64,000 nt of DNA from the human T2T-CHM13v2.0 reference genome, Homo sapiens, in assembly GCF_009914755.1 (NCBI RefSeq), contig NC_060927.1. One strand, given 5' to 3'. The translations under genes were made by a program, and so were the position numbers. Under the pieces are notes generated by a model that saw only the letters and a list, made by a program, of their open reading frames with translations, was not told the origin of the DNA and made no database searches. Shown in pieces: positions 1 to 64,000 of the stretch (position 1 is its first letter; each line of letters begins with the position of its first letter).

Positions 1-1308
1 ACTTTCTATAGTTTCTAGATATTTTATCAAATACATATTATTTTATAACTATAAAATTAAATGGTTAAAAGGTTTAGTAAAGGGTTAGACATAGGTCACT
101 AGAGGGTAGATTGTACCGTAGGTACCAGGAAGCTATGGGTCACGAGTCCTGTCTTTCTTTTTTATAATTCTCCTCATTTTTATCACCAACAATTAGCATG
201 TGGTTAAGCCAGAAAAGATTTGTCAGAAAAAAAAATGTACTAAGCTGTTGGGAGTAAAGAGGAGGCTGAGGGAAGGAGAGAAGTCTGAAGGCAAGTCAAC
301 CACCCACCCCAAGTCCCATACACAGGTTTCCCCGCTTCACAGACACACTGTGAACCCAGGCCTGCCACATAGACTTCCTTGTCTCAACAACTCTTTTGTG
401 GCTGCATCGCACATGGACTTTCTAGGCTCACTATTTCACTATTGAAACCAAAGAAAAAATTTTTTTAATTCATTGGTGTTGCTTTTTGCAAGGAGCCATT
501 ATGGCTTTGCTCTGCCTTAGCCTCTGGTCATGGAACTAGATCAAGAGAATGGGTTTCAAATCAGCAGCAATGAAGACAAAGATTCTGGCCAGGCTCCACC
601 CAGGATTACTGGACATTTATAATTGGATTTATAATTTCCTACCCTTAAGCACTGGGGATCAACCACTTCTCTGTGGTCCAATCTAGCACTTAGATTGGTA
701 GTATCAGCTCAACTTTTAATAAGAAAAACAATCAAAGAGCTTACAAATTCTCTGAGTCTGTAAATTTCAAGAGAACTCTCCAAATGTATAATCCAAGTTA
801 GTTTTGATAATCACAGAGTCATACATGAGTGAACATTTAAATGGTGCAGACTCTTTCTTTGTGTTTACTGAGATGGACATTCTGGCAACCTTTGTCTTCC
901 CCAGTCTCTCATACTTGAGAGCATTTGAGTGCCAGGTCAAATACACTCTTCCCCAGGTGGCTAAAGCAGCTTTAAAAAATATTGTTGTCACTGTGTCAGA
1001 TCAAGTGGAGAGGAGCAGAAATATGACCTGGGAGTCTCTATTGGTATTAGGCAGCAGGTTAGGTAGAAATTAGATTGCATTTGCTGGGATTCCATATAAT
1101 GCCCTGAGAGAGCAAAACTGTTCAGTTCTCTTTATTAGTGCTAGATTTATAGTTCAAAATGAAGATTAAATTAAGAAAAAATATCAAAGTTAATGTTCTA
1201 AAGAGCTCTTTAAATTCAAGATGTTCAGTAATGTGCTTTAGCATCTGATCTGGCATTCCCAGCTCCAGAGTCACTCTTGAGCTAATCTGCTGGGCTCATT
1301 GCTATTGA

Positions 1309-1542
<234 letters not shown>

Positions 1543-2154
1543 CGTAATAGCTTTTGAATGCTCATGAAACAAATCTGGATTCCTCTGTCCAGTTCTCAGG
1601 AACTTCCAAAACTCAGACGAAATCTCCCTAGTCCACCTCCTCATCAGCTGCTCCAATTAACCTTCTTCCCCCGACCCTACCTGGATGGTGGCTCATTACC
1701 CTACAGGCTACAGCCACACCCAGCCTTATCCCAGCATCTGGCCTTTCTTCACGCAAGTCTTCTCCACTTCAAACATCAAAACCCACCCTCAGTGCTTGGT
1801 CAAGTCCTAGCTTTCCTTGATTTCTCCAGTCCACAGAAGCCTCACCATTTTCTGAACTATTGTAGCACTCATGGGTCATTTATTAGTAGGACTTTAAGAG
1901 AACCCAAAATGATGAGAGGTATTCAAATGAGAAGGGAGGGAATACATCCTGCCCACCAAATACACGGAAATAGTGTCAGAATTCCTATGAGCTTAAGCTT
2001 AAATTATTTACACATTAACTTCCATCATTTTAAATATTGAAAGGTTCCCCTCATTCTGATATTTATTTTACTTTACCGGAAGTCCTACATTTACTCTTTC
2101 CTCTTCTAGACTATGCACTGAGAGCTGAGCTGAAGTCTCACTCCCCTTCCTATC

Positions 2155-2483
<329 letters not shown>

Positions 2484-2614
2484 CCACCTTCCCTTCTTCT
2501 AATTCCCAGCACCGTGCTAGCACCATGCCATGTGCCTCTGGTAAACAATCAGGAAACTGAATTTCTAGAAATAAAAAATATGACAAGAATTTCATTTGGT
2601 TACGTAATTAGGGA

Positions 2615-2805
2615 CTTTATTGGGATCTAATCTGTGCTGAGTACTGTACTAAATATTTTAATATATATTAGCCTTAATTTTCATGACACCACCACAAATT
2701 AGGATTTTTACAGATGAGGAAAAAAGCTTGAAGTTGAAAAGCTGACCAAAGTCACACAGCTGTCAGTGGTAAAACTAAGACTCGGATGCGGGGATATCTG
2801 ACTAC
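2615..2805 (-). mobile_element. MIR SINE
   Basis: Core 'ttttacagatgaggaaa...ccaaagtcacacagct' motif. Confidence 0.7.
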
Positions 2806-2829
2806 ACCAGGCTGCCTCCTTAAAGATGC

Positions 2830-3275
2830 AAAGCAAGGGCCGGCAGCCCCTCTGTGCTGGCGGGTAGACATCCGGACAGGGCCTTCTCCACGGCCCCTAG
2901 CGAAGCCTGTGTTCTCCAGCGCCATCTACAGCCCTTGTTCATAAAGAGCCCGTTACACGGCCTCCTGTTTCCCCGGGGTAGCAGTTAGAGGTCAGCTGCT
3001 GCAACTTCAGCTGCCAAAGTTTTTTAAAAAGCAAATGAAATTAGAGTGGAAATTTGGAAATTCCCGTGCCACATGGCCTCTGCAGTGCTCCATCTGTCAA
3101 GAGTTGGTTTTGAAGACTTTAGAAACTGTCATTCATCTAACGGCTTTGCATTATTTCTTCTGGGAAAACCCATTGCCGGGCTCAAGGCATTATCAATTTC
3201 ATGTCCTCCTTGCCCTAAACTTCCCAGAAAAAAAAAGAAAGAAAGAAACGTTGCTGTCAAACTTCCTGTGGAAGC
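2830..3275. promoter_or_regulatory. Candidate enhancer/insulator: CTCF-like, NF-kB, STAT, ETS and E-box motifs
   Basis: Locally CpG-richer unique sequence. CTCF-like CAGCGCCATCTACAGCC (2917-2933); kB site GGAAATTCCC (3056-3065); GAS sites TTCTGGGAA (3158-3166) and TTCCCAGAA (3221-3229); ETS ACTTCCTGT (3261-3269); two CAGCTG. Motif matches only. Confidence 0.45.
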
Positions 3276-3747
3276 ATAATTAAAAATTCTGTTCTTAGAC
3301 CATCTTCACTTACAAACGTACACACCGTATTTTCAAATGGAAAGGTGTTTCCTTCCGTTTCTTTTTTTCTTTTTCAGATGAGTTATGCCATTTTATAACA
3401 GCTCCCAAGAGATATTGAGGCCTGGAGAGAAAACTGCTTTTTCCAAGTTTTTTGCAAAGACATCAGTAGGGACTTTAAGTCAGGGTTGACCTAATACTAA
3501 TAATCAGATAATTCCATTCTCTCAGCCCCAGCAAAGATTTCATGAGCTTTTCTAACTTAATAAAAACTAACAAAATATCTTAGAAATCCGTCTGCCTCTA
3601 GTGAAACAGTTTACTTGTTACCAACGCTACAAGGCTATCCCGAAGTCTAGGTTAAAATAATGAAAACAAATAGGGAGAAGGTGTTACTTCAAAGCATCTA
3701 TCTCAACTTTTGCAGGGGGCTAATGATGGTCTGGTTCTATGTTTTAT

Positions 3748-3866
3748 TCAAATAAAGAATGGTTCAGGGCACATATGTCTTAGAATTGCACTTGGTTTCT
3801 TCATTATTTTATCTTCCTTCTTCTTGAATACAGACATAAAGAATTCTAGAGTCTCTCTGTAATTCT
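3748..3866 (-). CDS. Candidate terminal coding exon of an unidentified gene (..NYRETLEFFMSVFKKKEDKIMKKPSAILRHMCPEPFFI*)
   Basis: Acceptor ttttttttcatgttatag|AG, phase-1 start, open to TGA at 3750-3748. AATAAA (3748-3743) overlaps the stop. Unique, non-repeat sequence. Confidence 0.55.
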
Positions 3867-4026
3867 CTATAACATGAAAAAAAAGGCATTGCAAGTGTTT
3901 GGGTATAATTGTATATTCTGAATTCATTCTTAAGTGTTGTGACCACAATTACTAATTGGATCTAAGAATTTCCTAGAGTTTTTCATTTTCTTTCCCAGAT
4001 GCACAACCTTCAAAGCACAGATTTTA

Positions 4027-4240
4027 CAGTCTAACAGACCTAGTTTTGACTTCATAAGTCCACACCCTTCCCAGCTGCATTATATCTATATCGTTACTAA
4101 ACTTCCTAGAATATCAGTTTCTTCTTCCATATAATGAGGACAATTAGACCTATCCGCAAGTGATGCTGTGAAGATAAAATGAGATATATAAGTAAAATAC
4201 CTCACATAGTATCTGGTATAGTCTAGTCTCAATAAATAGA
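4027..4240 (+). mobile_element. MIR SINE
   Basis: 'tcagtttcttcttccatataatgagga...gtgaagataaaatgagata...ctcaataaata' matches the MIR core and 3' end. Confidence 0.7.
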
Positions 4241-4612
4241 ATTTGCCCTACCTAAAACTATAGTTCCTGCTTTTTTACATTGTTTTAACATGGCAGGTTT
4301 TTAAAATAAGGCAACACAAAGCAAACATAGATTCTCTTTTTCTGTTTTCTCTCTTTGAAATCTTCGCTTTATGAAAAAGATCCTGTAATGCATGCCTATC
4401 ATGTTTCCTTTCATGTAATAACTTAGATTGGTGATTTTCTCAACAATAATCATATCGAAATATAAATGAATAACTGCCATAATTCTGTTTTTGACAGATT
4501 TAAATAAAACGCCACATGAATATAAAGTCATTTTTCATATCTTCCTGTGGATGATGCTACGAGAATAAGCTTTCAAATAACACATGGAGAAAATGAAAAC
4601 AAAATCACTCAC

Positions 4613-4631
4613 TTTTAATTCGTTCCTTCTT
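4613..4631 (-). CDS. Candidate 19-nt coding microexon (KKERIK+)
   Basis: ctgcctttctcttgttag|AAGAAGGAACGAATTAAAA|gtgagt, with a long T-rich tract upstream. Phase 0 to 1, which fits both neighbouring candidate exons. Confidence 0.55.
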
Positions 4632-4997
4632 CTAACAAGAGAAAGGCAGTAATCAAAATATAAAATAAAAGTAAAAAAAGACAACATTATGAGCTAATTC
4701 TTGAGTATTCATAATTTCATAACAGCATAGTTACACTCTAAAAAGAGAATCTTGTTTTCAACTTTAGTAGTAAAACATAAACTGGAAAGAAATTGGGATT
4801 TAGTCCTGCCTCTACCATTAAGTCACATTATTATTTAGGGGACACCATTTATCTTGCTCTGAAATAAAACTGTAAATAAGCTCCCCCAGCTCTTGAGACA
4901 ATAGCTCCCTGTGGCTAATGGAGACAATTAAATTTAGATCACAGTAACAAGTAGCCATGGTGGGGTGAGAGAAGAGTCACACGCTCTCTGTTCTTAG

Positions 4998-5354
<357 letters not shown>

Positions 5355-5551
5355 TTAAGCTAGAATAGTTCTTGTGACGGGAGCCAAGAGAAGCCATGAG
5401 AGAACCCCCAACTCCAGCTCAGCCTTTTGGAAGGAACATCTGACAGACTTCTGGTTTTGGGATTGGGAAGCCACCCAATCAGAGTTCGACTATCTGGACC
5501 AATCAGAACGAAATAAGCTTGACTCTTTTGTCTACGTAAAAGAACATGATT

Positions 5552-5858
5552 GGCGGGGCGCGGAGGCTCATGCCTGTAATCCCCGCAGTTTGGTGGGCCA
5601 AGGCCGGCAGAGGACGAGGGCAAGAGATCAAGACCATCTTGGCCAACATCTTGGCCAACATGGCGAAACCCTGTCTCTACTAAAAATACAAAAAATTAGC
5701 CGGACGTGGTGTCGGGCCCCTGTAGTCCCCCCTACTCGGGAGGCTTAGGCAGGAGAATGGCGTGAACCCGGAAGGCGGAGGTTGCAGTGAGCCGAGATCC
5801 CACCACTGCACTCCAGCCTGGGCAACAGAGCAAGACTCTGTCTCAAAAAAAAAAAAAA
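5552..5858 (+). mobile_element. AluSc-like Alu with internal 12-bp duplication
   Basis: Full-length Alu with A-tail. TSD aaaagaa(c/t)atgatt. catcttggccaa is present twice. Confidence 0.9.
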
Positions 5859-6076
5859 GAATATGATTGAGACATGGGGCAGGAAATTTTCCTGCTTAAG
5901 CCAAACTCTTCCTTTATTCTTTGGAGAGCACACCTTCACTTGTATTGAAGACCATGCCTCCCCAATCTGCAGATTGCGTTTCGTAGAAAATAAAGTTCTT
6001 CCTTTTTCCTCCACAAATCTCATGGCCTTTTGTTAACATTGCTGAATGTCATGCTAGAGCTTCTGTCCAGCTAGTG

Positions 6077-6285
6077 CAGGTGTTGGCCCACTAGCCCCAT
6101 GAGCCAAACCCTGCGTGCTGCCTGTTTTTGTAAATAAAGGTTTATTGAAACACAACCACATCCACTCATTACGCATTGTCTACAGCGTCTATTGCACTGC
6201 ATTGGCAAAGTTAAGTAGTTGCAACAAAGATGATTAGGCCCACAAAACCTAAAATATTTACTATTTGGTCCTTACATAAATTTTT
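6077..6285 (+). mobile_element. MER58A (hAT-Charlie MITE)
   Basis: 'ctgcctgtttttgtaaataaag..ttattgaaacacaaccac...gcccacaaaacctaaaatatttactatttgg' is typical MER58A sequence. Confidence 0.8.
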
Positions 6286-8630
6286 CATTTTGATGAATTT
6301 CAATTTGACTACTTTTCCATGGTTTGTGCTTTCTATATTCTAGTTAAATAATCGATCCTAAAGTCACAAAGATTTCTATATTTTTCCTAGTTTTAGAGTT
6401 GTGGCTTTTACATTTAGTTCTACAATTAATTTCAAGTTACATTTGTGCATACTGTGAAACAAGAATTGACAATTTATTTTTGGTAATATTGATATCCAGT
6501 TGCTCCAGCAACATTTATTGAACATACTTTCCTTTCTTGTTGGATTGATTTAGCACCTTTGTTGAAAATTAATTGGCCATGTATTTGTGGTCTATTTCTC
6601 AACTCTATTGTGTTCCACTAATTTGTGTCTCACCTTATGCCAATACTATATGGCAGTGATTATTGTGGAAATACAGAAATCCTTGAAAACAGGTAGGGTA
6701 AGTTCTACAACTTTGTTCTTTTTCAGAATCATTTTGGCTATTATAAATCTTTTGAATTGCTGTATAAATTTTAGAATCAGCTTGTCCAATTCTAAAAACA
6801 TTTTTATTTTTAAACTTTATTTTTAATTAACAAATAAAAATTGTATATATTTATCATGTACAATATATGGTTTTAAAATATGTATACATGCAGCATGACT
6901 AAATTGAGCTAAAAACACCTTGCTGGGATACTAGTGGGAATTGCATTGAATCTATGCTGTATATCAATTTGGAGAAAATTGACATCTTAACAATATGAAT
7001 GTTTTAATCCATGGACAAGATACAAATCTTCATCTATTTGTATTTTCTGTCTTTTTTTTTTTTCTTTTTTTTTTTTTGGAGAGACGAGGTCTTGCTACGT
7101 TGCCCAGGCTGGTCTCAAACTCCCAACCTCAAGCAACCCAGCAATCCTCCTGCTTTGGCCTCCCCATGTGCTGGGATTACAGGTGTAAGCCACTGTGCTC
7201 AGCCTATTTTCTTAAATTATTTCAACAATGTTTTATGGTCTACGGTACACATGTTTTTACATATTTTGTTAAATTTTCCCCTAATAATTTCATGTTTCTG
7301 AATGCTTTTGCTAAAGGTTTTGGTTTTTTATTTTTAAATAGATCATGTCTAGCATATAGAAATATAATTATCTGAGTATACCTCCCTTGTATTTTCTGAC
7401 CTTGCTGTTTTGTAAATCACTTAGGATTATCTATGTATGCAATGTCATCATTTAGTAAAGGCAGATTTACTGCCTTCTTTCCAATATGAAGATATTTTAT
7501 GTCTTTGCCTTGCCTTATTATATGACTAGGACCTCTAGTGCAATACTGAACAGAGTGATCAGAACAGACGTTCTTGTCTTGTTCCTGATGGTAGGAGGAA
7601 AGCATTCAGTCTTTCACCATTAAATATGATGCCAGCCCTTTATTAGGTTGAGAAAATTCTCTTCAGTTCTTAATTTGCCATGACCTATCAAATGGTTGTT
7701 TAATTTTTTCAAATGTCTTTTTTCTGCATCTTTTACGTTGATCATGTGAATTTCCTCATTACTAATGTTAATATGGTGAATACATTGATTTTTTTCATGT
7801 ATAACTTCCTGCGATAAACAGTAACTATGTACTGCTTTAGCTACATTTTTAAAATTTTGCTATATTATGCTTTATTTTTATTCAGTTCAAAATATTTTCA
7901 AATTTTCTCTATTTTTTTACTTTAGCCATGGGTTGTTTAGAAGTATGTTAATTTCCAAATATTTGGGGATTTCACAAATGTATTACTATTTCTAACACAA
8001 TTCCACTGAGATCTGAGAGCCTATATTGCATGACTCCAATCCTTTAAAATTTATTGAGACATGTTTTAATGGCCTAACATATAATCTATCTGAATGCCCA
8101 CATATGCTTTTTAAAAATGTGTATTCTTCTGTTGTGGTGTGGAATATAAATGTCAAATAGATTAAGTTAGCTGACAGTATTGTCTAAATCTTATATATCT
8201 TATTGAGTTTAAGTCTTTTCATTTTATCAATTACTGGGATAAGAGTGTTGAAATTACTAACTGTAATTCTTACTTTGTCACCGTTTTTGAGTTCTGTAAG
8301 TTTTTGTTTCATATATTTTGCAGCTCTGTTATTATTTAGGATTGCTATGTCTTCATGAATAAAATTTTTATCATTATAAACTGTTCTTCCTTATCCCTGA
8401 TAATATTCCTGTTTAGAATTTTACTTTGATATTAATATTATCATCTTGGCTTTCTTAGAATTTACATGCTTTTTTAGTCCTTTACCTTTAATTGCTCTGT
8501 GTGTTTACATTTTAGTTTAGCTTCTTTAGAGTGCATATATATTTGGGTCTTGTTTTTTTATGTAGTCTGTCAATTTAGCTTTAAAATGGAGTATTTAAAC
8601 CATTTATATTTAATGTAATTACTGATGCAG
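6286..8630 (-). mobile_element. Old L1M ORF2 remnant, with nested L1MA 3' fragment (~6801-6908) and an Alu monomer
   Basis: T-rich antisense L1 ORF2 text; the minus-strand ORF at 7417-7605 ends in an RT-like 'LLNDDIAYIDNPK'. The nested fragment is flanked by ctaaaaaca repeats. Confidence 0.75.
7052..7204 (-). mobile_element. FLAM_C/AluJ left monomer
   Basis: Poly-T followed by a single Alu left-arm monomer. Confidence 0.85.
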
Positions 8631-8734
8631 TTGAGATGAAAGAACTGTGTGTTTTCTCTCATCTCCAATACTCTGTGCTTCCACATTATTGCATGTGACA
8701 AGTACGTTTTAAATTTCAAAGATCATCCATATCC

Positions 8735-8900
8735 ATTATCCCATTGATCTTCACACCAATCTGTGAAGAAAACAGATCGGGTCCTATGATGCCTATTTTC
8801 AGATAAAAAAAATTACTGTCCAAAGAGTTAAATAAAGCTTTTCCAAAATCATGCAATAAATTGTGTCAAAATGAGCATTAGACAATAAATGGTCAAATTT
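8735..8900 (-). mobile_element. MIR SINE (decayed)
   Basis: 'gatcttcacaccaatctgtgaag...cctattttcagataa' resembles the MIR core. Confidence 0.5.
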
Positions 8901-10155
8901 TTATTCTACCACTCATTCTATGACATCAACAATTATATTACTTTCTTCTTAACAATTTATTGACTATGTTCTGATTAAATAAACTTTACAGGCGTATTTT
9001 CCAAAGCTAATCAAAGCATATTAAAAAACTAATAATGGCAAAATATTTATAAGGAGAAAGTGATACAGCAGTCATTTTAAAATGAGCAGTGCATAAAACA
9101 AACATTCAATGATACATTACTAATAAATTTTCTCATACATAAAATGATATATATCACATTCTCCACAGGTTTGTATAAGTCATTTAAAGCAAACTCAGCA
9201 GCAAGCAAAGCTGAAGGCTATCCTCAAATTCTAGCCTCCCCCACCCCACCCCAGAAGATCAATGTGAATGATTTTCTGTAGAAGTAAATTTATACCCAGT
9301 ACAATCTATAAGAGTTTCAAGCACAAAAGACTGGCCGTGCTCAAGGAAAACAGAATCTCTGAGTAGACTGCCTGGCAGCCCCAGATAATAATTTAGTGTT
9401 TTGGGGTCAACCACTCAAAACATTACATTTCCTTGGCATGCACACTGACATCTTAGGCTTTAACTGAGCATACAGAGCCCTACACGTCATTACCAGACCA
9501 GGAAAATAGCCACAGTTCTCATGATGAAAGGATTCAAATGAACTTTATTTGAAAATAAATAAAGTATAAAATTAAGGGTGCCATTTTATACTGGATCCTG
9601 GATCCCCAAAAGGAGGGAAATACTCAGGAGCAGACAGTGCAGTGCTTCTACTCTGCATTTCATTGCAAGGCAGCCCAAAGTCAATCAGCCCATTTTGTAA
9701 TCAGCCCATCCCTAATGGGAGTCTCATCTCTCAGTGAGGGGTGAGTATGTTTCCTTATCTTCCAGGTGGCCAAGAGCATGCTTCTCTGATCCGAGTGTGC
9801 AAAGAGTCAAGTATCCCTCCGTAACTACTATTAGCCATCTTCAAGGGATGGCCAATGAATATATATATATATATATTTCCTACCTAGTTATTACACACCA
9901 AAGCTCTCTCATAATGTGAAGTAATTTCTGATACCCCCAAAACTCAAAACCGTCAGATAATGCAATGCAAAACAGAACAGAGCCTTTGATTTTGAGAGGA
10001 ATCTATCTGCTTTTAATTCCTGGGGTTTCATAAGGAAAACAGAAGTTTTTTTCCAAAATGGGGTCTGTGGCGCCTCTTCTGTTTTTCCCAAGGAGTCCCA
10101 GGCTACCAGAAATTATCTCAGGGCCTCTCATGTGTGCATTAAGAGTGGCAAGACA

Positions 10156-10468
<313 letters not shown>

Positions 10469-10793
10469 TCAACTGAGAAGAAAAAGCCTTTTCCAGAAAA
10501 ACAAGTTCCAAGAAGAGAAAAACATAAAGGCCTTTTAAATATATCTATAGCTTGTTTATCCACTTTTAATTAAGTTGACTTCTAACCATAGTGCTCTTTA
10601 AAAAAAAAAAAAAGAAATCCTTTCAGATCTCTTATTACCCGACTTTAGCCATGCCAAGCAGCCAATATTTCTAGTTTCTGAGATTTACCAGAGGTAACCT
10701 CTTAGGTGCTTAGAGAAAGGAAAATTTAAGACAGTCCGTGGAGGAGAACAGAATAGACAAAGTCACGCAGATACTAAACCAGAAACGACTTAC

Positions 10794-10865
10794 TTCCTAG
10801 GTGGGGAATCAAACCCAGACCACCACTGTGAAAGTGCAAAAGCCCTAACTACTGAGTTACAGCAT
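10794..10865 (-). pseudogene. tRNA-Glu(TTC)-like decayed sequence inside the ERV internal region
   Basis: Minus strand TGCTGTAACTCAGTAGTTAGG…CACTTTCACAGTGGTGGTCTGGGTTTGATTCCCCACCTAGGAA parallels tRNA-Glu, with anticodon loop CTTTCAC and T-loop GGTTyGATTCC. Confidence 0.55.
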
Positions 10866-12488
10866 AGAACAATCTTCAGTTCCTTTCGGAGAAAGAGTCT
10901 AGAGTAGTTAATTTTGAGCTTGCAAAGGCTTTTAACTATTTAATATAATTTGTAGAGCTGACTATGACATGAACCCTAAAATTCCTATTCCCTGGAAGGT
11001 GGAGACGAAGAGACAGTACTGCCACGTGATTAAAAGGTCAAGTTCCCAAGGACCTAAAACAAGGTGGAGACTTCATCCAGCTTTTCTGTTTGTTTCAGGG
11101 ACCTGCAGCCAAGCTTGTTACTGACCAGCTTGCTGGGTGGTCTTGAAAAGCGGGCTTACAGGTGTTCTAAGCCCGTGTTTTATCCTAAAGTACCCCTCAA
11201 CACAGAAAAACAAATTCATAGCACAAAATACACCAGCTTAAGGCTAGCCTTAGAATTCTTTTTCGCATTAATCAAAACTTTACAGAGGAAATAAACACTG
11301 GGTTTTTTTTTTTTCTTTTTCACCATTCATTCAACCATTTGCAAAGAGAGAGAGAGAGAGAGAGAAGCCAGAAATCTGACTGGTAAGAAATTCTTACCCT
11401 TTCGCCGGCATGCCAGGCTTCTGGGTTCCCTTTCCCTGACCGGCCCTAGTGATCCTGCCTGCAGCACCATCGCCCTGGGGGCCAAGCCTCATCATAAAGA
11501 AAAATTATTATTTTTTGTTCTGGCTAGAGCAAAATATGTGTGATAAAACATAGACATTAGCCACTCTGCTTAGCACCCAACATCAAACCGGCAAGGCTTA
11601 AATTTGCCCCCAGATAGGCCCCTTCTTTAATCCAACCTTCCACTTGGAGTTTCAACATGTCGTCCCTGGGCAAGATGGTCATCCTGAGTAATAGAAAAGA
11701 TAAGAAAGAGAAAGGAAAAGCACAGAACGAAAGTATCGCCTGTGGCAGGGTGGGGAAGTCGAAATGATCAGGGAGGCCAGAGGAAGCCCCCCCATTGCAG
11801 CGACACTGGAAAGTTCAGGCGGCTGCGGCTGTTGTCATGAAGGGATTTTTTCCAGCAGTCCAGTCAGCTGTCAGGTTTCCCTTTTTAGAAAGGAAAAAGC
11901 TCCCCATGTCCCACAATCCTGTACATGCCTAACCCTGTCACCCACAGCCATCAGCGAAGAGTGCAAGGCAGATTAATCCAAAGAGAATTAACATCCCATA
12001 GTGCCGAACCTGTTCTTAAAGGGACTTTACTGAGAGGGACCTCTAACCCCCTAAATCTTATAAGGGACTCTAACCCTCCTAAGTCAGGCCTCTAACCTGA
12101 GGTCGGTCAAGCGTCCTTGCCTTTTATTAAGAGGGGTCTCTAACCCACTCTGTCTTAGGAGAGACTCTAACTCCCCTAAGTTGGGCCTTTAATGCAATCC
12201 CATTCTGTACCCAGGTATCCTATCACTTACGCAAAGTCACCCAATCAGTGCTCCAGTCTATTTCCTTTGGGTCGGGGGGCCTCCTCAGTATTGTCTCTTT
12301 TGTGGTTTGCGAGAAAGATGTTACTGGACCCCAACACTTACCCAAAGTTAGCCTTTGGGTCAGGGTTTCCGCAGTATAGTCACTTCTGTGGCCGCCAGAA
12401 ATACATTACAGGACCCCAACACTTATTCTAAGGTAGCCGTTAGGTCAGGGTTTCTGCACTATAGGCCATTCTGTGGTTGCCAGAAATA

Positions 12489-12989
<501 letters not shown>

Positions 12990-14633
12990 TTAGCTCATAA
13001 GACCATTTATTTTCTATTAAAATTCAAGCGTCTGTTAATCAAGGCTTTTTTTTTTTTTTTTTTTTTGCTGTTACTATTGTTATTATTTTCTTTCTTTCTT
13101 TTTCTTTTTTTTTTTTTTTTGGTCTGATAGCAGATGGCATAGATTCTGATTAACTATATGTAGATGATTTCGATTATTTGTTTGATTTTCCCAGTCACTG
13201 ATACACAATATAAAAATCTGCCACTGGATTCTGATATATCAGAAAAACATATATAAAGAAAGTGTAACTTAAAGTTAAAAGATAGAATCCAAGGCAGTAA
13301 CTTCTCTTAATCACAGGAAACATATTAGGTATTTTCTTGGCCTGGCTCCTCTGGAAATTCCGGGACCTCTGAAGCAAGAATTAAAATGCTAACACTTTAT
13401 TTGGAAAGCAGAAACCCAAAATGGTGAGAGTAAAGAAAAGAGGGAAGGAAGGCAAGGGAAGATAAGATGCAAAGATATGCAATGTGTGACTTTGCTGGCT
13501 ACATTTCACAACTGTAATGAAAAGAGACATGTATGCATATTTATTCAGCACATGGAGAAGGTTGCAAGGAAGACCTGAACGAGAATAGGTTTTATTTATT
13601 AACCACTTACTAAGAAAAGAAGTTAATATCAATATTGTCTCAAAGGCTATATTGTTCAGGAACTTCTGAACAATATTGTTTAGTTTAGGAACTTCTGAAA
13701 TTCACTTATTCAACATATTTCTCAACAGATTATAGTCAATATATTTCTCAATACATTATATATTCAATATATTTCTCAGTACATTATAATATTCAGATAA
13801 GATTCAGATTGAATGATGATGAGATAATGGAAAGCAAACAACAATAAAAACTTCAAAGAAATCCTTTTCAATTTTACAAGAGGAAGATTATGTGATTGGT
13901 ATGACATTCAAAGAAGATATCAAGGCAACTGGTATTTTCAGAAAACTTCAGACATGAAATATGTAAGGAAAAAATACCACCAAGGAATTTCTAATTAAAA
14001 CCTTTCTTTTTGATCTAAACATTTTCTCTTCACTGCAGCAGTAAATATTTATGAGCATTAGAAAGCCCAATATTTACTGGGTTAATTGCTTTTTTAACAA
14101 GTGAACACTTTTAGAGAGGTCTTCTTAGGCCCAATTTTGTTCTCTTGAGCTACTCACCACTCATACACACCATCAAATAAATGGGCCACTCAAGCATTTT
14201 TCTAGTATGTGAGCCTCTCCACCGCATATCACACCTGATTAGATAAAGAAAACTCAACTAACACATGAAGAACTAGTCTACAGACAGCTCTGTGCCAATC
14301 CCATTTAACAGTTATGTAAGAAAGGTTTAAACTGTGAGTACATTCAAAGAAGGCACCATACGCCTTCCTAGGGAATTAGAATTGACTGAGAAAATGGGTC
14401 AATTAGATTGAGACACTGAACTTTCCAGATTCATGTGTATTTGGAGCCTTGTCAGGGAGATCTGGCAAATTAGGTAGAGAAAAATTTAAGAGGTCCAGAG
14501 AGAAAAACGGTCTCTGCCAGCCTGCAAGGAATAAGATATGGTAACGGTGCTGCATCCAATTCGATAACTGTCCAGGTTCTGGGACTAGCCCTTTATAAGA
14601 AGAGTAACCACACAATTTGTCTTCTAAGCTTGG

Positions 14634-15243
<610 letters not shown>

Positions 15244-15316
15244 AGGACATCTTTGAAAGTAAAAAAGAAGGGCTAATTTGTAACACTTCAAGGATAAAAG
15301 ACAAAATCTAGGTCTG

Positions 15317-15521
15317 GCAAAGGCATAAGAATGATACAATGGACTTTGGGGACTTGGGAAGGGTGCGGGGGTGGCGAGGGAAAAAAGACTACAAATAGGG
15401 TGCAGTGTACACTGCTTGGGTGATGGGTACACCAAAATCTCACAAATCACCACTAAAGAATTTATTCATGTAACCAAATACCACCTGTACTCCAATAACC
15501 TATAGAAAAATAAAATTTAAA
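15317..15521 (+). mobile_element. L1PB 3' end fragment
   Basis: 'gcaaaggcataagaatgatacaatggactttgggga...' L1PB 3'UTR. Perfect TSD aaaatctaggtctg at 15303-15316 and 15522-15535. Confidence 0.9.
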
Positions 15522-15920
15522 AAAATCTAGGTCTGACCCAGGCAATCTGGATATATGGTCTCCCTGGAGTCCTAAATGAACTTCTAGACCCTGGGCCATA
15601 ACAAAATCAGTTATCTCACCCCTGCACTGATTATCAATGTTCTCCCTGAAGCTACCATAGCGAACTGATGCCAAATTCACTTTCTGCCCCTGAATTTTAA
15701 AAGAGGTCGCCATATCTTTCTGATGCATTCTCTTTTTAAAAAAAGAGAATTTTTCCGACGGGTGTTTTTCCAAAGGGCTTAAAAAACGGCGCACCACGAG
15801 ATTATATTCCGCACCTGGCTCGGAGGGTCCTACGCCCACGGAGTCTCGCTGATTGCTAGCACAGCAGTCTGACATCAAACTGCAAGGCGGCAGCGAGGCT
15901 GGGGGAGGGACGCCCGCCAT
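15462..15920 (-). CDS. L1 ORF0 read-through chimeric ORF, 152 aa (hypothetical)
   Basis: Starts MAGVPPPASLPPCSLMSDCCASNQRDSVGVGPSEPG (ORF0) in context gcaATGg and continues in frame into flanking DNA. AATAAA at 15466-15461 overlaps the stop. Confidence 0.35.
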   Translation of the reverse strand: MAGVPPPASLPPCSLMSDCCASNQRDSVGVGPSEPGAEYNLVVRRFLSPLEKHPSEKFSFFKKRMHQKDMATSFKIQGQKVNLASVRYGSFRENIDNQCRGEITDFVMAQGLEVHLGLQGDHISRLPGSDLDFFKFYFSIGYWSTGGIWLHE

Positions 15921-16375
15921 TGCCCAGGCTTGCTTAGGTAAACAAAGCAGCCTGGAAGCTCCAACTGGGTGGAGCCCACCACAGCTCAAGGAGGCCTGCC
16001 TGCCTCTGTAGGCTCCACCTCTGGGAGCAGGGCACAGACAAACCAAAAGACAGCAGTAACCTCTGCAGACTTAAATGTCCCTGTCTGAAAGCTTTGAAGA
16101 GAGCAGTGGTTCTCCCAGCACACAGCTGGAGATCTGAGAACGGGCAGACTGCCTCCTCAAGTGGGTCCCTGACCCCTGACCCCCGAGCAGCCTAACTGGG
16201 AGGCACCCCCCAGCAGGGGCACACTGACACCTCACACGGCAGGGTATTCCAACAGACCTGCAGCTGAGGGTCCTGTCTGTTAGAAGGAAAACTAACAAAC
16301 AGAAAGGACATCCACACCAAAAACCCATCTGTACATCACCATCATCAAAGACCAAAAGTAGATAAAACCACAAAG

Positions 16376-17392
16376 ATGGGGAAAAAACAGAACAGAAAAA
16401 CTGGAAACTCTAAAAAGCAGAGTGCCTCTCCTCCTCCAAAGGAATGCAGTTCCTCACCAGCAACGGAACAAAGCTGGATGGAGAATGACTTTGACGAGCT
16501 GAGAGAAGAAGGCTTCAGACGATCAAATTACTCTGAGCTACGGGAGGACATTCAAACCAAAGGCAAAGAAGTTGAAACCTTTGAAAAAAATTTAGAAGAA
16601 TGTGTAACTAGCATAACCAATACAGAGAAGTGTTTAAAGGAGCTGAAGGAGCTGAAAACCAAGGCTCGAGAACTACGTGAAGAATGCAGAAGCCTCAGGA
16701 ACCGATGTGATCAACTGGAAGAAAGGGTATCAGTGATGGAAGATGAAATGAATGAAATGAAGCGAGAAGGGAAGTTTAGAGAAAAAAGAATAAAAAGAAA
16801 TGAGCAAAGCCTCCAAGAAATATGGGACTATGTGAAAAGACCAAATCTACGTCTAATTGGTGTACCTGAAAGTGATGGGGAGAATGGAACCAAGTTGGAA
16901 AACACTCTGCAGGATATTATCCAGGAGAACTTCCCCAACCTAGCAAGGCAGGCAAACATTCAAATTCAGGAAATACAGAGAACGCCACAAAGATACTCCT
17001 CGAGAAGAGCAACTCCAAGACACATAATTGTCAGATTCACCAAAGTTGAAATGAAGGAAAAAATGTTAAGGGCAGCCAGAGAGAAAGGTCGGGTTACCCT
17101 CAAAGGGAAGCCCATCAGACTAACAGCGGATCTCTCAGCAGAAACCCTACAAGCCAGAAGAGAGTGGGGGCCAATATTCAACATTCTTAAAGAAAAGAAT
17201 TTTCAACCCAGAATTTCATATCCAGCCAAACTAAGCTTCATAAGTGAAGGAGAAATAAAGCACTTTACAGACAAGCAAATGCTGAGAGATTTTGTCACCA
17301 CCAGGCCTGCCCTAAAAGAGCTCCTGAAGGAAGCGCTAAACATGGAAAGGAACAACCGGTACCAGCTGCTGCAAAATCATGCCAAAATGTAA
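16376..17392 (+). CDS. LINE-1 ORF1p (RNA-binding chaperone), intact 338 aa
   Basis: Full-length MGKKQNRK...NHAKM with REKG, ARR and YPAKLS motifs. Confidence 0.9.
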   Translation: MGKKQNRKTGNSKKQSASPPPKECSSSPATEQSWMENDFDELREEGFRRSNYSELREDIQTKGKEVETFEKNLEECVTSITNTEKCLKELKELKTKARELREECRSLRNRCDQLEERVSVMEDEMNEMKREGKFREKRIKRNEQSLQEIWDYVKRPNLRLIGVPESDGENGTKLENTLQDIIQENFPNLARQANIQIQEIQRTPQRYSSRRATPRHIIVRFTKVEMKEKMLRAAREKGRVTLKGKPIRLTADLSAETLQARREWGPIFNILKEKNFQPRISYPAKLSFISEGEIKHFTDKQMLRDFVTTRPALKELLKEALNMERNNRYQLLQNHAKM

Positions 17393-17440
17393 AGACCATC
17401 GAGACTAGGAAGAAACTGCATCAACTAACGAGCAAAATAA

Positions 17441-21294
<3,854 letters not shown>

Positions 21295-21719
21295 AAAATG
21301 AGATCACATGGACACAGGAAGGGGAACATCACACTCTGGGGACTGTTGTGGGGTGGGGGGAGGGGGGAGGGATAGCATTGGGAGATATACCTAATGCTAG
21401 ATGACGAGTTAGTGGGTGCAGCGCACCAGTATGGCACATGTATACATATGTAACTAACCTGCACAATGTGCACATGTACCCTAAAACTTAAAGTACAATA
21501 ATAAAAAAATAATAATAATAATTAGAGTAATACTTAATAAATGAGTAAAATTCTTTTTAAATTTTTGGTTTGACATAGCCAGACAACTTATTCAACTCTT
21601 CATTTCACTTTATAGTAGATACAAGATGGCTGGAAAGAGATAACCTGACAAATACATTTATGTGATAAGCGATGAAATAAAATGTTCTTAAGAAAAAAAA
21701 AAAGATCTTAATTGGCTTT

Positions 21720-22009
21720 TTGAAATTTTTTTTAATGTTTATGAATACATAGTAGGTATATATATTTATGGGGTACATGATATATTTTGATACAGGTGTA
21801 TGGGGATGATTCATGGGTATAAAATATAATTATATACAATTAATAAGATCTATTATTTGATAGTACCACACAGTAACTACAGCCAGCAATAATTTGTTGT
21901 ATATTTTAAAATAACTGAGGGAGTACAATTAGAATGTTCATAACAAAGAAATGATGAATGCTAGAGGTGATGGATACCCCCATTTAACCTGATATGATCA
22001 TTACACATC
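21720..22009 (-). mobile_element. L1MA (L1MA1-3-like) 3' end with 5' inversion
   Basis: 21720-21800 is the antisense 3' tail; 21801-22009 is the adjacent upstream 3'UTR segment in sense orientation. Confidence 0.75.
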
Positions 22010-22348
22010 TCATTTGTTTTTATAAAACCAGTATGAGTTTCAGTGCTTTGCCATCAAACAGCCATTTATAAGACACAGGACAAAATTCAAGAGTCAAGTT
22101 TCCTTGCCTCTTCCATTTTTAAACATATGGTGCCTTCCTTGAATATACCCACAGTTTAAGCCTTTCCTATATAACTGTTAAATGACATACTTGAATTTCT
22201 GTTTAATAAGTAAGCAAATAATAAATATATCTTCCAGATGTCAGCAAATAAGTGAGGAGAAAATATATAATGACAGAAAGACTTTTCAATTTTTCATGAA
22301 ACGGTATCAACCAGGCGTCTGCCTTTTCACTAGCTAAGTTAACGTTAC

Positions 22349-22392
22349 CTTCATTAGACTACATGCAAATCCAGTAACTTTACTTTCAGTGA
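22349..22392 (-). CDS. Candidate 44-nt coding exon (+TESKVTGFACSLMK)
   Basis: tttctgttatcttttatgtcacag|TC...ATGAAG|gtaacg. The only open frame is phase 1 to 0. Confidence 0.5.
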
Positions 22393-22479
22393 CTGTGACA
22401 TAAAAGATAACAGAAACTCTTCTGCACCACATTGCTTACTTTTACAATAATTCAAGTATTGGGTACCAGAAACCATTAC

Positions 22480-22499
22480 CAACAAGCAAGTTCCAGTAC
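22480..22499 (-). CDS. Candidate 20-nt microexon (+YWNLLV+)
   Basis: ttgttcgtttgtgcctccaaag|GTACTGGAACTTGCTTGTTG|gtaatg, with an 87-nt intron to the next exon. Phase 2 to 1. Confidence 0.42.
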
Positions 22500-23406
22500 C
22501 TTTGGAGGCACAAACGAACAAATGACACTCTCTGGAGTAACTTCCAATATATTTGCACCATGAAAAATATAAGAATCTCAGAATATACATAAATCAAAAG
22601 AAAGTTTTTATCTACATTACCAGAGATTTTAACACTAAATCTACTGAATATTTTCCTTACCAACACAATAATCTATGCCACTGAACATTACTATTTGGCT
22701 GGTCACTAATATGGTGGCCTATAATGCAAAGAGCCATTCCAATAAAACCTTCCCACTATGACTGCACTGCTCTTAATGGTTTTATTTCTAGGAACATTGC
22801 ATGGCAGGAGATGCCACTTCCCTCTTCCTCCTATCAGACTTTGCATTTCTTTGATATAAAGCACCATTCATAACCATCTTTTTGTTTTCTCCCATTCCTT
22901 CCCTTTGCAATAACAAAGGTTAGGATTGTTGGATAATTCAACATAATGTCAAAGTACTAAGTCAGTGCCGCATTTTTAGCTGAACAACCCAGAATTTTCA
23001 CTCAAAGGAAGCCACGTTAATCTTACAAAATCAGGGAATCTTCAAGGAAAAATAGGGCAGGTGCTGTGTAAAAGAAAACGAACTGCCTCTTTTCTTGAGA
23101 AGACAATTTGACATACATTTCTTGAGCCTACTCAACACCAGACACTATTCTAGGACAGAGATAAAGTCTCTCTCCATTAGGCATTTGCAAACACTTAGAG
23201 GAAACAAACAGAAAAAAATAAAATTTTTTAGGTTGTCAAATCCAAAACAGAAGACTATGTGTTTCTTATGTACTAATGAATCCTAAGTCCTTAAAACATA
23301 ATAAAGACTCAATAAACAGTTTCCAAAATAAAAAAATCAAGTAGTACATCATGCATAATGTCACATGAATAGTTACCTTTAGAAAGACTTAGAAATGTCT
23401 ATAAGA

Positions 23407-23736
<330 letters not shown>

Positions 23737-24369
23737 TCAGAAGGTGAGAGAAATTACTCTGGTTGGGGAGTTTCAAGCAGGTGACACCAGGAAGGGAAGG
23801 TCAAAACTGGATCCTGAAGGGCAAGTAGAAATAGTGATACCCAGGAGAAAAATAAAAGTTGCATTCAACCAATGAAGGAGAGATTAACTGGGCCAAGCCA
23901 GAAATGGAGTGTAAAATTAATGGTTGCTAAGACTAGAAGGACTAATTGGGAAAAGATTGTAAAAAGTGTCTTCAACCACACAAAAGAGTTAAGACGTTTT
24001 TCTGTTCTGCAACAGTAGAACTATCAGCCACACTAAAGGAGACCTGGGTTCAAGTCCTTGTTCATTAACTAACTAGATATAGAACTCGAACCAATTCATT
24101 TTTCTTATATGTAGTAGGTAAAATTGAGCTAGAAATTGACCTAGGGCATTTCCCAGTCTTGCTAAATATAAAAACCACTTTATAAAGTAAAAAAATTACA
24201 TTATTTGAATGATAATAATTGTACTTTTTAAATAATACATCATAACATTTAAAAAAGACATTGACTATGAAATATAGAATAAAAAGGCTATTATGAATTT
24301 AACATTGCTTTTAACATACTTCTACTCTATTGCTTACAGTAGCATCTTTATTCATCTGAAAAGTCCTGA

Positions 24370-24810
24370 TGGGTATAAGGCTGATCACATTATGGCTTAA
24401 TTTGCATTTCTCTGATTACTAATGAGATTGTGCATCATTTTGTGTATTTATAGGTCATTTTGAATCTTCTTCTATGAAATGCCTGCTCATGCCTTTTGTC
24501 CATTTCTTTATTGTGTTGTCTTTCATAACTGATTTAAATAATACTTTGTATATTCTATTAATACATACACAGTTCTTTTCAATATTTTTCTTTGTAAATT
24601 TTTTCTCCTAGTTTGTGGATTGTCACTTTCTTTATGGTGTCTTCTAATGAAAAGAAAGTCTTTGCTTTAATGAAGTTAAATTTATCGATACTTTCCTTTA
24701 TGGTTTGTACTTTTTGTCTCCTTAAGTAATTCTTTCCTTCTCCAGGGTTATAAAGACATTCTCCTACGTTTTCTACTAAATTTTAAATTTTATCCTTCAT
24801 ATTTTTTCTT
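24370..24810 (-). mobile_element. Old L1M ORF2 fragment
   Basis: 'ttaatttgcatttctctgattactaatgag...' is typical antisense L1 ORF2 3' sequence. Confidence 0.7.
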
Positions 24811-24887
24811 CATATATAATGTACATATATCAATGTATAAATAATATATCCTAATTTTTAAGAATTTAGAAAATAACACAGAGGCAA

Positions 24888-25244
24888 TGATATGGTTTGG
24901 CTATGTCCCCACCAAAATTTCATCTTGAATTGTAGCTTCCATAATTCCCACATGTTGTAGGAGGGACCTGGTGGGAGATAACTGAATCATGGGGGCAGTT
25001 TCCCCCATATTGTTATTGTGGTAGTGAATAAGTCTCATGAGATCTGATGGTTTCATAAGGGAAACCCCTTTCGCGTGGTTCTCATTCTCTCGTATTGCCA
25101 TGTGAGACATGCCTTTCACCTTCCACCATGAATGTGAGGCCTCCCCAGCCACATGACACTGTGAGTACATTAAACCTCTTTTGCTTTATAAATTACCCAG
25201 TCTTGGGTATGTCTTTATCCACAGTGTGAAAATGGACTAATACA
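24888..25244 (+). mobile_element. THE1 (THE1C-like) solo LTR
   Basis: tgatatggtttggct…ggactaataca termini. 5-bp TSD (g/a)gcaa. Confidence 0.92.
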
Positions 25245-25399
25245 AGCAATAACTATTAACCTTTTAGTATATTGCTTTCAGTTTGTTTCTATGTTTGTAT
25301 ATTTTTAATAAAATTGAAATCAGCTTCTTAGTCTGCTACTTTTATTTAATATTATTATATAAGCATTTCCAATGTCATTATTAATTAAATATGATTTTT

Positions 25400-26526
25400 T
25401 TCTTCAACTTTATTATGGTTTAATTAACAATTTAAAAATTATACATATGGTGTACAATGTGATGTTTTGATATGGGCATACATTGTGAAATGTGTATATA
25501 TATATGTATATATATACCACTTTTTTCTTTATTTATCCACTGATGAACACCTAGGTTAATTCTCTATTTTGGCTAAAAACTATAGTAAGCAAAACAGCAT
25601 GGTACACACATAAAGACAGATATACAGACCAGTGGAACAGAAAAGAGAATCCAGAAATAAATACACACATTTATGATCAAGTGGTCTTTAACAAAGCTGC
25701 CAAGAACACACAATGGGGAAAGGATGGCCTCTTCAACAGTGTTGGAAAAACTGGATAGCCACGTGCAGAAGAATGAAATTTGTCTCTTACTAAATATACA
25801 AAAATCACCTCAAAATGGATTAAAAACTTAAACATGAGAACTGAAACTCTAAAACTACCACAAAGTTACCAAGGGGAAAGCTTCTTGACATTGGCCTTGG
25901 CAAAGACTTTGTGGATGCAACCCTAAAGCACAAGCAACATAGGCAAAAATAGACAAATGAGATTGCTTTAAACCCAAAAGCTTCTGCGCAGCAAAGGAAA
26001 CAATCAATAGAGTAAAAAGCAAACCTGGGGAATGGGAGAAAATATTTGCAAATCATACATCTGACAAGGAATTGATATTCAAAAATATATAAGGAACTCA
26101 AACAACTAGCAAGAAAACAAATAATTTGATTTTTAAGTGGGCAAAGGACCTGAATAGACATTTCTCAAAGAAGACATAAGAACGGCCAACAGATGATCAT
26201 CTAGTCACGAGAGAAATGCAAATTAAAGCCATAATGAGACATCATCTCATACCTGTTAGAATGGCTATTATCAAAAAGACAAAAGATAACAAGTATTGGT
26301 GAGGATGTAGAGAAAAGAGAATCTTTGCACACTGTTGATGGGAATGTAATCTGTTCTAGACATTATGGAAACCAGTAGAGAGTTTCCTAAAAATATTATA
26401 AATGGAACTATCATGTGATCTAGCAATCACACTTTTGAGTACATATTCAAAGAAAATAAAATCTGTATGTCAAAGAGATATCTACACTCCCTCATGTCTA
26501 TTACACCATTATTCACAATAGTGAAG
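25400..26526 (-). mobile_element. L1MA-type 3' region with 5' inversion
   Basis: 25400-25575 is the antisense 3' end; 25576-26526 is sense ORF2 3' region, ending where the antisense part begins (cacaatag/tagccaa). Confidence 0.75.
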
Positions 26527-26685
26527 TTTACTTTTCATACATACTTTTCATATCAGTGAAGTCCACCTGATATATGTTTGTTGTAGTGTGAGATGGGTAT
26601 TCATGTTGATTTTTCCAAGTAATTATCCTGCATAATTCCTGAATATTCCATTCCCCTCCACCTGCCACTGATTGGCAAAGCCATG

Positions 26686-27101
26686 TCTGATGATTAATTT
26701 TATGTGTCAATTTGATATACAAGAGCCTGGATAGAACAAACAGGTGGAAGAAAGGCAAATTCTCTTTCTCTCCCTGAGCTGGGACATTATTCTTCTCCTG
26801 GCATTGGACATCAAAGCTCCTGGTTCTCAGGCCTGGGCTTACACCAGTGAACTTCTGGGTTCTCAGACTTTCATCCTCAGACAGGGCATTACACCATTAG
26901 CTCTCCTGGTTCCCAGGCCTTCAGACTCAAATGGAATTACACCACCAGCTTTCCTGGTTCTCCAGTGTGCAGATGGCATGTTGTAGAAAGCTTTGGCCTC
27001 CATAATCATGTGAGCCAACTTCCATAATAGATTTCCATATATATATATTTATATATATAATCCTATTGGTTCTGTTTCTCTGGAGAGCCCTGACTAAAAC
27101 A
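26686..27101 (+). mobile_element. MLT2 (ERVL) solo LTR with internal deletion, nested in an old L1M
   Basis: tctgatgattaattttatgtgtcaa…ctctggagagccctgactaaaaca. Perfect 5-bp TSD ccatg. Confidence 0.88.
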
Positions 27102-29204
27102 CCATGTCTGCCTTACACATTTCTCTATTTGCATGGATTTGTTTAAGCATTCTTTATTCTCTTCCACTGGTCTAGTTATTTAAATTTCTGCCAATGCCAC
27201 ACTATTTTAATCACTATAGCTTTGTAATAAGTCTTTATATCTGCCCAAGCAAATACCTCTATATTATAAAGCTCCATTAAATATCCAAACATGCCATTGT
27301 TCAAAATGCACCATTTGGATACTTATTAATATTCACTTACTAATAAACATGACATATTATCTTTTCTCATAGGTGGGGGACGGAATGAACAAAAATACCT
27401 AATTTAAATATTCAATCACTTATGGATAACTGGAAATAAATTTGAATGATATTCTGGGCTCATATTTTGAGAATGCTTTTGTTACCCATGCAATACATAG
27501 AGAAAAGCAAATGCCAGATTACCCAGGCACATCTAAGTCACCTATATGAGAGACTACCCAAATAATGACTCTAAAGCAAAATAAAGCATGCCACCTCTGG
27601 AGACAACAAAAGTCTTTATTTACCTTCTTAAAGAAGTGATAAGTTCAATAGGTGGTGAGAAAATGTTTAAAAATAACTGACTTATCTCAAAAGTAGTCTT
27701 AATTTTTAAAGGCCAAAGGATACCCACAGGCCCAGTTGTTAAACATGCAAACACATGTGAATTCCTTTTGACTACGTCATTTACATGGCAATATATGTGC
27801 AATAATATTTATAAATAAAACCTTGAATAAGGTTATGGTTTAATATGCATGTCACACTCTCCGAGTCTTTCTGGTATAAAATTTTTTTTCAAGTAATATG
27901 CCTCTTCATTCATATGCTACATTTTTTTTCTAAAGGTTACACAATAAAATGAATTATAGTTGAGTGCATAATTCTACTTGAATAATCAAGCTCATTTGGG
28001 AAGTCAGTTCTAATGTCTGCAGCTGGGCTGAAAAGGCATTGCTGGGCTCACAGCTATAAGAGCGTCAATGTCAGCAGGGGAACACTTGGAAAATGGGTAA
28101 CATCTTCCCTTCACAGCAGCACTTTTGGCTAAATGGAATGTTGTGCTCTAAACTAAATTACTTCAAGTCTATTTGTGAGACTCAGTTGGATACACGTTTC
28201 TTATATAAACAACGGCTGGAGATAAATCTGCCAAAACTGGCATGCTGATTTGTATTTTTAGTTATGTAAAACTTTTAGGCCCAGAAATGGAATCCACAAA
28301 AGCATGTTATTCTAGCCCCCAAAATTTCTTGGGTATTTTATTGAATACATTATCATGCTTAATACATATATTTACTAATGGTCTCCTGGTACTACAGAAA
28401 TTATACTCATTTCTCTGGACTGTCCCCCAATGACCAACTTAGTTCCAGGGCATTTCAGCTACTACCGAGTAAAATTGGTAACTAGGGAATTTAACTAAGC
28501 TGCCAAAACTCTTCAATATTAAAGACAACAAGTAAGGGCTTTCCTCAAGGGATCAAGACTTAACCACAGTTGGAAACAGAGGAAATTCCTTCTAGTGTTT
28601 TCACACATATAAGGGAAGGGTATAGTTCAGGAGTTAGTGAGCTCTAAATTAGGCAGAACACCACCATGGTTTCACCTACCAGGAGGTAGAAATGTAAGAA
28701 TAAAAATCTAAATAATTCGTTTATTTCCATTTAAAGAGTGAAGGAAAGTATGCAAAATTTTGGCAGGAAGAATTGAAGACTTCAGAATTCCAAAGGTTTG
28801 TGGTGCAGCATAAATCACTTCATTCTCCTTGGATAATTTTTTTAAACCTAACTTTGTAGCCTCCAGTGTATTTTTTTTTTCAGCATCTCCATCACCTATG
28901 CCCCCTCCTCCCATCTCTAACATAACTGCTTTAGTGATGATCCCAGAAGTCTCTAACTATTGTTCAGAGAGAACAGAAAATCCCACACTAGTAGAAGTGA
29001 AATGGAAAGTACAGTAGGAGTCATATACATTTTAGGAAACTACGCTCTGTTCAGGTCCTGATAGAAAAGGAAGACAGCATTTGCTGTGAGACGTAAAGTG
29101 CTCTGCTGGTCATATATAAACTTTTCAGTATAGCATCTGATTTGATGCATGAGAAAACGGAGAGACACAAGTGCATTGGCCACTCCTCACAGCCCTCCCT
29201 TCTA

Positions 29205-29751
29205 TGACAGGTGGTGGGTTTGCGGTTTCAGCACCTGTTCCAACCCCCTTCTAGCATGCCAAAGCAGGCAAGCTGTATAATTATATTTCCCAAACTCTTA
29301 CAGCTAGCATTCTACGTGTTATTCAATTTCCACCAATCAGGGATTGGTGCAAGACCTTGATTTGGAACTGGGTCACTTGGAGAGAAAAGCACTCATTCAG
29401 ACTTTGACTTGAAATGGGTTTACATGAGGCAAGCAAGGTGAGATGCAGGACACCTATTTTCCTGGCGTAGAGCCTGGCAGAGTCGGCGGGTTCTGGTGTC
29501 AGTAACTATGGTGGTGACTTCTTGAATAGCAACTTCATCCTCCTGGCAAAGGCAGCAGCTCTGTTGGTTGCTTGTCCCTGCACTATGGTTCTGGTTATAG
29601 CTCCTCCTACTTGAGTGTGTCTCTTCTCAGTGAACCTTTGAGGCTTCTCAATGGAACTTTGAGGTCTCTATTCGTTTCTCTCAATAAATGCTTTTCTAGT
29701 TAAACAAGCCATAGTAAAGTCTATTGTGTGTACGAACTGTGGCTACTAACA
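29205..29751 (+). mobile_element. LTR33-like ERVL LTR
   Basis: 'atttcccaaactc...ccaccaatcag...gatttggaa...aataaatgcttttctagttaaacaagcca' pattern. Confidence 0.6.
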
Positions 29752-29796
29752 TGACTTAAAAATCTATAAAATAGTCTAGAGTTAAACAGAAAACCG

Positions 29797-30130
29797 TTCT
29801 TCCAGCCTTCATCTTTCTCCCCTGCTGGATGCTTCCTGCCCTTGACTATCGGACTCCAGGGTCTTCAGCTTTTGGACTCTTAGACTGACACTACTGGCTT
29901 GCCAGGCAGGGGTTCTCAGGCCTTCGGCCACAGACTGAAGGCTGCACTGTCGGCTTCCCTACTTTTAAGATTTTGGGACTCGGGCTGGCTTCCTTGCTCC
30001 CCAGCTTGCAGATGGCCTATTGTGGGACTTCACCTTGTGACCCTGTGCATCAATACTCCTTAATAAATTCCCTTTCATATATACATCTATTCTACTAGGC
30101 CTGCCCCTCTAGAGAACACTAACTAATACA
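29797..30130 (+). mobile_element. MLT2A LTR, 3' part
   Basis: 'gccttcggccacagactgaaggctgcactgtcggcttccctact' and the …ctaataca end. Confidence 0.88.
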
Positions 30131-30546
30131 ACAATCATTGAATGAAATAACCTTGTAGCACTCTAAAAATTAAGTAGATTAAGAACTAAGCCTTATTTAA
30201 CAAATGGTTTGCATATCTATGTAAAAAAATATGCATCTGTAAATTGGTCAAAAATGATGAACTTTGCTTTAGACACCAAGAAAATACGAACAATCCTAAA
30301 ACTATAAGCAAACTATTCTCCTAAAGTATACTTGCAGTAGATTGGTTGTGGCCTTGATTGTATTTGTACAGAACATCAGTGTTCTAAATGGTGACTGAAT
30401 TTCTGTCACCTCAAAAACATTACATAAGTTGTACTAGAGCAGAAATGCCACAAAATTACCATTAAAAAAAGAAATTAAAAAATCACATTAAGAAAATAGT
30501 GATTATACAAAACAGAAACAAATTAAATAAGAAAAAATTAACTTAC

Positions 30547-30560
30547 TATGAATGCTGGTT
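30547..30560 (-). other. Candidate 14-nt microexon
   Basis: ctcatttgtcccctcaag|AACCAGCATTCATA|gtaagt. Strong sites; frame unresolved. Confidence 0.3.
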
Positions 30561-30924
30561 CTTGAGGGGACAAATGAGTTTAATCAGATGGTGAAAATTT
30601 AGAAATCATTGTTAAGCTTCTCAACAGAATATTAGAAATCATGGTACTGATTCATTTTTATGTCAATTTCTTTTTCAGAAAATTATTACATCCATTTCCA
30701 AGAGATGAATGTGCCACTAATATTACACACACAGCTTTTCAGTTTCAATTAGTGATATTTTGAGGATTCATAAATACAATAGAAAAGGGAAGGCCAAAAG
30801 ACATAAGGAAAGAAACCTTTTCTGAGATAACTATTCATTTTTAAAAAATGAAGATAGTTGTGTAAATGTGCAATAAAAGGTTATCTCAGCATGTCTGTGG
30901 TGTTCAAACCCTATACATTCAACA

Positions 30925-31407
30925 GAAAGGAGTGGCCCTTAGTTGGTTCCTGGGAAATAAACCATAAGCACTTGGAATATCCTGCCTGATTAGATTCTTT
31001 GTATATATGAGGTCTTGGACCACACCAGACAATTTGTGCTAATGATGCAATTTATGGAGAGTGCCTCTTTTTGTTCCCCTGGAGTCTTGGGTCATGCTAT
31101 AATAGTTTGGCCTCTGGGCAGGGTGTCATGGGCACCCTGAACACCAAGGCTCCAGTGAGCTTCCCCGGTAGGTCATACATCATACATGTCATCTCACATA
31201 GTCCCTCGGAAAATTAAGAGTTGCATATGACTCCACTAGGAGAGAACAACAAGAAGTTTGAGGCTGGTTTCTGCTGGACTCTACCCTATGCATCTTTTCC
31301 ACTTGCTAATTTTAATCTATCTCCTTTCCCTAAACCATGAGTATAAAATCATTCTAAGTTCTGTAAGAATTATCAAAACTGGAGTAGTCCTAGAGACTCC
31401 CAAGACA
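30925..31407 (+). mobile_element. MER68/MER21-group LTR
   Basis: 'ttggaatatcctgcctgat', 'caccaaggctccagtgagcttccc' and 'gactccactaggagagaacaac' motifs. Confidence 0.65.
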
Positions 31408-31579
31408 GCAAATTTAAGAATATGGCACAAGGTAGATGTAGTAAAAGGATATTACATAGAGTAGAGTTAATAGAAGACAGATCACAAAGAAGAATAGCAT
31501 TTTTCCACAGATGGGAAAGAAAATGATTTTGAAAGTCACATGACCTCATCCATAGATTTCTGATTTATTACAAAGAGGA

Positions 31580-32135
31580 TAACATGCATCTAAAAGGGAG
31601 AGCTCTGGTGGTCACTGTCCTGATCAAGGGATCGAGCTCAGAATCACCAGAGAGTAAGAATACAAAGACCTCCTGCAATGCAGTGAGAAGTGCCAAACAA
31701 CATCTCCACAGCATTCTTGCTGAAAATGTTTGACCTGCATCCAGTCAGGAAACAGACAAACATGGACCATGAGATGTTCTGCATGACAGCTTTATTGCAC
31801 TTTTCAAAGCATTCAGTGTCATGAAAAATAGAAGGAGATGATAAAGCTGTTCTGGTTTAGGAGAGACTAAAGAGACAATGGGAATGAAATAATGCATCTC
31901 CTTTGATTTCGGAGCTAAAACAACAATAATAATGATATAATGTAATATGACACAATATAACAAACTATTGTGGACATTTGGGGCATGATCGGGGCAATCT
32001 GGATACGAACAATATTGAATTAATGTTGATTTTCTTAGTTGTAGCAAATACCTCTGTTTGGAAAGATGCATGTCATGCTGAAGTATTTAGAGGTAAACTG
32101 TGATGTCTGTAATCTATTTTCAATTGTTTAGCAAA
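31580..32135 (+). mobile_element. Old L1ME/L1MC 3'UTR
   Basis: 'gctgaagtatttagaggtaaa..tgatgtctgtaatctattttcaa' is a typical old-L1 3' end. Confidence 0.6.
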
Positions 32136-32424
32136 AGAAAAATGTACGTAAATGGTATTACCAATGAAAGACAGGTTACTTGAGGAGAGTAGATTGAGTG
32201 TGATTTTTCCACAGATGAAGAGAGAAAGGTATGTAGATATTCACACAGTCTCAAAGTTTGGAGAGAGAGAAAAAGATTGGGAGACAGAATGAGAGAGAGA
32301 AAAAGTGGGCGTGACAATATGTTAACAGATAAGGGGTTTGCTTTTCTTGTCCTTTCCATTTTCCTGTGGATGTAAAAATTTTCAAATGTTTATCTTTAAA
32401 ATAGTTTTTTTCTCTTTAAAAAAA

Positions 32425-32590
32425 GAAGCAGCAGAGGAAGAGGAAGAGGAGGAAGAAGAAGAAGAAAAGAAGGAGGAGGAGGAGGAAGAGGAGGAAGAAG
32501 AAGAAGAAAAGAAGAAGGAGGAGGAGGAGGAAGAGGATGAGGAGGAGGAGGGGGGAGGAGAGGGAGGAGGAGAAGAAAATAGAGAGGAGG
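32425..32590 (+). repeat. (GAG/GAA)n purine-rich simple repeat
   Basis: Near-pure A/G triplet tract. Confidence 0.95.
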
Positions 32591-32716
32591 TCATGCTGCT
32601 TTCTCATATGCATGCATCAGATGATGAACCAATAGTTTGTGTGGCTGAGGTTGCTATTTTGTGTGTGTTGGGAAGTTGGTGTGTAGAATTAGGACACAAG
32701 TACATACACAAACCAT

Positions 32717-32719
<3 letters not shown>

Positions 32720-32756
<37 letters not shown>
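32720..32756 (+). repeat. (CA)n microsatellite
   Basis: About 18 perfect CA units. Confidence 0.97.
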
Positions 32757-32758
<2 letters not shown>

Positions 32759-32853
32759 GTCATTTACATGTATTGAATTACATTTGCAATTCAATTATTC
32801 ATAACATTAAGATTGGATTAAGTGTAGAAAAAAATGTGGGAAGGGAAATTGCA

Positions 32854-33174
32854 TTTTTTTTTCTTTTTTCTTTTTTTTTTTTTTTTTTTTTGGAGACAGG
32901 GTCTTGCTCTGTCTACCAGGCTGGAGTGCAGTAGCACGATCTTGGCTCACTGTAACCTCCACCTCCTGGGTTAAAGCAATTCTCCTGCCTTAGCCTCCCG
33001 AGTAGCTGGGATTGCAGGTGCATGCCACCATGCCCGGCTAATTTTTGTATTTTTAGTAGAGATGGGGTTTCGCCATGTTCGCCAGGCTGGTCTCGAACTC
33101 TTGACCTCAGGTGATCCACCCATTTCAGCCTCCCAAAGTGTTGGGATTACAGGCATGAGCCACCGCACCCATCC
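32854..33174 (-). mobile_element. AluSx/Sz-like Alu
   Basis: Poly-T tail and full dimeric body. Confidence 0.92.
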
Positions 33175-35604
33175 AGTATTCTTGCATGTAATTATAGTTG
33201 AGTGTCTGAAATGGAATAACAGTATAACATCATAAAGTCTTTTCCATCGTATACACCCATAGAAATATAAAGTCTTGGAGCTAAGTGAAAGTTTGGAGAT
33301 TTGTATCACTGGAGAATTAACATCCAAAGACCTCTCTCTTTGGGTAGAATATTATGCTAGTAAATATTCTGGGGTTGGAAATCAAGTAGATTTAAAGAAA
33401 CAAGACAGTATAACCCCTGCTCTTAAGAAACTCGAATTCTCATTGGAAAGGTCTGACACATTGTTTTTATAAAGACTATTTCATTTCCACAAACATCTTT
33501 GAAATTATCCTATTGGAAGATTACCAAAATCCTAGAATAACCCAAACAAAAGAGTTACATTAAATCTCCTTTAGAAGACTAAATTATTGACATTTTGGTC
33601 CCAGTACCCAAGTGTCTGATTAAAATGCTGCAGAGAAACACCGTGAGAAGTTGAAATGTTATTACCTTGAGAAGATCCCCACACTAGAAATGAGACAACT
33701 GAAAAGGGAGGAAAGAATTCTGGGCTGGGAGTCTTCGGAACTTGGCCAGGTCCCATCTCTACAGTATGCTGTATGTGTCAAATGGGGAAAATCAGCCAAC
33801 ATCTCTAAGCCTTAGTTTTCACTACAAAATGTTGTCTATAATAATTCTGATGATTGTTATAAAAATAAAATAGCTTAAATATGCCAAAGCCTTTGTAATC
33901 AGTTCAGCATCCTGAGTATATTAGGTGAGGAGAGTTGAAGATCTTGAGAGTTGATTCCCAGTCACCTGCTCCTTGACCTCTACCTCTCACTTTCTCACCA
34001 GTTCCTACTTCCCTTCACTCAAAGTAGAAGAGCTCATGCTAACTTTCAAATAAGCAGCACTTCATCAAGGAAAGTTCTAGAGGTTGTAAGAGGAGACATG
34101 GACCTACTCTTCCACATCAAACATCACTTTTTTTAAAACGAAGTACAAACATATACCAAATTAAACTGCTTGAACTAGGAAATACTTTGTTCTGACAGGT
34201 TGTAAGGATCATCTTATGCTGTTTACTTTTGGAAAAATCAAGAAAGTGTTTGAAGTGTTTCTTAAATTGATGAAGCATGTTTCTATACACTTTCTGGAAA
34301 AAAAATACACAATACACTTTTCTCCACATTAACTGATTATTTTATGAATGCTCGAATATTAAAGAGAAATGTGGCTCTCTATTTAAATAAATGCTCCTAA
34401 ATCCAAGAATGATAACTAGATAAAAACTATTTAAAAACCCTTCAGACTAGCTGAAAATCAAAGCCATTTGTGTGACATAAGAACATTTTAGGGGACAATC
34501 ATTTTGTGATCCTCTCTGGGAGAATGTTAAATAAATTTGTGTACTTTTTCTCCAGTTTAAAAAAAAAGAAAATTTTAGAAGTGTACTTTTATTCCTCTGA
34601 ATGAGTCAGGATTGTTATGATTGGAAAGGGTGTTGAATTTGTAAACAGTTCACTTGGGTTCGACCAAGGCTTGGCCATTGATTCACTTGGCTTTAAACAA
34701 ATCATTTGATTTTCAGGGCCCCAGTTCTCTCCAGGTAAATTAAATGCATGTGAAGTATTTTTTCAACTGTAGCATTTTATGCACATCATTATTTTAAACT
34801 TTGATTCTAACTCAAATTTCATTCACAATTCTGCATTTTCTAAAACTGGAAAATTGTGAGTTGGTCGTCCAATATAATTATTTGCCACCTACTTGACGGA
34901 AATGGATTTTAACTTCAGAATGAAATGCTTTTATTGCCTAACCCTTGACACAGAGTGCAGTAAAATATCCCATCAGCGTGCCAATGAGCCAAGCACATAC
35001 TGAGTTTATCCCTCAAAAATGCATTATTACTGAATACTAATTTTCATCATTCAATAGAAAATATCATAAATTGAAATTATAAGTAAATGCCTTATTTCAA
35101 ACTGCAAGGTAACTTCTGAAATGACTCCATTAGTGATTTGTACTGACATTTTGCCAGGCTGTGACATAACTGAGCTATTGTGAATTAATTTATCTTCTCT
35201 AAAACTGGTATGTCTCCCAATGCACCTGTCCCAATTACCATGACAGTTTCCTTCTGCTTCAGCCTAATGATACAGCATTCACTGCTCTGCCCCTTCTCTC
35301 TTATCTGTGGACAACTTGAAAGGCTAAAAAACAAAGGACTAGATTCTATATCCAACCTCTCTGAGGCTGTATTTCTTCTTTTCTAAAAGAGAGATTATTA
35401 ATATAAATATCTGTTGTTCATATTAATTCAAATATATATCAGCCGTGTTATTACCTTCTAATATTTTAGCAAGCTATTCACTCAACATTGACTATCTAAA
35501 AAAAAAAACCCATTGACTGTTTCTTTGTATTTCCCTTTTTTCAGCAATTTCTGCCCATGTTCTAAACAGCAAAACAGTCATCCAACACACGGGGTCATTT
35601 GTTA

Positions 35605-37370
35605 AATTCAATTTTATGAAAATATTTATAATCTCTACCATGTGGTCTAAATCCAAGCATTGTACTAAACTCTAGAGATGCAAAGATAAATAAGACACTA
35701 CCTCTATTTTCACGATGTTTCTATTTAGTGAGAGGACCATAGAATGAATAAAAATAACTAAAAGTGTATATATGCACATATGTATATTATTTGTTTATTG
35801 TAAGTGCTACAGAGGCATATCCATACAAAATACTGTGGCAATGCCAAGGAGGGGGCAGTCACTAATTCTTGCTAGGGAGTTCCAAGGAAATTTTGCAACG
35901 AAGGTAACATTTGAAGATTGGAGAAGTTACTGGAGCAGAGAAGGAAAAAGAGGAAACTTATGGCAGAAGAATCAACACAAGTAAAACCAGAGGCCAGCAA
36001 GTGTGTAGAGAATGGGATAGAACAGATTAACCAGAGTGAATGACTGATGGGCAAGACACCAAGAGATGACCTGGATGTTGAATGGCAATACCAAGGCTCT
36101 TAAATGTTATCATATAGAAAATACACAATGAACAAAGTTTTTAACCAGAGTTGCATAATCAAATGTCTGTTTGTTTTGAAATGCTAACTCTGGAGACAAT
36201 ATTATAGATGAACTGGATGTGAATAAACTGGAGATGATGTTTAAAGCAGGAAGAGTAGGGAGATATTCTTTTGGAGACAGATAGAGAGAGAAGATAGATT
36301 TCAGAGACATTTAAGATGTAGACCCCACAGCACATGACCAGATGAGGGTAGAAGTGAAAGTGAGGGAATTAGAAAGAGGGAAATGTCAAAACAATTCCAA
36401 GGTATCTTGGGGAATAGGGGTGAAGGAGCAATGATGATGGGAGAAGAAATGTTGAGATCAACATCAGGCATATAGACTGTGAGGTGTGGTGTCTTCAACA
36501 TAGCAAATTGAAAAGTTTAGTTATTTGTTGGAAAAAATGCAAGTGAAGTCCAAGTAAGAGGTGGATGTTGGGAGATGTTACAAATCTGAGGCTCACTGGT
36601 GTCTAAGGAGCAGCAGAGGTCCTGAAGGTAGATGCAATAGCCTAGGAGAAGTTAGATGGGAAGAAAAGAAGAAGAATGGCAGGGCCTGGGGAATACCTAG
36701 ATGGAAGAGACAGAGAAGGAAGAGAAGAATGCAAAAGAGAATGAGAGCAGTAATTGAAGATGTTGAGGTAGACCTATGAGTCGTCGTGTTAAATGGAGGA
36801 GAGCAGAGCAGACCACAACGTAAAAGAGCAGTGAAGGGCTGTTCCAGGAAGCAGTGGAGAAAATATTTATGGTTGATTATTCCATTACCCAGTAATTTCC
36901 AGAAATACATACCAAAGGGAGAAGTGGAGTGCTGGAGTGATCCAGCCGATTGTAGGGTCTGTACTAACTCCTGGGATGCAGGCCTATCCACAAGCACTAA
37001 GGTGAGTGTAATAGAGCACTCCAACCTAATCAGAGAGAGGGGTGGGGAAAGATCCTCTGAGGAAGTGATGATGTGGCTGAGATTTGATCAGGAAATGAAA
37101 GTTAGCTGAGTGAGAAGGAAATGAAACAACATTACAAAACAGGGATCACCAGGTGCAAATTCTCAAGGGCAGAAGGAACAAGGGCGTGAAAGGGGACAGC
37201 GAGGTGTGGGCTCCGAGCCTGAAGGAAGAGCAAGCATATGAAGCTGGAGTGGTGTCAGGGAACCACACCATGGAGGACCCAGCAGCCAGTGGTAAGGAGA
37301 GGCCATTAAATGGTTTTAGCTAGGGAAGGAGACAGAGTCAGATTTTAAATTTTGAAATGATCTAGTCAAG
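35605..37370 (-). mobile_element. L2 LINE fragments
   Basis: Antisense L2 3' end (aaatatttata…tgtactaaactctagagatgcaaagataaataagaca) followed by purine-rich L2 body. The region 36790-37020 is not clearly L2. Confidence 0.6.
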
Positions 37371-38806
37371 TGGTTTAGTAGGTAAGTGTAGGTGGCTCCA
37401 CAAATATAAAAATATAATTTTTCAAAGATGACTAATCCTAAGAATGATTCATCTTAGGTTTCATGCTAAATGTGCTCCAGATTCACTCTTGCTCAATGAA
37501 AGATAGTATGAAGGATTATTCTCCACCCCTCTAGGGCAGGATAGATCCTTGCTTGGCAAAGAGCAATACCTGTTTGAGATGTGGATGTAAGTCACTGGAA
37601 TTAGAATTGAAAATGTTCTGAAGAACCAAGAACTTATGCCCCTGCTTCTTCAAAATATATACAAACTCCCAAGCTAAGTAAACTAAAACTGGTTAAGGCC
37701 CTTCATAATCTGGCTCTGGCTACCTCAACTTCACTTCTTCCTCCTTTCCCTCTTCACCTTACACTGAAGCCATACTCCCACTTGGAGCTCCCTGCTCACA
37801 TTAGTCTCCCCAGTTTGTGGATCTTTGTCCCTGCCCTTTATTTCTAGCTGGGTGATGCTTATGTAACCATCCTTCAGGTTAGAGTTTAAAAAATGCTTCT
37901 TCCAGAATTCTTTCTGAATCCTCAACACTGACATAAACGAATGCCCTATACTTCCTACATCCATGCACACATTGCTGGTCTCTGTAGGCATGCCAAGTCC
38001 CCTTCCAGATGTCATTCAACTGGCAGCTATGGGGAAGACAGAAAAGTCTGTGGGCCAAGTAGAGGTCTCTATAGGAAAAGAGAAAATGATTGGAAGCCAG
38101 GGAGATCAGAAACAAATCCAGGAGTGAAATCCACTACTCTGTAGCTCAGAGAAATGAAAAGAGATTATTCTGTCCTCATAACCCTCATCTACTTCTTTTA
38201 AAGTACTTAGAGGTAAGAGTAACACAGTGGGAGGTCACCATCAAACCTCTTCCAACAGCCAACAAGAAGATTCACTAGAAATCTTATTCATTCCAACTAA
38301 CTGATTTGCAAAATGGAAGTCCAGTTAATCATGTAACTGAATTTCTTAGGAGATTTAAGGGAGGGTGAAATAATTTACAAAGAAGAGAAAGGGATTTATG
38401 TTTTTAGAAGTTTCAATGAGGATTGACTGAGGATAACAAAGCCTGGAGGGAATAAAATATTGCCTCCCCTCTAATAGATAGAGTGGCATTTTGGGAATGG
38501 CACTGTGATTTCTTCCAACTCTTTGACGTTGATCTGGACTGTTTTTTTCTGTCACCCATCACGGCAACGTGACTGTTTTTGCTTTATTTGCATGCCATGT
38601 CACACAACCACACAAACTGAGAATCAACACTAACACTATTATCATTTTCAGCAAATCCATATAGCCATTTAAAGAAATTAGAACAGATGATGGGGGCAGA
38701 CTATGACGATTCACAGTAATGTGACCAACCAATTTATTGAGAAACAGGGACTGCCAGAGATACTGAAAAAACAGTCCCAGGAGTTGGAGAATTTTACTAA
38801 ACTTAC

Positions 38807-38838
38807 AGACAAGTTCAAACTGCCAAACTCTCCAATGA
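38807..38838 (-). other. Candidate 32-nt exon
   Basis: gctgattttcacatttcag|TCATTGGAGAG...TTGTCT|gtaagt. Two frames are open. Confidence 0.3.
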
Positions 38839-39599
38839 CTGAAATGTGAAAATCAGCGGTTGGTCCGAATGGTATCATTTTTGCCCTGCTCTGGAAATTA
38901 AGCAGCTCTGAACTGATAAAGTCCATAATTTAACACGTAGAGCAAATTGCTAAAGCACTTAACCAGTGAGGTACTAATCTTCCTTTCCTATGTGAACTTG
39001 AGCTGACTCCTGACAGCAAAATCAATTGAAGAGATTTACCCTAGGGATATCTTCTAAAAAGCAGTGTAATCAGGAGATAAGAGAATTGGATGGGTATTGC
39101 GTTATCACAGCCCTCCACCAACCGAGGCACCAGATGCCAAAGGCTTCCCACAGCCTTGAGCCTGGAGCTGCACTCCTCTCAAGCAAATCCCGCTGAACTC
39201 ACGGTACTTGGAGGTCAAGAAATCTTTTCCCATATTGATTTAATCTTGTCACCTGAAACACCTGAGGTCAAGCAAATTCACCACGCTGGTTCCCGGGGGC
39301 AGTTAAGGGATCATAGAAGAAGAATCTGTGCTTTTTTGTGTGTTACAGAATGCCTTGAGCTACCTGCTCAATGTATTTGATGGCTGAAAAATTTGCATGT
39401 GTCATATGGCTTCTTAAAGTGAACTGTCTGCTTTGAACTCACAGGGGTTCTAGAAATCCAATGTATTAATCTTGCAAACTTTTTATTAGAAACAAATAAC
39501 ATTTGTTACTTAAAACAATGAAAAGATAGTTGCGGGCTCATTGCCACTTGTTATGTCTTGAGACCACACCCTGGCCCCCATGTCTATCCACACAACAGA

Positions 39600-39810
39600 G
39601 TATGCAGTGTGGTGTTATAGAAAAGGTAATATATGTAAACATGAATTGCTGCTCTACACCTTGCTAGATATGTAAACTTGGCTCAGTACTCAACCTCCTA
39701 CACTGTTCTCTTACCTGCATCTTATCTCATCTGCCTCCAAGAATTGTTATGGGGATTGAATGAGATAATATAAAGTACCTAGCAAAGGCCGTGGTACAAA
39801 AAAGTATAAA
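39600..39810 (+). mobile_element. MIR SINE
   Basis: 'gaattgttatggggattgaatgagataatataaagtacctagca' matches the MIR 3' part. Confidence 0.6.
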
Positions 39811-40619
39811 CACCATTTTCCTTTATTCTCCCATTAATATTAATGTTTGGTCTGAGTGTTGAATAAATTTAAGTTTCTTGACTAGTATCAGAACATATTT
39901 AGAGTAATATCAGGAAAGGACACTCACCCCTAGAGCTGAAATTCCCATAATTCTCTTTGTACATATTCTTTAACCAACCCATTCATTACACAAATTCTCC
40001 CAAACCTTTGTCTTTAGCTTTGTCTTCTCACATGCCTACTCATCTCTACTTATGTTTGCCACCATACCTCAAACCATTCCACAAGCCAAATGGATTTCAA
40101 AATGAATGTATTTGTGAGGGAAGTTTAATGTAACTGTGAAGATTATGATGTCTAAAGTTAAATTATGACTATACTGTAAGATTATACATATATAAAGACT
40201 ATGGGTTTTCAGTGAAAATTCTATAGCTGGTCAGATGGAATAACTGAGAAAAGGAAGAAATGGAATACTCTTTGGGGTTTATTGAGGGTCTGTTACCAAA
40301 CTCCTGCCAATTAAATGTCAAAGAACCTATCTATCAGGCCACAACCAGAACTTAGAAAGCTACAGGTAATCTGGATACTTGTGCCAAAAAAGGAGCTTTG
40401 AGTTTGAAAGAATAAGTAATATTCTAGGGAGACAGGGTGGCAGTCAGAGGCCACCTGAATATGAATCAGGCAAAAGGCTAGGATGAAAAGAAGGTAGGCA
40501 AGATCTCTATTAAGTTATAAGGCAAGATCTCTATTAAGACCTTTGGGGTTAAAACATACTTATCTGTGGATTGGATTACTGGAAAATTGGCCACTTTGAA
40601 GTCAAGAAAACTGAAAACA

Positions 40620-43400
40620 GCTTCACAGAATGCTAAAAATTCAGGCATGAAAGACAAGTGTTAACTAATCATTCAAAACTTGGATAACTGCTATAATATC
40701 CTTAGAAATGATGCCTCTATTTTGGAACATCTCCAGTGACTTAAAAAAATTCACACATTCCATTTTAGACGGTTCTGACCATTAGAAAATTCTTCTATAT
40801 CTTGAGCCAAAATCTGTCTCTGAAAGTTCTATTACTGGTTACAGCGCTAGCACTCAAGTTTATATAGAAAGTCTAATTTTACATTCACATGGCAGGCCTT
40901 CAAATGTCAGAAGGTGGTTATCACATTCTCATTTTCAGACTATTTATTCCCAGTACTTTTAACAGATTGTTTACATGGCATGGCTTACCCATATTGGTTA
41001 TTCTTTTTTATATCTCTTGGCCACTCAATTTGGCTTTAGCCTTTTAAAGTGGACCACTGGGACAGGAAAGGAACAGAACTATAAACACTCTCTTTCTAGA
41101 CACCTATGTGTATTCATACAACTTCAAGTCACATTTTCTTTTCTTTGAAAGCCTCATTACATCATTGGTCAATTGTATGCTTACTGTCAATTCAAACTTT
41201 CTGTCTCTTAGAGCAAAATTTCTGGATACAAAAAAGGGACCAAATATCCATCCTTATTAAATTTCAGCATAATGAATTCAATTCATTCTCCAGCTAGTAA
41301 AGATTTTTTGTTAATTATTTTATTATTCACAACTTGAATGGGCAGACTTCCTATATTTTCTTTCAAGTCATTGGCAAAAATATCAAAAAACTACAAGGCT
41401 AAAAAAACTTCCTTTCAATTGAACAGGAATCCATGTTTTCAATCAAATATTGGAGTCAAACCTGTATGTCTCCATCTTTTCACAAATTAGGGAGACCTTA
41501 TCAAATTCCTTGATTAAGTTTAGATACATAATATCATTTTGCCTGCATTTCCTTAATAAGTCCAGAAATCCTACCCAAGATAGAAATGAGGTAACTATAG
41601 TATGAATGTATGTCAATCCTTTCCATGTTTCAATCATCATTTTCCACTTTTGGTAAATCACAAATCTGTTTAATAAGTCACTTTTGCTGGTATTGTGGTT
41701 ATGTATGAAAATATTCTTTTTATTTTTTATATGAATACTGACATATGTAGGGGTAAAATTACATAACTGAGATTGTGTTAAAATTACTAACAAAAAGGGG
41801 AGGAGAGTTTCCCATTGATGAACAATAATTATGGCTAAGTATTGACAGAATTGGGCATTTTGTTTGCAGACATCACCCTTCTCTTACAAAATTTTTTGAT
41901 AATTGCTTGACTTTTGTCCCCCACATCTTGCCCAGTCTCCACAATTTCTCTGCAATAACAAATAGCCATTCAATTAATTCATTTGAAATTTCTGAGTAAC
42001 CTAAGATGTCATTCATAAGATTTGAAATCTGAACTGCTAATGCTCCCTCATCTTTTTTGTTTTGAGTTTGCATTCTTCATTTCAATGTTTGCCCCACTCT
42101 TTTTAATATGAAGATCAATTTTAACAAAGATGATACAAGGAAATTTACAGGGTCACTTACAAAACTGTATCTTCTTCCCGGCTGTTGTTACTCTGCCTCT
42201 TCCTCGATCTGTTTCTTGTTCTGAATATAATGAAGAAATCCCATTTTATTGTCAGTGGCACTTTTCACAAACTTGAGTACCCTTCAACTTTATGGACATT
42301 ATTCTTACACATGTGGACCACTCTAGGATTTTTTATCATTAATTTGTACTTTTTAAATCACATATCTCTCAAAACTCTGAGTTCACAATTCCCACTAATT
42401 TTTATTTTTTAAGAGACAGGTTCTTGCTATGTTGCTTAAGCTGGCCTCAGGGGATGGATACTCCCACATCAGCCTCCTGAGTAGCTGGGTGTGCACCACT
42501 GTGCCAGCAAAATTTCCCCCTAATTTTTATGAGATAAATGGTTTACAGTATACAGAATCAAAATGGCATTTCGAACAACTTCCCAAAGCTGTTGACATCT
42601 TCCCTTTAATGTAGAATGCCATGAAATCATGCCTATGTTTTCCTTGATATTTTCTACATTGACCCTCTTGAAGTCTGTAGCACATGGTCAACCATAGCAG
42701 GCTTCCCCTCAATGAATATGATGAATTCTAAAATATTATAGTGACTTTCCCCAAAGCTTCTGTTCCTCTCACTTTGCCAATAAATGTATCCTATATTTCG
42801 GAGTCAGACCAAAAGGAACTGTTTCCCTAATGGCCTATCTTTCAGGAGATTGTTAACAGCTTATCAAAGAATGTCATGAGCTTACACACACTCAAATTTT
42901 TTGCAGGTTGAGATTCTAGGAGATGTCTTAATTGAAATCCCTCAATCATGACTTTGGCCTGGCATAGGGTCATCTTTCAGATCTCTGTCAAAAGTATATC
43001 ATCTCTTTCTTCCTTCTGGCCAGAAAGCTTGGAGAACACTCTCCCAACAATTTCAGATTTCTATTTCTATTTTCCTCAGCTATAATCTCACATCATGAGT
43101 TTCTACACTAGTTTATGGCCCCTTGATACATAAATATAACTATTTCTCTAATTGATTTTCAAAAATGTCTGCCCTCTTTAAAGAGATTCCATCACCATCT
43201 TTTAATTTTGAATCACATCTCAATTAATCTCAATGATAACTGTGAATGTATACAAACCTCTTGCCATAAAGTAAAATCGCTCAATATCTTGTTAATTTCT
43301 AATGTTCTACAGTGGTATATGTGTTGGAGGCTATAATTTTGGCTTTTGGTACCATTACTGATTTTCCATGTAAATCATAAGCATCTCCTACATTCCCTCC
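40620..43400 (-). mobile_element. L3/CR1 LINE fossil (EN-RT region)
   Basis: Minus-strand peptides 'NDIMYLNLIKEFDKVS' (CR1 RT D.IYLDFSKAFDKV) and 'EISNELIEWLFVIAEKLWRLG' (CR1 ELA..LA.PL.IIF..SW..G). Boundaries approximate. Confidence 0.65.
42400..42508 (-). mobile_element. FLAM/FAM-like Alu monomer
   Basis: T-tail, gagacagg…cagcctcctgagtagctggg, and degenerate flanking repeats (ctaattttta). Confidence 0.7.
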
Positions 43401-43937
43401 TACTATTTGCATTCTGCAAAATCATGCTCTACATCAGTGTATTTCATTACTTATCTTCTTCCCCTGTATATTCAGTTTAAATTTCACTCAAATAATTTTG
43501 AACTGTGTTCCTACCCTAGCCAAAATCCTATCATTCTGGGGTCTTAAGTTATAGCTCAAAAATCTAAATTCTATTTCAAATGCAACATCCACTGAACATC
43601 AACATTTTCCTCGTTCATGTATTTTTTCAACAGACATCTGTTGAGAAAACACTTTGTACAATGTGGTCTGGTAAGGATTAGAATAGTAAAAAGAGACAAT
43701 TTCCCCACCCTCTAATGGGTGGATTCAAGTAAGCAAATGTAATTTTAATATGTATCTAAGCTTTCATCCTAAGGCAATAAGTTTACCCAAGTTATTCCGT
43801 TTCTTATAAGACTTCTATACCATTGTTACCACGAATCTTCTCTGATAAACACAGTCAACCTCTCATGAATCAACAAAATGAGATAATGATCAGTGTGATT
43901 TGATAGATTTGTGACAACTCTGTCAGTTCTCACATAC

Positions 43938-43942
43938 CTGTT
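43938..43942 (-). other. Candidate 5-nt microexon
   Basis: ggtgttctgttttcctag|AACAG|gtatgt. Confidence 0.2.
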
Positions 43943-45980
43943 CTAGGAAAACAGAACACCATCCAATTTACTATACTAAATCTACCTAAAACTAACTCCG
44001 TACAGCTAACTCTGTAGCCTGAAAAAGAAGATACAAAACAACATTAAGCATCTCCTTCCTTGACCTTGTAACAGGCTTATCTATATAAACTAGGACTTAG
44101 TAATTGTGCCACTTGATCTGTGGAATATGAGCTGCTACCATTTCTTCATAAGATCCAAATTCCCCTTTTCTGGGAAGGGTCCCATACACATAGTATAACT
44201 CAAGCTAAAGTAATATTCCCTGCTTTCTCCAGTGTCAGAATCTTCCACTTGCTAGTAGTATTTATCTTTCACTCTTTATTAAAACTTTCTTTTGTTCTCC
44301 CTTTAGTCTTTATTTCTTCCCTTCTGACTAGAAATCACTCATCATCTCTAACCGGTTAGAGTTTAGAAAGCCTTGAGCCTCTATGTGTCCTCCTTTGTAG
44401 GAACATCAACTTTTTAAGGGAAGGAAAAATTCTTATTCATCTTGATGCAGTCTCTTATCTAGATGATGTTGACACAGGCCTGAGGCCTGGCAGCTCATAG
44501 GTGACAGGTAAACATCTACTGAGGTGACCTAGGAAGAGAATTGACAGCTCACATAATTGGTCAGAGCCTCTGGCAGGAAGACAAACATCTTGCAGGCTCA
44601 GAAGTGTACACATTGTAGATTTTTATAGGAAATAAAGACCTTCATAGTTTCCCTTAGGAAATATTTCTTAAACTCCTGTAACTCACTGCCTACAGGCTTC
44701 TTTGAATACTGCCTTGAAGGAAGCCAAACATATGTCCCCTTTCCTCTATCTCTGCCATCTTCTCTTCAAAGCTTGGTACTTAATGACTTCAGTCCTCGTC
44801 AGTTCAAACATACTCTAATCTTTTTAAGTAATATTAATTACAAAAAAAAAGTACATCTACAAAACACTTTCTCAGCCACTTCCTTTTTCCTCTTTTCTCT
44901 GTTTGCTCTGGACTTCTCAGAGTCAGTAGGATAGAATGTCTCCCCACAGCTTTAGAAAGACTTTAAACATAATTGACTGCATGGTATTTCTGTAAAAATA
45001 TAAGCAGGGGGTAGGGAATGGATAGGTATATTATTTATGAATAGGTTTAACATGAGCTCTGCAGCTCCTTTTCTTGGTTGTGCACTCATCTGAACCCAGA
45101 TAATGGAGGTGAGGGCCACTAAAGGAAAGATGCTGCCTGGTATACTTTCATTGCAAGGCTGCTTGAAAAATTAGAATACCATGTCAAATACCCATTTCTA
45201 AGAATGCCTTCAGATAGCTCAAACATTGTGCAAATTAGCAAGCAGGGGAAGAATTAGATTAAAATTTAATATTTAGATTCCCCCATGTCCTTTAAACATA
45301 ACAGTAGAGTGGTTCCCCTCTGTTCTATTTGCAGAAAAAGTCATAGACATTTTGCAAACTAAGGCAATTAAGTGAGACAATTCAAAATCCTAAAATTTGC
45401 CCTAGGGAACTTCTCCATTTAAAATGACAGTAGAATCTCCATGTACCTATATAATAAACAGAGTAGAATCTATTGAGAATACTAGAAAGCTTGCAATTTG
45501 CAATGCTTCCAGAAAATCAAAAAAAATAGAAAATCAAGTAAAACTGTTCAGAATCCCCAGTAATAGTCACAAAGCAAAATAAATACCTTAGGTTTCCAGG
45601 TACATATTATGTACCCTTTTTTCATTTTTTATAATATTCCCAAAATGTCATCAAAGTAATTTACTCCATTTGTCATAGGTTACAAGGTTTGACCTATAGC
45701 TTCCAGCAGCATAAACAAAATGCTGCAATATAGAGAAAAATTATTCATAAGACTTTCTCCAGTCATTCCAAATGAATTATCCCTTGATAATCCATTTGAG
45801 GTGGAGGAAATGATCCAAGGGAATGTTCAAGTTACAAAAATGTTCAACATACCAATGGAATAAAAAATTTAGGGTCCCAAAGGAAACCCTGGAAGGAAGG
45901 CACACAAAACAGTAAGGCCGGGTCCTGCATGGATTCCATGAGTGAACAGAAAGGAAAAGGAGACACGATCCCTCTTCCCA

Positions 45981-46352
45981 TCTGATTAGTTTACTAGAGC
46001 TACCATAAAAAAACACCACAGACTGGGTGGCTTAAACAACAGAAATTTATTTTCTCAAAATTCTGGAGGCTAGAAGTCCAAGATCAAAGAGTTGGCAGTA
46101 AGGCCGCTCTTCTTGGCTTATAGATGGCTATCTTCTCACTATGTCCTCACATGGTCTTCTCTGTGTGTCTGTGTCCTAGTCTGCTCTTCTTGTAAAGGTA
46201 CCAGTCATATTGGATTAGGATCCACCCTAGTGACTTTATTTTAACTACCTCTTTAAATACCCTACCCCCAAATATGATCTCATTCTCAGGTACTAAGGGT
46301 TAGGACTTCAACTTGTGAATTTTGGGGAAGACACAATTCAGCCCACGATTAC
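45981..46352 (-). mobile_element. MLT1A/MLT1A0 solo LTR
   Basis: 'accacagactgggtggcttaaacaacagaaatttatt...ggaagacacaattcagccca'. Confidence 0.88.
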
Positions 46353-46549
46353 ATCCTCCAGCAATGAAGAAGGAAAGACAATTATGAAGAAAAATGCCTT
46401 ATAAGGATTTCAGTTGTTTGCTATGGGATTGAGCTAACCAAAGGAATCAGATTTCAATCAGACTCACGTAAATCAGAGATCTCACCAGCATTGTGATTTA
46501 CTGGTAATTTTAAGGATACAAGCAATCAAAAGGAACAAAAGGTGGAATA

Positions 46550-46670
46550 AATATATATTCTCTGTGTATAATATCTCTGTGTGTATATATATGTATATAT
46601 GTATACATATACGTTTTGTGTGTGTGTGTATATATATATATATTACATACACACACACACACACACACAC
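46550..46670. repeat. Compound (TA)n/(TG)n/(CA)n microsatellite
   Basis: Visible directly in the sequence. Confidence 0.9.
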
Positions 46671-47439
46671 AGATATTTCACTACAATTATATTTAAGGTT
46701 TACCCCACTGAAAACTTTATCTTATTGTGTACACCTATTGTGTATTATATCCAACACCTCCTTTTCTGGTAACTTCTTTCCTCTTTCCCAGCCATTCACA
46801 TGATAACCGCAGTGGCAAACTCTCCTTCACCTCACCCCTCAGAATCTCTTCACTAGATTTCAGCCCACCAGATAATTTACCTAGTCTAGAAGCAGATACC
46901 TTATCCTAGCTGCTGTAGAAACCACTTTTCTGAGAAAGTCATTCCAGCTTGAGTCTTTGAAGCCCTCTTGAACTCAACAGTTGTGGGCAGTCACTCTTTT
47001 GCCATATGCATATAAAATCAGTTATATAGAAAGAGAAAAGACTTAATCAGATCCACTGAGCGAAGCAGAAGTGAGAAAAAGAGAAGCAGCCTTAATTGCA
47101 TGCCAATCCCTGCTTCTAGGGTATCCTGGGCACTGTCAGCCCTTGGGTCCTGTGTGACAACTGTGACTATATCCTAAAAATAAGTGCCTTCTCTTAGAAA
47201 TATATTTTTTATTGCCTTCAACCAAAAGAATTCTAATATGTAACTATAGACCTATATTTAAATTCTGGCATGGTCACTTGATGATCGTTTGATCTTATAT
47301 TATTTGTTTTCTCCAAATTGAAGTTTCTTTATTTATAAAATACAGACAATACAATTTAACTTACAAGTTAGTTGTATAGATTAAATATTAAAATATAAAC
47401 TATAGGACACACTTTATAAATGGCAAATATTTATATATG

Positions 47440-47842
47440 ACCGACGCCTCCAACTGCCATTCTTAGGATCCACTGCAGTGTTCGTGCCAAGGCCGTAATT
47501 CCCCCAGGTGCTCCCAGCCAATGAAAGCCTGATGGGGGCCACTGGAGCTGGCCCATTACTGTCCAAAGCGGGAGTCTTCTAGTGGGAAGTGTTTGCTCAA
47601 GGACTTCCTGTCAGCCCGCTCAAAAGTTTCTCAGAAATACACTGCAGTCTGAGACTCCTCCTACCCAATCTGTCCTTTCCTCAAATGTTTCACACGTCCA
47701 AACCCTGAAGCACTGCCTAAAGGCTCTACCAAGCAAATCTTGTTCCCTCCCAAATACCCACTGCTGACATGTCCCCAAAAAAATCTCATTCATATATAAT
47801 TTCACGTTAATATTTTCTTCTCAAAGGACCTGAAGTGACACA
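47440..47842 (+). mobile_element. LTR16 (LTR16C-like) ERVL LTR
   Basis: 'gctcccagccaatga', 'gctggcccatt' and 'gtctgagactcctcctacccaatc' motifs. Confidence 0.7.
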
Positions 47843-48919
47843 ATGACAATTTGCACGCAGTATTTAAACTACCAATAAAGAACTACTATTGTTGTAAATA
47901 CATAGCACATTCTACACCATAGTGGCCATTCCTAACTGGAATGTGGCTCTCAATCTCTGACTGAACCCAGACATGATCTCACACATTTAAAACCCATATT
48001 AACCATAAATTGACCTGACTGGCATATTTACAGGTAGATCCGACATTAACTTCCAATCACTACTAAGAAAAACATCTGTGCCTTGGTTCCTTCCAGCATC
48101 TTTGCAGCTTTCCTTGTTACATGACTTTGCCTTCACTAAACCCCACCTTTGTCCCAGGCTGTTATAAACCTCAAACTAGTCTGTCCTAAATCAGTACAGT
48201 ACAATTATTAAAGCTTATAGAATGTTTTGACTTTAATTTTAAACAACATCTGGATTGTAGACTCTGGTTCAACTTCTCTTAATGTCCCACTAAAAATATA
48301 CATGAAATTAAAAGAAAAAAAATACCTACATGGAAAACCTAAGAATGTCAGTCAAATTACTGCTCATCTGAAAAATACTTGCACAACCTGCATGACTTAA
48401 AGAGTAAAATTCAGAACCAAAACCAATGGGAAAATACAAGATTTGATAGTGACCCAGAGTATATTGAACGCTCTTGACAAAGACAGGAAAACACTATCTG
48501 CCTGCCTGGTAACTCAAGGTCCCAGAGTACAAATCAGTTGCAAGCAATCCCATGAGTAATACTTTTGAGGTGGCCAGTACACTTGCTTCCCCATCTTTAG
48601 TTAGTATTTCTCTTTCTACCTTCATACAGACAGCACAATTCAGAAATCAACATGTACTGTCATATAGATATATGGTACTATATTGTGTATTGGGGAATAA
48701 AAACCAGCATATAAAGTTAAGAAATAGGAGGAGAGATAGGAAGAGCCATATTAGCAGTGACTAGCAGGACTTACAGCTTTTCATATACTACCTTGCTTCA
48801 AATTGTCCTAAGTCAGGTACTGAGAGTAGGAGAGCCTCCCTCAGCCAGAATAACTGCATGAGTTAAAGGCCTACTAATAATATACATGGAACTAGAATTT
48901 AGCACAGCAGTCTACTTAC

Positions 48920-48963
48920 CAGTCATAGATTTCAGAATGGTATTTAACAAGACCCAGTTGGAC
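48920..48963 (-). other. Candidate 44-nt exon
   Basis: tctgtcttgtccccaccgtag|GTCCAAC...ATGACTG|gtaagt, both sites near consensus. Two frames are open (VQLGLVKYHSEIYD or SNWVLLNTILKSMT). Confidence 0.4.
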
Positions 48964-50836
48964 CTACGGTGGGGACAAGACAGATACATCTTCTCTGTTG
49001 GCAAATACTGAGCCTGGGAGAGTTTCTTTTCATTCACACATAAGGATACACAAATCCATAAGATCCGCAGAAACAAAATACTAGAGATTAATGGAACACC
49101 ACCCCGAACACACAAAAGAAATGCATACCTCTGAAAATGACACATTAGAAAAACCAAAGCAAAATTGAAAAGACTATTGACATTTTGAATGGAATATCAA
49201 AATACATGCATAGTATGAAAAGTAGAGGAAAGACATTACAGTTAATTCATTTGAGAGAAAAATACAACTGCAATAGATAATGAAGGAGCCTATAAATATA
49301 TAAAAATACAAAATCAAAATTAAACATGATTTAAAAATAAAGAACAAATTTACATGGCAGAATATAAAATTGATGTCACAGAGAACAAACCAAAGAGGCT
49401 ATTCCAATGTATACAGGCATATGACAGATAAAAATAAAAATAAAGAACATAAAACTTGCAGAGGACAGAAGACATGAGATCAAAAGAAACAAAATAAGTA
49501 ATCAAAGATATCAAAGAAAAACATATGTAAACTGCTGAGAGGAAATCATCTCCTACATACATTCTGGAGGGGAAAAATGGTGAATTATAAAGACTAACTA
49601 GAGAGGAAATATCATGGAGGCCTCAGAATTCTTATCTGAAAAATAACAGTGCTTGATAATATTATTAAAACTACAGGATTTAGGGGAGGCCATTGTAACT
49701 TAAAAAACATATAACCATAATTATTTTGTGTGTATGAAGGTATAAGAAAGATATTCAAAAAGAGTTTTTATGAGTCATTAAGAAAAATATTTTTTTAATG
49801 AGCAAGGAATACAAAGAAAAGCTCAAAGGGAGATTCCAAGATGGCCAAATAGAAACAGCTCCAGTCTGCAGCTCTCAGCGTGAGCAACATAGAAGTCAGG
49901 TGATTTCTGTATGTTCAACTGGGGTACTGGGTTCATCTCACTGGGGCTTGTTGGACAGTGGGTACAACCCACGGAGTGTGACCCAAAGCAGGGTGGGGCA
50001 TTGCCTCACCCGGGAAGTGCAAGGGTCCGGAATTCCCTTTCCTAGCCAAGGGAAGCCATGACAGAAGGTACCTGGACAACTGGGACACTCCCACCCTAAT
50101 ACTGTGCTTTTCCAACAGTCTTAGCAAATGGCACACCAGGAGATTATATCCTGCTCCTGGCTCGGAGGGTCCCATGCCCACGGAGCCTCGCTCACTTCTA
50201 GCACAGCAGTCTGAGATCGAACTGCAAGGTGGCAGCCAGGCTGGGGGAGGGGCATTCACCATTGCTGAGGCTTGAATAGGTAAACAAAGCAGCCAGGAAG
50301 CTCGAACTGGATGGAGCCCACTGCAGCTCAAGGAGTCCTCCCTGCCTCTGTAGGCTCCACCTCTGGGGGCAGGGCATAGCTGAATAAAAGGCAGCAGAAA
50401 CTTCTGCAGACTTAAACGCCCCGTCTGACAGCTTTGAAGAGAGTAGTGGTTCTCCCAGCACAGAGTTTGAGATCTGAGAACGGACAGACTGCCTCCTCAA
50501 GTGGGTCCCTGACCCCTGAGTAGCGTAACTGGGAGACACCTCCCACTAGGGGCCAACTGACAACTCATACAGCCAGGTGCCCCTCTGAGACGAAGCATCC
50601 AGAGGAAGGATCAGGCAGCAACATTTGCCGTTCTGCAATATTTGCTGTTCTGCAGCCTCTGCTGGTGATACCCAGGCAAACAGGGTCTGGAGTGGACCTC
50701 CAGCAAACCCCAACAGATCTGCAGCTGAGGGTCCTGACTATTAGGAGGAAAACTAACAAACAGAAAGGACATCCACACCAAAACCCCATCTGTACATCAC
50801 CATCATCAAAGACCAAAGGTAGATAAAACCACAAAG

Positions 50837-51862
50837 ATGGGGAGAAACCAGAGAAGAAAAGCTGAAAATTTGAAAAACCAGAGCTCCTCTTCTCCTCCAA
50901 AGGAATGCAGCTCCTCACCAGCAACAGAACAAAGCTGGAAGGAGAATGACTTTGATGAGTTGAGAGAAGAAGGCTTCAGACGATTGGTAATAACAAACTT
51001 CTCTGTGCTAAAGGACGATGTACGAACCCATCACAAAGAAGCTAAAAACCTTGAAGAAAGATTAGATGAATGGCTAACTAGAATAAATAGCGTAGAGAAG
51101 CCCTTAAATGACCTGATGGAGCTGAAAACCATGGTACAAGAACTGCATGATGCATGCACAAGCTTCAGTAGCCCATTTGATCAAGTGGAAGAAAGGGTAT
51201 CAGTGATTGAAGATCAAATGAATGAAATGAAGCAAGAAGAGAAGTTTAGAGAAAAAAGAGTAAAAAGAAATGAACAAAGCCTCCAAGAAATATGCGACTA
51301 TGTGAAAAGACCAAATCTACATCTGATTGGTGTACCTGAAAGTGACGGGGTGAATGGAACCAAGCTGGAAAACACTCTTCAGGATATTATCCAGGAGAAT
51401 TTCCCCAACCTAGCAAGGCAGGCCAGCATTCAAATTCAGAAAATACAGAGAATGCCACAAAGATACTCCTCAAGAAGAGCAACTCCAAGATACATAATTT
51501 TCAGATTCACCAAAGTTGAAATGAAGGAAAAAATATCAAGGGCAGCCAGAGAGAAAGGTCAGGTTACCTAAAAAGGGAAGCCCATCAGACCTACAGTGGA
51601 TCTCTCGGCAGAAATTCTACAAGCCAGCAGAGAGTGGGGGCCAATATTCAACATTCTTAAAGAAAAGAATTTTCAACCCAGAATTTCATATCCACCCAAA
51701 CTAAGCTTCATAAGTGAAGGAGAAATAAAATACTTTACAGACAAGCAAATGCTGAGAGATTTTGTCACCACCAGGCCTGCCTCACAAGAGCTCCTGAAGG
51801 AAGCACTAAACATGGAAAGGAACAACCTGTATGAGCCACTGCAAAAACATGCCAAATTGTAA
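50837..51862 (+). pseudogene. LINE-1 ORF1, disrupted
   Basis: Stop after 244 aa (51569-51571); the C-terminal part lies in a separate ORF fragment. Confidence 0.9.
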
Positions 51863-51925
51863 AGACCATCGATGCTAGGAAGAAACTGCATCAACTAATG
51901 AGCAAAATAACCAGCTAACTTCATA

Positions 51926-55727
<3,802 letters not shown>

Positions 55728-57907
55728 ACAATGAGAACACTTGGACACAGTGGGGAACATCAAACACCAGGTCCTGTCATGGGGTGGGGGTAGGGGGGAG
55801 GGATAGCATTAGGAGATATTCCTAATGTAAATGACGAGTTAATGGGTGCAGCCCACCAACATGGCACTTGTATACATATGCAACAAACCTGTACATTGTG
55901 CACATGTACCCTAGAACTTAAAGTATAATAAAAAAAAGAAAAGCTCAAATCACCTATGAACATATGAGAAATACTCAATCACACTAGTAAATTACAATAT
56001 TAAGATCCTATTTCACACTTGTTTAATAAACAAAATTGTAAAACTCTAAAAATATCAAGTATTCAACTAATAGAATAAAATGAGAACTGTCATGCCTTGC
56101 TAGCAGGAAAAGAAATTAGTGATCATCCCCCACCCCAACCCCAGAACACAAAATTAAACAACTATTCACACAAGAAACACCTTCATAAGAACAAAAAATC
56201 AGAGGAGCACTCACAATACCTGGTTTTAACATCATATCAAGGAAAGGGGCGCTGAAGATGGAAAAGAAATCAGTCTTGAATTGCTGATACCACCCATTCC
56301 CCTTCCCCAAGTAGTGACTACATGGAGAGAAGAGAGGATCTGTGTGCTTGCGGGAGGGAGAATGCAGTGAATGCATGAGAATGCAGAGAATGCAGTGGAA
56401 CTTTGCAATTGGAACTCAGTGCTGCTCTGTCACAGTGGAAAGCAACACAAGGCAGAATTCAGCTGGTGCCCACAGAGGAAGAATTTAGGCCAGCCTATCC
56501 CAGAAATCAGAAACTGGGTTCTGGCTAGCCCCCACCATTGCAGGCTAAAGTTTTTTGGGGTCTAAATAAACTTGAAAGGCAGTCTAGGCCACAAGAACTG
56601 CAATTTCTGGGCAAGTCCTGGTGCTGTGCTGGGCTCAGAGCCAGTAGACTTGGGGTGCATGCAACATAATCAGGAACTAACTGGGGCAGCCAAGGCACTG
56701 TTCATGTCACTCCTCCCCTAACCTGAGGCAGTACAGCCTGCAGCTGTGGGAGAGACTCCTTCCTTCAGGTTGAAGAAAGGAAAGGAAGAGGAAGAGGACT
56801 TTGTCTTGCATCTTGGATATCAGCTCAGGCACAGTAGAATAAGGCACCAAGCAAAGTCCTGAGACCGTGATTTCAGTCCCTAGCTCCTGGACGACATTTC
56901 TAGACACACCCTGTACCGGATGGGAAACAGCTGCCTTGAAGGGAAAAACCCAGTCCTGGCAGGATTCACCACCTGCTGTTGACTAAAGAGCCCTTGAGTC
57001 TTGAATAAACATTAGTGGTTGCCAGGCAATACTCGCTACAGGCCTTAGGTGAACCCCAATGCCGTTGTGGCTTCAGGTGTGACCCAGCACACTGCCAGCT
57101 GTGGTGACCATGGAGAGAGACTCCATTGGCTTGAGGAAAGAAGAGAGAAGAGTAAAGGTGACTTTGTCTTGCAGCTTGGGTACCATCTTAGCCACAGTGG
57201 GGTAGAGCACTAAGTGGACTTCTCAGAACCCTGATTCCAAGCCTTGGCTCATCGGGGGGCATTTATGGACCCACCTTAGGGCAAAGGGGACCCCATCGCC
57301 CTGAAGGGAAAAACCCAGGCCTGGCAGCATTTACCATAAGCTGACTGAAGAGCCCTTGAGCCATGAGTGAATATCAGCAGTAGCCTAGCAGTACTCGATG
57401 CAGATCTGGAGTTGGGGTGGCCATTGAGAGAGGCTCCTTCTGCTTGAGGAAAAGAGAGGGAAGAGTGAGAAGGACTTTGTCTTGCAGCTTGGGTATCATC
57501 ACCTCAGCTGTAGTAGAATAGAGCACCAAGTAGATTCCCAAGGTTTCCAACTCCAGGGCCTGGCTCCCAGACTGCATTTCTGGACCCTACCATGGATAGG
57601 GAAAAGCTTGCCACCCTGAAGGGAAGGATACAATCCTGGCTGGATTCACCACCTGCTGATTGTAGAACCCTTGAGCCTTGAGGAAACATCAGCGGTAACT
57701 TGACAGTGGTTGCCACAGGCCTAAGGCAATACCCAGTGCTTAGTCTGCCCTAACACAGTCCCGAAATGGTGGCCACAGGGATACTTGTGTCACCTCTCCC
57801 CCAGTTCCAAGAAATTCAGCATGGAGAGAGAGAGACTCTGTTGGTTTGGGGAAAAGTAAGGGAAGAGAACAAGAGTCTCCACTTGGTAATCTAAGCAATT
57901 CTCCTGG

Positions 57908-58981
57908 TATTGGGGAATCTGCCCCGACATTCATGTAGGTTCTTCTCTATTTTCCTTAAGCATTGGCCAGCTTGAGAAATAAAGGGACAGAGTACAAAAG
58001 AGAGAAATTTTAAAGCTGGGCATCCGGGGGAGATATCACATGTCAGTAGGTTCTGTGATGCCCCACAAGCCTCAAAAACCAGCAAGTTTTTATTAGGGGG
58101 TTTCAAAAGGGGAGGGAGTGTGCGAATAGGTGTGGATCACAGACATCAAGTACTTTACAAGGTAATAGAATATCACAAGGCAAGTGGAGGCAGGGTGAGA
58201 TCACAGGACTACAGGACCGGGGCGAAATTAAAATTGCTAATGAAGTTTCGGGCACCATTGTCATTGATAACATCTTATCAGGAGACAGAGTTTTGAGATC
58301 AACCGGTCTGACCAAAATTTATTAGGCAGGAATTTCCTCTTCCTAATAAGCCTGGGAGCACTATGGGAGACTGGAGTCTATTTCACCCCTGCAGTCTCAA
58401 CCATAAGAGACAGGCGCACCTGGGGGTGCTGTTTATAAGCCTATACCTCCAGGCGCGTATTCTCTTTCCCAGGGATATTCCATGTGAGAAAAAGAATTCA
58501 GTGATATTTCTCCCATTTGCTTTTGAAAGAAAAGAAATATGGCTCTGTTCAGCCCGGCTCACCGGCAGTCAGAGTTTAAGGTTATCTCTCTTATTCCCTG
58601 AACAATTGCTGTTATCCTGTTCTTTTTTCAAGGTGCCCAGATTTCATATTGCTCAAACACACATGCTGTAAAATTTGTGCAGTTAATGCAATTATTACAG
58701 GGTCCTGAGGCAATATACATCCTCCTCAGCTGACAGGAATAAGAGATTAAAGTAAAGACAGGCATAGGAAATCACAAGGGTCTATATAGATTGGGGAAGT
58801 GATAAGTGTCCATGAAATCTTTACAGTATATGTTTAGAGACTGCAGTAAAGACAGGCATAAGAAATTATAAAAGTATTAATTTGGGGAACTAATAAATGT
58901 CCATGAAATCTTCACAATCCATGTTCTCCTGCCATGGCTTCAGCCGGTCCCTCCGTTTGGGGTCCCTGACTTCCCGCAACA
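57908..58981 (-). mobile_element. MER11 solo LTR (HERVK11/HML-8)
   Basis: Minus strand starts TGTTGCGGGAAGTCAGGGACCCCAAACGGAGGGACC; length 1074 bp. Perfect 6-bp TSD tcctgg, typical of ERVK. Confidence 0.93.
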
Positions 58982-60419
58982 TCCTGGATCTTACCCAAGA
59001 CCAAAAAGGTGGTACCTACACAGATCTGCAGGAGTCATAGCATTACTAGGATTGGGATTCCCCTTAACACATATATGCCTGCAATGACCAAAGACTTACA
59101 TCACAACACTCAATACCCTTTGAATACTTGGAAAGCCTTCCCTAGAAGGATGAGTACAAACAAGCCCAGACTGTGAAGATTACAATAAAAACCTGACTCC
59201 TCAATGCCCAGACATTGGTGCAAATCCACAGGCATCAACACCTTCCAGGAAAACATGACCTCACCAAATGAATTAAATAAGGCACCAGTGACCAGTCCTG
59301 GAGTGGCAGAAATATGTGATCTTTCAGACAGATAATTCAAAATAGCTATTTTGAGAAAGCTCAGTGAAATCCAAGATAACATGGAGAAGGAATTCAGAAT
59401 ACTCTCAGATAAATTTCAACAAAGAGATTGAAATAATTTAAAAGAATCGAGCAGAAATTCTGGAGCTGAAAATTCAATTGACATATTGAAGAATCTATCA
59501 GAGTCTCTCAACAGCAGAATTGATTAAGCAATAAGAAATTATCTGAAGTTACAAAATTTACTGCTAGTAGTAAGCACACAAACACAGAATATCCTAACAC
59601 TGAAATTGTGTATAAACAACTCATATCTTGAGTAGAAAGACTAAAAATAAACCTATCAAAAGTAATGACTAAAACAATTGTTCAAGACATAGACAGTATA
59701 ATAAGATATAAATAGAAACAATAAAAACTTTAAAAGCAGGGGATAAAGTTAAAATGTAGAGTTCTTTTTCAGTTTCCTCTTTGCTTGTTTGTTATTTTGT
59801 TTTGCAATCAGTGTTATGTTGTCATCAGTGTAAAATAATGGGTTATAGGATGTTATTTGCAAGCCTCATGGTAACTTCAAATAAAGCAATATGCAACAGA
59901 TACACAAAAAATAAAAAGGAATTGAAACATACAACCAGAGAAAATTGACTTCCCAAAAAGGAACACAGGAAGGAAAGACTACAAAACAACCAGAAAGCAA
60001 ATAACAAAATGGCAGTAGTAAGCCCTTATTAATAATAACACAGAACATAAATGGATTAAATCTCTAATCAAAACATATAGAGTGGATGAATGGATAAAGA
60101 AAACAATACTCAGTGATCTGTTACCTAGAAGAAACACACTTTACCTATAAAGACACACATAGACTAAAAGTAAAGGGATGGAAGAAGATATTTTGTGCAA
60201 ATGGAAACCAAAAAAACAGAAAAAATAGCTATACTTATATCAGACAAAACAGATTTTAAGACAAAAACTATAAAATGAGATAAAAAGGCCATTATATAAT
60301 GACAAAGGGGTCCATTCAGTAAGAGAACACAACAATTGTAAATATATATGGACCCAACATTGGAGTACCCAACATAAAGCAAATATTAGAGCTAAAGAGA
60401 GAGATAGAACCCAATACAA

Positions 60420-60721
<302 letters not shown>

Positions 60722-61069
60722 TTATAGCTGGAGACTTCAACACCCCACTTTCAGCATTGGACAGATCTTCCAGACAGAAAATCAACAAAGAAATATCAGC
60801 TTTAATCTGTACTGTAGACCAAATGGACCTAGATATTTACAAAATATTTACTAATAGCTTCTGAATACACATTCTTCTCCTCAGCACTTGGGTCATTCTC
60901 AAGAATAGGCCATAAGTTAGGTCACAAAACAAGTCTTAAAGCATTTTAAAAATTAAAACAATAGCAGACATCTTCTCTGACTACAATAAAATAAAACTAG
61001 AAATCAATAACAAGAGGAACTTTGGAAACTATACAAACACATGGAAATAAAACGATGTGCTCCTGGAAC

Positions 61070-63182
61070 GACAGAGCAAGATGCCCAAATACAAGCCTCC
61101 ATCAATGGCCCCCACTTCACAGGGACCCAAAATTAAAAAAAAAAAAAAATCTACACACAAACACCTTTATAAGAATGAAAAGCCAAGTGAGCAATCACAG
61201 TATCTGGTTATAACTTCATATACCTGAGAGAGGCACTGAAGAGGGAAGGAAAGAGAGTCTTCAATCCCCGATGCCTCCTCACCCCAGACAGAGGCCATGT
61301 GATGAGAAGAAAGAAACTGTGAGCCTGGGGGAGGGAAGACCCAGCAGTTTTAAGACTTTGCATTGAATTCAGCACTGTTTTGTCACAGCTGAAAGCAAAA
61401 CTGAGCTGAACTCAGCTGATGCCCATCCTCACCGGCAGAGGGAGCATTTAGATGAGTCTTAGCCAGAGGGGAATCACCTATGTCAGAGGTTGGAACGTGA
61501 GTTTCAACAAGTCTCATCGCCATGGGCTGAAGTACTCTGGGGTCCTCAATAAACATGAAAAGAACTCTAGGCCACAAGGACTGCAACTTCTAGGCAACTC
61601 CTTGTGCTTTGTTTGGCTTAGAGCCAGCGGGCCTGGGGACAAGCAACCTAGTGAGATACCAGCTGTGGAAGATAAGGGAGTGCTCACACCACCTGACCCC
61701 CAACCATAGGCAACACAGCTCACAGAAATAAAAATGACTGCTTCCTTCTGCTTGAGAAGAGGAGAGAGAAAAGTAAAGGGGACTTTGTCTTTCATTGTGG
61801 ATACCAGCTCAGCCACAGTAGGATAGGGCACCAAGCAGAGATGTGAGGCCCCCATACTAGGCCCTTGCTCCCAGATGACATTTCTAGACACTCCCCAAGC
61901 CAGAAGAAAACCTGCTGCCTTGAAGGGAGGGACCTCATACTGACAGGATTCATCACCTGCTGACTAAAGAGCCCTTGGGCCCTAAATTACCAGCATGATA
62001 CCCAGATAGTATGCTGTGGGCCTTAGGTGAGACTCTAAGATGTGCTAGCTTCACTAAGACACAGCACATTCCCAGCTGTGGAGGATATCTGCTTGAGAAA
62101 AGCAGGGAGGGAAAAAGTAAACGGGACTTTGTCTTGCACCTTGGTACCAGCTGGGTCACAGTGGGGTAAAGCAACAAATGGACAGAACACCCAATGGGGT
62201 AGAGCACTCTTGGGGACCCCAATTCCAAACCTTGTCCCTTAGATGGCATTGCTGGACCTGCTCTGGGCCAGAAGGGAGTGCACTGACCTGAAGGGTGAGT
62301 CCCAGGCCTGGCAGCATTCACCACAAGCTGATTGAAGAGTCCTTGGGCCTTCAGTGAACATTGGTGATAAGCTGACAGTACTGCCCATGGGCCTTTTGCG
62401 GTGGTGGCTATGGGGAGACGCTCCTCTACCTGTGGAAATGGTAGGTAAGTGTAGGAAGGGCTTTGTCTCATTTGTGAGTACCAGCTTAGCCACAGTCGAA
62501 CAGAACACCAGGTAGATTTCTAATGTATTTGACTCCAGTCCCTGACTCCTGGATGGCATCTCTGAACCCACCGGGGGACTGGGGAAATTCACTGGCCTGA
62601 AGGAGAGGACACAAGCTTGGCTGAATTCACCACCTGCTGATTATGGAGCCCTATGGCTTTAGTGAACATAAGCAGTAGCCAGGGAGTGGTTACAGCAGGC
62701 CTTGGGTGAGATCGGTGCTGTTCTGACTTCAGCACATCCCAGGGGTGGTGGCCACAGGGGTGCTTGTGTCGCCACACCCCCGGCTCCAGATGGCTCAGCA
62801 CAGAAAGACTCCATTTGTTTGGGAGAAAGTAAAGGAAGAGAACAAGAGTCTCTGCCTGGTAATCCAGAGAATTCTTCCAGATCTCACCCCACCAAGACAG
62901 TACCTCTATGAGTCTGCAATAACTACAGTGTGACCAGGCTTGGGATGCAGCCCAATGCCGATATGGCTTAGATCACAACACCCAAGTCCCTTCAAATACC
63001 TGGAAAGCCTTTCCAAGAAGGATGGATACAAACAAGACCAGACAGTGGAGACTACAGTAAATACCTAATTCTTCCATTTCCAGACACCAATGAACATCCA
63101 CAAGCATCAAGAACAACCAGGAAAACATTACCTCACCAAATGAAATAAATAAAGCACCAGGGACCAGTCCTAGAGAAACAGG
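61070..63182 (+). mobile_element. Second L1M1/L1MA-type 5'UTR plus ORF1 start
   Basis: Begins gagcaagatgcc (YY1-like) and has the same repeat units as 56117-57900. Ends shortly after the ORF1 start. Confidence 0.78.
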
Positions 63183-64000
63183 ATCGAGAAGCTACATAAA
63201 AAAGCAGTCTGGCCACTTTTTTGCACAGCAGCTGTGCTGTGTTGGGGGTCTGCTCCAGCTCCCCCACTGCCTCAGACTCTCCAAAGCCCAAAGGCAACAA
63301 TGGCTGTGGCTGTGAAACAGCAAAGATGGAGGCCCACCCCTCCCTCTGGGAGTTCCATCTCAGGGTGGTATGGACCTGTTACTGGTGCAAAAACACCAGT
63401 GGGGTGGTTGTAGACCTTGATTGTGAGATGCTGCCCAATGAAGAGAAACAGGAACTGGGACCTGTGTGAAAATGCAGTCTGGCAGCCTCAACATAAAGCA
63501 GCTATGCTGTGTTGAGGGAGCACTCCAGTCCCTAGTCACCTTGGATTCCCAAGCCCAAAGGCAACAGCAGTTAAGGCCATGAAACAGCAAAGATGGTGGC
63601 CCACCCTGCCCTCTGGAAGCTCCATCCCAGGGAGGTTTGGGACTACTTCTGGCTAGAAAACACTCGCAAGGGTGGTTGTAGACCTCGGTCAGAAGATTCC
63701 ACCCACTGAAGAAAAATGAGGTCTGGGACTCACGTGGAAAAGCAGTCTGGTCACCTCTCCACAGAGTTGCTGCACTGTGCTGGGGGACTACTCCTGTCTT
63801 CAGTTAACTCAGATTTCCCAGAGCACAAGGGCAACAGTGGCTAAGGCTGCACAATAGTAAATACAGTGGCCCGCCCCTCCCTCTGGAAGCCCAGTTACAG
63901 GGAGGTGTAACACTGCTACCCGTGGCTGGCTGAACTTCCAAGCCAGTGAGTCTTATCCTGCAAGATGCTGTGGAAGTGGGGCCTGCAGACCATAGCTGCC
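63183..64000 (-). mobile_element. Old primate L1 5'UTR (L1P4/L1PB-type) with ~270-bp tandem units
   Basis: Three diverged copies starting gcagtctgg at 63204, 63474 and 63742. Family assignment is from recall. Confidence 0.55.

What the first reader, a model, noticed from the sequence alone, without database searches (positions are those of the whole stretch)
15461..15920. L1 ORF0 extended into flanking DNA: 152-aa chimeric ORF with its own poly(A) signal
Known: primate L1 5'UTRs encode a ~71-aa antisense ORF0 driven by the antisense promoter. Seen: this L1PA3 is truncated inside ORF0, removing its stop codon. The frame runs ~56 codons in L1 and ~96 more through unique DNA and an antisense L1PB fragment to TAA at 15464-15462. 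AATAAA overlaps that stop, and the ATG has a strong Kozak context (gcaATGg). The antisense-promoter region is retained while the 5' YY1/sense start is lost. Inference: a ready-made de novo gene unit (promoter, start, novel C-terminus, poly(A) signal).
Basis: partly seen in the sequence, partly recalled or inferred. Interest (0 to 1): 0.7.

Follow-up and report, generated by a model that had tools for sequence, protein, structure and literature searches.

The report
LINE-1 ORF0 running into flanking DNA
A truncated human LINE-1 copy has lost the stop codon of its small antisense gene ORF0, so the frame runs 152 codons into neighbouring DNA; this is likely a chance by-product rather than a new gene, because long ORF0 frames ending in flanking DNA are common among older LINE-1 copies.

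Summary
The anatomy is real. A 152-codon minus-strand frame starts at the ORF0 ATG of an L1PA3-type element lacking its first ~290 nt. It runs ~95 codons through unique DNA and an older L1 fragment to a TAA that overlaps AATAAA.

The 'ready-made gene' reading is weak. The Kozak context and stop are inherited from repeats. AATAAA occurs in 31 of 1381 copies of the older repeat. 10 of 47 position-ordered ORF0 loci have frames of 153-195 codons that run off the L1 end into flank. About 7 tails this long are expected genome-wide, about 0.6 with AATAAA. A known ORF0 splice donor is retained inside the frame.

In its favour: the tail is rare per locus (0.2-1%); within the truncated class the full combination is expected only ~0.02 times; and the promoter carries hESC H3K4me1 peaks.

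No transcript, peptide or ape orthologue was found, and the catalogues checked could largely not see this locus. Verdict: likely a neutral proto-ORF at an enhancer-like L1 promoter. The by-catch is more interesting: an estimated several hundred older L1s have no ORF0 stop inside the element.

The parts
15462..15920 (-). 152-codon open frame starting at the ORF0 ATG
15766..15920 (-). ORF0 codons 1-52, L1 5'UTR antisense, 95-99% identical to sibling L1s; ATG context inherited
15809..15817 (-). retained ORF0 splice donor (CAG|GTGCGG, ATG+106, codon 36); the second donor (ATG+191 in siblings) is lost with the truncation
   Evidence: two donors in ORF0 per PMC13517631 and PMC4859970 passages
15751..15765 (+). 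15-nt imperfect tandem duplication of L1 sequence at the 5' junction; frame-neutral
15727..15750 (.). near-palindromic T-run/A-run at the junction, resembling an L1 endonuclease site (motif recalled); possible degenerate target-site duplication, inconclusive
15536..15750 (-). single-copy flanking DNA read as ~71 codons
15317..15521 (+). 3' end of an older L1 (L1PB-type, label recalled) with its A-tail, between 14-bp direct repeats at 15303-15316 and 15522-15535; read antisense it supplies the last ~19 codons, the stop and the poly(A) signal
15461..15466 (-). AATAAA overlapping the stop; two differences from the repeat's majority hexamer; present in 31 of 1381 copies
15421..15450 (-). G/U-rich stretch (67% U+G) downstream of the hexamer, inherited from the repeat; no UGUA in the 100 nt upstream
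15497..15520 (-). candidate splice acceptor at 15500|15499 made from the antisense A-tail; with the retained donor it would define a 315-nt in-frame intron and a 47-aa product; 12 of 16 pyrimidines by hand, below my 13/16 screen
15768..15968 (-). zone corresponding to L1 positions +300 to +500, where antisense starts are reported; only starts above ~15923 include the ATG
   Evidence: PMC9396940 and PMC4908685 passages; mapping
15470..16471 (.). two RefSeq enhancer tiles matching H3K4me1 ChIP peaks in human ES cells (hg19 chr3:176544827-176545328 and 176545329-176545828)
   Evidence: hub annotation; PMC6084406 supplement
15751..21520 (+). L1PA3-type element (short 5'UTR) lacking its first ~290 nt; ORF1 intact (16376-17392, 338 aa), ORF2 in three pieces

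Best explanation
The 5' truncation of this L1PA3-type element removed the stop codon of its antisense ORF0, so the frame runs 152 codons into flanking DNA; this is likely a neutral chance read-through at an enhancer-like L1 promoter, whose RNA would likely be scarce and spliced or degraded rather than yield a stable 152-aa protein. Shown: loss of ~290 nt including the stop and the second donor; a frame-neutral junction duplication; an open single-copy flank; a stop inherited from an older L1 fragment; AATAAA as a common variant of that fragment; a retained first donor; H3K4me1 in ES cells. Inferred: loss of the 5' YY1 site leaves the promoter less methylated in embryonic cells, giving weak antisense initiation around 15770-15970. 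Starts below the ATG cannot make ORF0. Starts above it meet the donor at codon 36, which either splices the tail out or, through U1 binding, suppresses the poly(A) signal ~350 nt downstream (U1 mechanism recalled). Unspliced ~500-nt RNAs that do end there resemble short mono-exonic exosome substrates.
For: 10 of 47 position-ordered ORF0 loci have 153-195-aa frames ending in flank, i.e. ~760 (410-1230) of 3562 loci. With P(at least 96 open codons) ~0.95% and P(AATAAA near the stop) 8-9%, ~7 such tails and ~0.6 with AATAAA are expected. The hexamer is in 31 of 1381 copies, close to the product of its two single variants (6 of 29 and 4 of 29). All 29 nearest copies have a stop at the same codon. 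The Kozak context is in 35 of 37 siblings. The donor is retained. No Pfam match and no separate homologue cluster of the tail. Short mono-exonic RNAs with TSS-proximal poly(A) sites are exosome targets (PMC9477074 passages).
Against: The tail is rare at the locus: 11 of 5000 shuffles stay open, and the other five frames hold 6-9 stops. Among 10 truncated read-through loci only this one and an ORF0-ORF2 junction exceed 37 flank codons. In the truncated class alone the full combination is expected ~0.02 times. 0 of 10 run-off frames had AATAAA within 50 nt of the stop. The promoter is H3K4me1-marked, and YY1-less L1s are less methylated (PMC10879037 passage). [quoted passage not shown] The nulls assume independence and rest on small samples.
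Confidence: 0.7

Rival explanations
1. Expressed proto-gene: in ES, germ-line or demethylated cells the antisense promoter makes a ~500-nt unspliced RNA cleaved after the AATAAA and translated into the 152-aa chimera at a low but detectable level, without selected function.
For: All cis parts are in order. H3K4me1 peaks span the promoter and junction. YY1-less L1s are less methylated. Most L1 chimeric transcripts are unspliced at the 5' end. A stop next to the poly(A) signal would avoid NMD (established knowledge).
Against: No transcript or peptide record was found (largely blind searches). The donor lies inside the frame. Reported antisense starts straddle the ATG. 11 to 13 of 24 tested L1 chimeric RNAs were not polyadenylated.
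Confidence: 0.15
2. Classical ORF0 fusion: the main stable product is spliced from the retained donor, either to the candidate acceptor at 15499 (47 aa, same stop and poly(A) signal) or 11.6 kb downstream to LINC01209 exon 2 (61 aa), making the L1 an alternative promoter for LINC01209.
For: Donor intact and of the family type. In-frame 315-nt candidate intron; the LINC01209 acceptor at 4165 is on the same strand and passes the screen. Spliced ORF0 fusions are the described route.
Against: The RefSeq LINC01209 model starts at 5441. No row was found in the Criscione supplements (no positive control run). The near acceptor failed my 13/16 screen. Spliced forms were a small minority.
Confidence: 0.12
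3. Selected de novo gene: frame and poly(A) signal have been kept by selection since insertion and the protein has a function.
For: Low local probability of the open tail; AATAAA differs at two positions from the repeat majority.
Against: The genome-wide expectation is near one. The hexamer frequency fits neutral variation. No homologue or domain. No annotation.
Confidence: 0.03

Closest known systems
L1 ORF0 (Denli et al. 2015; paper not held, seen only through passages of PMC4908685, PMC7746726, PMC4859970, PMC13517631)
   Same: Same ATG, context and first 52 codons; under the L1 antisense promoter; first splice donor present.
   Different: Stop and second donor are deleted, and the frame ends in non-L1PA DNA. 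Most close siblings carry a 102-aa rather than the 71-aa form.
Spliced ORF0-exon fusions (57 of ~3200 loci, as quoted in PMC4908685)
   Same: ORF0 N-terminus joined to host-derived sequence.
   Different: Joined by genomic truncation and read-through, not by splicing; the tail is non-coding DNA, not a gene exon; no expression shown.
Unspliced L1 chimeric transcripts (PMC9396940)
   Same: Continuous antisense transcription from an L1 5'UTR into unique flank is exactly the RNA required here.
   Different: This L1 is absent from their reference set (filter repStart<400), so it was not assayed; they report RNAs, not this frame.
LINC01876, an L1PA2 antisense-promoter lncRNA (PMC10619931)
   Same: Hominoid L1 antisense promoter near a lncRNA.
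   Different: There the ORF0 start is mutated and expression and function are shown; here the start is intact, the stop is lost and expression is unknown.
5'-truncated, YY1-site-less L1s that evade methylation (PMC10879037 passage)
   Same: 5' YY1 region lost; embryonic-cell chromatin mark present.
   Different: Those lose ~30 nt and keep the sense promoter; this one loses ~290 nt.

Membership tests
L1 ORF0 | ATG near L1 position 452, antisense, in an L1HS/L1PA2-8 5'UTR | tested here: met
   ATG lies 456 nt from the ORF1 ATG, as in siblings, whose ATG is 451-452 nt from the L1 5' end
L1 ORF0 | N-terminal ORF0 sequence conserved | tested here: met
   40 invariant columns within residues 1-52
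L1 ORF0 | stop codon inside the L1 5'UTR (71- or 102-aa form) | tested here: not met
   deleted; frame ends at 15462
L1 ORF0 | two splice donors | tested here: not met
   first kept, second lost
L1 ORF0 | antisense RNA starting above the ATG, and translated | not testable with these tools
   no CAGE, RNA-seq or Ribo-seq available; catalogue searches uninformative
Spliced ORF0-exon fusion | donor spliced to a downstream exon | not testable with these tools
   candidate acceptors listed only
De novo protein-coding gene | open frame from previously non-coding DNA | tested here: met
   ~71 codons of single-copy DNA
De novo protein-coding gene | frame longer than chance allows | tested here: inconclusive
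   0.2-1% per locus; ~7 expected over all ORF0 loci, 0.24 in the truncated class
De novo protein-coding gene | functional poly(A) site | tested here: inconclusive
   AATAAA and G/U tail present, UGUA absent, neutral frequency; usage untested
De novo protein-coding gene | transcription, translation, and constraint across orthologues or populations | not testable with these tools
   no ape genome or variant data on hand; one self cluster only in the protein search

The most novel reading that the evidence does not exclude
This locus is a live proto-gene in embryonic or demethylated cells: an L1 antisense promoter freed from silencing by its truncation makes a polyadenylated, translated 152-aa ORF0 chimera with a 95-residue tail of new sequence. 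It would be the extreme case of an overlooked class in which several hundred older L1s have no ORF0 stop inside the element and so turn their flanking DNA into locus-specific protein tails without splicing.
Probability: 0.1. Interest if true: 0.7.

Novelty: new variant of a known kind. Interest (0 to 1): 0.3.

Why it matters
If expressed, read-through ORF0 would give retrotransposons a splice-independent way to create locus-specific peptides (raw material for gene birth, possible tumour or ES-cell antigens). At least one catalogue that filters for near-full-length L1s misses this truncated locus. The sequence-level result that about one in five sampled ORF0 starts has no stop inside the element gives a countable, testable target list for Ribo-seq and immunopeptidomics. 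If not expressed, the locus is a clear example of how promoter, start, long frame and AATAAA assemble by chance around L1 ends.

Tried and rejected
1) Target-site duplication: the best exact match between the two ends is a 10-nt T/A run. A degenerate candidate occurs by chance in 217 of 2574 windows. Truncation at insertion versus later deletion stays open.
2) L073 first looked like a second example (155 aa), but its tail is L1 ORF2 sequence; it was dropped as a unique-flank case.
3) Protein search: 922 hits, of which 120 were listed; all but the self cluster match only the ORF0 part. The tail alone finds only the self cluster (lengths 83-266 only, 'longer' and 'shorter' not run). One hit reads through a sibling's stop as W (P0004 against L004), so these look like mechanical ORF calls and are not used as evidence of expression. 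The 9 members of the self cluster could not be listed.
4) Pfam: none. AlphaFold on the single sequence: pLDDT 32, uninformative, no fold search run.
5) Catalogues: Pinson S1/S2 lack this L1 while the neighbouring L1PA5 is present. Criscione and long-read CAGE supplements gave no hit, without positive controls. Only the H3K4me1 file of the Barakat archive is readable, so reporter activity and H3K27ac were not seen.
6) Five papers were not held: Denli 2015, Speek 2001, Matlik 2006 and two others.
7) Searches for a published run-off or truncated ORF0 class gave no such paper in the listings (0, 4, 4 and 8 papers; most seen as listings only).
8) Earlier scan findings were unavailable.

Full report
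Observation. The frame is as described: 15920..15462 on the minus strand, 152 aa, with AATAAA at 15466-15461 across the stop. Against full-length siblings the L1 homology covers the first 155-159 nt. Siblings extend 451-452 nt from the ATG to the L1 5' end, so about 290 nt are missing. A 15-nt imperfect duplication at 15751-15765 keeps the frame. 15525-15765 has one match in the genome. 15317-15521 is the 3' end of an older L1 with many copies at 88-91% (the L1PB label is recalled), flanked by a 14-bp direct repeat. The young element has an intact 338-aa ORF1 and a three-piece ORF2. It is 97.4% identical to its closest held sibling, which corresponds to a short-5'UTR L1PA3 row in PMC9396940 Table S1 (lift recalled and approximate). 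No clear target-site duplication was found.

Where each gene-like part comes from. The start context is the family default (35 of 37 siblings). The stop is inherited: all 29 nearest copies of the older repeat stop at that codon. AATAAA is absent from those 29, but its two single variants are present in 6 and 4 of them. Genome-wide, 31 of 1381 copies with the same flanking bases carry it (2.2%), as independent neutral variation predicts. The downstream G/U-rich stretch is inherited, and no UGUA lies in the 100 nt upstream. 6 of the 7 closest siblings have a 102-aa ORF0 and 1 the 71-aa form.

How unusual is the tail? At least 96 open codons follow 0.9-1.0% of random positions in the window and in 29 other loci; AATAAA lies within -5..+50 nt of a stop in 8-9%; 11 of 5000 shuffles of this tail stay open. 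3562 loci carry the ORF0 start motif. A filter for loss of downstream L1 sequence passed 126, of which the 100 listed were examined: 14 are truncated inside ORF0 (this one included) and 10 read through. This locus has ~99 codons past continuous L1 homology; one other long case is an ORF0-ORF2 junction; the remaining eight stop within 37 codons. Scaled, the truncated class holds ~26 read-throughs, with 0.24 long tails and 0.02 long tails plus AATAAA expected.

The wider comparison goes the other way. Of the first 47 motif loci on chromosome 1, taken in order, 10 have frames of 153-195 codons that pass the L1 5' end and add 2-44 flank codons; none of the 10 has AATAAA within 50 nt of the stop. 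That extrapolates to ~760 loci (410-1230), ~7 long tails and ~0.6 with AATAAA. 7 of 86 non-truncated filter hits and 1 of 30 exact-motif loci also reach at least 152 codons. Length and a flank-derived end are therefore ordinary for ORF0, and one locus like this is within genome-wide expectation. The estimate rests on 47 loci from one chromosome and assumes independence.

RNA-level anatomy. Reviews state that ORF0 holds two splice donors (passages of PMC13517631 and PMC4859970). Siblings show donor motifs at ATG+106 and +191; the first is kept here at codon 36 and the second is lost. It could splice to a candidate acceptor at 15499 (315-nt in-frame intron, 47 aa; below my 13/16 pyrimidine screen) or to one of 10 screened acceptors downstream, including LINC01209 exon 2 (61 aa). 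Antisense starts are reported at +300 to +500, mainly ~400-450 (passages of PMC9396940 and PMC4908685), i.e. 15768-15968, straddling the ATG. Against the splicing arm, only 2.9% of chimeric transcripts in PMC9396940 were spliced at the 5' end; 11-13 of 24 lacked poly(A). Short mono-exonic RNAs with promoter-proximal poly(A) sites are typical exosome targets (passages of PMC9477074). U1 suppression of a nearby poly(A) signal is recalled, not read.

Activity. The two RefSeq enhancer tiles match, in length and adjacency, H3K4me1 peaks in human ES cells at hg19 chr3:176544827-176545828 (PMC6084406 supplement). Only that file of the archive is readable, so reporter activity and H3K27ac were not seen. 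[quoted passage not shown] No transcript or peptide was found. The Pinson reference set omits this L1, while the neighbouring L1PA5 is listed with a one-read chimera; their filter repStart<400 likely excludes it. Criscione and long-read CAGE supplements gave nothing, without positive controls. The protein has no Pfam match, no homologue of its tail beyond its own cluster and no confident fold (uninformative without an alignment).

Mechanism and verdict. Shown: truncation, lost stop, open flank, inherited stop, common-variant hexamer, retained donor, H3K4me1. Inferred: weak antisense transcription in embryonic or demethylated cells whose products mostly miss the ATG, splice, or decay. I put neutral read-through without a stable 152-aa protein at 0.70, an expressed unspliced proto-gene at 0.15, a spliced fusion or LINC01209 promoter at 0.12 and a selected gene at 0.03. 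It works like an ORF0 fusion but is made by truncation instead of splicing; it fails the internal-stop and two-donor features of canonical ORF0. Four searches listed no paper on truncated or run-off ORF0 frames, but the original ORF0 paper was not held and may mention them. Papers were seen as passages (PMC5860796, PMC4908685, PMC7298899, PMC9396940, PMC7746726, PMC10879037, PMC10619931, PMC9477074, PMC13517631, PMC4859970, PMC6084406), as supplement searches (PMC9396940, PMC4908685, PMC6084406, PMC10760525) or as listings only; none was read whole.

Noticed in passing
L170, L171, L174, L178, L181, L184, L189, L190, L198, L200 (chr1); also L093, L162, L163: ORF0 frames fall into three length classes: 71 aa, 102 aa, and ~150+ aa with no stop inside the L1, running off its 5' end into flank. 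The run-off class is 10 of 47 loci and is more diverged from the young references (87-92% versus 94-97%). L093 and L162 are still open at 199 codons.
   Followed up: partly
L073 (G000:C2:19197097-19197696, +): ORF0 codons 1-29 are joined in frame to L1 ORF2 sequence at a rearranged junction, giving a 155-aa ORF0-ORF2 frame without the splice donor.
   Followed up: partly
window ~49840-55950 (+): Near-full-length L1PA5 (hg19 chr3:176579102-176585211) with a one-read antisense chimera (Id_712) in one glioma in PMC9396940; no H3K4me1 row at its 5' end in the readable part of the Barakat file; my ORF0 start regex did not match it.
   Followed up: partly
window 15873-15875 and 15711-15713 (-): A private substitution creates an in-frame ATG at codon 16, and codon 70 is an ATG in strong context; RNAs starting below the ORF0 ATG could use them (137 and 83 aa).
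   Followed up: no
window 15727-15765: Near-palindrome plus a 15-nt imperfect duplication at the L1 junction; the outer copy carries the siblings' common allele and the inner copy two changes, suggesting templated end-joining.
   Followed up: partly
window 16071-16328 (-): An 85-aa upstream frame in the ORF0 phase ends 150 nt above the ORF0 ATG; it matters only for RNAs starting far upstream.
   Followed up: no
window 16376-17392 (+): ORF1 is intact (338 aa) although the 5' end of the sense promoter is lost and ORF2 is broken.
   Followed up: no
window 25580-26521 and 60031-60382: Old L1 ORF2 fragments at 69-71% identity to the young element.
   Followed up: no
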